In this document: one piece after another, positions 1-64,000 of the stretch
How positions within the stretch are numbered: position 1 is the first letter of the stretch
Layout of the letters: each line of letters starts with the position of its first letter
Assembly: GCF_001194135.2 (NCBI RefSeq)
Contig: NC_068984.1
Location: forward strand, 61,695,633-61,759,632
DNA length: 64,000 nt
Direction: 5' to 3'
Origin: Octopus bimaculoides
Lineage: Eukaryota
Translations under genes and position numbers: made by a program
The notes under the pieces: model-generated
Told to the model about the DNA's origin: nothing
Databases searched by the model: none
The model's input: the letters and a program-made list of their open reading frames with translations, nothing else

Positions 1-152
1 ATCGCCATCCGTTCAGAGAAAAATTTGTAGTTTAGAATCAGTAGTTCTTTGACTGCTATTTCTAAATTTTCAGTTTGTTGGAGAAGCAACTCAATGCTAA
101 TCCCTGTATATTTATGTAAATATATATATATATATATATATACATTCATATA

Positions 153-178
153 CAGAGAGAGAGAGAGAGAGAAAGAGA

Positions 179-220
<42 letters not shown>

Positions 221-263
221 GCGAGAGAGAGAGAGAGAGAGATTGAGAGAGAGAGAGAGAGAG
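153..263. repeat. (GA)n microsatellite preceded by (TA)n
   Basis: Direct dinucleotide runs; these explain the RE/LS-rich ORFs. Confidence 0.95.
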
Positions 264-1844
264 TGTGAGAGAAATGCTAAAGTCAACAAACTTCCAGAAT
301 TACAACTTTTGGTGTGCCTTCTCAATGACGGACTATTGATAAAATATTGCACATGTAATGTTCAAGAATAGTTAGACACATAGTAGTATTGAACAGTATG
401 ATTGGGATCAGGAGATAACACGTAAAAAGGGGAAACTAAAGAGGGGACAGTCACGGTATAAAAAATACTTTCATCTAATTAAATTTAGATTTATTATGAT
501 TGAGACGCTTTTAATTCTTAGAGAAGTGCTTGAATCGAAACAAAATGGTAAAATGTGGTTTTATTTAATTAAAATGCTACTTATACGAACTACTTTTATT
601 AGAAAAGAAATCGTTTGGAAATGGAATCTAAGGTCTAGGAAAATAACACCTATTTCATATGATACATGCTTGGCACCATCTGAGTATCGTTCTGAGGTTT
701 ACAGGAATATATCATCGGTGAATGGCTGCTAAAAAATGGTAACATTTCAGATATGTTAAATATACATTGGGAAGATTTCATGATACGTTTGGACGATTAG
801 AAGGTTTGACAATACGCATTTTGTCACTAATTTTTTTTTATATACGTTTTTGTTACTGGTACGTCGGCAAATTCATGTCTGCGCATCTACAGTGATAGTG
901 GAATATATATATAATGTTTCTCGGGAATGAATTCGAATGTTCACTGCAATATATAAAACCTAGTTTACTCATACTGTATCGGTCCACATAACATGCTTCG
1001 AAGCTTTGTTATACGAATTCTAACTTAATGTTGGTGCATGTTTACGAACATTTAATTGACGTAGGAGTGCCACTTAGTTCATTCTGGGTAAAGTTCGCTA
1101 AATGGCGTGAGTAGTATATGAAAACATTTTATGAAATTACTTTTGAATATTTTGTAGAACATTTAATAAGATGCAGTATCTTTTAGCTCCGAATTATAGA
1201 ATCGACTTTGGTTGATATGATGTCTTATTTTCCGTTTCTATTTCAGTAAGTTTGTGAGCTGTTGGATGTTTTACATGACATAACTTTTTCGGGTAATTTG
1301 TTTCGTTCATGTGCATCATTGCAATGCTGTGGATGTAAACAATTTGGAAAAGTCATAGGGGTAAGGTTTTTTTTTATCTGCATTGTTTCAAATATATTAT
1401 ACGTTATAAGAAAAAAACAAAAGCAAAAAATCTCTTTATAATGGAGCAGTTTATTAGATTTTCCGTAAGAAGAGAGCTGCAAGCGGTCGAGGTTAAGTGC
1501 GTTATCGAGAAACTTGACGGTCATAAGGTTAGCCTAAAATGTAATTTCAAACGTTTAATTCGGTGAATTAGTTTTGAATTTTGTTGCCTTAATCATTGTT
1601 AATTCACGGTTGAATTTAGGGATGAATATTTAAGTCTACTAATAAAGAATATAAGGCGATTTGGAATGAAGATGGTTTAGGATATATATTCCAAAATTTA
1701 CTCTAATTTACTCTAATATTTCGAAGCAATGATCTCACGCGAAAGAGATATGAACGCCTATTATTCATGAGTTATAAAAATTGTTTGGAATAAATTTCCT
1801 TCCTTTTGAAATAACGATAACAACACCAGCAACAATAATAAACG

Positions 1845-2057
1845 TTTTCCAATTTTGGCACAAAGCCAACAGTTTTGTTGATAGGGCTTCGTCAATCACG
1901 TCGACTCACTTGTTCAATTGGCACTTATTTTATCAATCCTGAAATGACAACACACAGAGCATCTCAAAGGAATTAGAGTTTAGGAAGAAACCTACTGGAA
2001 GAAATGCCGCTAAGCATTTTGTTTGACATGCTAACGATTATTACAGCTCGCCACCTT
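1845..2057 (-). mobile_element. tRNA-derived SINE, family A (diverged copy)
   Basis: Reverse complement reads AAGGTGGCGAGCTGTAATAATCGTTAGCATG...AAATGCTTAGCGGCATTTC and GATAAAATAAGTGCC, matching the copies at 12240-12454, 18581-18750 and 45165-45270. A further 3' fragment follows at about 2068-2135. Confidence 0.7.
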
Positions 2058-2138
2058 TAGTCATAATTGCTTCAAAGTTGGGTACAAGGCCTGCAATGTT
2101 ATTGAAGGTGAATAGTCGCTTACATCGATTCCAGATTT

Positions 2139-2898
2139 AAAAGTGATTTAAAACCGGAAATGGAGGCTCTAATCTGTGCTGCCCAAGAACAGGCACTAAG
2201 AACAAGCTACATGAAATACAGAGTAGACAAGACAGCAGAAAGTGATAAGAGCAGAATCTGCAGACAAAATGGTGAAAAAGTATGGCATATTACCAGCCAA
2301 TATACGCCACTAGCCTAGAAGGAATATAAGAGACGTCACGACAATATAGCAAGGCTTGTCCATTGGACACTTTGCAACAGGTATGGACTTGACAAAGAAA
2401 AAAATGATTGCTAGGACCACAAACCCGAAGGCATCATCCAAAATGATAAAGCAAAGATCCTGAGGGATTTTATAATTCAGTGCGACCATGAGATAGAGAA
2501 TAGGAAGCCAGACATAGTCTTAATTGAGAAAGAAAGTAAACGATGCTGGATCATAGATATAGCATGCCCAGCTGTCAACACGGTATGCGATAAGGAAGAA
2601 AGAAAAGTCGATAGATATCACCGGTTAGCTTGGGAAATGAAGCAGTTGTGGTGATGAAATAGGTAGTAGTAGTACCAATAATTGTCGGAGCCCTGGAAAC
2701 AGTGAGTAAAATTCTCGAGAGTTACACGGAACAAATAGGGGCTGCAATATGTGTGGAGCAGTTGCAGAAGACAGTACTGCTTGGAAACGCTCGAATACTC
2801 CGGAAGGTGCTCGAAGATTAAGAGGTTTTACCTTAGTTCACTGGTAGTGAACAACTGACACCATAGTACATCTCCAACATTAGAAGCTGTGTAAAGGC
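2139..2898 (+). mobile_element. R4/Dong-clade non-LTR retrotransposon, 5'-truncated 3' end (subfamily A)
   Basis: Translates KSDLKPEMEALICAAQEQALRT...SRICRQNGEKVWHITSQ...EYKRRHDNIARLVHW (degenerate CCHC finger), then RKPDIVLIEK...IIDIACP...KVDRY (restriction-like endonuclease) and PIIVGAL...LLGNARILRKVLED*. Stop at 2819-2821, short 3' UTR, (AAT)n tail. Contains stops and frameshifts. Confidence 0.88.
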
Positions 2899-3023
<125 letters not shown>

Positions 3024-3510
3024 AATGCATTCTAATTGATGTATCAATACTAGCAGATGACAACGTCTCTCTAAAAGAAATGGNNNNNNNNNNNNNNNNN
3101 NNNNNNNNNNNNNNNNNNNNNNNNNNNNNNNNNNNNNNNNNNNNNNNNNNNNNNNNNNNNNNNNNNNNNNNNNNNNNNNNNNNNNNNNNNNNNNNNNNNN
3201 NNNNNNNNNNNNNNNNNNNNNNNNNNNNNNNNNNNNNNNNNNNNNNNNNNNNNNNNNNNNNNNNNNNNNNNNNNNNNNNNNNNNNNNNNNNNNNNNNNNN
3301 NNNNNNNNNNNNNNNNNNNNNNNNNNNNNNNNNNNNNNNNNNNNNNNNNNNNNNNNNNNNNNNNNNNNNNNNNNNNNNNNNNNNNNNNNNNNNNNNNNNN
3401 NNNNNNNNNNNNNNNNNNNNNNNNNNNNNNNNNNNNNNNNNNNNNNNNNNNNNNNNNNNNNNNNNNNNNNNNNNNNNNNNNNNNNNNNNNNNNNNNNNNN
3501 NNNNNCTGAA
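3024..3510 (+). mobile_element. R4/Dong-clade 3' fragment (subfamily B) spanning an assembly gap
   Basis: Left of the gap reads CILIDVSILADDNVSLKEM (RLE motif region). Right of the gap is CTGAA+(AAT)n, the same 3' end as the copy at 4079-4378. The interior is N (3084-3505). Confidence 0.65.
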
Positions 3511-3512
3511 TG

Positions 3513-3595
<83 letters not shown>

Positions 3596-4033
3596 TTTGT
3601 CTTGGTATAAAAGATGGGCTACAGCAAGCAGTCAGTTGTTTGACCTTAACCAGTTGAGAATGTACTTTGGTGACTGACGATATGTGCATATCTGCTCATG
3701 AGCAGAAGTAGTGGGGGAGCATCATAGCCATGTATTGAGAAGAATTCTCAGGGGTTTGAATAATTCACCTTTGAAAACATGGATGTTTTGCTCAACATCC
3801 TTACACAAACCTTATCCAGGTTTGGGCTACTCGACCGGAAGATAATTCTAATCGGGCCCCACCTGCGAGGTCATGCGCTGTTTATCTTGATATGAGATCA
3901 CCATGTCGCGCACATATGGTTGTTTTGCATATTCTTCGTGTACCCTTATCATACGGGTAGTCATGATGGGCATAATGGGCTTCGTATATTTTACCCCAGT
4001 ATCATTTTGATGGCATGCACTGCTCTGTCACTC
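3596..4033 (+). mobile_element. Unclassified ~440-bp non-coding interspersed-repeat module with (AAT)n tail (probable retroelement 3' end)
   Basis: Higher-GC, non-coding block bounded on both sides by (AAT)n; ends ...GCATGCACTGCTCTGTCACTC-(AAT)n. Family not assignable from the window alone. Confidence 0.45.
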
Positions 4034-4078
<45 letters not shown>

Positions 4079-4080
<2 letters not shown>

Positions 4081-4378
4081 CTGGAAATAGAGGTAACTCG
4101 AATGTGGAATCTAAAAACAGAAACAATTCCTATCATAGTAGGTGCTTTAGGTATAATAAAAAAATATTCAGACAAATACATAACAAAAACACCAGGACTT
4201 GCAAATATATATAACATACAGAAAATTGTACTACTGGGCACTGCACACATCCTACGCAAAACACTTTCAATACAGTAACCATAAGAGTATCACAGCAAAC
4301 CACAGCACATACCCAAGGCACACAGAGCTGCGCTTGGTAGTGAAGTGAAAGCACGTTATAAAAATAAAACTACTGAAC
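4079..4378 (+). mobile_element. R4/Dong-clade 3' fragment (subfamily B)
   Basis: Reads LEIEVTRMWNLKTETIPIIVGALGIIKKYSDKYITKTPGLANIYNIQKIVLLGTAHILRKTLSIQ* (stop 4276-4278), then a 100-nt 3' UTR and (AAT)n. Homologous to 51747-51899. Confidence 0.88.
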
Positions 4379-4392
4379 AATAATAATAATAA

Positions 4393-4544
4393 CACCATTG
4401 AGAAATACATTTGGAATGAGAACCCAGTTTGAAATTTCCCTAAGACACCTGATGAAGGCTGGAGGTTATACCAGCCAAAAAGTTGTGTTAACAACAGACA
4501 AGATGAGGACAAATATCCTTCAAATGTGGATAATTTAAATAATG
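4393..4544 (+). mobile_element. Penelope-like terminal-repeat fragment containing a degenerate hammerhead ribozyme motif
   Basis: GACAC-CTGATGA-A-GGCTGG-AGGTTATA-CCAGCC-AAAAA-GTT-GTGTT: CUGAUGA core, perfect 6-bp stem II and stem I (GACAC/GTGTT), but GAAAC reads AAAAA. Confidence 0.6.
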
Positions 4545-6067
4545 TTTAAAAAATATTGATATTGGGGTAAAACTTATTTCTTTTAAGTTCAAATTTTCTC
4601 CCGAATTCATTTATCATAAAATTTAGTTCATTGCTTTGTCATCGGACGGAATATCTCGTCAAAATTGTGTTCGAATGAGTTGTGTGGAATAGAAGCTTTG
4701 ACTTAAATCCAAAGTTTGAAATCTGTTTCTAGTTTTCGCTGCATTCATCAAAGGCAAGTCCTCTCCGTGTCATTTCTTTTATTTAAATTTAAGTTTCAAT
4801 GAGAATGACGATAACTTTAGTAGCAAGTTTGAGTTGGTTTTTCTTGATATTTTACGTAATATGAGATATATTGCCTAAAATGTTTTACTAAAGCAATCAT
4901 AGTGATAGCAAAGTTCTTGTATAGTAAAATGCAATCACTAACGAAGGTAAAAACGAATTAACAATGAAAGTAGAATAAAATAGATATTTATTGAATGAAC
5001 AAAAATGGAGAACTACAATTTATATAATATTAACACTAGAATCATTAGATTATAATGAGGTATCTTTCCTGAAAGTTGCATACGAAATGTCAGTTAGAAG
5101 TTGGTGACAATAGTTTTGTGGGGGTGAAGTGAAAGCAGTAGAACGTTAAGTATAGTGGATTCGAGATGAAGTAGGAAGAGATGACAATCTAAATATCAAG
5201 ATACACGAGATGGAATTAATCAGTCAATGAATGGTTATCTTGCTTTCGGTTGATCAAAACTGTGATGCACTTTTATTTGCAAATATCATTTGAAAGGGGA
5301 AATATCTTACAGTGATTGCTACAAGATATGATAGTCTGCTTGAATTATCGGAAACTTGTAGATAATTCATGAATACAAATAGACTTAAGTTCTATTTAAA
5401 GACAGATGGGGAAGAGAGTGGTGGAGAAGATGTGAAAATTATTCTTGAACACAAAAATGTGAAGCATGTAAAGCCATTGGAACTTATTACAAATTTCAGG
5501 GATACATATTGTTCTCCGTTTAATGTCATAGTTTACCTTTATTTCCGATGTTCAAAATGGAAATATCATTTTCAACGTACCATGAAAAGACTGAATTCGA
5601 AGTTAAACAGATGGATTAGTAAGAAATAATACTGGTATTTAATATAGTGAACTACATAAAGTTTGTACAAATGCATTTAATCACATGGGCATTCATTGCA
5701 TTTACCAATATGAACACTTTTTTAATAATTTGCATTTGAACATTTAAATTAACATCTCTCCGTCTCTATTTCACATTCAGTTTTTCTTCTCTCGTAAATA
5801 TGTGCAACATTTTTCTAATTATTAGCGACAGCTTCTACTAACTTCCGTATCACTTTCTCCCAATCTTAAATATTTCATAACTGACATTACATATTATATA
5901 TTTTATCAGTAATTCCTAATTACAATTTGCTGATTGAATACATGAAACTGCAAATGTAAAAGTTATGTATCTTTACTTAACTTTGGTATTGAGTTCATTG
6001 TTACCTTGTTGCTTGTACATTGCTACCATAACATTATAGCTACCTGATCGATCCCTCTCTATATATA

Positions 6068-6082
6068 AACACACACACACGC

Positions 6083-6126
<44 letters not shown>
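6068..6126. repeat. (CA)n microsatellite
   Basis: Direct run. Confidence 0.95.
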
Positions 6127-6130
<4 letters not shown>

Positions 6131-6479
6131 GAACACACGTATGAGTGTGCATGTGTGTGCCAAGAAGCTTGTTTCAAAACCATAACAATGCAAGTACTAA
6201 AAATTAAAATAAGTCAATAACCTACAATTATGCTTTATATTATATTTCAATATTTGCGGCTTAAGACCGCTGCTTTTTCGGGGAATAGAAATCAGAAATT
6301 TAGTGTTGCAACCTAGCTTTTGTGCTCTGATGTGTGTGTATGTGTAGGGGACTTGCGCAGGGCAGTATTGTTACATTAGCTAATCTGCAATGTGCAGGTC
6401 AGTTTTGTTGTTATCAAGCGGCTTGTTTTTTTAGCAAATAAGGATGGGTATTTTTCCTTTCAGGCTCCGATCGGTGGCA

Positions 6480-8200
6480 TCAGTCTAGACTTGGATGTCT
6501 TAGGTGTGGTAATTCTGTAGCTTCATTTTTAAAGAGGTATTCTTTACTCTGGATGTGCACTTCTCTAATATATTCCTCTAATATAAAAGTAATTTCATAT
6601 ACCACTTGTGATTTATATACACGATATTTCGGAGGTTAAGTCCCTTTCATCAGGAAAACATGGGAGATATAATGTTGGGAACTAGATTTTCTGCTCATTA
6701 GTTTGTGTATATAGAGGCTAGGCGCCCTAGATAACACTATCATAACGGACAATCAATTGTGTATAGCACAGTTATGTTGTTAATACGGATTTAGACTTAT
6801 TAATGAGGATTGCTTCTTTTATTCTTAGGTTTGTAATGTTCCATTCTGTGGTGTTAGTGGACACCTCGATGTTTTCGCTGTGGTATTTCCGTAGGCGATT
6901 TTTAACGGAGGAAATATCAACGTAGTAGTGTCCTTTAATGTCGATGTGCACTCGTCGTATGCGTGCATGCATATGTGGGTGCATAATTGTATACTCAAAC
7001 GCTTTTGTATGTCTGTGAAGGTGCATGCATGTACTTACGTATATAAATGTATGTTGGCAAATGTAAGTAAAGTGATATATACGTATATAGGATTGTATGA
7101 GTGTTTGTTTACGGGTAGTTAAGTTTTTACAACTATTGCATGCTCAACAACATCTAGCCATTTCATCTACTAATAAATCCTGAATAAATTATCATAGTTG
7201 TTTGTTGCGTTAGTGTCATGTGATTATATTTTGTGCCTAAAAAAGAAGGCTGACACGGTTGAGTGAGCGTGTTTAGCTAAAATCAAGGCACTCCACATTT
7301 AATCTGTCTGGTGGGAGAGTGGACAGAAGTATTTGCATGTGACCCAGTGGCTAAAGGTATTTAGCTGTGTAGGTTCTTCATTTTAAATGGAAGAATGAAT
7401 TTTGTATGTGAATAGTTATTTGTGGATGTACTCTGTTAAAGTTTGCTAAGTCTTGATTTATAATTCTGTATGAAACTATTTTCTTTGTTTATCTGTGATT
7501 CATCTGTGGTATTCGCTGAACATAGGTAAAGTGGGAAGACCTGGAATTTGGGAGTCTTATTTTTTGCACATATATCTGTGTCCGGTCAGAGGAATCTGTC
7601 TAGTACTGGGTTCTCGTGTTTGTTGTCGGTGAATAGTCATTCTATTTCTATGAGTAAGCTTTGGTTGACCTATTTAATCTTCATTACATCATTGGCATTT
7701 CATAGCGTATATTAAGTTTCTTGAAGAACAGGTAAAGCGATTTTTTACGGTAAATATCTGTCCTTACGTTAAACATCTGTCCTTACGGTAAAACTCTGTA
7801 CGCTGTGTTTTCAATAAGGTTGATGCAGGTCCCGCAGCTTAGAAGGTGTTTGATGTGTTATAGTTTAGGTACTGAATTTCTTATCTTCCTTGAATATCCT
7901 GACTATAAATTTCGCTTTAGCTTCTTTCACTCTATCTTTATTTTACTGATAAAATAAAAATATCTTTCTTTTCTTAATTGGTCTCTATAGAATGTTCTCT
8001 TAAATTTACACACATTCTTGCAAAACTGTGTGAATTTTAGGTTTGTATACACCTATGGATTAATTCTCTCTTGTCCCCTGAAATGTTTGTGTTTCAATGT
8101 GATAATGTAATCGTCTGCTCAATGGATATCGCACAGCATTATTTTTTGCAAGTGAAACAGGTGTAAAGATTATGAAATTTGTTGTTAAAATAAATGATAC
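6480..8200 (-). mobile_element. Penelope-like element remnant (GIY-YIG endonuclease plus RT fragments)
   Basis: The minus-strand ORF 6772-7026 has KNRLRKYH...LRIKEAILINK, typical of the PLE GIY-YIG C-terminus. Around 7400-7470 it reads NQDLANFNRVHPQITIH (PLE RT thumb region LNSxHPxIxFT). A CTGATGA...GAAA motif lies at 6627-6653. Heavily decayed; boundaries approximate. Confidence 0.55.
7745..7801. repeat. 19-bp minisatellite, 3 copies
   Basis: TTACGGTAAATATCTGTCC / TTACGTTAAACATCTGTCC / TTACGGTAAAACTCTGTAC. Confidence 0.85.
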
Positions 8201-10470
8201 AATAAATTTCTATTGTATTCTGATCTCATATATATGTGTGTGTGCGTACCTGTGTGTGCTGTGTGTGTGCGTGCGTATGTGCGATTGTTGTGCATGTGTA
8301 TACACATAAATACAAATGTCTATATACATACATACATACATACACAATATATATATACATCGTAGATATTGCCGATGGATGGCTGTTCGTAGTTGCAGCA
8401 GCAGAAAGCTTGATGACTGAGGTAGATTTTCTCATTTAGTCTACTTCTTCCATATTAATTGAAATATGTTATTGTTGAGTTGTGTAATCGGTGTAATCGC
8501 TAAACGTATATAAGGAAGAAACCATAAAGTTTGATTGCATCTCATTTGCCTGTGTCGATATGTTAATCGACTTGACTTGTATTTGTCTGCATTTTCGTAT
8601 TATAGTTTCCGATCTACTCTGAGACATGCATTGCTTTATGGATCGTAAAGTTACTCCAATGTAATGTACTTCACATTCTGATTATATATTTGCGTTTATT
8701 AGGTTTCACTAAGATACCTTTGGCTTTTGTAGATGTATAGCTTTTATAAATATTTCATTGTCTTGGAGTGTCTTCTGCAATCTATGTCGGTATATAGTTG
8801 AAGACATCGGTTGAGAAAAGTGCCCTTTCTCAGTGACTGTATGTTTTAGGATATGGTGTTTTAGAATTTGTCATCTAAACCGAATTCTGAGAGGAGCCAA
8901 ATATATATCATTTTGAAAAGGAAAATCAGCTCAAATCAACCGATTCAAATGTTAACGTGGGCCAAACTTCACATAAAATCAACAGAACCAACAATATTAA
9001 AATGCGGAATATCCAACTGTGGTTTATGCTTTCAAACGATGTAATTCGCTTTGTAAAAATGGTAACTGTTCAGAATAACAAAATAACTTCGTCTGCACTT
9101 ATGCAAACTATATCTATGAAATTACATACTCAGGGTGTACAGCGAGAGACACATAGGGAAAATCAGAATGTTCTTAAGAGTGCTCATGACTCTTGCATAG
9201 ATCCCAAATTCGAATACTGGAGTCAGTGAAAATACACTCACAAACACCGGTAAGAAACAATCGAATCATAGGAACTTCCTCTGATATCAATTTGCCGATG
9301 GCACATAGTAATAGCAGCACATCAACAATGAAACAACTTTCATAACTAAATATCGATCACCTCTAAGCACTGTGCAAAAGATAGACCGACTAATACTAAT
9401 ATTTCATGTAAAGATAAATAAATAACTTTATAGAAAACATCTATATTACTGACATGTTTAAGGTTCATTTCTTCTCAGTGAATAATTTTCCTTGAACGTA
9501 TTGGTTTGATATATATATACATATATGCAACCAACTAATTCTCTTAAATTAGCCTCGGGCAATTCCCATATAAAGCATCTCCCCTTTAAATTGTTTTCCA
9601 TTATTTGCTTAAGCTGTATATCCGTTGTTTATAATTTTATCTATCACTATAGACATTATTTTAATATCTTTGGTATTTTTATCATTACATGTAACATACG
9701 ATTCCGGTTGTATCGTATAAATAAGTAAGGAATTTCAGCCTAGCCTTCTTTGAATGAAGCTTTTGTGTGCGAAATGCCCTTGGCCATGAGATTCTAAATG
9801 CACTATAGAAATTTGAAGAATCGAGAAAGCGTATGAAGATTTAAATGATAGCACTTGAAATACTCATAAATTAATGCATTTGCTGAAGTATTTGTTGATG
9901 TTGAAAGTATACACAACAGTAGTAAAGTTAGTGTTAATAACCTTGTTTGAGTGAAGATATTTGTAGTGATGAATGACTGGGTGGTGAAAATTATAATACA
10001 TCTACTAGTTCTAATATTAATGGTGATGCTGATGTGAATAGTGATTTCAATCGCTCTGACATTTGTTTTCGCGATAAAGACAATTTCAATGGTTACGGTT
10101 AGAATGTGGTGTCGGAGAAGGTGAGGATAACTTTGCTACTTCTGCCGCATGATGTTGGTTATTAATGACAATGGTGATAATGATGATGATGGTACAAAGA
10201 TAAGGATTTTATTCAAGCCTCTATTCATAGGTATGATGTCGCAGGTGCATGAGAGCTAATTTTATCATTATTAAATTGTTTGTGGGGTTTCAATAAAACC
10301 CCAGTTCTATCTACAGAAATTTACAAGTAGTAAATTTCCATACACACAAACGAATACACGCAGGCGTAAACACACATATACACACGCACGTGGCACACGC
10401 AAGACACACGTACATGAGTGTATGTGCATATATATATATATACATACACACACATATTTATATATATATA

Positions 10471-11324
10471 GTAGCTGACTTACCCGGTAATTCCCGGGAA
10501 AGCGAGGTTTATCCCTTCGTTCAGTTCTCATAACCGTTTCGCCAGTCCAATAACAACAATACAAAATATATAGCCCTTAAAACGATTTTTGTCCATTTAC
10601 AGAGAGTACCGAACTGTCTTTGACAAGATTTTTAAGGGATTCCCGATAAGTTCTCAATACCCATACTGGGAAGTCAGTTATGTAATAACATGAAATTAGT
10701 TACCCGATTGTAAGAATTCAAATAATGTATCTCCGAAAAAGGTTTAATGGGTTCCTATTGTATATAGAACTTACGAGGAAATACTAATAAAGTATGTATG
10801 CTAAAACTGTGAAGCATGTTACCTAATAATAAGCTAATTAGATATGAAATAATAACAATTCAAAGTAAATTACTCTGAAAAGGACTTTTGTGCGTTCCCG
10901 GGATTACCCTCAGCGGCGCTAGTGTTGGTATATTCGTGAATAAGTCATTAACCGAAATAAGTGGACCTATGTTAAGAAAATACTATTTACTTGTTTAAGT
11001 GTTGTACTGGATAAATTGCGAAAATAAATCTAACATTTCAAATACTAAGAAATACTCAATTTAATTTATGCCAAGTAATTTTGGAAAATGAATATATTGT
11101 TTCTTTTGGCTATATACAAGGATCCCTTCCAGGGGCGAATGAGTTATTACTCTTCCAGGGGGCCTATTATCGATTTGTTCAGCAATCTGAGTATGCCGTG
11201 AGGTTTTCACACATGAGTCCTACTTACGTGGCAAGTATCCTCAAAATCAATACAACGATGTAGGAGGAGTTAGATAACAACTCCAGAAACACCAACACAC
11301 AGATTTTCCTACATAGGTAGTAGG
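10471..11324 (-). mobile_element. Non-autonomous Helitron, copy 1
   Basis: On the minus strand it ends CCCGG-GAATTA-CCGGG-TAAGTCAG-CTAC|T (hairpin plus CTAG-like end). Both terminal segments align with the oppositely oriented copy at 26473-27260. Confidence 0.75.
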
Positions 11325-11344
11325 TATACATATATACATACATG

Positions 11345-11345
<1 letters not shown>

Positions 11346-11408
<63 letters not shown>
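11346..11408. repeat. (CA)n(TA)n microsatellite
   Basis: Direct run. Confidence 0.95.
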
Positions 11409-12239
11409 ATTTTTACCCGTCTCCTCTTCTATCTTTTCTCTTGTCAAAGACAACATTCCATTTCCTCAGCGTTCGCTACCTTACCTCGTCTGGCCTAACG
11501 GTCTTCCATGCTTGTTTTCGTTTGGTTTGTTTTATGATTCCACTGTCTTGTTTTGTTACGAAATTTGACCATCCGCAAATCTTAAATTTTATTTTGGTTC
11601 GCGGGAGCAACTACCTTTTCGAAGCCTCATATTGGCGTTAATTGCTCGAAATGAGGAGTAGATGGACAGCTGACAACTGATGAAGGGTCGTGTTTCATGC
11701 TACTTGTCGTATTTTCCATTTGTTTCTCTCGTTGTTATCATAGCAATGTTTGTTTTGGTATTTCATGTTGTTTACGCTTTGTGATGTCCGTACCCATATA
11801 TGCATATATACATATATATATATATGTACGTATATACATATACATATATATGTATATATANNNNNNNNNNNNNNNNNNNNNNNNNNNNNNNNNNNNNNNN
11901 NNNNNNNNNNNNNNNNNNNNNNNNNNNNNNNNNNNNNNNNNNNNNNTTATACTGTTATATATATATACATATATATATACATATATATTTACACACATAT
12001 ATTTCCACATGTACATACACACATGTATAAACAGAAAGAGAGCGAAAGAGAGAGAGAGAGAGAGGGAATAGATAGATAATTATACATATATATGTATGTC
12101 TGAAAGAATTTATTCTACTGTTCAGAATAGTATTGTCATTGTGATTTCATATTTAGCAAATTCAGAAAGTTCTAGCCTAACTTGGCCTAATCATGAACAT
12201 TTTGTCATGACCGAATGACCTATGAATGCTTGCATAACA

Positions 12240-12454
12240 TTGGTTTAAAATTTTTGGCACACGTCCAACAATTTCCGGGTGTGGATACGTTGATTATATT
12301 GACTCTAGTGCTCAACTGATGCATAATTTAACTACTTCGAAATGATAAATCGCAAAGTCGACCTCGGTAGATATAAACTCAGAAGGTAAAGACTAAAGAA
12401 ATGCCACCAAGCACTTTACCCGCCGTGCTAAAAACTCTGCAACCTCACAACCTT
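12240..12454 (-). mobile_element. tRNA-derived SINE, family A
   Basis: Contains GCAAAGTCGACCTCGG...AACTCAGAA...AAAGAC...GAAATGCC...AAGCA...GTGCTAA, the reverse complement of the family A head and core. Confidence 0.65.
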
Positions 12455-13828
12455 ATGCTTGCATAATATTAGGGTGTCATAAGTGTAGTGCACTATGTAG
12501 TTTACATTCTTAATGATGAAATATATGTAAATGTACTGATCTGAGAAATGATGATAAATATTGCATTCATTATCGTGATTAAAGGGAAACTGTGCAATTA
12601 TGCTTCAGGTGATATTCTGTTAGATTCAACTTCAAATTTAAGAAAGTGTATAGTATGAAAATATTCAGAATACATAAAGTTTTTCCGTATTTACTCTATT
12701 GAGAGAGTTTTTCGGGTCCTCTCAAACAACTGAATTCATTGCCGCAATTAACCATGAAACTATCTAACGACGAACCTGCTATAGATGAGTAGAGATAGTC
12801 TTAGGCCTCTAGACACCGGTTTTGGTAAAATATTCAGTGTAACGTTTCATTCTCAGCCACAGTAGAAATATGGAAATCGGTTTGATTTGCGATAGAGTTT
12901 GAATGGGGAAACATTTTTCGTAACAGAGAAGAATTGTTCTAGCAGAGTAAAAAAAACCTTAATACATTTGTTTGATTAAGACCTAGAAATGTGCCGAAAC
13001 ATTTAACGTCAACTAATGTTTTTTATGCGAAACCTAGCATGTTCATTCCAGATGTACGTGGAATAATTTAGTATGAAGGGTACAGATGCTTTAAAAAGGT
13101 CCTACAGTTTTACATAAATTTTTAAAAGCAGTTGTTTAGATTGTATATCTTTCGAGAATCAATCTTGCTGCATCTTCTTGTGCCTAGTAAACTTCAAAAA
13201 TCATTATAGGAAAAGAAACCTGATATTCTCAAATTTCGAAAGATGTCATTCCGAATGATTGATAAATAGATACAATGTTATGTGTTTTCTGGATATATTT
13301 AATGACTACATGTTAATGGCCTTGAAAGAAATTAGCATGATCTTTCTTGACTGAAAAATGTTTGCTTGTTTAGTGATAATGAATATAATGCAGTCATGAT
13401 ATAAATTGCTCACGAAGCGATTTGAATAGTAACAAGGTGGGGGTATGCTGAGCCATAAAATGATCCTCGAAGCATTCTGTTTCGTACTTCTAGTGACAAT
13501 TTATAAAGAAGATATTTTATGGATAGTTACTAATTTTTAGCGTGTAATAATGCATATTTCTTATTGATGTCTTATCTTATTAGTTTGAATTCTCTCCCGG
13601 GCTTCAAGAAATTTCTACATCACAGAATCAATAATGTACAGGACCAATATATTCCGCTTACCAAGGGTTACAAGTATCAAGTATAGTAAATTTTTAAACT
13701 GACATATTTATTATTATTATATTATATATTTATACTTATACATATTTACATATAGTTTTAATACAACAATTATTCTACACAATCTTTCTGATGAATTTTC
13801 TAATATTGATTTCTAGATATTAATAATA

Positions 13829-13866
<38 letters not shown>

Positions 13867-14745
13867 NNNNNNNNNNNNNNNNNNNNNNNNNNNNNNNNNN
13901 NNNNNNNNNNNNNNNNNNNNNNNNNNNNNNNNNNNNNNNNNNNNNNNNNNNNNNNNNNNNNNNNNNNNNNNNNNNNNNNNNNNNNNNNNNNNNNNNNNNN
14001 NNNNNNNNNNNNNNNNNNNNNNNNNNNNNNNNNNNNNNNNNNNNNNNNNNNNNNNNNNNNNNNNNNNNNNNNNNNNNNNNNNNNNNNNNNNNNNNNNNNN
14101 NNNNNNNNNNNNNNNNNNNNNNNNNNNNNNNNNNNNNNNNNNNNNNNNNNNNNNNNNNNNNNNNNNNNNNNNNNNNNNNNNNNNNNNNNNNNNNNNTTCA
14201 TCACTTTATTAAATTCTTCATATCAACCGACTTCTCTTTCCCAGCTGTAACACCTTTCCTATTGAAGAATCGAATAAAGCGACGAGTAAATGTATGCAAG
14301 AATTTATGTAAGTATATATAAATTTGGAAATAAAATATAAGTATTCAAAACAGAGTGTATTCTTCAATCTGTTCAGCAAGCCAAACAATATCCAAATATG
14401 CTGTCGTTAAACATGTCATTTATAACATTTTAATTCTTTTAATTGCACTTATTTAAACTGTTCGCATTAGATATTGCCTTTCATCTGGAAAATTTAAAAG
14501 GGTGTTTAATCCCCCTAGGAGTTTTTGTAGCACGTGTACAATGTAAAACTGAGACAAATCTGTATTTTGCAAGCTAAATAATACGAGCTGCCTGCATAAG
14601 ACGTATTTGTAATTTATTATTTTGCTTTCTACTTCATTATCAATGAAAAATTGTAATAGACTTTGCATGTATATCAGTGCAGTTTCTTTACTATGGTGTT
14701 AGATTTTTATCTCCAAATTGAAGGTCAGATTTAGGAATCTGCGTA

Positions 14746-14947
14746 CCGTATATGCCGGCGTACGAAATGCGCTTTTTAAAATTCTTAATGTAACAGTAAA
14801 TTGCTATACACCTAATGCGAAGTGTTACGAATGATATACCCACTTATGAATGTTTGACGAAGATTATTTAATTTCTTCCACAAAATATAATAATAAATTA
14901 GTGGGGTAGCTTATGCAAAAAATCGTCTTAAACGCCGGTAAAGACGG
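14746..14947. mobile_element. Pogo/Tc2-like MITE
   Basis: TA|CCGTATATGCCGGCGTA ... AACGCCGGTAAAGACGG|TA: imperfect TIRs (15/19 including the TA) with TA flanks; 202 bp. Confidence 0.65.
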
Positions 14948-15429
14948 TAACAACAGAACTTGCTAAGCGATAAAACCTGATTTTTATAGTGTTGGTATTG
15001 AATAAGCAATCTCAATTTATAGCAATATTCGTAGAGAGACAACAGTTTTAAATTTCTTACACCTAATTTAAAGAATGTCACGTTTTATCTGTCATACATA
15101 TCGGGTTACATTTTGACTGCTTACATTTAGAAGCTAAAATAACTAAAATATATTATCACTGGACAGATGGTTTCAGGTGTTTTTGGTAGATCGCATTATT
15201 TTAAGCATTAATTTTTATTGTATGTTATTTGGGTGTTTTGGGATAGGAACACTTAATTTAGAACACCGAATGCAGTCTTGTTTGAAAAATATGTTACCTT
15301 GTACAGGAAGAACCATTAGTTCTACTTGCACAACGTATGCGTTAGTTTCCTGTGCAACCATTGATATTAGTCGACAAACTCACTTTTCCAACATTATGAT
15401 ATATGTATGAATAGGCTCTGCTTGCGAAA

Positions 15430-15558
15430 TTCTTCTTCTTCTTCTTCTTCTTCTTCTTCTTCTTCTTCTTCTTCTTCTTCTTCTTCTTCTTCTTCTTCTT
15501 CTTCTTCTTCTTCTTCTTCTTCTTCTTCTTCTTCTTCTTCTTCTTCTTCTTCTTCTTC
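15430..15558. repeat. (TTC)43 microsatellite
   Basis: Perfect run; source of the poly-R ORF. Confidence 0.97.
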
Positions 15559-16635
15559 GTATTGTCAGTGCCGTATATAGTAAAACAAGTAAGAGACTGG
15601 ATAATGCTAATATTATTTTAACACCTCCGTTCAAATATCAGTCGCGCTGTTTTACTCTTTTCCTTCATAGTTATGTAAAATATATAGATTCAAGTACTAG
15701 TACTTGTTTCGATTTATTTAAGCGTACTCGATCCATTAAAAAGCGTTGGTTTGAACCAATGTTGGAGATAACTAGTATAAGTATTTGACAAACAATATAT
15801 CAAGTGTTCCTCATTAAATCGCTTTCGTCTCCAGAATCTTTACAAATGTTGGGATAGCTAAAGTGTTAGTTTCACTTTATAACGTGTTTTTATCTCCTTC
15901 TTGTATATCCACCTACTTCAATAACCTTTATCTACTTTCGTAAAGGAAATCATATAAAAAGCATACATCTTCACCTCTCGTCGCTTTCACTATCTGTTAC
16001 AGTAAATTCTTCCGTTGACTTTTTTTTTAATATCAGTTTTTATTAACTTTCAGGTTCTATTTAAAGTTTCTCGGCGATCGTTCAATAGGTTTATTGTTTT
16101 CTTGCAGATTGGGGTTGTCTGAAAACGGATGAACTTTTCTAAATTACGTTGTGTATCAATCAATAGAAAATCCATATATTGGAGAAATATTGATTAAAAC
16201 CATTTGCGTTCATTTAATTCAGACGCACACCATTTTATTATACGTTTTCGAGTCAACAAGCTATTTTCTCGCCGCATACATCTTGTGAGTGTCATATTTA
16301 GAGAAGGAAAATAATTAGGTTTCATACAAAAGAATATCTGTTTGATTACACGACTATGACATGAATTTGAAAGATGTGAGTGGTGCATTCAGAGTAAATA
16401 ATAGACAGTATTTCAAATTGAATGCTAATGTTACTTTGTATGTATAGAGAATATGATGTTCACATTCAGTACTTACGATAAAAATAACTTTTTTCACTTC
16501 CCAATAAGAGAATGAATGATATTGCGGTTTATGAATCTGTAATTTGCTAGCGATTATCAACACAATGCGTTTTATCACCTATATTGATAGTACGTGCCAC
16601 ACATATCTAAAACACACGCACACACATACACTCGA

Positions 16636-16692
<57 letters not shown>

Positions 16693-18580
16693 ATCACATT
16701 GTAAATGCAATAGCCAAAACGGAAAAAAGCAAGAGAGATAACTTTTAACAAATCTGATATAAGCTTACCGCTTAAGAGGAAAAGTATAGGAAGAGATAGA
16801 TAAAGAAAGATTTGCTGAGAAATGTATTATGTACGTAAATGCATATATATATATATATATATCATGACACGAGACACGAGACTGCAACTTAATTCATTCA
16901 ATTTCCGTCGTCTGTGTAACCTTTAGAATTTTTGGCTGTCTTTACTCCTATCTACTGTTTACCACCTTTCAGTGACTTCGTATTTTCTACAGCGAGTACA
17001 TTTATCTCAACTGACTGCAAAGTGAACTTTGATATAAAGTCGGTCAAGACTGCATATTAATTCTACTCACCATGATTTGTTTCATTGACAGCACGTGCAT
17101 TTTACCAGTAAGAGGAAATACTAGGGATCTTCTCCAATATTTAACTCATTAGTTGCTTTTTTCATTAAAAACTGTTCACAGAAATAATATTACGAGCAGA
17201 GCTTCTGTCTGCGTACCGCATGATAATCATAATTTTTACCCGAAAAGAGTGCAATTTAACGAAAATGTGTTTCTGATAACATATCGACAGAACACATAGA
17301 CGCACTCTCAGTGGATCGAACACTTATCACTGTAATCATTACATATTCATTATATGTCTCCACCACTTATCAAATAGAACTGAAAATCATAAAAATAGGA
17401 ATTTCGGTAAGTAGCTTATTCAGCAAAGGATCAAGGTGTATTGCATATCCGAATTCGTCAATATCGACAGAGCTTTTAGAAATATTAATATGCGTAAGTT
17501 GCCGAAAGTAAATGAACTATATTTAATCTGAATAGATTGAACTGAATATCGCATTATATAATGATTAAATACATATCGACAATATAAATGAATAAAAAAT
17601 ATCACTTGAAACATTCTTTCATAAATACAAATACACGTCTTTTGACAGTGAATTCTCGTTACATAAATTAATGCAAGCATGTTTCTAAAGTTAATATGTA
17701 GTTCAGAAGCGTGAATGCAAGATATATAGTTTTCAAAGACTCATGTCTCATAGTTATGGCGGCATGACATAGATCTTGTACAAAAAATTCGATTGAAAGG
17801 AATACTGCTGCAAGGCTATTTTCACTTCAATAGTATCTCTAAGTTTGTGCATGAAATCTACTGCAATTTCATTAGTCAGAGCCAATATTTCTTCGACATC
17901 TTTTTACTTATTTTTCAATTTTACGTCAATGGAAAATGTTTTATGTAATTTTATCGTATCGGTGATACGCTTAAATAATTTGATTCTTTAACAAAATTCA
18001 CATGAACATCTCAAAACGGAGGTATATGATGCAGCTTGTTACTTAAGATTACTTAAAGTATAAAGAACGTTTTGCTCCACATATTATTGCTGTAAAATAT
18101 AAACGTGTAGAGAATTCATTTATACACAGTTAATTTGTTTTCCAGCGGTTGAAACAATGACTCTTGGAGCTAATATATTCGAGGCGACACGTAACATTTT
18201 GTTGATTTTACTAGTAAGTCGACAGTTGTGTCATTTCACCTCTGATGTACTGTGTCATTCAGCATTCCATGCTATATTACACCAGGTTTGGAGTTCTCCT
18301 TCATATAGGCAATGTAAAAAGCTTGTGAACCATCGATGAGTGGTGTATTCATTCCTACTGCAGGTTTCACACATTATCCAGAGCAATTTGTTGTATGTTT
18401 GTCAATAGAGAATGGAATTTACCGGAAGGTAATACAGCCGCCGGAAGGTAACAAAACTACATGGCCAGAATAAAGTAGAAAATCTTAAATACGCAAATTT
18501 GAGATAAAAGACATAGATGAAATTCATTTTAAATACGTCATACATTCGTATATATGATTGTTAATATTAGTTATACGTTT

Positions 18581-18980
18581 AAGGTGGTGAAGTGGCAGAA
18601 TCGATAGCTCACCGAGCAAAAATGCGTAGGGGCATTTTGTCCGTCTTTACGCTCTGAGCTGAAATCCCGTCGAGGATGATTTTGCCTTTCATTCGTTCGG
18701 GATCTTTCATATCTCTTTAAAATAAGTACCAGTTGAGTACCGGGGGGCTATGTAGTTGCCTTCCCCAAGACAGCTGGCCGACCAAAGCCTTGTGAGTGGA
18801 TTTAGTAGACGGAAACTGAAAGGAAGCCCGTCGTATATATGTATATGTATATGTTTGTGTGTGTGTTTGTGTGTCTGTGTATGTCCCTCACCCAACATCG
18901 CTTGACAACCGATGCTGGTGTGTTTACTTCCTCATAACCTAATGGTTCGGCAAAAGAGACGTATTACTAGGCTTAGAAAG
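18581..18980 (+). mobile_element. Chimeric SINE: family A head and core joined to the family B (CORE-type) body
   Basis: 18581-18750 is AAGGTGGTGAAGTGGCAGAATCG...TTGCCTTTCATT...AAAATAAGTACCAG. From about 18776 it reads GGCCGACCAAAGCCTTGTGAGTGGATTT...CAACATCGCTTGACAACCGATGCTGG, near-identical in layout to 47050-47290. Confidence 0.75.
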
Positions 18981-19495
18981 TAATACTTACAGCATCAAAG
19001 TTTCCAATTTTATCAATATCAGCTACCGCCTTCAGTGTCGTTTGGCTCTTATACATATTTTTCTCAGAATAAGTTTGTTCCATCACTCGTCGGATCCGTT
19101 TATTCTCCATCAATCAAAATAACTTACACTCGTAAATGAGTTTGGCAAAAAAAAAAAAAATTTATGTGCATTTATTCTGTCAACATTACAAAAAAAAAAC
19201 AGGCACAACACAGATTTCAAAGCAAATATTATTATACTGCATGTTGTCTTATTTTATATGTTAAAATTCTTACATTATCAACAAATGTTGTTAAAATCTG
19301 GCAATTTTGTAGCAAGGACTGTACGATATCATTCCCCGACCTCCTGCAAATGACAGTCACTTATCTTACACAAAATTGTAACACGATGCATTTCATAATA
19401 TATAACCGGTAAACAAAGGCATTAGTTAAGAAAAAAATGCTTTCCATTAAGAGTTTGCTCCACCAGAGCAACCTGGGACTTCGTGGTTGATCATC

Positions 19496-19612
19496 AGTAG
19501 CTGTGTGGTAAGTAGCTTGCTCACCAACCACATGGTTCCGGATTCAATACCACTGCGTGGCACCTTGGGCAAGTGTCTTCTACTATAACCTCGGGCCGAC
19601 CAAAGCCTTGTG
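19496..19612 (+). mobile_element. CORE-type tRNA-derived SINE (family B), 5' half only
   Basis: A-box-like TAGCTGTGTGG, B-box-like GGATTCAATACC and the CORE-like GCACCTTGGGCAAGTGTCTT; abruptly truncated at the mariner TIR. Confidence 0.85.
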
Positions 19613-20866
19613 TCCCAGAAAGACTTATCCATATTTAGTATTCCTCCTAAAGAATATCGGTTCAGGAAATATTGTCTACATCTTACTTAGAGATTTGCAT
19701 ATGTCTTCTGCTTATGTGTCTATTGTTTCGTTCGTCTATAACAGGTTTATAAACAAACATGGTGCCGAAAGCAAAGCGCGACCAGATTGTCGCTTTGAAA
19801 CAGTTGGACTGAGCAACAAGGACATAGCAAAACAGTTAAATATGTGCTGTGAAACAGAGTTCAATACTAGGAAATGTTATATGGAGTTCGCTACTACCTG
19901 TAGCAACGCAATTCCTGATAGGAAACAATTAATTCGTACCAAACTGTTGAAGCTGTGAAGAAGCGAATGAACCGAAATCCCCACAGGAGTGTACCAAAAA
20001 CTGCAAAACCCTTGATATTTCGAAATCGTTAATGCACAGGATATTGAAAGACGATTTAAAGCTAACTGCATATAAGAAGCAATCCCGGCAGATAATTTTA
20101 GCAGTTCCCAAGAATAAACGATTTGACAGGAGTAAAACCATGTTTGCTGAGATGAAGCGCGCCGCCGAGAAAGTGTTGATCTGGTCCGACGAGAAGAGCA
20201 TCGCAGTGGAGGCAGATACCAACAAGCAGAATGATAGGCTTTCTGTACATGATGGCGGAGACTCGCTCGAAGGTAGCAGGTGTCATTTGTGCCGTCAGAA
20301 ACCAATTTTACTCATGATGTGAGCCAAAGTTGCATCTAATGGCTCCAAGTCTCCCTTGATCTTTATCGATGCTGGTGTCAACATCAGCAGTGAAGATTTT
20401 GTGGAAGTTTTGTATGAGAAAGTGTTACCCTGGGTCACAGAAACATTTGGTGACCGTTATTTTGTCACTCAAGACAATTCTCCGCCCCACGCGTTCAATT
20501 TATCACAAAGGTGGTGCAAAGAGCTTTTCAGCTGTTCTTGGGACATGGCAATACAGCTTCCCTCAGACATCAATCCCATGGACTTTTCTATCTAGTCCAT
20601 CTTCGAGAATAATGTTTCTGCTCGCTCCTGTTGAAAGTGTCATATCTGAGTAAGCCATACTGTCTTTATGGGTCAAGTTGGATGAAGAGTCGGTACGGTG
20701 CTCATGCTACTCGGTGGCCAATCACTTGTAGGTTATAATCAAGGTGAAATATAATTACTGTAATGGAATGGCAATTTAGATTAGAACGTATGTTTCATCC
20801 TGCCACCTTAATTTTATTTTGAATGATTAAAAAATATCAATGTGTAAATCTTTCTGGGAACCCCTG
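19613..20866 (+). mobile_element. Tc1/mariner superfamily DNA transposon (maT/DD37D-like), defective
   Basis: Right TIR TAAATCTTTCTGGGAACCCCTG followed by TA; the left TIR survives as TCCCAGAAAGACTTA, lacking its outer 7 nt. Contains a frameshifted transposase. Confidence 0.85.
19759..20640 (+). pseudogene. DDD transposase pseudogene (HTH plus WSDEK / QDNSPPH / PSDINPMDFSI)
   Basis: ATG at 19759; HTH-like VGLSNKDIAKQLN; MHRILKDDLKL; catalytic motifs WSDEK, QDNSPPH and DINPMD. D2-D3 spacing is 35 here, consistent with DD37D minus a 2-residue deletion in WPPxSPDLNP (inference). Multiple stops and frameshifts. Confidence 0.85.
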
Positions 20867-20954
20867 TATATATATANNNNNNNNNNNNNNNNNNNNNNNN
20901 NNNNNNNNNNNNNNNNNNNNNNNNNNNNNNNNNNNNNNNNNNNNNNATATATAT

Positions 20955-20985
<31 letters not shown>

Positions 20986-22843
20986 CATATATTGAATTTC
21001 TCAACATTTCAAATCATATTTTTCTTTGCTAGCACATGCTATATCATTAACTGGATTTTATTTCTGAATAATGATTTCTCTAATAAACTAAAACAACTAG
21101 AACAACAAGTCTGAAAATATATCACAGTTACTTAGCAAATTATTGATGCCAGTGAAAGCCTTGATTTATTTCCTTTCCAATGGCACCAATTATACTTCAT
21201 GAATATTAAAATACTTGTTCCGGATCAGAATCACGAGGTGAGTAGTTTCACTTCACTTACATCATTAATAGTGATGGAAAAAAAAAGAAACATATATATT
21301 ACATCACTTCATATCCACTTCCTTGAATATATTTGCTTCCTACATGCATATGAAACAATGTTATTGCTTATGTAAGGCAAAACCCTACAAATTTGGTGGG
21401 ATGACTGAAGTGATATTTCTAGTTTTTCATTATTTCATTAGGATTTATATTTTATTTCAAGTAGAGACGAAAAGCAAAGATGATTGCAGTCGAATCTGAA
21501 ATCAAACTGACATTGGATATAACAAAAATAAGACGCGCAAATGGTTTCAGCCATCTACGCGTTATAAGAAACACTAATCAAAAATATTAAACACACGCAT
21601 CAGTAAAAATGAAAAAAAGGCGGCACATAGAACGATAATTCCTGTTACGTATATCCTATATGAAAAGATTCAAGATGTGAATTTAGTTTTGGAGCAAACT
21701 ATCCAAAGTGTCCGACCTATCCTTAACTGAGATAATACAATATGATTTGTCAGAGACTTTGTATAGATTGTACGTTGGCCAATTGCAATGAAGAAACATT
21801 TTTGATTAAATTCGACTGTAAATATACAAGAGTGCTTGCAATTAGGAACAGAGTTAAGAAATGATTTTAACAAGAATTATATTACGTATGGAATATCTTT
21901 CTTACTTTGTAAGTAGCACAAAGTTATTTTTCCCCCAATACTTTCAATAATAATGTATCACTGTAGCTTGAATCTTTGTGGCTGTACATAATTGCGTGAT
22001 ATGATATTCGAAGATATTGTTGACAAAAATCGAACAGCATAAATATAAAGACAAAATACACTATAGACAGAAGTAATTGTGAATGTTCACTGGCTTGGGG
22101 AGAGTGGTAAAATCTAGCTGACAATTTGTCATTTTAAAATAGTCATTTCTTTGTACATTACTAACATCTTTGCATTGCATTTGTGGGAATCATGTTGAAA
22201 TATCCTGTCTCTTTCTCCATCTAATTTCGCCTCTTCTCCACCTCTCATAATTGGCTTCCCTTATAAAGTTGTGGAAGTTTAGAAAAACACTTGCAGAGTG
22301 CAGTACCATCTAAAAGCAAGGACATATTATTCAACATTTGTCCGCGAGCACACTAGTCAAGGGACTCACTTGCAATCTATGTATGCTGTAGTTTGCTGTC
22401 AATAAACACTATATTCCCGTTTGCATTGCTTTGTTTGGGAGTCTATAAAACTGTTAATCCTAGGAATATAGAAAATGAGAAACCATCTCATAAAAATTCT
22501 GTGAAATTTCACTCTTGTGAAAATTCCGTGACAAGAGTCGTGTATGCCAAAGATATCCTCAATTATAGTTCGTGGATAAAATGGTGCAAGAAGTAAATAC
22601 TAAACAATTTCAAAAATGTTCTAATGACAGACAAAATTTCAATAATGATATTTCATTTTACTTTTAAATTGTTCACTTTGACTCATGTTCAGATGAATCG
22701 TGATGGTATAAGTAATGGTTAAAGAAAATAGTGAAATGACATTGTAATTATTAATTAGGAAACGTATTTGCATTAAAACAAAAAGTTACATTCAGCATTA
22801 TACACATACAGGCGTCTAATTCTCTTTTTTCTTATCTGACACG

Positions 22844-22945
<102 letters not shown>

Positions 22946-23913
22946 ACTCATCTTTAGCACATACACACACATATCAGAAGCTGGGTTATCCGTATTGAAA
23001 ATATTCGGTTATTTGAAGATTTATTTGATCAGTTATAAAAGACATACGTACGTTCATTTCCAACAAAGTAATACTATACTTTTTGTATACCTTGAGTTCT
23101 GTTTCTTTCAGATAGTATTTCAGTTACATTACCTCATCCCTGAAACTTCTAATCCAATTACATTTTAAATATTTCCTTGGAATTTCTATGTGTCAGCTGA
23201 GCTTCGTCAGTTTTTATTAATCCTTTTTATTTAACGGTAGATGATTTTTAATAGGAGGTACTATTGCAGTTCGCCTCTCGACCCCACAGATGTTCACAAA
23301 TTAATTTTTGAACAGAAACGCATTACAATCTGTGAGCTATAAATCTTAATCTTGATAAGCAAAAGTTTATTTCGCTATCCTTAGTTGCAAGATATCATTC
23401 TCAAAACTCGAAGATGGTGTACTCTTCTTTACTCTCTCATTCCTATATTATATAATTTGGTTTTAGTTCTTTCACCCTCAAATTTAGGATTTCTTTACCC
23501 TTAATCATTAATGCTATATTTGTATATAACAACTTATCCATTACAGGTATTTATTCATCTCCAACATCCAGGAGTACGTTTTACAGGTTTCTAAGCCAGA
23601 TAATAAGATTCCCCGCCGCCTTACTCTTCCTTTTATTCCCTTATTAGTCAACAGTGTAGTTCCAAATTTATTATCATTATAGTTTCTCCCCAATGTTTAT
23701 CTCATTCGTATTTTCACATATATTTCATATTCAAATATTTGTTTCTCTTCGTCTCTCGTATCCGTTATTACAACCTTGTGAAGCGTTTGTCTGTCTAGCC
23801 TTAGGTTACACGCATAATTTAAGCTCTTTTTCTTTTCATTTCCTTAAATCTATTAATTGAAGACCGTCATCCCCATTCACTTTGTAGCATTTCTATCATC
23901 ATAAATTAGTAGA

Positions 23914-23959
23914 GGCGCAATGGCCCAGTGGTTAGGGCAGCGGACTCGCGGTCATAGGA
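23914..23959 (+). mobile_element. tRNA-derived SINE head fragment (third family), 3'-truncated
   Basis: GGCGCAATGGCCCAGTGGTTAGGGCAGCGGACTCGCGGTCATAGGA is a tRNA 5' half with an A box (TGGCCCAGTGG); no B box or T arm follows. Confidence 0.6.
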
Positions 23960-24224
23960 CTATACTAAACAGTCAATAGACAAGGTATTATACTAAAAAG
24001 TCAATAGACAACATATTCTCACTATAAAATAGTGTACATTTAAACACAAGAGAAATTACCTATAACATGAACTACCTATAACTACCTAAACTATCTATAT
24101 ATGTTTATAATTATTAATAAATCTCAGGGTAGCAAAGAATTTTAGAAATTCTATTTGCTACCAGTGGTCTAACGAAAAGAAAAAAACTAGTTAATATACT
24201 ATATATTATTCATATAAATACATA

Positions 24225-24518
24225 CAGTGTACCTTTTAACAGATCAGAGAGATGTCCACAATGGGACATCTTACCCGCTAGAAGGAGCAGTCAAAACTCC
24301 AAACCACAATCAAAGATAATTTCGAAAGGGAATGAAAAATAGGAATATTTACCATCTATTTTGCGGACCATGGTATCCAGAAAATAGATGGTAGATGTTT
24401 TTATTTTTCATTCACTTCCGAAATTATCCCTAATTGTGGTTTGCAGTTTTGACTGCTCCTTCTAGTGGGTAAGATGTCCTATTATGGACAGCTCTCTGAT
24501 GTGTTTAAATGTACACTG
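24225..24518. mobile_element. Fold-back (fully palindromic) Tc1-like MITE
   Basis: TA|CAGTGTAC...GTACACTG|TA. The two ~140-nt arms are complementary along their length (e.g. ATCTTACCCGCTAGAAGGAGCAGTCAAAACT / AGTTTTGACTGCTCCTTCTAGTGGGTAAGAT), centred on CCATGG at 24368-24373. Confidence 0.9.
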
Positions 24519-26472
24519 TATGTATATATATGTTTATATATACATATATATCTTTATATATATGTGGGTGTGAATGCATTTATGTTTGCATGTATATATG
24601 TTCTGTATGTAGATATATGCATTCACTCATACATACGTAAACATATATATTAAAACCCAAACAACCATGAAACACAACTTCACGATAATGTTGTTTATGT
24701 CCACCAGTAATCTGTCGTTTCGAAAAATTACTTTAAAATAATGATCTTAAACATTCCTAAAAGTAGGTGTGTACGTATGCGCATGTGTGTCTTTGTGCGT
24801 ACGTATATATGCTCGTATTTTGGCGCACCAATAGTTCAGTTCGTAAAAACAAGTGTCTCAATGGATTTATTGAGTTAATATTCATACATTTAATCATGAA
24901 TATAATGCGATATATGGAATGCAGTGCAAAACTAAACTGTATCTTAGGCACAAGATATAGATGTTCATGCAACTACAGACATTTCAATATATGTATATGA
25001 TTATGTATATTTATGCGTGTGTATATACACATATGTGTGTGTGTCTTTGTGTACGTACATACATGTGTTTGTATGTGTGTGTGCAGGTGTGTGCATACCT
25101 ATATACATATTGATATATACAAACATACTTACCTATATATGAGTGTGCTTGAACTTATAAATTTGTAATGAATATTTAGAATAAAGAAAAGTGAGATATT
25201 GATATGAATAAATGAAGAAGCTATACAATTCATATTTATTTTTATCTAAAACGGCAGCCAACGACTTTTCATCATGTGATATCTCAAGTTACCTCTACCG
25301 AATATATGGCTTCTGGAAGGAACTTAATCTTCTATTCTCAGAAGAATTTTCCAGCTCCGACTTCCACATTTTCATCTTTAAATTTAGCTCTCGGAAGCTA
25401 CATTGCATAGATATTTTTTCCATATTGATTCTATCGTAATTTTAGGTGTATTTATATTTTTAGCAAAACAAAAAAATATATATTTGTATGAAGTATTGTT
25501 AGGTTCAGATATGAATAAATGAAGCTCTACAATGCAGTTGTTTTTTCATATGAAACAAATCAAAATCATTTTATAATGTGAAAGTTCGATTTGGAAAACA
25601 AACATCCGTAAGAAATAGAAGTGGGTGTAAATGTTGAGATTGTTAACAAACAATCTTGTAGCTACATATATTGCAAAATACTGATAACTGACTGGCTCCT
25701 TTCTACTCAACACGACTTGGCGAACATCATCTGGATAGAAAATGACAATAGTGCCAGTTATGTATAACATACACGAACACGTTCGTACAAACACTTATGT
25801 GTATGTATGTGTATCTGTATGTGAGCGTGTAATAATATTATATTTCGGCTTGACTGCCAACAATGTAACAAAGATATACTTTGGTTGCATTGAGAGATGA
25901 GATAGAAATAAAATATGTTTGTGTGGAGTTCCTAATCTCAAATTATTATTTATCCTTAGAAAAAGCAAAGGGGTTGTTACTGCGAACGAGAAAAGAGAAA
26001 TATTTACACCATGTTAAACTACAGGTTTTGTAAGATGTTCGTGTCAAGAAGGACTGTAGCCATGAGTGGTATGGATTTCTGTAACTAGCAGGCTTAAATT
26101 GTGTCATGAGCAAGGACGTCGTCATAATCACAATCTTCGATGTTAAGTCGTGTAGTTACGGTACCAACGATTTTGGTTGATCGGTAACAACTAGTGAATT
26201 AGAGCAAAAACAATTTATATACGGCTAACTCGGTGCCCAAAAATATGAGGATACATTGCAAAGGGCAATGCCATATATTGTTTACCAGACTGGGATTTAT
26301 TGAGATAGACATTTGCTGGTCCTAAAGTTTTGAGTTAGTAGTTCTTTCATAAGATTACCATTCGTAGGCAGTTTCCTGTTTCTACGATTATTGGTTTTAG
26401 TTCTAAGCACCGTCATCCGGCTTTGAACGATTATGAGACATATTGTTGGTGTTTGGGGCACCAATAAAAATT

Positions 26473-27260
26473 TCTACTACATATGTGGGAAATTCTGTCT
26501 GTTGGTGTATTTCCGGTGTTGTTAGCTAACACTCCCTACATCATTGTATCGATTTTGATGAAACTTGACACATGTATAGAACTCCTGACTTGAAACCTCA
26601 TGACATACTCAGATTGTGGAAACAAAATCGATAATAGGGCCCCTGGAAGGGATCCTTATATATATATATATATATATNNNNNNNNNNNNNNNNNNNNNNN
26701 NNNNNNNNNNNNNNNNNNNNNNNNNNNNNNNNNNNNNNNNNNNNNNNNNNNNNNNNNNNNNNNNNNNNNNNNNNNNNNNNNNNNNNNNNNNNNNNNNNNN
26801 NNNNNNNNNNNNNNNNNNNNNNNNNNNNNNNNNNNNNNNNNNNNNNNNNNNNNNNNNNNNNNNNNNNNNNNNNNNNNNNNNNNNNNNNNNNNNNNNNNNN
26901 NNNNNNNNNNNNNNNNNNNNNNNNNNNNNNNNNNNNNNNNNNNNNNNNNNNNNNNNNNNNNNNNNNNNNNNNNNNNNNNNNNNNNNNNNNNNNNNNNNNA
27001 CGTTATTTGAATTCCTACAATCGGGTAACTAATTTCATGTTATTACATAACTGACATCACAATTTAGGTATTCATAACTTATTGAGAATTCCTGAAAACA
27101 AGATCCTGTGTAAGACAGTCGGTATTTTCAGTAAATGTACAAAAACTGTTTTAAGGGCTACGTACTTTGTATTGTTGTTATTGGATTAGCAAAACAATTA
27201 TGACCACTGAACCAAGGGATAAGCCTCGCTTTGTCGCAGATTACCGGGTGCATCAGCTAG
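26473..27260 (+). mobile_element. Non-autonomous Helitron, copy 2 (spans gap 26678-26999)
   Basis: 5' TCTACTACATATG..., 3' ATTACCGGGTGCATCAG-CTAG|T; both ends align to the reverse complement of 10471-11324. Confidence 0.75.
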
Positions 27261-29909
27261 TGTATATGTGTGTGTGTGTTTGTGTATATATTCATGTATG
27301 TGATATGTGTGTGTGTGTTTGTGTATATATTCATGTATGTGATATGTGTGTGTGTGTACACACCTATATAGATACGAGCACACACATATGTAAACATGTG
27401 TATGTAAATATGTATGTTTATGTGTATGCATACATGTAGACAAATTTGAGCTAAGAAAAATAGATTAATAGAGTGGTTGCGAAAGTTGAATTAAACTATA
27501 TTAAATAACAAGCAGAATGTACTCGTGGTGTATTAAAGTCAACTGTGGTGCGAGTAAATGTTAACAAGCACCTAGTGAGAATTACTACTCAGAACGAGTA
27601 TAGAAGTTAATCTGATGAATGAAAAATTTTTGCGGAACTAATATGCCAATGAGCAAAAGTGGAGTATTTATTTATTATGTCCTGTTAGAATCTGCATGAT
27701 GCAGAGACAAAATATATGGCGACATAACTGGATAAATAGATACAATTTTACAATCTAGTGACATATCTGTTTAGATTTAAGTAAACATGATTTTGATACA
27801 GATATAATTTTTAAACAGAACTCTTTTACTTATCCCTTCATCTTAAATAGTTTATTTTATTAGAGATTTATGATTTTATTAATGCAAGCAGAAAAGTCCT
27901 GATCCTATATTGCCTGTGGATAATGCATTATTTTATTTATATTAGAATATTTGCTATTCTGATTTTGCTGAGGATTTCGGATTTTAACTTAATTTATATG
28001 CAGTCTAGCCTAGTAATAAGATAAGAAATGTTTATAGTAATATATGTTTTTAAAGTTTCTATGTTAATTTCGAATAAAAACAGTAGAAAGACAATAGAGC
28101 AATAATGAAAATATATTTAATATCTTAATGCATTTATCTTGTACATATACAACAGAATAAGTAAAAAATAAGATAGTATTCTATTTAGAAATTAAAGAAT
28201 TCTGCTTTATTCATAATTTACATGACAATCACATACAAACTAAAACACAATCACACATATTCTGATTATTACTTGACGCAAGTATCTGGAATGTATGCGA
28301 CGACTATAAGGATGGTTAAATAACAATAAAAATGAAGAAATGTGTGTGTGACTAAACAAATAATTGGATGAGTAAACGATATTCTGTAACAAAATAACAA
28401 ATAACAGACTACTGAATGCCATGTTCTTAATATTTATTTCCAGTGCAAGTGAACTGAAATGAGACGGACTGATTTCAGTTCTAATATACGCCATAGCAGC
28501 TAATTCACTCAATCAATGAAATATATATATTAATTAAGTTCCTTGCGCATGGGATTACAAAATTGGACTACCATATTAAAGGAATTTGTGACTGTATCAT
28601 TATATAAATGCATAAATATAAATATAATAATACAAGCAATAACATATGCATGTATATACACAGGCACACTCGCAAAAGTGGATATAAGCATAAACATATA
28701 TATCTATAAGTATATATATTCACAGTTAATTATATATATATATAAGATCCAAGGATCGAGGTGTAAGAAGGTTAGTTTCAAGCAATCCGTAGTAAATATA
28801 TATAAAAATCAACAACATTCAGGGACAATAGTGGTTTATTGACACGGAAGGATGTGGATTGTTTTCTTATCGAACTACAATAAATTGTTAAAAGTTATTT
28901 ATATTTCACGGTATGTAACTAGGATTGCGGGGTATGCAAATAAGAATACAAGGAATGAAGTAGACAAGACTGTATATGCCCATCTTCAGGTGAATAGAAT
29001 CGAATGCCTTGCGAAACGATATTTTGATCCTCCATATTTTATACATATGTCGCAAACCGAAAAATAAATCAGTACAGTTAAGGTGCAGAATCTCATAAAA
29101 AGATAAACTTTAACAATTACTATCTCTTATGCCTTTCACTGTTCCACTTCAAGGAGAACCAATGACACATCCTGAACTACTTCAAAACACAAAATAATCC
29201 TAAAATCTGTTATTTTGCAGACTTAACTTTAGATGTATATACCACTACCAGAGCTTGCATAATGCAGTACAACATGACATAGTCAGTGGTACAAAGTTCA
29301 TAGCCGTATAATGCATTCTCAGTATCATGCTGTTTTTATGGTTGGAAAGGACACTAGGCATCATACTATGCAATGACAACGTCATTAACAAGCACTCTGA
29401 ATGTGTTTAAAAATGTAACCACGAGCTCGATTTGGAATTTAGAAGAAACCATTGATATTTAACAGTATGTGAAACACTTATTTAGTCACTCGTGTATCAA
29501 TTATTTTTCTGATTTATTATATTGTCAAATTGGAAAATAACTATGTGTGCATACAGTTGTTTGTCTAAAAGTGTGTACAAATATAGGATCAATGAATTTG
29601 TTACTACTTATTGATATAAATATTTACGATGTGTAATTATAGAATGAATATTGAATGTATTTCTATAGAAGTATTATTACATGTGAACGGACATATAACA
29701 ATATGTAAAACTAGGTCTGTCCTAACAAAATTTATAAGTTCCCCTATACCTATTCTTTTTATAATAATATTAAATTCATAATTCTAAATGAATTGATGTA
29801 AATATGAAAAAACATTAATATGTGAGTGTATTTGTAGTTATCCTAAGTAGGGTAGCATAAAGGTGTACGCATTGATGAAAGTGAAAAGTGTGAGTTTATG
29901 TTGGCATAA

Positions 29910-29910
<1 letters not shown>

Positions 29911-29940
<30 letters not shown>

Positions 29941-29980
29941 TGCATGTATGTATGTATGTATGTATGTATGTATGTATGTA
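29911..29980. repeat. (TATG)n microsatellite
   Basis: Direct run. Confidence 0.95.
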
Positions 29981-30001
29981 TTTAAATACGGATATATGTA
30001 C

Positions 30002-30601
30002 TCTAATCTAAATGGCAAGTTTATGTGTTTGTGAATTTGTTTTAACTCCTCCGAGACTGTACAATAGACCTCGATGAAACTTAACACGTGTGTGGGGCGT
30101 ATGCCCATGCGGTCACTTACCCACTTTAAACTTTTAGAAAATCGATTTTTAATTAGTATCAATTTTTCAAAAATCGTAAAATTTCGACATTTTTGGCACT
30201 AGCCATCGTGACATCAATTTGACGAAACATGATTAAATTTGACGAAAGATTTTTCATTTCAATGCGAATTGTTTTGATTTGCTAAAACTTATCTTTTCAA
30301 TTCGTTGTTTTTATCCCACAGCGTTTCCGGTTTTGATTAGGTAAGAGCATTTTATATATAAAGTTTAGGCATTTTGCGCACTAGCCGTCGTGACATCAAT
30401 TTGACGAAATCTGCCCCAAAGCGCAAAATTTTGCCATTTTACGCACTCGCTACCAGACTCTGTTCATATTTTCGCCAAATTGGTTCTACCCATTATTATA
30501 GATTTTAAGTTTTTAAAAATGTCGGAATTTGACGAAAAATGTTTCATCACTATAAACAGATATCTCAGTAACGGTAATTTATTACCGGGTACCTCAGCTA
30601 G
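30002..30601 (+). mobile_element. Non-autonomous Helitron, copy 3 (different body, shared 3' terminus)
   Basis: 5' TCTAATCTAAATGG..., shared motif GATGAAACTTAACACGTG, 3' hairpin CGGTAAT-TT-ATTACCG then GGTACCTCAG-CTAG|T. Confidence 0.65.
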
Positions 30602-30731
30602 TGTTAAATAAATGTATACATATGTATATATACGCGTGTGTGTTTGTGTGATCAAGTAAATTTGTTAGTTTGAAATAGTCTATCTTAATTAGCTTGAAAA
30701 ACAAGAATAGTGTTTTCTTTGTAAACTCCCC

Positions 30732-30735
<4 letters not shown>

Positions 30736-30779
<44 letters not shown>

Positions 30780-30835
30780 NNNNNNNNNNNNNNNNNNNNN
30801 NNNNNNNNNNNNNNNNNNNNNNNNNNNNNNNNNNN

Positions 30836-30898
<63 letters not shown>
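30736..30898. repeat. (CT)n microsatellite spanning a gap
   Basis: Direct run. Confidence 0.95.
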
Positions 30899-30900
<2 letters not shown>

Positions 30901-31899
30901 ATTTCTTACTCCGAAAGCAACTGTAGGTGGCTTCACCAACAGTCCCCAATCAAACAATTCTCCAGTGCCGAATCTGTATTTCTAAAATTAGGTCTACAAA
31001 GTTATAGGTTTTATTAACCTGCTGTGTTGAGGAAGTGAGAATATGTCATTTGTTTCCTTTACTTGGAACAGTGACACACACAAAAGATGGTAATTGTTAA
31101 AAGTTTATCTTTTTGTGACATTCTTATCCTTGAAGGTTCTTTTTATATTTTTACTGAAATATCAGACGAGTCTGTGGCTGAAAGTTCAATGAAGTTCAAC
31201 GATTTTTGACATTTGTATCTCTTTGTATGAGGAATACTAAAACTAGTATTTCGGTCTTGGTATAGGCAGAGTGTTTGACTGTATTCACTGAAAGATATGT
31301 ATCTACGGCTGTCGCTGATTGATATTAATGCAATGCTGTGTGTAATGTATATAGCTTTCAGCAATGAATAGCTGGTAATGACGCACTGAAACAATTGTAG
31401 TGATATGGAAATAAGGACAATTCAATCCATTTTGTGTTAATAGTTTTTATATATTACACGTGTGTATGCGTGCGTGCGTGTGCGTGTGTGTGCGCGTGTG
31501 TTTGTCTTTGTGTCTATTCACCTATTGTTGTTAAGTGTGTGAATGTACGCACACACGTCTATGCGTACCTGTGTGTGTGTGTGTGTAAGAACAAAGGTTG
31601 CTTTATATCATAAAATGATAACGATCAAGTAAACTTGGTTTCTGGACTTCGGTTTTGCTAACATGACCCTATAATTTTACCAAAATGCTAAACTGTAGTA
31701 GTCGCCACCATTTTAGTTTAAAACCTTGTGTAATTATGTGAGAACTACGATAGGCAGTTTGATCTGCGGTAAGTTCATTTGTAATTTCCTCAAAATTTGG
31801 ATTTCATGTACATATCATACGTGATGTTGATTGTTTAAATTACTTACGATAGTCTCATATTTTTGAAGTACTCTACTATATAACTCAGACTGTAAATGT

Positions 31900-32400
31900 G
31901 TTGAGGAGAGTATATCATCTGCCAGTCAGATCAGCATCTCCTGTAATGATTGCACCTAGCAGATTATTATACATGTCTGAACCTAAAGCTTATGGACCTT
32001 TTCGAATATACCGCAAGTCAGCAAACTAGACTTTTGCTCATTGACCTACACAAGACTGTTGGACAGTATCCATGACACAACATTTTATCTGATTCTGCTT
32101 TCTTAATTATACAAAAGAATACAATTGAAGACATATTGCTAGTCTGTTGCTTATTTGGTTGAGTTTTGTGATATGAACTGATTAAAATGAAAAGCATGGA
32201 TACATAATGCAGTCATACGCTCAATTGCATTCTGAAGACTCTGCTCGAAAATTTCTTACAATCATTCTATAAGTCTGATACGTTTCATCGACATTAGCAG
32301 GTATCATTACAAAAAGCTAAGTGCATATAAGTTATTTACATCTCTGGGAGTGTTTGTCAGTATGTACCTCAATAGAAATGTCTTCTGGCATTGTCCCAGC
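31900..32400 (+). mobile_element. Highly decayed LINE reverse-transcriptase remnant (RTE/CR1-like)
   Basis: KLMDLFEYTASQQTRLLLIDLHKTVGQ resembles the RT motif (L/F)IDxxKAFD; the rest is barely readable. Confidence 0.3.
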
Positions 32401-34975
32401 ATGAAATTACTCTCGAAGACGTAAAAATGATTGCAAATATATTGTAATCTGAAACTGCAGAGGAATGAAGAGTACGAAGAATAACAGCATCACGATTTTC
32501 TCTTCCGATATTAAACAATACTCTCTTATTGCCCCGTAAAAAATCTTACTTCCGAACCATAAAAATTGCAGACAGTATGGCGCATTACTTAATCGCATGT
32601 CTTGGTGCCCCCAAATTTTTTAACCACTCCATGAATCCTTAACGTGAAAGAGTCGGAGCAACAGTAGCAGCGTTTACAATCATGGCTATAACACTGTTGA
32701 ACGTCCGACAATTTTTCTAAAATACTTGAACAGTATGAACAATATATACATTTCCTTAAATAATTCTAACAAAGAATTTTATAGTGTACTTATAGATCGA
32801 AAAATACTAATTTAATTTTTACTCATTGATCCATACTCAACGTTCAGATGACTTCGGTAATTTATTGTGGAATTTCTCTAGAGGTTTTATTTCATTTAAA
32901 AGAGAAATTCACAAATTATTTCACACAAATTCCAGGAAATCGAAACTTTTCAATTCATTTCTACAAATTTATTTTTATTGATTATTGCATTGTTCATTAT
33001 TGTTAGAATACGCATGTAGTCGTCTTTTTGGTTGACAAATAAGAGTCTACTATTCACCATACATGCATACATACATACATACATACATACCTAAATACAT
33101 ACATACATACATACATGCACGCATACACTCACACACACAAACACACATATACATATACATACATATGTGTGTGTGTGGGGGTGTGTGTGTCTGTATCAGA
33201 TTTGGAACGGACTTAAATTCCGAAGTCCCTTGTACTAACCTTTCATTATTTCCTGTATTTCCTATTTTTACTGAGGAATTACCATGGATAATTGCTCTTC
33301 TTCCATTGTCGCTACATCTACAAGTTGTTCAGTCATATTCTCCAGAATATTTGCTATAAAATAGATAGAGAACAACTTTTCTTTAATATTAAATATGTTA
33401 TATTAAAACCCGACTGCATTCAAGATAGTTTTTTGTCAAATATTATGCGTATTTCCTTTCATTCCTATATGTTTGGTTTGAGACAAAACAATAGCCTTCC
33501 CAAATCAACTAGTCTGATTTTCGACTGTTTTACAATGTATATTCAAAGAAAGTTTTTCCTTCGACCATACGCACACACCTAGGCTTTTTCCGAAAATTTT
33601 GAAACTTACCATAAATGTTAATAAACACAATAGAGAAAATGAAATCATCATATCCATTTTTCTTGAATTTCAGTCATTGAACAAACTCTTATTTATTAAA
33701 CCGATTAAGTATTTTTTTCTATATGGTGTTATATCTACTAGCATGAATCATAAATCATTCGAATTATAATGTCGGAGTGTAAAAGAGTAATAAATATATT
33801 TTTATTAAAAATATTATGGGTCGAAGGACGAATAAGTGGAAGACATAAATCTTATTTTCTCATCTTTTCTAAATTTGTTTTGAAATAAACGGAAATATTG
33901 TTAGATGGTGTTATAGGTCTTGTAGATAAATTTAGAAAAATATAAGAACTAAATAAATCTATGTATATGTCTATACTCACTAAGAATTTATGGGTGATGT
34001 CGTACAAGACAGAAACATCCAGTTTTTGTATAATGTACTTCTGTATAGTACTTCATTTCCCTGTTTGAATTGCGTATAGAAACGATTGTCCATTTTCAAG
34101 AGACGATTTCATAGAAGTTAAATCGATAAACAACCCATTTCGTTCCCCAACCAAAACATATTCATTTCTATTGCACAAGGTCTTCAACAGCTAAATGGCA
34201 ACGATAATCACTGTCAGATGTTACTGAATGATATAAATTATGAATATCAAACTGGATCCATATCTAAAAGTATCTTCAATGGCTGTCGCATAAAACAAAT
34301 ACTCTCCTGGATGGAGATCTTGCAATCACGAACATATGTGTACTATCTAGAGCAATATTTTTATGTTATGTATATTACCATGCTATCAATCATAATTTAC
34401 ACAACTCGATTGATTACATTCCCCTGAATGTTGCCGTATCTTTCAACCAACACTCAAACGCATACGGTCGTGTGTGTTCATAGTTTGTTAGACACACTTT
34501 CCAGTCTACCCTGAATTATATGCCACACTGCTCAAACTGTCCCTCACTGATATTGTTTACGACGCTCATACACTCTAACTGCGGATCTACATTTCCCACA
34601 TGATGTTAGGGTCCGTCTACAGTGCGATTAGTAACCTCTGCTTATTATAATTAGCACTTTTAACACTATTCCCATGGAAAAGTTTGTACACATTTGAAAA
34701 TATCGCAGCACGAACAAGCTGTTTTATCAATGTATTGGCCGAACCTTTTATTCAAGTCTAATAACCTGGAACGAAACCCAAAGAGATTGCATTATCACGA
34801 AATGAAGAATTTCCTTACATCTGATTTAGTAGTAAACTTTGAATAGACCAGTGAATGTGTCCAGGAACTCTCATCTCCCGACAATCCTAATGGATCAAAT
34901 GATCTGAAATCGTTCAGCAGGTAGGCCAGCCTTCAGCAAATCCGTATTGCATAGATGTTTATCTGCCACTCATAA

Positions 34976-37210
34976 CACTGGTCAACAGCCAATTTTCATC
35001 AGGGATATTATATAGTGTTTTATGTGTAGTTTTGTCTGCAGATTTCAAAAATGTAATCGGTTTCCTTCTATCAGGCACAATTTTTCTGATGAGATAAGAG
35101 AGGTATATAACTACCATCAGCAGTATCGCTACACGCAAACGTCTGATACAGGTAAATTCTGACTTTCGTTTTATAACTATTTGTATTCATTTTGTAATTA
35201 AATGTTTTCATAATCTTTTCTTTTCATAAATTTTACTTTCTGTTTTAGGTGGCAAGTCATCATCATCATCAAATTCTAATCAGGATGTCAAGGCATTGCA
35301 AGAACAGTCCTGATATATTTTGTTATGTCTGTGGTTCATTTACCACCAAAGCTCAGCAACGTACCGTCACAAGTGAAATCAAGAGGATCTACCAGTTATG
35401 CTTTGGCTGCTCTCTCAAGATAAGAATTGGGCGCCGCACATTATCTGCTCAGCTTGTGCAAATAGACTAAGGGGTTGGCTAAATAAGAGGAAGAGAGCAA
35501 TACCGTTTGCAATACATATCATATGGAGAGAGCCAAAGCATCATTTCATGGACTGTTATTTCTGCAACGTTAATGTATGTGGGTTTACTATAAATACCAA
35601 GCATAAGATTGTGTATCCCAACTTGGAATCAGCAAGACGACCAGTACCACACAACGATGATGATCTTACTATTCCAATACCATCAGGAAATGGCCTTCAG
35701 ATGTCTGACGAAAATGCATTTCCTGAAGATAATACTACTAGTGTGGAAGACACCGAAGCGGATGTACATTTCACGATTGAAAATGAAGACGTACCACAGA
35801 AATTTTCTCAGGGAGAGTTAAATGATTTAGTCAGAGACTTGTCATTGTCGAAGGATAAAGCTGAACTATAAGCATCTCGCTTACAAGAAAAGTGTCTGCT
35901 TAAGAAAGATATTTGTATTACTCATTTCAGGAAGAGAAATAGGGATCTGACTTCACTTCATGCTTTTCTGTTGATGGGCCACTTTGTTTCAGTAATAACA
36001 CTGATGAGTTATTTCGCTGTTTGTTCCAAGAACATGTTCCAGTTGAATGGCGCTTATTCATTGATTCATGTAAGAGAAGCCTCAAGGCAGTACTACTACA
36101 CAACGGCAATAAGAAACCATCCATTCTCATAGGACATTCAGTGCACATAAAGGAGTGTTATGAAAACATGCAAGTACTCCTCAATGCTATAAAGTATACA
36201 AACTACAGCTGGAAAATATGTGGAGACTTGAAGGTGATTGGTATGTTGATGGGAATGCAATCTGGGTTCCCGAAATAGTGTTGCTTTTTATGGTTATGGG
36301 ACACTCGTGCAACTAACAATCACTATGTACAATCAGAGTAGCCTATGCAAAAATCATATGAGCCGGGAGTTTCTCGCGTGCAGAGTAAGCCACTTTTAAT
36401 CCCAGAAAATGTTCTTATTATCTCGCTTCACATAAAGCTTGGCGTCATGAAACAATTCGTGAAGACACTTGCCAGGAAGGACAAATTTCCAAAAGTCCCC
36501 GAAGCAAAACTGAAGGAGGGCGTATTCATAGGTCCTCAGATAAAAGAACTCCTGAAGGACAACCACTTCCTCACAGCACTGGAGGAGATTGAGCTTAAAG
36601 CATGGGAATGACTCTGTGAAAATTTCTTAGGCAACAAGAGATCTCTAGAGTTCAGAAATGGAGTGAAATGTCCTCTAGACTCCTACACTGCAATGGGCTG
36701 TCGGACGTCACAAAAAGTCTATTTCCTTGATTTACATCTGGACGTTTTTGAAGAGAACCATGGCGCAGTGTTTGATGAGGAAGGGGAACGCTTTCATCAA
36801 GATATTGCATGGATAGAACAACCATATCAAGGATTTTGGAATGCAAGAATGTTAGCTGACTACTGTTGGATGTCATACAGGGGTGAACCTGAGACAAAAC
36901 ACCATCGAAAGTCCAAATCCCAGCGATCTTAAGTTGTTATGCATTTGAGTGTATTCTAACTTATTTGTACACAATAATTTTAATTTTGTATAATAAAAAA
37001 CCATGAAATTATCGTATCTTGCATTGAATATGCTTTATATAGACATGCTTTATGTATTATATAAGTTAAAACAGCAGGTATAATTAACATGAAAATGTGA
37101 CCTGATCGAGGAACTCGGACTTCAGATTCGTAATCAGCATCACAAATTAACCCAGAAAAGTCAATCAGCAACTCTGATGATTTAAAATAGTTTCATTTTG
37201 TTGACCAGTG
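34976..37210 (+). mobile_element. Chapaev3-type DNA transposon, full length, defective
   Basis: TAA|CACTGGTCAACA ... TGTTGACCAGTG|TAA: 12-bp perfect TIR, 3-bp TWA TSD and CAC...GTG termini, plus degenerate subterminal inverted repeats. 2235 bp. Confidence 0.88.
35285..36932 (+). pseudogene. Chapaev-family transposase pseudogene
   Basis: MSRHCKNSPDIFCYVCG...WAPHIICSAC...WREPKHHFMDCYFC (N-terminal Zn finger); LNDLVRDLSLSKDKAEL; WRLFIDS...LKAVLLHNGN; CGDLKVIGMLMG; LHIKLG; EGVFIGPQI; DEEGERFHQDI; MLADYCW. In-frame stops at about 36276, 36339 and 36609 plus frameshifts. A GT-AG 5'-UTR intron lies at 35152-35248. Confidence 0.9.
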
Positions 37211-39719
37211 TAATAATCCTGTGAAACTACTTGTTATACTCATATTTCCTGTACTTAGAGGACATTTAATTTTTATCGCAGGGTATATAGCTTTTATCTG
37301 TCTGTATAAAACTGATTGAATGTAATTTACGACCAACTCACTTTTGCATTTTGGAAAAGTTATTCTAGTTATATTTTCGTTACATTATAAGTTATATGTC
37401 CGTTTTGTTAGATCATCGTAATAATTTACATTGTTCTTAAAGCTATTTACATGCTTAATGAAATAGATACCTATTTCACTGAACTCGCTGCTATATGGAA
37501 GCGTATTTTTCACTTAAGTAAATCATTAGATTCCTTCTAAAGAAGCAAACCAAAGTTAGTTTCCATGAATCCGTATGTTTCTTAGGAAAAGCCGCGATAG
37601 AAGAAAGGTTCTACATCTAGTTTTATTATTTCCCTGGAGTTCAAAATTATTTAAAATTTATAGTATACTGAATATCTTGAAAAGTTTTCAACGATACTGT
37701 CTTTCCTTCCACACCTTTATATGAAAAAGAACTTTACTATTAGTTAGGTGCCTTTTAGTAATTAATAACACCGTTAAAGCTTCGTCTGTGTGGAATTTTA
37801 TGACACATTGCCCTATGATTGGCGTCTGTAAACTTTTCCTTGTCTCTTCATGCAATTCCTTTGAAACTAATCATTCTTTTTGCTAGTGTACTTTTCAGCT
37901 AAAATATGTGAGTCTAATTGTATCCGAGAACTTACGCCTCTTGTAAATTTATTTGCTTGAGTTATTATTATTTTTTTTACTGCGGTTTACATCTGATTTT
38001 GTCACATTTTTTCCATCTGATTCTTGCATTACTCTAACCATATTTTCTTCCTGTCATTCTCATTTTTATCCATATAACAGCTATTGCTGGTCTTGAAGTA
38101 AAAAGTAGAAGTATTGCTGTCGTTTGAGCATCAATCAGAAGACTCAATGAATACATATTTTCTTTCTTTCCTCACATCCATATGAGAATATTTGAATACC
38201 GACACTTTTGAATAACATCTGTAATGTGCAGCACTAAATATCTTTACCGCAATGCTTGCTCAGAAGTTACAGCAATATAATAACAATCATATTCTTCTTC
38301 AAAATACATAAGTTCTATGACGACTAATCTCCACTCAATAAATACACACAATATCTAACGTATTTTTATTAGTATATTTTGAAAAAATGAAATAAATATA
38401 AAAACACAATTGGTTGATGTGCTTTCAAGTTACATTTTCCCTCTGATATTCCAGCAATTATAAAAACAACACTAATAATGTATTTACTGCAGAATGGCAC
38501 AACTGCTTATTAATGCATTTGACATCATATGTTTATGTATAAAAAGAATATTCGTATAAAATGTAAACAACCGAGTTGGAACTTGAAGATACAGAGATAT
38601 TTAAAATCAAATTCTTATGTTGTTTGTTACGACTAATCTATAGGTTTCTTTTTCTCCAAAATACCAGAACTGAAATTGTCATTGTATGATATGAACACAT
38701 CATTTTGAGGTTGATTTTTCACAACGTTTTATACTTTTAAAGATTTACTCCAATGTTTTTCTTCATCCGTCTAATTTTAAAACAATAGGCAATGTTTAAT
38801 TTCAGTGAAACTGTTCTGCATTGTAATTCCGAGAATAAAAAACAATAACTTTAGCTGTTTAGATGGAAAATTATCGAATATTTCTTGTTGAATGAAAAAT
38901 CTATTGTTTTAAGACACATCATTGTTAAATTTGTTTCCTTCACAAAGATTTATTGTTTGGGAAGAGAATTCAACTTTCCTTTGAACTTCCAGGATTACGG
39001 ACAATTTTTATCATCAGAAATTATTAGGAATTGTTGTATGAGAATATATGTACTATCAGACATTTTAATATTATTTTATACGAATACATTTTCCATAAAA
39101 ATGATCATGCATGTTGTTAGAAAATTTACGTGAGATTATTTAGTTTAACCCTGTCACATATATGCACTTTACATGTCTTAAATATCGAAAGATTCTAGAG
39201 TTTGAGCTTGAAGGTAATTTAGCTGGTATTTTATATAGATTGTTGGAAATAGTTTTGACGAAAATCATTGAATTATTTTTTGTGTACGTTAACAAATATT
39301 GTACAGAATACATATCAGGATATTCTAAACATAAAAAAAAATTATCTATGATGCTATCGTACAACTGTTATATATTATAGATCATTTGTCGTTGTAATGG
39401 CAATATTATAGGCAATTTTTTGAATATAAGTTAACTAAGCATACAGTTACAGTGATAATCACAACATCGTGCATAATCAATACATAGTTTCATTGTTGCA
39501 TAAAGTATGCATGTAAAGAATAAAACAGTCGATGCAATTTTATACAATTAGGATGATATAAAGTGTTGAATCCTGTCAACTCGAACTCAAAAGAGAATTG
39601 CAAAGAGAACACAGCGTTTCTTATTCTGAATGCAAAAAAATGCAATGAAGCCTAACAAAGTGGTGCTTGAAGGAAGAGTTTCTGTCCGCACAGCAGAGAT
39701 TACAAGCTATACATGTAAA

Positions 39720-39751
39720 CGCACACACACACACACACACACACGCACACA

Positions 39752-39812
<61 letters not shown>

Positions 39813-39870
39813 CCGCACACACACAAGCACACACAAACACAACACACACCCACTTACACACACACAGATG
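39720..39870. repeat. (CA)n-rich microsatellite
   Basis: Direct run. Confidence 0.95.
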
Positions 39871-40624
39871 CGCACGCGCGAATCACGCGTTCAGAAAAAA
39901 GCAAAAGAAAACAGAAAACCGAGACAATTGAGGGAACAAAAGACAAAGTGTGTTAGTTTCAGGCTCAAGAAAAATGGAAAAGTCTCTGACGTTTCGGGCC
40001 TACGCTCTTCGACAGGAAGCAATATATACGTGCATATGTGTGTGTGTTTGTGTATGTGTGTGTGCGTGTGTGTGCGTGTGTGTGTATAATGATTGTGATT
40101 ATTTATGACAAAAATTACTAATACATATAATTATAATAACAATATTAATTGAAGGTATAAACCCAAAATACGTGAAATATCTCTGAATAAATAATGTACT
40201 CCTTACAGTAAAATGTAACCAAAACTGCTAGAATTTATTTTAATATAAATAAACATTTTAAAATCACGATTCAACTGTAATACCAGTGGAGGTGACTATA
40301 AGATCAGAATTCAATTCGATTTAAAAAGTAACGCTATTACCTTTAACTGAATAACAATGCAAGAAGCTTGTTTGAATTAGTTCATTTTGAAAACGCCGTA
40401 ATTGATGGACTCTTGATGAAATTGCATCGACTAGGATGCATAATTTCATACAGAGCAATGTGCAGTTGATGCAGTAGATACAAGTGTTGGCTATTTTTAT
40501 TTATGCTGTGGAAAACCTTTTAGTAAAAAGTTTTGGGATGTGAATAAATCTCCACTCGCCTCTTGGAGTATATATGGACATACGCATCACATGTGTCTGT
40601 GCGTGTGCGTGTATATGTGCTTGC

Positions 40625-42918
40625 ATGTCTGAGCTATAGCATCTTGTCTCATCGGTAGATTATACCATGATGACATTTTCGGACAGTTGTTTATGATGTA
40701 GGTGATATCTTCGGCGTTAACTCCACAAAGTCTGCATCGAATATCCCATTTTGCTGCCATTCTGTCCCCTTTGTGCATCAGGTATTTGGCTAATATTTCC
40801 TGTTCCTTGACTGCAAACGCATACCCTTCAAAGCGTGTGGTAGTAATCCGGTTGTTGATCAATGTAATCGGGTTGTTGCTTTGATGATAAATGTTACTAC
40901 CATCCTGGATCTTTCTGCAAACATATTCATGCATGATCTTCTGCTGACATATTCTCATCCTCTCATTGATGATATATTGCGGTAGAGTCGTCCGACTTCA
41001 TTGGGCATGTATTTAGGTTTATCAGACAAGGAATCTGCTAAAAGATCTGCTTTCCAACTCTCATTATGTTATCATCCTCATGTATGCAAATTTGGTCAAG
41101 GGATACACCTCCACACTTGGTGGTTAAAAGATGTTGCCGAAGGTATATGATACGATATCCAAAGGCAGTCTGGATTGATGTTAAGATTCTTCCCCCCTCC
41201 TACGGTTTTCGTTTTAGGTAGTGCGGTCTAAGTCACTGTTGATGTGAAAATTATCTGTGCTGGTTAGTATCTTCTGGGTTTTCACATCAATAGCTTGGAT
41301 CTCCTCATGCATCCAATCAAGCAGCCCATATCCTGATATGAGTACTGCCATTACAAACACGTTGCAGGACAGTGTTTCATTGAATGCAGAGAGTTCTGAA
41401 ATTCAAAGTTTCTTTATTCGGTTGTTATATACTTTAGTGATACATATCTTGTTACTAGTGCCATCATAAGCTATGTTTTCATTCACTCCTGGATACCTGT
41501 AACATTCCTCATCAAAAATGGGGGAAACAGTTACATTATTGATGGAGACACTGCTAGTCTGGTTTACTGTTTCCATTCTTACACAACCATATAGCAACAT
41601 TTATCCTGACCAAACTCCAACCCTATATCTTTCGAGAATGTTGTAACCAGGTCAAGGCCCATTTTTCATTTCCTGCATATTCTTTGCATATAGTTTCAAG
41701 TCAGCCACATAGAGACTGTGTAATTGTGGTATTTCTGTTACCTTGCGAACCGGTGAGATACCCTTCAGACTTCGTCAACATGAATCACAGAGAGGTTGAC
41801 CCTTTGGAATATACCTCTGCGATACTGTATTCTGTCAGTGATAAACAATAACACTTTGCATTTAATTTCCACGACGGAGTCAGGTATTTAATTTCCACGA
41901 TGACGTCAGGTGAATTATGGCTTTGACAATGCTCACTGGAAATTTAGCAAGACGAAGGGCTTCTAGCATCCATGAGTAGGAAAAAGAGTGAAAGGCTTTC
42001 TTGCAGTCAGTCACATTAAAACTAGGTTTATCCTATGCTCTCGCACCACTGACATTAGAATTTTGTTTATTAACGATTGCTTGGCACATCCATGTTCTGT
42101 TGTGAGGATGTTATTATTTTCCGAATGGTCTTAAAGAAAACAATATCAACATGCTGTATATATTCTCTCCTGTACCTTCTGACTTGCTGTAATTTTTTGG
42201 TATGTAGGTGGTTCTGCTTTTGGAAGTCACTTTCATCTCTGCCAGAGCAAACCATGTGGTATGTTACTATTTCCACTGAAAGCTTGCTGGCATATGTTGG
42301 TAAGTTATGGCTTATTGTACCAGTATCCAACAATCAAGACTTTTCCATATGCTTTTCCATTCTCAAGATTGTTAATTATAGTTACAAGGGTATCACGATC
42401 AATGCTATATATCTTCGATGTATGCAGGGCAATAACTTCTTCGAAATTCTTTCAAACACAAAGCATCTCGGTTAAACTCCATCTTTTCACTCTATAATTT
42501 CTACCAAAAGAAATCTGTCTTCTCGTGAATGAGCTTCTATGATGTTTTCTGTTTCTCCTCTCATGTCTTTGTACACTGCTGCCTTGTTCCGGTTAAACTT
42601 TTTGTTTACTGTTTTTTTCCCCGGTTATTCTCTTCTGATGTCGGAGTTTCCAACTGACGGCTTTTAGCTCTTTTTTGTGGATGATTAGTTTTAAATGAGT
42701 ATTCACTTTTTGCTTTCTCCAAACATCATTTCCAACTCCTTCGCTTTTCGTTGGCGAGATAAAGTGAGTTTCTTGTTTGCAAGCAATAAGCATTGTCGCA
42801 TGGGTGAAGGTTTTTCGTAAATAAGTCAGCTTTTTTTGTCTTCAAAACCCATGATAGTACCTTCTTCGTTGTTTCGGGTTTATTTACTTTTTGAATGTCG
42901 TCCTGTATTGCTTTGCGG
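40625..42918 (-). mobile_element. R4/Dong-clade non-LTR retrotransposon ORF remnant (RT plus zinc finger)
   Basis: Minus-strand pieces: CKKAF..SWMLEALRLAK; RRGIFQ; LYVADLKLYAK (YxDD site, 41700-41711); FSKDIGLEFGQDKC; YRYPGV; FEGYAFAVKEQEI; CRLCGVNAEDITYIINNCPKMSSWYNLPMRQD. Many frameshifts; the 5' side runs into a gap. Confidence 0.85.
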
Positions 42919-42969
42919 NNNNNNNNNNNNNNNNNNNNNNNNNNNNNNNNNNNNNNNNNNNNNNNNNNN

Positions 42970-43050
42970 ATATATATACATACATACATACATACATACA
43001 TACATACATACACACATACATACGTTCATACATACATACATACATATATA
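42970..43050. repeat. (TACA)n microsatellite
   Basis: Direct run. Confidence 0.9.
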
Positions 43051-44445
43051 CGTTCATGAGTGAGGATGGAAGCGTGGGAATTAGTACTGCTTAACATGGA
43101 AACCATCATCTTTTATGATATAGTATTACACATTTAGAAGTGATTTATTTGTCCCTTTTAACTTTTAAATAATTGGCAGACAGTTGGGAATCTGTTTATT
43201 TGCAATTCGGGAAGAAAAAGAGGTTACTTTAGGGCAAGAATGATAAATTATAGCAAAAACGTCAAAGAAGCTAAATCAATAAAATGATATGAATAACATA
43301 TTATAAAAGTATAACATTCTACCAATTTCGGAATCAAATTCTATTTTAGTTGACATATTTTGGGGATTGGGATGGTATATTATATCGAGTCCCGCTCCAC
43401 ATTCCAACTAACTGAATGATACTTATTTTATCAACCTCTAAAATCCAAAGTCATCCAAAGCAAACGTAAAGAGTAGTCTGTATATAATATAAGACATCCC
43501 AAGATGTCTGATATCCATAGCATTACATTACGTTTGAGTGTTTATCGTGGCTGTTATTTCAGAGGTGAGAGCAAATAAAAGAACAAAATGATAAAAGACC
43601 GGATGCTTTTCAGTTAATGTAGCTGCATTTCGGAGACGTGTTATTTATTATAACCCGAAATTCACCAATATATAACAATAAAATATATAACGTTTGACAA
43701 ATGATTCTTGAGTTATATCTGAGATACTTTCTAAGGAATCCTAAGATGCAAACTTTAGCCTCATAATACTAAATTTTTGGGAAATGTTATGGGTATTTAT
43801 TTTACTATAATAATCTGCCGTTTTATTGAATATAACTTAGTTCATACGTTATAAATCATATCAGAAAAGCCAATATATGTGTGCGTGCGTTTGTGTATGT
43901 GTATAAGATGTGTATCTGTGTGTATAAGAGGTTTGAACAATGTTTATATACACATACAAGTTGTGGGGGAGGGTCTTTTTTGTTTGGCTGCCACTTTTCA
44001 GTTTCTTTGATTTTTGTTCCAGTTGTGTTCATACTGGGTCGATTGGTGCAGTTATTTTAAGGGGATCATTGACATGAAATTTATTTTCGCCATAAATCCA
44101 TAAATAAAGTCATAGCTTTTAAAGTGTGCAAATTTTGGGTAATTTTAATCAATCGAAAGCCAGTCATATAGATACCTGTTTCCATAGTAACAAGGCAAGT
44201 TGATAACAAGCTGTTTACCTCTCTATTGTGGTCCTGTCGAGCTACGTGATAATTTTTCGCTTATTCAATGCGTGAAACACGATGTACGAGTTGGTCGTGA
44301 GATGCGTTAAAAATAACAGCTAAGTAGGCCTTAAATCACAGAACAAAATTGTTTTTGTGTTGCTTTTTTTCTGCATAAGCCTAATAATTACCGTGTGTAG
44401 AATACAAATTCACAAAAGTTTTCTAAATCTCAAAAAAAAAAAGAG

Positions 44446-44562
44446 CTATGCGGTGATACATGTCGTGCAAAAAGCAGAATTTCTCCTGTATTTCGTTTGT
44501 TTAGAGTTCACATCACGTCCTGTCATTTTGTGCATGACAGCTTCCAAATCTTGTTTTTGTGA
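44446..44562 (-). CDS. Candidate terminal coding exon (phase 0): SQKQDLEAVMHKMTGRDVNSKQTKYRRNSAFCTTCITA*
   Basis: Acceptor TTTGATTATTTTTATCCAG|TCA; the phase-0 frame stays open for 38 codons while the other two stop within 16, and phase matches exon 45615-45745. No homology recognised, and it may lie in repeat-derived DNA. Confidence 0.3.
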   Translation of the reverse strand, partial: SQKQDLEAVMHKMTGRDVNSKQTKYRRNSAFCTTCITA

Positions 44563-45164
44563 CTGGATAAAAATAATCAAACTTTAAACCTCTGTAACAT
44601 TTCGTAAAACTTTTTCTGGAGAAAGTCAAATATCCCCTGAGATTCAGCATGGAAAATTATATCAATAGGATCTAGTTAAATACATTCACAGAATCTGCAT
44701 TTTTTAAAAGGAAGTGAAAAAATCTGAAAATCTGTGAAGCCATATTTTTGTGAAGAAAAAATCTGACGGAAAAGATACAGACATTTACCCCCCCCCCCCC
44801 AAAAAAAAAATCTGTGTATTTTTAGCCAACAGAAATTTTGTGCGTTTTAGCGGCGTCAACTTTAAGGTTGTAATCAGTGAAATTTATAGTTTATCGTCTG
44901 TGAAATGACCTGTTACCTAATAATGTCGACATGTATCATCTTACTGTTCCTTTTGTCCCTCCATTGAGTTCTATAGTTGTTTGTAATTATTATTTTTAAA
45001 GATTTGTTATATTAATATATTTGTATGCAGGTATTTACTTTATACGTATTTCAGTATTATGCATTAATATATTAATATATATGTGCATGTGATCTGTTCT
45101 GTGGTATACTCAGCCAGTTATATGCTAAAGTAATGTGTAATCATAAGACTACAAGCTGACAAAA

Positions 45165-45270
45165 TCAGTAGCACACTGGGCAAAATGCTTTACATTCTGA
45201 GTTCAAATTTCACCTAGGTTGACTTTGCCTTTCATCCTTTGAGGGTTGATAAAATAAGTACCAGTTGAAT
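45165..45270 (+). mobile_element. tRNA-derived SINE family A fragment
   Basis: TTCTGAGTTCAAATTTCACCTAGGTTGACTTTGCCTTTCATCCTTTGAGGGTTGATAAAATAAGTACCAG. Confidence 0.75.
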
Positions 45271-45614
45271 GTGTGACCAGTTCATTTGATCATACAACTG
45301 GAATGCTCATCCAAGAAACAAATGAAGATCCATTTCCTTTAGCTTTTGTTTACTAATACACATCAGCAAATGAGCCAATGAGGTAATCTCCGTTTGGTTT
45401 TTCAATTTATTAGAAATAACAACCAAATCCCCCTCACACTATGCTTTAATATTTATTAAATGAAAGACACATTAAATAATGCCGTTCTGCATCTTCAGTA
45501 AAAATACAGAATGGCTCATTTTAGACTGACCAGGGTTTACACTGACAGGCATTTATTTGTTGCAACCATTGCGAGTGTACCGCCAATACAACTTCCCACG
45601 AATCACTTTCTTAC

Positions 45615-45745
45615 GCATGTTGTGCCTAGATTTAACGCACCTCTTTTTTTAGGGATGACACCCTTTCTTGCAAATAATTTACTGTATCCATCTCTGTTTT
45701 CAAGATCGCCTTCAGAGTATTCAAAATCTCCTGCAATGAAATGGC
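45615..45745 (-). CDS. Internal coding exon of an unidentified host gene (phase 1 to phase 0): xHFIAGDFEYSEGDLENRDGYSKLFARKGVIPKKRGALNLGTTC
   Basis: A ~50-nt polypyrimidine tract ending TTTTTTTTTATCTACACACAG|GC, donor ATGC|GTAAGA, 131 nt = 2 + 43 codons with an open frame and non-repetitive, protein-like composition. Confidence 0.72.
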
Positions 45746-45852
45746 CTGTGTGTAGATAAAAAAAAACAGATAAAAACAAACACATAAAAGTAAACAAATA
45801 AAAGCTTCACAAAATATATGTAAAATATATATACTTTAAATTTAATTTTTTA

Positions 45853-46026
45853 TTTTTATTAGTTTCAGTCATTTGACTGGAGCCATGCTGGAGCACCCCC
45901 TTTAGTCGAGCAAATCGATCCCAGAACTTATTCTATCGGTCTCTGTTGCCGAACCGCTAAGTGACGGGGATGTAAACATATCAGCATTGGTTGTCAAGCG
46001 ATGTTGGGGTGACAGACACAGACACA

Positions 46027-46069
<43 letters not shown>

Positions 46070-46356
46070 NNNNNNNNNNNNNNNNNNNNNNNNNNNNNNN
46101 NNNNNNNNNNNNNNNNNNNNNNNNNNNNNNNNNNNNNNNNNNNNNNNNNNNNNNNNNNNNNNNNNNNNNNNNNNNNNNNNNNNNATATATATACGAGCAG
46201 CTTCTTTCAGTTTCCATGAACCAAATCCACTCACAAGGCTTTGGTCGCTCCGAGGCTATAGTAGAAGACACTTGCCCAAGGTGCTACGCAGTGGGATTGA
46301 ACCCAGAACCATGTGGTTGGTAAGCAAGCTACTTACCACACAGCCACTCCTGCGCC
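45853..46356 (-). mobile_element. CORE-type tRNA-derived SINE (family B), full length
   Basis: Reverse complement begins GGCGCAGGAGTGGCTGTGTGGTAAGTAGCTTGC..., has GCACCTTGGGCAAGTGTCTT and an internal (TG/TA)n, and ends GACTGAAACTAATAAAAA. Confidence 0.92.
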
Positions 46357-46945
46357 TATATATGAAACAAATATGCAAAATATTAAGGCAATTCACGAAA
46401 AATACCTACAATAAAATTCTAATTGATAAATATAAATTTTTATAAAAACAAAACACGCGGGTGAAGTGAATCTTGTGGTGTGAAGAATCGACACAACACA
46501 ACGTGCGGGTGAAATTGGCTAAAATTACCCAAATGTCCCAACTTTAATTCCAAATAACATCACATTCTTTAATTTAAGACATAAAGTAATTAGTTGAGCA
46601 AAATCAAATTCCAGAATTGCATCGATAAACCAAATAGAAAACAATCTAAGCAAAATTAAAGGGGATTAATTTTGAGAATGAATTCAATTAGATCCCATCA
46701 ATAGACCAAATTTTAAAATTGTCACTAAACTTTAAACTTTCCGCAGGTGCAGCCAAACAGAAAAGATCCCAGATGGGGACATAGCATTAGCGATTGTACA
46801 ATTAAAGAACACGATCGTGATTCGCTAAAATATTACTAGCGTCATAAAAAAGAATCTGACCGTTCAAGATTTTGTGTGGAACCGGACTTAATAACAATGC
46901 CATATTTTGTCTGGATAGTCTCACCATGGCAATCACTATATATAC

Positions 46946-47374
46946 AGCACAGGAGTGGCTGAGTGGTAAGTAGCTTGCCTTCCAACAACATGGTTCCGGG
47001 TTGAGTCCCACTGCGTGGCACCTTGGATAAGTGTCTTCTATTATAGCCTCGGGCCGACCAAAGCCTTGTGAGTGGATTTGGTAGTCAGAAGCTGAAAGAA
47101 TCTCATCGTATATATATGTATATGTATATATATGTGTGTGTGTGTGTGTGTGCGTGTGTGTGTGTGTGTGTGTGTCTGTGTTTGTCCCCCCAACATCGCT
47201 TGACAACCGATGCTGGTGTGTCTACGCCCCCGTCACTTAACAGTTCAGCAAAATGGACCGATAGAATAACTACTAGACCTACAAAGGATAAGTTCTGGGG
47301 TCGATTTGCTCGACTAAAGGCGGTGCTCCAGCATGGCCGCAGTCAAACGACTGAAACAAGTAAAGAGTAAAAGA
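46946..47374 (+). mobile_element. CORE-type tRNA-derived SINE (family B), full length
   Basis: AGCACAGGAGTGGCTGAGTGGTAAG...GGTTGAGTCCC...GCACCTTGGATAAGTGTCTT...GACTGAAACAAGTAAAGAGTAAAAGAG. Confidence 0.92.
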
Positions 47375-47375
47375 G

Positions 47376-47755
47376 AGCGTATTTTAGCCTCTGCGACAGG
47401 CAGTATACAGCAGTCAACAAACGGCCGTGAGCAGACAGTAGCAGCGAACCAGCGGCAGCAGCAGCAGCAGTAGCAGACCACTGCTGTCAGAAAACAAAAA
47501 CTGTGAACGGTGTTGACAACAACTCACCATCATCAACTAACACTAAGAAACTCACGACAGCAACTATTATCACATGTAGTTCAACAACAATGACTCTCGA
47601 AATAGCCCGGTGTTTGTAATCGGAAGTAACAACAACAATTTTGTTAACGATATAAATAAATACTTTTTAATAAAAAATCTCAAAGCGATTTCTGTGTTCT
47701 TTTTTGTAACACGGCTCTTCGGTTGCCAAGAATTACAGAAGACTCCGTGATAACA
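47376..47755 (+). mobile_element. Possible solo-LTR remnant
   Basis: CAG-rich segment, AATAAA at about 47655 and 47668, and an end at ...TGATAACA. No 5' TG end or TSD identified. Confidence 0.25.
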
Positions 47756-49001
47756 GTCTTATATATATGTAGAATGTAGAATGATTGTGAAAATGATGTG
47801 CGAAATATGGTTTCAGAATTCCTTCACTATCACGCGTGAAACAGGATTTCACTGTGGAACGAAGAAGAACATTGGTTTAGTGGTGAGTGCCAAATATTAA
47901 TTTTACTGAATTGAAATTATTTTGAAGACTTTGTTGCAAATGCCTTGTAGAATATCTCGTTATATGTTCAACATCCACACATTCTTCAATACATTTTCTT
48001 TCTACAATGCTGACTTATGGATTTTCAACAATCTCTTTCCAGTTAAAACAGGGTTAGACTATTTCTGCTTGATACCTACGCGATCGGATATTTTGGAATT
48101 ATTTTCATCGAATCTATCTTTATGATTACAAGGATAGCCAGTACCCAATTTATTCTTCGTATACCTTGCAAATTGAACGGCTTAAATTGTATTTAGGAAA
48201 ATTGTATCAAGGCAACTTTTCAGTTATGTGCAAGCATGGAAACTGGAGAATACTTTGGAAAATATTTAGATCTGTGGGCAATAAAAAAGTTTCGAAATTC
48301 TATCTCTTGTGTAGGGACGATCTTTCAGAACAAAGAGGGATACAGAGAAAGTAAATATGCTTATTAAAGATAATTCAAATCTTAATTGAATAAGCTAAAG
48401 CAACATACTGAAAATATAGATGACGATTGCTATCCACAATCACTCATACTAACGCGTGGTCGACCATATATACAAATACAGACATGATTTACTGATACTT
48501 GCACTGAAGCAAGTGACCCATATCTCTATATTTGGCTATTCTAATAGTCTAGAATATTTAACTCCGATCACCAAATGATCCATTCACGGGATTATCAAAA
48601 GCCTTCAAAATGTTGACACAATTAGTGCCCTCATAGTAAAGTGACTCCTGTACGGGAACTCTGTGCACAATTATTGGTCATAGCATCACATAACACATCT
48701 TTAAATTTTGTGCAACTATCGTAGCATAGGATGTCATGGAGCCCTCATTAAATTCCATGATAACTGACTTTGTGACAATCTTGAATCAATCAAACTCAGA
48801 AATTTAAGCAAAAATCTTTCCATATAATTTTTAAAATTTACCAACTTTGGACCTAGCAAGAGAACAACGGCGTAAGTTTCAGCGATTTCTTTTCATATTA
48901 TTTTGAAAATTATGAGATTATGAAACAAGTTAAATTCAAACAAACAAAAAATAAGCATACTTATAAATTCAAGGTGTATTTCCCAAAAGATTTCATATAA
49001 C

Positions 49002-49051
<50 letters not shown>

Positions 49052-50096
49052 TTAGTAAATATAAAGCCCTTTCTTACACTCAATGCTTTTTGAGTCAGCA
49101 GACAAAAGTTTGCTTTACCGGCTGTTTTAGAGGATTGAATGAATATTTCTTTAAAGTTATTGTACGATAGGGCATATCTAAATACAGAATGAGTGTACAT
49201 CGTACGCAATAGTAATTAACTTTAATGAAACTAGGTTTATTTGTTGCTTTCCGACGAGCAGCTGCTAGTCGATGATTGTCCCAAAACTTCGGTACCAAAA
49301 CAGGCGATGGGAATAGGGGAATTGTTGAAGAATAATTCCGGAGCACTTCAAAATATATATTGTAGTTCATGGCACCATTTTCACACACCTAGTTCAAGAA
49401 CATTTCAGATTCTTGATTAAGGATTAATCAATGCATATTATTGGTGTAACATATATAGTGATCGATAGGATATATGAAACATGACATGACAAAGCATTAT
49501 CATGTCCTACTTTTATGAATTGACTGCATACTTTTAACAAAATTTCGTTGTTCACTACGTTCGCTAATTATGCAAGGGGGAAATCAAACTATTGGAACTG
49601 TTCTAAGACTGAAATTAAAACAATGTTACAAAAGTCTTAATATTTCGCAAACGTTCCTCAAGGGATCAGTTTATTTATATGGAAAATAGTTCATAGAGTT
49701 AGCATTAAAAAGGGAAAGAAATAAAAGAAAATTACACCGATGCCAAGGGAAACAACAGTCAAGTTATCAATAAATTTGTGCAAATCTACGGGCATCTGGG
49801 TGCTTCTGGAGAATATATCATACATTAAGGAAAAATCTGATTCACGTTATTAGATTTATTCATTTACAAATTTCACTCAGATTGTCGTTATTAGGAGAAA
49901 CAAAGAAGTGTGTTTTTTAAGATTACGAATTTGTATGTCCATAGTACCCGATTGCAAATGATACTTCTGATTTCTTTAGGCGAGTAAGATCAGTAGAATA
50001 CTTCGCAATAATACTTGTTGAACTAATGCGATACAGTGAATGTTTTTCTATATTAGTTGTATGGTAACATGTATGGGTGACTTGTTTAATATGTAT

Positions 50097-50497
50097 ATGC
50101 AAATTTGCATTATGTGGATTTCTTGATTTATGTCAAATCGATATATTCCGTGTAGGGCGGAAGTAGCATCTTGATGAATAGTTCAAACCCTACAGGTCTA
50201 TAAATAGATTCGGTAGTTGGTGGGGAGGTCAGCCATAGAGACAAAAGAATCTTCGAATCTTTAGGTCAGCAAAGGTCAAATGTGTTTACTACTACTAGAG
50301 ACTACTGAGAGTGCTGACCTGCTGACCTTGCCCTTGAAAGAAGCAATTCACCATGTTCTAATTGTCATTACTGGTAGAGAAAACAATAATATTTATATAT
50401 GTGCTGACATTCACGTCGATGAATTTTTTAATGGCTGACGTGACAGCAGATGGACGTGACAGAGGTTGGACGTGTTCTTCGCTGCTCTGACCTGTCA
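50097..50497. promoter_or_regulatory. Dense cis-regulatory module (nuclear-receptor/Maf half-sites, octamer, MEF2, GC/ETS, ACGTG repeats)
   Basis: ATGCAAATTTGCAT 50097-50110; GGGCGGAAGT 50155-50164; CTATAAATAG 50198-50207; AGGTCA at 50226, 50263 and 50273; TGACCT at 50315, 50323 and 50488; ACGTG at 50438, 50454 and 50470. Confidence 0.6.
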
Positions 50498-50561
50498 GTA
50501 AATGAAGACACAGAAACACTAATACAACCCAGCAGGACAACTGAAAAACAACTCTCAAAAA
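50492..50561 (-). CDS. Candidate signal-peptide exon (phase 0 to phase 1): FLRVVFQLSCWVVLVFLCLHLLT(G)
   Basis: Acceptor ATATTTCAG| (or TTTTTCAG| further in), donor ACAG|GTCAGA in phase 1, matching exon 45615-45745. Hydrophobic stretch with no ATG inside. T-rich DNA gives hydrophobic translations by default, so support is weak. Confidence 0.3.
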
Positions 50562-50565
50562 CTGA

Positions 50566-51522
50566 AATATCTACAATTCCCTGTCAGTATTTTGAATTGC
50601 CTTCAAAATAAGTTAAGAAACTTAAATATGTATAGTTTTCGAACACATAAACGATCAACTTTAAAAACTCTAACATCTACAACTTCTGTGAATACCTATC
50701 CTTTCCTTTCTGTCTAAGTATTCGGAAAAGTAAACATCCTCTTGATTCTACGAACACTACAATTTTCTCTGTTCGGACAGACAAAAGATCATCTCCAGTA
50801 AATTTTAAAACCTTAAATCTATAATTGTCTGAAAATTTTACTATCCTTTTCTTTTCTTTCCTCTCTCCCTAAACATTCGAAAATATAAACATCCTTTTTA
50901 TTGCAAAATCTCTAGTCCTCTCTGCACGGGCATACAGACGAACATCTCTCAATAAAAGTTAGAAACTTTAATAACTCCAATTGTGTGTGCACATGTTATT
51001 TTTCCTTTTTCCCTGACTACCCGAATATGTAAACATGCTTTTTATTGTAACAACACAATTAAATGCAGCCCCCCCCCCCNNNNNNNNNNNNNNNNNNNNN
51101 NNNNNNNNNNNNNNNNNNNNACACAAAAAATTAAGGAGGTAAGGACCTGCCAATATATACATACTGCACAACTACAAAAGCTGTAAGCCACAGCAAAACG
51201 TTTAAAAAGAAATGAAACATTCCAAAAGAGAAAGAACTTTAGAAATTCAAAAATGCAACAATATGATCATCTCTTCCTCCTACTATTCCCAAAGACTGGA
51301 ATATCTACAATTTCCTGTGAATATTTTAAATTGCTCTGAAAATAAGTTCGGAATCTTACATACCTACAGCTTTCGAACACACACATGATCAGTTCAGAGA
51401 AAAAAACTCTAGTAACTACAACTTCTGTGAATACCTATCCTTTCCATCCTTCTTGAGTATTCGAAAATGTAAACATCCATTTCATTGCAAAAATACTACT
51501 GTATTCTCTAACTGGATAAACG
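50566..51522 (+). repeat. Diverged direct-repeat array (~225-240-bp unit; two full copies and one partial)
   Basis: 50566-50790 and 51299-51522 share AATATCTACAATT..CTGT..TATTTT.AATTGC..AAAATAAGTT..TTTCGAACACA..AAAAACTCTA..CTACAACTTCTGTGAATACCTATCCTTTCC..AGTATTCG.AAA.GTAAACATCC; a partial copy lies at about 50835-50910. Confidence 0.8.
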
Positions 51523-51622
51523 TTTCGCTGTCATTCCCAGGGCACCTATGACAATAGGTATTGTTTTAGTCTTCAGATTCCACATTTTGATAATTTCTAT
51601 TTCGAGATCTTTATATTTGCTC
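51523..51622 (-). mobile_element. R4/Dong-clade RLE fragment (subfamily C)
   Basis: Minus strand reads SKYKDLEIEIIKMWNLKTKTIPIVIGALGMTAK; preceded on its 5' side by (AAT)n. Confidence 0.8.
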
Positions 51623-51626
51623 TATC

Positions 51627-51899
<273 letters not shown>

Positions 51900-51951
51900 T
51901 ATTATTGTTATTATTATTATTATTATTATTATGATTATTATGATTATTATG

Positions 51952-51985
<34 letters not shown>

Positions 51986-53490
51986 CAAAAAGTATCAACA
52001 GTATCAAAAGCAATCTTATGCAAAATAAATAAAAAAACAGACTAAAACAAAAGCAACAACATCAAATAGTTAGAATACAAACGATGGTTCTTTTTCTTAC
52101 TTTCAGGTAGTCAATAATCTCTCACCTTCCCCCTTTGAATCGCTGAAAAATTTAGTTGTACCCATACTAAAATGCAGCTTCTTTGAAGAAGTTATCGGCA
52201 TGTAACTCTTATTCAGATTAGTATATCGATGAATATGTACAAATTTAAACTTGCAAATTATGATGTAAGATATTACATACACAGAATAGCGATTTGCTGT
52301 AAATCCTATTTCAATGTCCTCCACCTTTATTTTCCGCTCTTTGTGTTGTCCATAGAATAATGGTAATTATAACAAGAATTTGTAATTAACTTTAGAACAA
52401 TTAATATTCTTATAATTAAATACATTTCTAATTATAATTAATATAATTATAATTAATAAAATCGCATGTTTAGCGGTTTCTATCAATGTTCTTATAGATT
52501 GGTATTATTGTGTTAGATATAACTAATTAATCGTATTTATTCATATGGCTCACATTAGCTGACCCATGTAAACTATCTTCTAAAAGTTTTGAAGGCGTCC
52601 GCCACAAAAGAAAGAGATAAAAAGGATAAAAATGTACACGAGTACTTAAATGAACATGAAACAATCTACGAAGTGATATAAAGCTTAAATAAGATAACCA
52701 AATGTTGAATTTCTTCTAAATATTTAGGAGGACAAATAACAGATGCTCTATGTCTCGATGACTTCATTATATCAAAATTACTTAGCATTATATTTTAGTC
52801 TCAGTTGACGAATTGGCTATTGTAGCATTCGTTTTATAACTTAGCCTAGTGACCTGTCAGTTATCGACTTGCAATATACGAACAAAGAGATCAATCAATA
52901 TTTAGGTTCATCATATATTGAATTATATGGCATATTAATCGATATAGAGTACTCAATTAATGTAGTTTCACACAAAGCCAATGCATATGAAAACATCTAA
53001 AATTAATAAATATAAAATACAATATGTACCATGCCTATGTTTGTCTGTAAGTGCTGGAGTGAAAATCAGTTTATACTATTGTAAATACAAACGAAAATGC
53101 ACTTGGAGATATCTCCAATCATTTCTCGTGTCTGAAGGCAGTTTTACTGGTGATCACACTAAGTGTTAAAATAGCAAGTTATCAAATTCGAAACTGAACG
53201 TTAGGTAACTAATAATAATGCCTATTGTTTTAATAATTACGATATATTGTGAAATATTTCCCCTTTTATTTAGTTATAATGAATAACAACGTAATTATCA
53301 TGCACATTATATATTACATTCTCAGCAGTAATCCTGTTTTGTTATTAAATATAAATTAACTGCCATAAATATTTTTGGTTAGAAAATATTATAGTGATTA
53401 ATTTAATTAAACAAATCCCCATTCTTTTAAAAGCGTCGCATGTTATTCTCTATTTAAAATTTCATAAAAGAATGTGTTCTCAGCATTCCT

Positions 53491-53578
53491 TTCTTCTTCT
53501 TCTTCTTCTTCTTCTTCTTCTTCTTCTTCTTCTTCTTCTTCTTCTTCTTCTTCTTCTTCTTCTTCTTCTTCTTCTTCT

Positions 53579-53612
<34 letters not shown>
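53491..53612. repeat. (TTC)n(TTTC)n compound microsatellite
   Basis: Direct run. Confidence 0.95.
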
Positions 53613-53614
<2 letters not shown>

Positions 53615-53658
53615 TGAAATTTTTACCGCTGTCGAAGCTATTGCCGTTCTATTAATAA

Positions 53659-55262
53659 TCTATATATATAAAAATGGGAATGTGTGTCTGTATGTCTGTC
53701 TGTCTGTCTGTGTGAATCCCTAAAACTCGAGAACTACGCAACCAATTTCATTCAAATTTTACAGATGCCTTACTTAGGGTTCCAGTTGTGTTTTAGTCAA
53801 AAAAAATTTTAACTTCTTGCAGAGTTCGAGCCCACGGCAACATAATATCTCCTCCACTATTTAAGTATTACGTGTCAAAAGTGAAACAAAAACACTCATG
53901 TCAAATACTTTCACTTTTAAAATGAAACTATTCTACTAACTGAAACAATCACATTTTGATACTGTAATGACAGATACTTTCAGAGAGAGAGAGAAAGAGA
54001 GAAAGAGAGAGAGAGAAAGANNNNNNNNNNNNNNNNNNNNNNNNNNNNNNNNNNNNNNNNNNNNNNNNNNNNNNNNNNNNNNNNNNNNNNNNNNNNNNNN
54101 NNNNNNNNNNNNNNNNNNNNNNNNNNNNNNNNNNNNNNNNNNNNNNNNNNNNNNNNNNNNNNNNNNNNNNNNNNNNNNNNNNNNNNNNNNNNNNNNNNNN
54201 NNNNNNNNNNNNNNNNNNNNNNNNNNNNNNNNNNNNNNNNNNNNNNNNNNNNNNNNNNNNNNNNNNNNNNNNNNNNNNNNNNNNNNNNNNNNNNNNNNNN
54301 NNNNNNNNNNNNNNNNNNNNNNNNNNNNNNNNNNNNNNNNNNNNNNNNNNNNNNNNNNNNNNNNNNNNNNNNNNNNNNNNNNNNNNNNNNNNNNNNNNNN
54401 NNNNNNNNNNNNNNNNNNNNNNNNNNNNNNNNNNNNNNNNNNNNNNNNNNNNNNNNNNNNNNNNNNNNNNNNNNNNNNNNNNNNNNNNNNNNNNNNNNNN
54501 NNNNNNNNNNNNNNNNNNNNNNNNNNNNNNNNNNNNNNNNNNNNNNNNNNNNNNNNNNNNNNNNNNNNNNNNNNNNNNNNNNNNNNNNNNNNNNNNNNNN
54601 NNNNNNNNNNNNNNNNNNNNNNNNNNNNNNNNNNNNNNNNNNNNNNNNNNNNNNNNNNNNNNNNNNNNNNNNNNNNNNNNNNNNNNNNNNNNNNNNNNNN
54701 NNNNNNNNNNNNNNNNNNNNNNNNNNNNNNNNNNNNNNNNNNNNNNNNNNNNNNNNNNNNNNNNNNNNNNNNNNNNNNNNNNNNNNNNNNNNNNNNNNNN
54801 NNNNNNNNNNNNNNNNNNNNNNNNNNNNNNNNNNNNNNNNNNNNNNNNNNNNNNNNNNNNNNNNNNNNNNNNNNNNNNNNNNNNNNNNNNNNNNNNNNNN
54901 NNNNNNNNNNNNNNNNNNNNNNNNNNNNNNNNNNNNGTCAAGTAAATGAGACGCATCTTTGCCTCCACTGATTCACTTGCAAAGTGTTGAGTAAAATTAT
55001 TTCGTTGCAGATCTCCTTTGGGTCTTTTTATTATCACTGCGACACACATAGTCCCCAGTTGGTAACATTGATTTCAAGGCCCTCCTAGATGAGAGACTGG
55101 CATTCCACTTAATGCTATGTTCCATGCTGGCATGGATTGGAGAGTTATTAATGTAGAAATATGGTATCGTAGCTACTAACAGTTGAGGGTTGCGTAGTCT
55201 AGACGGCGTTTTTAGATTTCATTATTCTCTTTAACCCGGGCAAAGCCGGGTATTTCTGCTAG
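53659..55262 (+). mobile_element. Non-autonomous Helitron (separate family), spanning gap 54021-54937
   Basis: A|TCTATATATATAAAAATGG... 5' end; 3' hairpin ACCCGG-GCAAAG-CCGGGT (55234-55251) then ATTTCTG-CTAG|T. Inserted at an A|T site with no TSD. Linking the two ends across the gap is an inference. Confidence 0.75.
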
Positions 55263-58200
55263 TCTATAATATAATTATGCAGTGGTCTATGTTTCCAAGT
55301 CTTAACTTAAAAACATTATCAGTAACATAATCTTTTAGAGATATAACATTTAGATAGCTTTCGTTATTTGTAAGACGTTTGAGGGATAAGATGTGGAACA
55401 AAATTGAAAACAGATTATTCTACAGTGAAAATATAGCCGTAAGAAAATTGACAAAGTAGATAAATATCGTTAACATTATCAATGTCAATATATATATGTG
55501 TGTGTGTATGTGTGTGTGTTTGTGTGTGTTTGTGTGTGTTTGTGTGCGCGCGTGTGTGTGTGTATGCATGCATGCATGTATGTATGTATCTATGTATGTA
55601 TATATGCATGTATGTATGTATGTATGTTTAAATTTCAACTTATTAGAAAACCAGCAATGTATTTCAATCACTGATATTCTGGGTACAAGTCCAGTCATAA
55701 GCTATTTATGAGACGAAAATAATTATGAAACACTACTATTTGTAAGAATGTTATTTTTAGAAAAAATAAATTGAAATATATATATATATATATATATATC
55801 AAAATAAGCAACAAAGATATCTAGCCGTAATGCAGTACGATCTTTTCATTCAACTCCATGTAGTTGGACAATGTAATCATTACAACAATTTAAAATACAG
55901 AGCAATCTTCAGCTGCACGAAGACATGGAATTTAATTAAATTAGAACAGATGAACACATTAGTATACTAATACATAAAATCTCCCAGAGTTTAGGGAGAC
56001 ACACAGAGATCATCTTGCTTTAGCCACACCATGGAAGCTAATAAATAAAATGTCAAAGAAAACTCTGCTTGTCACTGATTTTATTTGTTTGTTTTTGGTC
56101 TAGATTTATAGACTATCATATCAAATGCATATGTTATTCTTCATCAAGAATGTTGTAGATGATAATTTTGAAATTTCGTCCAGCATGAGTAGAGGGTTGC
56201 TATATGTAGCCTACTGTACCATGCTATTTGTTCTCTACAATTATCAACTACGTTTCTTATAATTCTGGACGTGCCAAGCAGGCAAACTTTGAAACAGTTT
56301 AGCTTGACACTCTATTCCCATTTTCTATATATTTCTCTCAATATCGTTTAATAATGTCCTCAATGTCTTAATAATGATTAGCATCGTCTTCAAAATTTCC
56401 ATCCCTCATAATAAGCTTTGTTTCGTATTTAAGAGGATTGTACAACAGACGAACAACAGACACTAATTTCCTTGTGCCCTAAAATCCTGTTTTCTGTACC
56501 ATTAATTCTAAATTGCCGCATCGTTTACATTTTCGTACAGCAACTAAATTTCATTGCTTAAAAAAATGAAACGTATTGCATTCATTACATAAATTGTTAA
56601 AATTAATGTCAAGTTCACCAAAGAACTGGTTTCTTTTCCATTTGGTTGCTAAGGCAATTTCTGTTCGTATTGATTTCATATTCAGTATTATGATACACTT
56701 TTATAGGATAATTAATGCCACGAAAATTATTTTCCCTTTAAATCAATCAATAAAGAGTCATTAGCTATTAAGATTTGAAAACTTTGGGTAATTTTTGTCA
56801 ATCGTAAGCCACATAGATTCATACCATTTCCATAGTAGCAAGCCAAACATGAGAAGTCTTTTGTCTGCGAGAAATCACAGGTTGGCAAATATATTGAAAC
56901 AAGAAGCTGACGATGTGTTTTACTGTTTTACCCATACGAGATGCATATCGAATGCTTAAATGTTTGTTTTTTAAAATATTTAATTTGTATTGTGCTGTTT
57001 GTCGAATTAAATGCTTATTGAATGCTTAAAACTACAAAAGACGTGTGGTTTATTCTTTTCCACGTGTAGAATACAAATATTGACAACACCTATCTTCAGG
57101 ATGTTGATAAAATGTATTGTCATGCACAATATGACAGCTTCGAAATCTTGTTTCCTAACTGAGTGAAAATGATACTACTTTAAATATATATATATATTGA
57201 ATTCATATATTTCGCCTGAAACAAACTTCTATAACTTTACAAAAAAAAAAAAACTGTTTCTGGAAAAATTGAAATAACTCCAGCAATTCAGTTCGGAAAA
57301 CTACATTAATATACCAAATTTAAAAATTTCGATAACCTTTAATTTTCGAAAAAGATCCAAGAACTCTGCAAAAATAAAAACAATTTTTCGCTCAGCAATA
57401 TTATTAATTTTCTTTTGAATACTTTGGGCAATTAAAAGTATCGTTTAGGGAAGGATTTGAAGTTAGCGTGAAGAAATATTTCGCAGGATTAATTTTAGAT
57501 ATTGACATGAATCTCTGCTGCATTATACCGTATGATAATTATCTCCCAGCATTCTGTGCCTGCTGCTAGATTGTTGTGAGTTATATACTCATTATATCAC
57601 TTTGACTGAAGTGTATCGGTATAGCACTATGCAATTCTGTTGAACTGGATCTCTTCGAGGGATGAAGGATTTTTTTCCTGCAGAGGTTTATTAGTAAATG
57701 TTTCGTAAAGTATAGTGAGTGTTTGAGTTAGTCGTGAATATACAATCGGGTGACATTTAATTACATGACTTGTTCAAAAGCTTTCGCCTCTATATTATGT
57801 ATGACTCCAGGAGAACCGCTAATGTAAGGTTCGTTAATGACTGAGATATTAAATTTTCAACAGATTTCATATTTGAAGGAATATTATGGTTTCGACCTGA
57901 AACAGACGTCTTACAACACAATTATTACACAAACTCAGAATAAGGAATCATATTATATGATAGAATATCAATGAATTTAAATAAATGCCATATAACGATT
58001 TCAACATATCACACCAGGTGGCCAATAATTTAAATGCCATATACATTGAAACAGACACACTTATGTACATATTCATAATCATAATCATGCTTATGTTTTT
58101 ATACACCCCTCCACACACATATATATGTGTATCTATATATGTATTTATATACGTGGGAGATTATACATCACTGCATGTTTCATGCAAAATATATGAATTC

Positions 58201-58539
58201 AATATATATCATACTATCATACACATTGCAACGATTATAAAAGTAACTGATGAATAATTGATACCCATGTTATATTTCTATGAAGAAATTTTCGGCGTCA
58301 TAGTTTATCTTCAATTTTAATATATCCCTAGAGCATTGAATTAAACAACTGACATACCTTTCTAATTTTCTTCAATATATTAGCAATTATGTTTATGCGC
58401 TTGTGTGCATATGTATGTGTTTTATACATTTATATGCGTGTGCATATTTGGAAGAATATATATATATGTGCATACACACACACACGCACGCCTTCACCCC
58501 CCCCCCCACACACACAGACTAATGGTTTAAAAGAGTGTT

Positions 58540-59460
58540 GAAGCTACGCGTTGAATGCATAAAACAGCATGGCCGCTGCTTTTCCTATTCCCAAATAATG
58601 GAGGAAGGCAAATATCAAGGAAAAGGAAGCAATAATCTAGTCAGAAGTACTGCATCAGGATCACGAAAGTATGTCAAGAGATGTAGAGCTGGTATCCAGG
58701 GGAGCCTGAATAGAATGTGACGTCCTCAAAAGAAAGATCATATGAAAAAACCTATGTAGACTTTAGGCATCATTCTTCCTCTGCAGTTGGTGTATTACAC
58801 CTCTAAAGGACGCTAATGAAACTTGCATAGATGGAATATGAAGGTGAACCAGCTGTATAGACTGCGAGGAAAGGTACACTGCGGCACACATCTTGTTACG
58901 GCGCAAACAACACTTACCCAAGGGTAATACAAGTGGCGCCATGGCAAGGTCATAACACGATGCACGCTCACATTTTAGAACAGGAAAAACACATGAAACA
59001 CCAACAGCAAGGAAAGCAACGCCGGCAATAAAGTTCTTGAAGAGAGGAAAAATGACTATAAAGAAGTTTTTCCATGTCGACCAGATAACCTTGAGCCCGA
59101 ATATCGTTATGTGTTCTGAAAAGACAAAAAAAAAAAAGAAAAAATAATAATAATCGAATAATAATTGGGATCAAGCTTACGTAACCTAGAAAGAAGGGTA
59201 TAGCGTAGCCTGTGAATGGAAGCGTGCCTATTACCAGAGACTTTTTGAGAAATGCAGGGATACATTATGAATATCTACAATCGAGTTTGGCTGTAAGGGA
59301 TTGTCTGTCTACAAAAATGCTTACTACCATTAGAATAAGTGAAAACGAGCGAAAGGTATCTGTGCACAGTCTATTTGAGGCAGCAGGAAGGTCTTCTTGC
59401 TGGTCATTGAGCATGAGGCATGAGCAAAATCTTCATGTTGGTAGTACTTGAAACTGAGCG
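58540..59460 (+). mobile_element. HERO-clade (R2-related, RLE) non-LTR retrotransposon 3' remnant
   Basis: RDVELVSRGA*IECDVLKRKII*KNL...SCIDCEERYTAAHILL...KG..YKWRHGKV (CxxC-H finger plus QGRYxWRH motif); IEFGCKG; SVHSLFEAAGRSSCWSL (EAAERxSxWLW). Many stops. Confidence 0.75.
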
Positions 59461-59992
59461 TTGCTGATCGTATAAAGTCAAGGCCACAATTAAACTTTCG
59501 ATATCTGAGCGTTTCACTGTTCGTGGGGGTTACATACATAAACTAAGTAACACACACACATATACATTAAAGCACATCTGAGGCCTATCTCTGTTCCTGT
59601 GTGTGTCTGCCTCTGTCTTTAGACGTGTGTGTGCATGTGTGTGTGCCTCAGTCGTATCAAAATGTATGTATACTGACAGACACATTCACCGTCACGCACG
59701 TATACTTGTCAGTCATCGGCTTAACGTATGTAACAACACGCAAATACACTCATTTACAAAATGTGACGTCATCGTCGTTTAGGTGGTGATATAAAATGTT
59801 GTTTACGATAGGTGACTAAAAAAAATGATAATGTGAAGGTTTTGCAATACAAATATGTGAATGAAAATATAGTTTAGTTAGTAGCCAAAAGCTTACTAGA
59901 TCTTTCGTTGCCCTATACGTCAAAATCGGCAACTCGGTTTTGGAACCCATAAGGAACATACGCACACGCACACACACATACAAGCTCTCTTT

Positions 59993-60031
<39 letters not shown>

Positions 60032-61087
60032 ATGTATGTACGTTTATGTATGTGTGTATTGCACAAGTGAATACTTACTGTATTCATTTATATAGGAATA
60101 TAAGTTGAAAAGTGAAAAAAACCAAGCTCTACATATGTTAATATTCTCGCTAACATCCTCTAATTCCTTCGATAAGAAGAAAGCTCTTTGTATTTTTTAA
60201 TGATTTTAAGAGTGCTGTTCACATATGCTTTAAAAAATACGGTATTAGGACACCGTATTTGACAATAAAGGAGAAATCTGTATTCCAGTGATTACACTTG
60301 AAGGTTCATGTATTTATGAATTTATTGCAGTGTGATGGTGAACGAAATACCTGAGCATGAAGGTTATAATCAATGTTTATCAAACTAGTATTTCGAAAAA
60401 AGTCTTGCACCGTCCCCGAAACTTTACGCAGAAAACAAAATCTAAAATGTACAATATTTTTGAATAGGTTTGATATTTCCAAACATATTTACACAAACTT
60501 CGACCTACTCCACTCCGCTCGATATTTCTTCTTTCTTTGAGCAACGAATGTGATTTCTAATGACGGCAAATTTTAGTTTTTGACAGGAATACTTTGTAAT
60601 TGACTGGCACTTTTTGTTAAATTGTAATTTATGGACATCCTGTGAGAGTAAGAATAAATCAAAGTCATATCTGGATTTAAATTTGTCATATGAACCTGCC
60701 AGAATAGTCGTATTGAATTTATATATGAATATACATTCAAAAGGCCGCTAATGAAAAAGCGAATGAATACATATATAAAACATTCCCATCTGAGTAAAAA
60801 CACAACATACAATTCTCATTTATTTTATTGTCAGTTGAGACTCATGTCAAAGTAATATTTTCTCAAAGAAATATTTCTAAAGCTTCATGTTTATTGTTAT
60901 AATGAATAGCCCTTTCACAAAACATTTGCCCAGTTTAATTTTCTAAGGAGAACTGTTAGTTTGCCCCATTACATAAGTTTTACTCCGTTACTTTCATTTA
61001 TTTGATTTTTGCATCAGGTCTCAGTACTAGCAATTTAGCTTTAAAATTTAAAACTTCGCAAATATGTGCATGTGTTTGTGTTTGTGT

Positions 61088-61088
<1 letters not shown>

Positions 61089-61140
<52 letters not shown>
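61089..61140. repeat. (GA)n microsatellite
   Basis: Direct run. Confidence 0.95.
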
Positions 61141-61145
<5 letters not shown>

Positions 61146-62559
61146 GTGTGCGCGTGTGTGTGTAAACCAAATATATCAAATGCGAGGAAAATATATTTTA
61201 TCATTTTTTAGAGGTTTCATATGAAAATAATATAACAAAATCATAGCCTGGATGACCTTAATGGCAATACCAGATATTTTTCAATAGTTGTTTTCCTATC
61301 AGATTTTCGACGGAGTTTCTTTTACCATACAGTTTTCAGCTAGTACATTATAGTGCCAAAGCCCAGAAGACAGAGATGTACATCAAGTACTATCACTACC
61401 ACTGTTGGAAATCTTCGACTGCTACTGATATGTTCTTAAACACAGTCTTTGCCGGATTCTAGGATAGCAAAAATGGCAGCTCAATACCCGAATATTATGG
61501 AACCCATCCTCCTCAGACAGCTTGCATATAGAGGGCCTTCCCCAATTTACTTCCTTAAAAAATCTATTTTAAGAAATCTTCTTTATAAATACATAAAAAA
61601 AACATGTCTCACATTAGCAAAACCAATATTCACACCTTGTGCATAAAACGAGCGGATGGGGAAAATAACAGCGAAAAATACAAATAATAAAAATGGAAGC
61701 TTTCTGTAATTTTATGTATATCAATAGACAAATAGAAATTGTTTGACCCTACGATGACCCGTCAATTACAGGGTTTTGTACTTGAGATTAAAATACATAC
61801 ACACACACGCACGTACACACGCACACACACACTCACACGCCCGCGCACACGCACACGCACACGCACACATACATACGCACACGCACATACAAGCAAACAC
61901 GCACTCATATATATTGCTACATCGTAAAGCTATTATTCTGTTAATTTGCTAGACTGGCCATATTTACGAAAAAATGTTTGGCGTCCAAAATTTTTATTGT
62001 TAATTTACTCTTTTAATCATACAATTTTCGCTTTGGCGTAATATCTCTCCTCAGATAAAAACTGATTTTCTTTCTTTCTAATTTGGAATATGATTTGTTC
62101 AAATTTTCTTGTTTATCATTAAAAGTAATCCTTTACTCTCTTTTTCAATATATTTCGTAATCGTCAGACTACTAATTTGTTATTTTTATTTTCGTGTTAC
62201 GTTCACAAAAACATTTCGCTGATGATTGTGATTTAGTACCTGTCACTGTTGTGTCTGCTATTTCTCAATTTGATTTTTCAATTTGTCTATGGCCACTGAA
62301 TTTCAGTTATATTTTTTTAGCATTAGTTGTTATTTCAGCGGATGTCTATTGCTAAAAGTTTCTGGTAATAAATAAGTGAACTCTTAAGAAAATCGGAAAA
62401 CATATCGAAGCAAAAATAAACTCAAGGCCGTCACTAACACCAACATATCGTAATTGCAACACGAAACACCCTCTTCGCTCACAAAACCGTTACATTTGCA
62501 GACACTATTTTTATTAACAAAAGTGAAAGTAGAATTGTAAACACAAATAACGTTACATG

Positions 62560-63676
62560 ATCAGTTGAAGTTTAGAAGGATCCGTGAAATAAACAGTTCC
62601 TTTCGAAATATATTAAGAGATGTTGAAGATGATTTAGAAGAAACACATGAAGCAAGATATCAAGCGCAGATATTTGCAGACAAACTGAACTATCTTGACA
62701 CTACTCTAATGCCTATGATCTACAATATCAAATGACATAACAGTAAAAAGTAAACTTTTCAACGAATAGAAGTTAATTTGAATAAGGTGGAGGATCTGAT
62801 TCATTGGAAACTTACTGAAATCGCATCGGCACAACTATGAAGAGTTGGAATTTGATGCCACGTAAATTATGTGGAAACAGACAATAAAGAAACGACAAAT
62901 AGACCAAGGAAGAAAACCAAACATGATGTAAATCTAGCATCAAAATTAGAGGAAGTTGTTCTTTCTGTAAGAGAAAAATTCAATTGCAGGACTTTCGAAA
63001 TAAGTTAAGGTCAGTTACTTGTAACTTTACAAATCACAGAACAGCTTATCAATCTGTGGATGAGAAGTTCAAATTTATAGTGAACTTATGTAATTTATTT
63101 AATGTAGAGATAAGAATAGAAACTGAGAAACTCACTGCCACTTTCCCTTGGGATATAAGTAATGTGTTCAGAGAAGAAATTGTGCGGTGCGCAGCCTTTC
63201 GTAACCTCGAGTCATGTTTCAGACAATCTCAACAGGCACGTTTAATCTATAATGAAGGGCTTGCTGAAAAATTTACACCTATCTTTGAGTCTGGTGGTCA
63301 TGAGTAGATCAGGAGAGAGACAGTTAGTAAGCTGGGACGAATAGCCACAATAACATAGGAAAGACTAAGCATTGTTCTAACAACAATACAGTTCACAGAA
63401 ATCAGGAAAGATTTTTCTCATAGAAAGTCTTTTTGTATCTATTGGATAAATGGTATAGTGTATTAAATTGGTAGAATTTATTGTACTTAGTTTCGAAGAT
63501 AATACTTTGCATTGATAGAAGCATTTTAATTTTATATATGCTAACAGATCAATTTCATGTAAAAAGCAAATATTGAGATGTAAATTTGGTGATTTTTCAT
63601 AGATTTTAATTTCTATTTAAGGGTACCCAACAGAACGCAAATCGTCACGTGCCCGCAACCTTTAAGCCCGGCCCTG
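62560..63676 (+). mobile_element. hAT-superfamily transposon 3' remnant
   Basis: Decayed transposase: AQIFADKLNYLDTTL; LEEVVLSVREKF; HRTAYQSVDEKFKFIVNL; SGERQ.SKLGRI..TIT*ERLSIVL (hAT dimerisation motif SxERxFSxL...QERL). Terminus ...TTTAAGCCCGGCCCTG at 63676. The 5' end was not found. Confidence 0.7.
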
Positions 63677-63677
63677 C

Positions 63678-63744
<67 letters not shown>
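63678..63744. repeat. (ATCT)n microsatellite
   Basis: Direct run. Confidence 0.95.
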
Positions 63745-63746
<2 letters not shown>

Positions 63747-64000
63747 ACTATTTGTATGTATATACACATATATGTATATATCTATATCTATATATTTATT
63801 CCACATCTTCGCGTTGTTTTTTTGTGTTTTTTCTTGCTTGTTCATGCTTGTATTGACTATATACCGCACGCTCACACGGACCCCGACCTTCTGACTGATT
63901 TTGGAGATACCAATTCCTGGATATACCAGTTCCTGTTTGGTGTTCATTCAGATTACGCCACTCTACTCTTGATTATATATATATATATATATATATATAT

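Follow-up and report, generated by a model that had tools for sequence, protein, structure and literature searches.

The segment at 45641..45745 on the minus strand has the best composite exon score in the 64-kb window (the whole stretch of DNA that was analysed), and our tentative reading, to which we give a little less than an even chance, is that the locus is a genuine spliced exon, unannotated and lineage-restricted, of a transcript from the minus strand, and probably coding. Its 105 nt comprise 2 nt, 34 codons (HFIAGDFEYSEGDLENRDGYSKLFARKGVIPKKR) and 1 nt, a symmetric phase 1-1 arrangement, bordered by an acceptor of 7.3 bits and a donor of 10.1 bits. We observed splice-like signals at both ends, an open frame between them, a coding-like amino acid composition and compatibility in phase with a second exon-like candidate elsewhere in the window. 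The locus had first been drawn, in an earlier note on this DNA, as an exon at 45615..45745; this 131-nt feature lies on the minus strand, and the sequence, coordinates and translation given in the note were all reproduced.

The two forms share an acceptor and differ in their donor. On the minus strand, the acceptor reads ...tgtttgtttttatctgtttttttttatctacacacag/GCCATTTC, with cacag at the end of a long pyrimidine tract; tract and AG together occupy 45746..45790, and their in-frame translation is hydrophobic (MCLFLSVFFYLHTG). From there, the frame of the 131-nt form consists of 2 nt (GC) followed by 43 codons, which encode HFIAGDFEYSEGDLENRDGYSKLFARKGVIPKKRGALNLGTTC; it opens with HFIAG, runs to KKRGALNLGTTC and ends in GALNLGTTC. 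The first-drawn donor, ACATGC/gtaaga (TGC/GTAAGA, 45609..45614), scored 2.7 bits and is followed 9 nt on by an in-frame TGA (45603..45605). A stronger donor, AAAAGAG/gtgcgt (GAG/GTGCGT, 45635..45640), which scored 10.1 bits, sits 26 nt inside the 131-nt form, and the 105-nt exon that it defines ends in ...GVIPKKR. Use of this internal donor would place GALNLGTTC in the intron, so that the choice between two donors only 26 nt apart settles whether this would-be motif is exonic at all. The locus thus has what a spliceosomal internal coding exon calls for, namely a polypyrimidine tract with an AG acceptor, a near-consensus GT donor and an open frame between them. The description of its splice signals as textbook holds for the acceptor, which is strong, but not for the first-drawn donor, which is only moderate.

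These scores, in bits, come from our own consensus-derived log-odds matrices, which were built on the general features of metazoan splice sites, with no training on cephalopods, and the thresholds applied to them were partly post hoc. Across both strands of the window, only 9 acceptors scored at least 7.3 bits. Donors of at least 10.1 bits numbered 19 in the window, and those of at least 2.7 bits numbered 1264. From the densities of such sites, about 31 chance splice-site pairs would be expected for the 131-nt form. The expectation for acceptor (at least 7.3 bits) and donor (at least 10.1 bits) pairs lying 60-400 nt apart is 0.47, before an open frame or a particular composition is required.

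We scored all AG...GT pairs enclosing an open frame, on both strands, with a composite that sums the acceptor score, the donor score and an amino acid composition log-odds (generic proteome versus the window's own six-frame translation). The 105-nt form reached 24.1, the highest value in the window, followed by 19.3 for a shorter variant of a candidate at 58.9 kb and then by values of at most 14.8. When the window was reversed without complementing it, which retains the T-runs and microsatellites and is thus the stricter control for low complexity, the composite maximum was 15.2. Markov-3 shuffles gave window maxima of 15.5 ± 2.1 and never reached 24.1 (0 of 60), and Markov-5 shuffles gave 16.9 ± 2.6 and reached it once in 60, with a value of 26. 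Exon status is favoured because the composite exceeds the reversed control, all 60 of the Markov-3 shuffles and 59 of the 60 Markov-5 shuffles. We conclude that the 105-nt form is exon-like beyond chance, roughly at the 1-2% level per window, which is short of proof. The 131-nt form with its own borders scored 18.3, a value matched by 5 of 60 Markov-3 and 17 of 60 Markov-5 shuffles (8-28%), and its signal is within chance.

A rival possibility is that the locus is a chance pseudo-exon, in which, within AT-rich intergenic or intronic DNA, a T-rich run ending in AG happens to precede a brief open stretch and any of numerous GT sites, with nothing expressed or selected. We consider this unlikely, though with an appreciable chance of being right. 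Stop-free segments of 50 codons or more number 391 in the window, the 131-nt form is readily matched both in the shuffles and in the number of site pairs expected, and even the score of the 105-nt form was surpassed by one Markov-5 shuffle. With tens of thousands of such windows in a multi-billion-base genome, a rate of 1-2% per window would yield many false exons, and neither homologues nor partner exons were found. Weighing against a pseudo-exon, fewer than 2% of windows would be expected to hold a chance match to the 105-nt form, both its composition and its codon-position bias resemble those of coding sequence, and the same strand carries an equally strong second candidate whose phase is compatible.

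The earlier note had described the frame as open and complex. It is indeed open, and the amino acid composition of the peptide ranked 12th among the window's 659 stop-free segments (top 2%), the higher ranks all being taken by microsatellite or transposable element (TE)-like ORFs. G occupied the first codon position in 16 of the 43 codons and the third position in 2 of 43. The 131-nt stretch is single-copy within the window and lies outside the adjacent SINE-like element. On the opposite strand, an 82-codon ORF (45511-45759, plus strand) covers the whole candidate exon, so the stretch is poor in stops on both strands; the composition score of this ORF was 2.5, which is unremarkable. A profile of observed over expected CpG showed nothing distinctive at the locus.

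A second exon-like candidate, at 58918..59115 of the minus strand, lies 13 kb upstream of 45641..45745. It is 198 nt long, also in phase 1-1, and its translation, HITIFGLKVIWSTWKNFFIVIFPLFKNFIAGVAFLAVGVSCVFPVLKCERASCYDLAMAPLVLPL, is hydrophobic; the acceptor (tttttttttttttgtcttttcag, 9.9 bits) is the best in the window and the donor, GG/gtaagt, scored 8.9 bits. The claim that the first-drawn locus was the only exon in 64 kb does not survive this candidate, which lies on the same strand and beats it on acceptor plus donor. When open candidates were ranked by splice sums alone, the two led with 18.8 (the highest sum, that of 58918..59115) and 17.4, followed by 14.9 and 12.1, and the reversed control did not exceed 13.9. 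Shuffling produced a runner-up scoring 17.4 or more in 0 of 50 Markov-3 and 3 of 50 Markov-5 sequences, and only 0.12 chance splice-site pairs would be expected for the candidate at 58.9 kb.

Both minus-strand candidates have the form of 2 nt, whole codons and 1 nt, and they join in frame through G/GC, a Gly codon, into a product reading ...APLVLPL-G-HFIAGDFEY..., in which Kyte-Doolittle windows above 1.6 span residues 17-50. That the two best splice-flanked candidates share strand, phase 1-1 and an in-frame join also speaks for exon status. The likeliest form of the exon would be the 105-nt phase 1-1 version, spliced through the GAG/gtgcgt donor, with a predicted contribution of about 35 residues in which an acidic block (DFEYSEGDLENRDG) precedes a basic one (KLFARKGVIPKKR). 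The exon may splice in frame to the hydrophobic 198-nt candidate with the junction ...LVLPL-G-HFIAG..., in which case the joined residues could form a charged, probably disordered loop or tail beside the membrane-embedded segment of a small membrane-associated protein. Site usage, the pairing of the two exons and any role of the product are what we infer here, and roles as a peptide-precursor module, a prohormone or a protease active site do not form part of this proposal.

The upstream candidate could also be read in other ways. Its frame stays open for 50 codons beyond the donor, within a 135-codon ORF at 58766..59170 whose product is hydrophobic and transmembrane-like, and it could consequently be a terminal exon or another element. 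The region 58760..59270 is not SINE-like, and 58918..59115 had no recognised match in Pfam, NCBIfam or the PDB. Within the window, chaining yielded neither a start exon nor a downstream exon. The lack of a database relative, of an annotated neighbouring exon and of a chainable start or downstream exon counts against a real exon.

These same results, together with splice-signal evidence that outweighs the protein evidence and a peptide that appears in no protein collection, could instead indicate a real spliced exon that is non-coding, part of an lncRNA or UTR, whose open frame and motif-like strings are incidental. We regard this as doubtful, with a small chance of being correct: the amino acid composition is in the top 2%, the asymmetry of G between first and third codon positions would have to be coincidental, and one compatible open frame is kept by both candidates.

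Database searches with the translation of the tentatively preferred, lineage-restricted exon were almost uniformly empty. The 43/44-residue peptide matched no Pfam family and no PDB sequence (phmmer) at E ≤ 10. In searches of Pfam, NCBIfam and the PDB with the peptide, a 60-residue ORF that extends it upstream and the joined product, nothing rose beyond noise (DUF6629, E = 0.06). A word-indexed search of 5.8 billion proteins contained no protein sharing three 5-mers with the peptide, exact look-ups of the 60-residue ORF, of a 64-residue ORF and of two TE ORFs in protein collections gave no record, and a literature search on the peptide strings and SINE strings gave no match. One metagenome match, a bacterial LacI-family regulator containing FIAGDFEY..GD, was set aside as a chance 8-mer beyond which the similarity stops, and another metagenome scan returned nothing. 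We also rejected a reading of GDFE as a degenerate form of the GDFN of LINE endonucleases, as Pfam did not support it and the frames on either side did not continue it.

In search of a host gene, the protein-like stop-free segments of each strand were concatenated and used as queries, and no database protein was returned; these queries left out 58760..59270, so the upstream candidate exon stands outside the large-database comparison. A 49-residue TE piece used as a positive control was also without a match, which leaves the coverage of this organism by the databases unverified. Rfam and tRNA scans of the window gave no matches.

The exception among the protein searches was an exhaustive HMMER scan of 1.84 billion representatives, which returned a single match, P0001 (E = 7.9e-5), a bacterial FG-GAP/Calx-beta/RTX repeat protein. 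A 21-residue core, GDFEYSEGDLENRDGYSKLFA (AGDFEYSEGDLENRDGYSKLFA), aligns to GDFSFTAGDL-NRDGYPELIA with 13 of 21 residues identical. In this pattern, GDF-x-[FY]-x-x-GD-L-x-N-R-DGY-x-x-L, the peptide resembles the core of the FG-GAP repeat (the integrin-alpha-type beta-propeller repeat) in P0001. Unlike such repeats, it carries an extra residue in the DxNxDG loop, is present as a single copy where several tandem blades would be expected, and has no match to Pfam FG-GAP or FG-GAP_3. The E value rests on four tandem repeats summed, a gap of one residue has to be opened in the presumptive Ca-binding loop, and P0001 is the only FG-GAP protein among the 1.84 billion to have scored; we attribute the match to chance.

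This match is nonetheless the one piece of protein evidence for a further reading, that the locus is a decayed fragment of older coding sequence (a TE protein, a processed pseudogene or an FG-GAP-type repeat) with accidental splice-like borders. Decayed TE ORFs and SINEs abound in the window, which would suit such an origin, but the match reaches significance only through the summing of the repeats, the insertion falls in the loop that would bind Ca, the family profile is blind to the peptide, and the adjacent frames hold no continuing coding sequence. We consider this reading very improbable.

The earlier note had favoured a secreted-peptide precursor, citing a signal peptide, an acidic propeptide, KR cleavage and a Cys-containing mature peptide. 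With neuropeptide, hormone and toxin prepropeptides, the locus does share an acidic stretch and a tribasic KKR site with one Cys beyond it, as well as a hydrophobic N terminus if an upstream ATG is used. It differs from them in that the signal-like segment lies outside the exon and in that it shows no amidation signal, repeats or family resemblance. No signal peptide is found within the exon borders, and HFIAG is not one: a hydrophobic start requires the in-frame ATG at 45785, which precedes the acceptor. From this ATG the frame remains open through the pyrimidine tract and reads MCLFLSVFFYLHTG-HFIAG...VRK to the stop. The result is an unspliced, ATG-initiated small ORF of 60 codons at 45603..45785 on the minus strand (MCLFLSVFFYLHTGHFIAGDFEYSEGDLENRDGYSKLFARKGVIPKKRGALNLGTTCVRK, then a stop). 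A single-sequence AlphaFold2 model of this ORF placed a helix at residues 3-19, with the remainder predicted as disordered and at low confidence.

A lineage-specific secreted peptide precursor could accordingly take the form of a multi-exon gene or of this ORF (MCLFLSVFFYL...IAG, an acidic pro-region, KKR and a Cys peptide), and several observations are compatible with it. An in-frame ATG and a hydrophobic helix precede the exon; AATAAA occurs about 45 nt past the stop and TATATATA about 45 nt before the ATG; and, among the window's 114 ATG ORFs of at least 50 residues, this is the sole one with a hydrophobic N terminus, an acidic stretch, a dibasic site and a later Cys, by layout criteria that were post hoc, having been picked after the sequence was seen. 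Set against these are how common the individual features are and how the layout depends on leaving the locus unspliced. Of the window's ATG ORFs, 20% have hydrophobic N termini, as T-rich DNA tends to encode them, and 37% of 43-residue pieces from its random ORFs contain a dibasic pair. No relative was found in any database. The signal-like segment is the same DNA as the polypyrimidine tract, which makes the signal-peptide and internal-exon readings mutually exclusive, and the layout is lost if the better donor or an upstream exon is used. The Kozak context, with T at -3, is poor, the ORF is absent from protein records, and processing could rely on one KKR site, with no repeated peptide, no amidation Gly and no match to a known family.

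The precursor-like features of the candidate exon are thus all compositional and common in the window's random ORFs, and we judge a secreted precursor to be improbable. We likewise see little chance that the locus encodes a lineage-specific small secreted or membrane-anchored peptide, whether through the 60-codon ORF or through a precursor assembled from 58918..59115 and 45641..45745; such a peptide gene could have gone unannotated because it has no homologues and sits among repeats.

The alternative put forward for GALNLGTTC was a divergent Cys box of the USP deubiquitinases (peptidase C19, UCH), with the catalytic Cys as the last codon of the 131-nt exon and the remaining domain downstream. 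The pattern G-x-x-N-L-G-x-T-C occurs once in the window's six frames, at the candidate exon, and the first-drawn donor falls directly after the Cys codon in phase 0. The exon end shares N-L-G-x-T-C and a Gly three residues upstream with USP Cys boxes; no hydrophobic residue follows its first Gly, T-C is not preceded by the usual Asn, and, relative to the PROSITE Cys-box pattern, it deviates at position 2 (A, not hydrophobic) and at position 7 (T, not N/A/S/M). As noted above, the stronger donor would make the string intronic.

A USP should also be recognisable by a UCH profile or USP structure, by a C-[YFW]-x-N-[SAC]-x-[LIVM]-Q continuation, and by a His box (H-x-G-...-G-H-Y) with QQD, and none of these was found in the window. 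At E ≤ 10, neither Pfam UCH/UCH_1 nor any USP chain in the PDB matched the peptide, no USP appeared among the results of the 1.84-billion-protein HMMER scan, and Pfam UCH had no match in the translated segments of the minus strand between 64 kb and 37.9 kb. It had been proposed as a check that the next exon must begin with Y/F-x-N; no such peptide follows any acceptor in the window, and a continuing exon would have to lie outside it or in an N gap. Neither [YFW]-x-N-[SAC]-x-[LIVMF]-[QH] nor the His box (...GHY) nor QQD was present in the 45.6 kb downstream or in the rest of the window, on both strands; no remainder of the domain was found in the 45 kb that follow the exon. The Cys-box reading is effectively refuted within the window, and we find it barely credible for the locus as a whole.

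Of the original description as an orphan exon, the exon part thus holds up better than the functions attached to it: the locus has the best composite in the window, a coding-like composition and a phase-compatible second candidate, but the precursor and USP readings are unsupported. As an unannotated exon, it resembles the orphan or cassette exons of large invertebrate genomes in its AG acceptor and polypyrimidine tract, GT donor, short symmetric phase 1-1 form, absence of homologues and long repeat-filled flanks, and differs from them in that its exon status is statistical only. Gene models of Octopus bimaculoides are fragmented and incomplete (PMC5534336), so an unannotated exon would be unremarkable if this species is the source. 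If real, the locus would be a further taxon-restricted coding exon that is missing from the annotation of a large invertebrate genome rich in repeats, which is unsurprising in itself but would aid gene models and the catalogue of orphan genes; it would become more notable only given RNA or peptide data for a secreted bioactive product. The likenesses to KKR, NLGxTC and GDF..GD.N.DG within a 43-residue translation also counsel caution, as they do not amount to functional evidence.

The surrounding DNA has the character of AT-rich draft eukaryotic sequence, with a G+C content of about 33-34%, many microsatellites and SINE copies, and 10 N gaps totalling 2409 bases, the largest at 54021-54936. 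Two SINE-like copies of about 0.4-0.5 kb, at 45847-46355 and 46947-47372, are inverted relative to each other, 87-88% complementary and separated by about 590 bp, and they carry (CA)n/(TG)n tails; one of them begins no more than roughly 100 bp away from the candidate exon. Part of a third copy lies near 18840-18960 (about 18.9 kb). ARAGORN detected no tRNA-like part in the SINE-like copies.

Several other regions of the window have the appearance of decayed mobile elements. At 35377-36929 (plus strand), four long stop-free segments of 164, 111, 89 and 106 codons have a protein-like composition and include a Cys/His-rich stretch (...CSACANRLRGW...WREPKHHFMDCYFC...); the region looks like a decayed DNA-transposon ORF. 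It had no Pfam match, and the ORF is absent from records. Clustered ORFs of 90-148 codons occupy both strands of 19512-20650, where the plus-strand frames resemble Tc1/mariner transposases by eye and comparison with Pfam gave only noise (DUF4214, E = 0.015). On the minus strand, 40523-42650 contains frameshifted pieces like a LINE reverse transcriptase with a Cys-rich C-terminal tail, for which Pfam RVT_1 reached only E = 0.072. Three adjoining protein-like stop-free segments at 2112-2844 (plus strand; ...IDIACPAVNTVCDKEERKV...) resemble the tail of a retroelement ORF and had no match in Pfam. The longest "ORFs" of the window are tri- and dinucleotide microsatellites that translate as poly-L, poly-E, poly-K, poly-Y, (ER)n and (HT)n, and long microsatellites lie at 15400-15620, 22780-22970, 39700-39870, 51630-51830 and 53450-53620.

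What the first reader, a model, noticed from the sequence alone, without database searches (positions are those of the whole stretch)
50226..50497. Exceptional cluster of nuclear-receptor (or Maf) half-sites
Seen: six perfect AGGTCA in about 270 bp (rough expectation about 0.1 at this base composition). They form a DR4 (50263-50278) whose second half is an NBRE AAAGGTCA, a DR2 (50315-50328) extended by AGGGCA into a triple array containing CAAGGTCA, and singletons at 50226 and 50488 (TGACAGGTCA, overlapping a TALE TGACAG site). Established: DR4, DR2, NBRE and CAAGGTCA are elements for TR/EcR-type, RAR/Rev-erb, NR4A and FTZ-F1/ERR receptors. Alternative reading: GCTGAC occurs six times (50228, 50265, 50313, 50321, 50403, 50434), the Maf half-site. 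Inference: a hormone- or activity-responsive enhancer or promoter for the adjacent minus-strand gene, which would link receptor signalling to an unknown peptide.
Basis: partly seen in the sequence, partly recalled or inferred. Interest (0 to 1): 0.7.

Follow-up and report, generated by a model that had tools for sequence, protein, structure and literature searches.

The report
Short-repeat block rich in receptor half-sites
A 280-base stretch of repeat-rich animal DNA really does hold six perfect nuclear-receptor half-sites, but they are copies of a longer 8-9-base word multiplied by small local duplications, no neighbouring gene could be found, and a regulatory role cannot be shown or excluded from sequence alone.

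Summary
Six AGGTCA lie at the stated coordinates, and so do the DR4, the DR2 plus AGGGCA, the NBRE, CAAGGTCA, TGACAGGTCA and six GCTGAC. The whole window is not enriched (20 found, 22 expected). The local cluster is the strongest of any non-self-overlapping hexamer, and 0 of 300 Markov simulations come near it.

The repeated unit is longer than a half-site. AGGTCAGC occurs four times, and these are the only exact copies in 64 kb. TGCTGACCT occurs three times. The four copies sit two forward and two reverse, as nested inverted repeats. Three to four micro-tandem duplications lie inside the block. A second cluster, GACGTG x4, mostly comes from a 16-bp unit repeated 2.4 times.

The block is single-copy in the window and matches no tRNA, Rfam family or neighbouring repeat. 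Its ORFs have no homologue. The "adjacent minus-strand peptide gene" is unsupported: the only signal-peptide-like ORF has no ATG and no relative.

My best guess (about 45%) is a locally duplicated short-repeat block with no demonstrated function. The main rival (about 30%) is a real composite enhancer or promoter. The source genome, related species and chromatin data could not be reached, so the decisive tests remain undone.

The parts
50199..50206 (+). TATAAATA, 32 nt upstream of the A in gGTCAGCC (50231), which is an Inr-like TCAG
   Evidence: There are 19 TATAAATA in the window on both strands, and two of them flank the core of this block. This is a motif-level observation only.
50226..50233 (+). 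AGGTCAGC copy 1, the outer left arm of the nested inverted repeat
   Evidence: It pairs with 50321-50330 in the folds, and appears as inverted repeat I1.
50247..50262 (+). Micro-tandem duplication GAATCTTC GAATCTTT
   Evidence: Read. The 7-mer AAGATTC occurs twice. It falls below the TRF score threshold.
50263..50278 (+). AGGTCAGCAAAGGTCA: copy 2 of the 8-/9-mer plus AAAGGTCA. This is a DR4 with an NBRE-type second half, and the inner left arm of the inverted repeat.
50291..50310 (+). Micro-tandem ACTACTNAG x2.1, in the loop between the arms
   Evidence: TRF.
50312..50334 (-). (TGCTGACC)x2.1 followed by TTGCCCT. On the minus strand this reads AGGGCA-AGGTCA-gc-AGGTCA (DR0 plus DR2, with CAAGGTCA). 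It holds copies 3 and 4 of the 8-/9-mer and forms the right arms of the inverted repeat.
   Evidence: TRF reports 100% matches. Also.
50390..50397 (-). TATAAATA on the minus strand, pointing leftward. It is convergent with the one at 50199.
50402..50420 (+). TGCTGACAT (a Maf-type half-site with an AT-rich 5' flank) followed by TCACGTCGAT, an inverted copy of the GACGTG unit
   Evidence: Inverted repeat I3: 10 nt, 90% complementary to 50450-50459.
50433..50474 (+). GGCTGACGTGACAG followed by a 16-bp tandem (GACGTGACAGNNGNTG) x2.4. This gives three GACGTG, two TGACAG and one TGACGTGA (CRE/UPRE-like).
   Evidence: TRF reports 86% matches. Four of the window's 13 GACGTG lie in the block.
50488..50499 (-). 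TGACCTGTCAGT, which reads TGACAGGTCA on the minus strand. This is the sixth AGGTCA, overlapping a TGACAG.
   Evidence: The same 12-mer recurs once at 52850, at chance level (E = 1.2).
50361..50570 (-). 70-codon open frame with a hydrophobic stretch. I judge it non-coding.
   Evidence: It has no ATG. It contains a 16-bp tandem repeat, whose unit is not a multiple of 3. It gave 0 hits and is not on record.

Best explanation
The block (about 50219-50500) is a single-copy patch of 'cryptically simple' DNA. I think it was built by repeated small local duplications, tandem and inverted, of a few short words. It sits in repeat-laden, apparently gene-free DNA of an AT-rich animal genome.

The multiplied word is the 8-9-mer TGCTGACCT (AGGTCAGCA on the other strand), and AGGTCA is just its core. 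A second word, GACGTGACAG, was multiplied by a 16-bp tandem triplication.

Shown: the extended identity of the copies, the tandem duplications, the nested inverted layout, and the absence of a detectable gene or RNA. Inferred: replication slippage and template switching produced the pattern, and the receptor or Maf sites are incidental. Any protein binding would be opportunistic rather than selected.
For: 1. The sites share more than the half-site. AGGTCAG occurs 5 times, AGGTCAGC 4 times (the only exact copies in 64 kb) and AGGTCAGCA 3 times, while the 5' flanks all differ. Nuclear receptors read the 5' flank, not a 3' GCA (established knowledge).
2. Direct evidence of duplication lies inside 280 bp: TGCTGACC x2.1 at 100%, a 16-bp unit x2.4 at 86%, ACTACTNAG x2.1 and GAATCTTY x2.
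3. Such micro-duplications are a common mutational product in this genome, about one per 1.1 kb and 65 TRF rows in the window. The block's overall 7-mer redundancy is only at the 79th percentile of windows.
4. The surroundings are repeats. A degenerate tandem array begins 50 bp to the right, at 50553-51510. A retroelement-like tail with (TAT)n follows at 51.5-52.0 kb.
5. There is no CpG island, no Rfam or tRNA match, no credible ORF and no protein homologue for any frame.
6. Prior from the literature: in human, 90% of perfect-consensus DR2 and 50% of DR4 elements lie in repeats rather than in classical response elements (PMC1785376).
Against: 1. Every motif class occurs in both orientations: AGGTCAGC 2 forward and 2 reverse, GACGTG 3 and 1, TGACAG 2 and 1. 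Slippage alone makes only direct copies. A mix of orientations is what binding-site clusters look like.
2. No other complex 8-mer in the window shows a 2x2 nested inverted arrangement.
3. Two different motif clusters sit next to each other, with two perfect TATAAATA, and local G+C is raised to 38-43% against 33%. That looks enhancer- or promoter-like.
4. The cluster is far beyond a Markov null.
5. Neutrality was not tested. No conservation or chromatin data were reachable.
Confidence: 0.45

Rival explanations
1. A genuine composite cis-regulatory module, either an enhancer or a TATA promoter. The left half would hold DR4, DR2, NBRE and SF-1-type nuclear-receptor sites that overlap TGCTGAC Maf half-sites. 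The right half would hold tandem ACGTG-core sites (bZIP CRE/UPRE-like TGACGTGA, or bHLH-PAS RCGTG) with TALE TGACAG sites. Small duplications would have multiplied the sites under selection for stronger or cooperative binding.
For: - The cluster is significant after correction across all hexamers.
- Canonical spacings are present.
- Both orientations occur for each motif class, and two adjacent clusters of a single motif lie side by side.
- TATAAATA at 50199(+) lies 32 nt before a TCAG, and TATAAATA at 50390(-) lies 40-50 nt downstream of TGACGTGA.
- The block is single-copy in the window.
- Molluscs and other invertebrates carry NR4A, FTZ-F1, ERR, RXR, TR and E75 orthologues (PMC4070562, PMC4388693).
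Against: - No target gene was found within the stretches searched.
- Shared 3' flanks point to copying rather than convergent site gain.
- Six perfect consensus sites are unusual for natural response elements, which are usually degenerate (general knowledge).
- There is no CpG island.
- No conservation, expression or chromatin evidence of any kind could be obtained.
Confidence: 0.3
2. A remnant of a mobile element, for example the subterminal region of a DNA transposon. Such regions carry many short transposase-binding words in both orientations within 200-300 bp of an end, as in Ac/Ds or En/Spm. The half-sites would be hitch-hikers, as in Alu-borne DR2 elements.
For: - The layout, an 8-9-mer in direct and inverted copies within about 100 bp beside an internal tandem array, matches subterminal-repeat architecture (established knowledge of hAT and CACTA elements).
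- The window is dense in mobile-element debris.
- Most perfect DR elements in human lie in repeats (PMC1785376).
Against: - No second copy or opposite end lies in the 64 kb.
- No terminal inverted repeat or target-site duplication was found.
- The block has no similarity to the neighbouring array or to the retroelement-like tail.
- No transposase ORF is adjacent.
Confidence: 0.15
3. A structured transcript or DNA hairpin locus. The nested inverted 9-mers would form a hairpin, perhaps transcribed from the convergent TATA boxes to give a hairpin or double-stranded RNA.
For: - Both strands of 50210-50340 fold better than shuffles. The plus strand gives z = -2.27 (4 of 200 shuffles as good). The minus strand gives z = -2.53 (0 of 200).
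- The two TATAAATA are convergent.
Against: - The stems are only 9-10 bp and are separated by large loops, so this is not microRNA-like.
- The z-scores are modest.
- There is no Rfam match.
- There is no transcript evidence.
Confidence: 0.05

Closest known systems
DR-type hormone response elements (DR4 TR/LXR-type, DR2 RAR/Rev-erb-type), NBRE (AAAGGTCA) and SF-1/FTZ-F1/ERR element (YCAAGGTCA)
   Same: Perfect RGGTCA hexamers occur at 4-nt and 2-nt direct spacing, and both extended monomer sites are present.
   Different: No binding, hormone response or target gene is shown. Four sites share an identical 3' GC(A) that receptors do not read. Two sites come from an 8-bp tandem duplication.
Repeat-borne consensus DR elements (Alu-DR2/DR4; PMC1785376; HNF4 sites in Alu, PMC3252374)
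   Same: There are several perfect AGGTCA in a short stretch, and their multiplicity comes from copying rather than from independent site evolution.
   Different: Here the copying is local, within 280 bp. The block is single-copy in the window and shows no SINE or tRNA features.
Maf recognition element half-sites (TGCTGAC)
   Same: TGCTGAC occurs 4 times out of 8 in the whole window, and GCTGAC 6 times. The copy at 50402 has the AT-rich 5' flank typical of half-site binding (from memory).
   Different: There is no full palindromic MARE (TGCTGA(C/G)TCAGCA). The other three copies lack AT-rich flanks.
Cryptically simple sequence, or micro-duplication hot spots produced by slippage and template switching
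   Same: Several short words are each present 2-5 times and three to four micro-tandem repeats are interleaved. Such events are common across the window.
   Different: The words are G+C-balanced and complex, and they occur in nested inverted orientation. That is unique in this window.
Subterminal repeats of hAT and CACTA DNA transposons
   Same: A short word recurs in direct and inverted copies within about 100-300 bp, next to an internal tandem array.
   Different: There is no terminal inverted repeat, no target-site duplication, no second end and no other copy.
ACGTG-core elements (CRE/UPRE TGACGTGR; hypoxia-type RCGTG)
   Same: There is one TGACGTGA and four GACGTG in 62 bp. GGACGTGACA resembles the PGK1 hypoxia element as I remember it.
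   Different: Three of the four copies come from one 16-bp tandem repeat. No factor or response was tested, and the PGK1 resemblance is recalled from memory, not checked.

Membership tests
Nuclear-receptor hormone response element | Two or more RGGTCA half-sites as direct repeats spaced 0-5 nt, or extended monomer sites | tested here: met
   DR4 at 50263-50278. DR0 plus DR2 at 50315-50334 on the minus strand. AAAGGTCA and CAAGGTCA are both present.
Nuclear-receptor hormone response element | Bound by a receptor and confers ligand- or activity-dependent transcription | not testable with these tools
   This needs EMSA, DAP-seq or ChIP, plus reporter assays.
Nuclear-receptor hormone response element | Linked to a regulated gene | tested here: not met
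   No credible ORF lies nearby. ORFs of 38 aa or more from 49.1-51.55 kb, and ORFs of 50 aa or more that passed a low-complexity filter from 44-49 and 52-60 kb, have no homologue (positive control). Distant targets and short exons are not excluded.
Enhancer or promoter (cis-regulatory module) | Sequence conservation above flanks in related species | not testable with these tools
   No collection here holds the source genome or its relatives. The metagenome scans were empty.
Enhancer or promoter (cis-regulatory module) | Core-promoter motifs or a CpG island | tested here: inconclusive
   TATAAATA lies at 50199(+) and 50390(-), but there are 19 in the window. CpG observed/expected is 0.28-0.70, so there is no island.
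Interspersed repeat (SINE, MITE, DNA transposon or LINE fragment) | Multiple dispersed copies | tested here: inconclusive
   The window holds no other copy. Genome-wide copy number could not be measured.
Interspersed repeat (SINE, MITE, DNA transposon or LINE fragment) | Structural hallmarks: a tRNA-like head, terminal inverted repeats with a target-site duplication, or similarity to the neighbouring retroelement-like tail | tested here: not met
   No tRNA or Rfam signal. No long-range inverted repeat. No similarity to the retroelement-like tail copy or to the array.
Tandem or cryptically simple repeat | Head-to-tail copies of short units, with words over-represented locally | tested here: met
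   TRF finds an 8-bp unit x2.1 (100%), a 16-bp unit x2.4 (86%) and a 9/10-bp unit x2.1. The repeated 7-mers are listed.
Maf recognition element | Palindromic TGCTGA(C/G)TCAGCA or TGCTGACGTCAGCA | tested here: not met
   Only half-sites occur: TGCTGAC x4 and GCTGACGT x1. No full palindrome is present.
microRNA or structured RNA gene | A continuous stem of about 22 bp, or a match to a known family | tested here: not met
   The stems are 9-10 bp with large internal loops, and z is about -2.3 to -2.5. No Rfam match.
   The 70-codon frame at 50361-50570(-) has no ATG and spans a 16-bp repeat. It has 0 hits among 1.84 billion representatives. No other candidate was found.

The most novel reading that the evidence does not exclude
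The block is a lineage-specific composite switch that assembled itself by micro-duplication. Nested, inverted copies of a 9-mer fuse a nuclear-receptor half-site to a Maf half-site (TGCTGACCT). Convergent TATA boxes bracket them, and a tandem ACGTG-core array sits beside them. The element would integrate hormone or activity signals with stress or bZIP signals on a distant or still unannotated gene.
Probability: 0.2. Interest if true: 0.5.

Novelty: new member of a known kind. Interest (0 to 1): 0.22.

Why it matters
If the block proved to be a working enhancer, it would be a compact, easily mutated test-bed for nuclear-receptor and Maf/bZIP signalling in an invertebrate where almost no response elements are mapped. 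It would also show binding-site clusters being born through micro-duplication.

If it is neutral, as I think somewhat more likely, it is a useful caution. Perfect-consensus motif clusters can look extremely significant against a composition null and still be products of local copying. Shared flanks and tandem structure should be checked before a regulatory role is inferred.

Tried and rejected
1. tRNA-derived SINE head. TTCGAATC and TAGTTGGTGG look like B and A boxes, but ARAGORN found nothing and a permissive Rfam scan gave only chance hits elsewhere.
2. Any known RNA family. There were none at gathering threshold.
3. microRNA or hairpin RNA. The stems are too short and the z-scores are only about -2.3 to -2.5.
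4. MITE or foldback element, or the end of a DNA transposon. There is no terminal repeat, no target-site duplication, no second copy and no partner cluster to the right.
5. A 3' UTR or tail of the neighbouring retroelement-like sequence. There is no similarity to the other copy at 4.0-4.5 kb.
6. A diverged unit of the adjacent tandem array. The local alignment scores are no better than shuffles.
7. A CRESS-virus-type origin (stem-loop, iterons and a nonanucleotide). The best match is only a 7 of 9 match to TAGTATTAC, in a 40-nt loop, with no Rep-like ORF. I dropped this idea.
8. A peptide gene. See the membership table.
9. CpG island. There is none.
10. Finding relatives. Two metagenome pattern scans were empty. 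Three exact-protein look-ups were not on record.
11. Naming the organism. This failed. The only informative hits are metazoan copies of a mobile-element protein, from a mantis shrimp, frogs and an aphid.
12. Pfam on ten putative mobile-element ORFs. Nothing passed, so my LINE and mariner labels rest on recalled motifs and on in-window repetition only.

Full report
**Observation.** AGGTCA occurs at 50226, 50263 and 50273 on the plus strand and at 50315, 50323 and 50488 on the minus strand. GCTGAC occurs at the six stated positions. The DR4 (AGGTCAgcaaAGGTCA), the minus-strand AGGGCA-AGGTCA-gc-AGGTCA, AAAGGTCA, CAAGGTCA and TGACAGGTCA are all present.

**Is it more than chance?** The window as a whole has 20 AGGTCA against 22.4 expected, so nothing is unusual globally. 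Six in 272 bp against 0.088 expected gives a nominal Poisson p of 6e-10. To correct for having looked everywhere, I scanned all 1816 non-self-overlapping hexamers. This cluster is the most extreme in the real window. In 300 order-2 Markov simulations the best cluster never fell below 4.8e-8. An earlier version that included self-overlapping words gave a misleading 11%, because homopolymer-like words clump. So the cluster is real relative to composition.

**Anatomy.**
- The repeated unit is longer than a half-site. AGGTCAG occurs 5 times, AGGTCAGC 4 times (the only exact copies in 64 kb) and AGGTCAGCA/TGCTGACCT 3 times. The 5' neighbours all differ (G, T, A, C, A, C).
- The four 8-mers lie two forward (50226, 50263) and two reverse (50313, 50321). 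They form nested inverted repeats that fold modestly better than shuffles, with z = -2.3 and -2.5.
- The reverse pair is a perfect 8-bp tandem duplication (TRF).
- The block also holds GAATCTTY x2 (50247-50262), ACTACTNAG x2.1 (50291-50310) and a 16-bp unit GACGTGACAGNNGNTG x2.4 (50437-50474).
- The 16-bp unit creates a second cluster: 4 of the window's 13 GACGTG, plus 3 TGACAG and one TGACGTGA. One inverted copy lies at 50411-50420.
- TGAC cores point leftward on the left of about 50295 and rightward on the right of it.
- Two perfect TATAAATA, at 50199(+) and 50390(-), face each other across the core.
- G+C is 38-43% against 33% for the window. CpG is not enriched.

**Surroundings.**
- The window is AT-rich and full of N gaps, microsatellites and repeat families.
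- Fifty bases to the right begins a degenerate tandem array at 50553-51510. Within it, 50553-50770 matches 51287-51509 at 77%, and there are sub-repeats of about 155 bp.
- Next comes a retroelement-like tail on the minus strand at about 51.5-52.0 kb, interrupted by (TAT)n. It resembles 4.03-4.39 kb.
- The block matches none of these. It gives no tRNA or Rfam signal.

**Is there a gene?**
- No ATG-initiated ORF with a signal-like start lies nearby.
- The only frame with a hydrophobic run (minus strand, 50361-50570) has no ATG, spans the 16-bp repeat and has no relative in an exhaustive search of 1.84 billion representatives.
- I searched concatenated ORFs against 5.8 billion proteins: ORFs of 38 aa or more from 49.1-51.55 kb, and ORFs of 50 aa or more that passed a low-complexity filter from 44-49 and 52-60 kb. 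Neither query gave any hit.
- The same query format, with mobile-element ORFs from 35.4-36.9 kb added, returned 266 hits. The method therefore works, and the block's frames are truly unmatched.
- Exact-protein look-ups found nothing.
- The "adjacent minus-strand peptide gene" is therefore unsupported.

**Related sequences elsewhere.** None could be obtained. The DNA collections available are prokaryotic, viral or metagenomic. Two metagenome scans, one for the DR4-loop-DR2 pattern and one for the GACGTGACAG tandem, were empty. The organism could not be named. The mobile-element protein's relatives are metazoan: a mantis shrimp at 74%, frogs and an aphid.

**Interpretation: the case for local copying.**
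- The copies share 3' flanks that receptors do not read.
- Three to four micro-tandem duplications lie within 280 bp.
- Micro-duplication is frequent in this genome, about one per 1.1 kb.
- The block's overall word redundancy is unremarkable, at the 79th percentile.
- The setting is repeat-rich and gene-poor.
- In human, 90% of perfect DR2 and 50% of perfect DR4 elements sit in repeats (PMC1785376).

**Interpretation: the case against pure neutrality.**
- Each word class occurs in both orientations, which slippage alone does not produce.
- The 2x2 nested inverted layout is unique in the window.
- Two motif clusters plus two TATA boxes sit together.

**Weighting.** I put about 45% on a locally duplicated short-repeat block without selected function. 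A true composite enhancer or promoter gets about 30%, a mobile-element remnant about 15% and a hairpin-RNA locus about 5%. It is simply untested.

**Comparison with known kinds.** By sequence syntax alone the block meets the definition of DR-type response elements and of Maf half-sites, though not of a full MARE. It also meets the definition of a short tandem or cryptically simple repeat. It fails the structural tests for a SINE, a MITE or transposon end, a microRNA and a peptide gene. Binding, response, conservation and genome copy number could not be tested.

**Verdict.** The cluster is real and statistically striking, but its significance shrinks once copying is recognised. It is ordinary in kind and of low to moderate interest. 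A genome-wide BLAST and a cross-species alignment would settle most of the question.

Noticed in passing
window 50553-51510: A degenerate tandem array starts 50 bp right of the block. 50553-50770 matches 51287-51509 at 77%, a 735-bp higher-order period. There are also sub-repeats of about 155 bp (50701-50906 against 50856-51050), and an N gap interrupts the array at 51081-51120.
   Followed up: partly
window 51508-52030 (minus) and 4034-4392 (plus): Two copies of a retroelement-like tail (frames such as ...MWNLKT.TIP..GALG... and ...NIYNIQK..LL...) are interleaved with (TAT)n/(AAT)n microsatellites. The LINE label is from memory of the motif. Pfam gave nothing.
   Followed up: partly
window 35377-36929 (plus): Frameshifted ORFs of a DNA-transposon-like protein have 266 homologues across Metazoa. 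The best is 74% identical to an 'uncharacterized protein' of the mantis shrimp Oratosquilla oratoria, and others come from frogs and an aphid. This patchy spread suggests a horizontally spread mobile element.
   Followed up: partly
window 24200-24542: A 343-bp sequence is 85.5% identical to its own reverse complement, making it a large near-perfect palindrome.
   Followed up: no
window 18776-18960, 19496-19612, 45848-46363, 46938-47372: A short interspersed repeat family has four to five copies. Two of them form an inverted pair at 45.85-47.37 kb. Their translated frames carry a tRNA-like 'GIEPRT' signature (my reading). The AGGTCA block is unrelated to this family.
   Followed up: no
window 10427-11323 versus 26474-27300: Inverted copies of another repeat are about 80% identical and about 16 kb apart.
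   Followed up: no
window 50488-50499 and 52850-52861: The 12-mer TGACCTGTCAGT, which holds the sixth AGGTCA and a TGACAG, recurs once in the same orientation 2.4 kb to the right. The BLAST E-value is 1.2, so this is compatible with chance.
   Followed up: yes
whole window: There are 2409 N in many gaps, and very abundant (AC)n, (AG)n, (TAT)n and (ATAG)n microsatellites. This indicates a draft assembly of a repeat-rich animal genome. CpG observed/expected is 0.79 overall.
   Followed up: no
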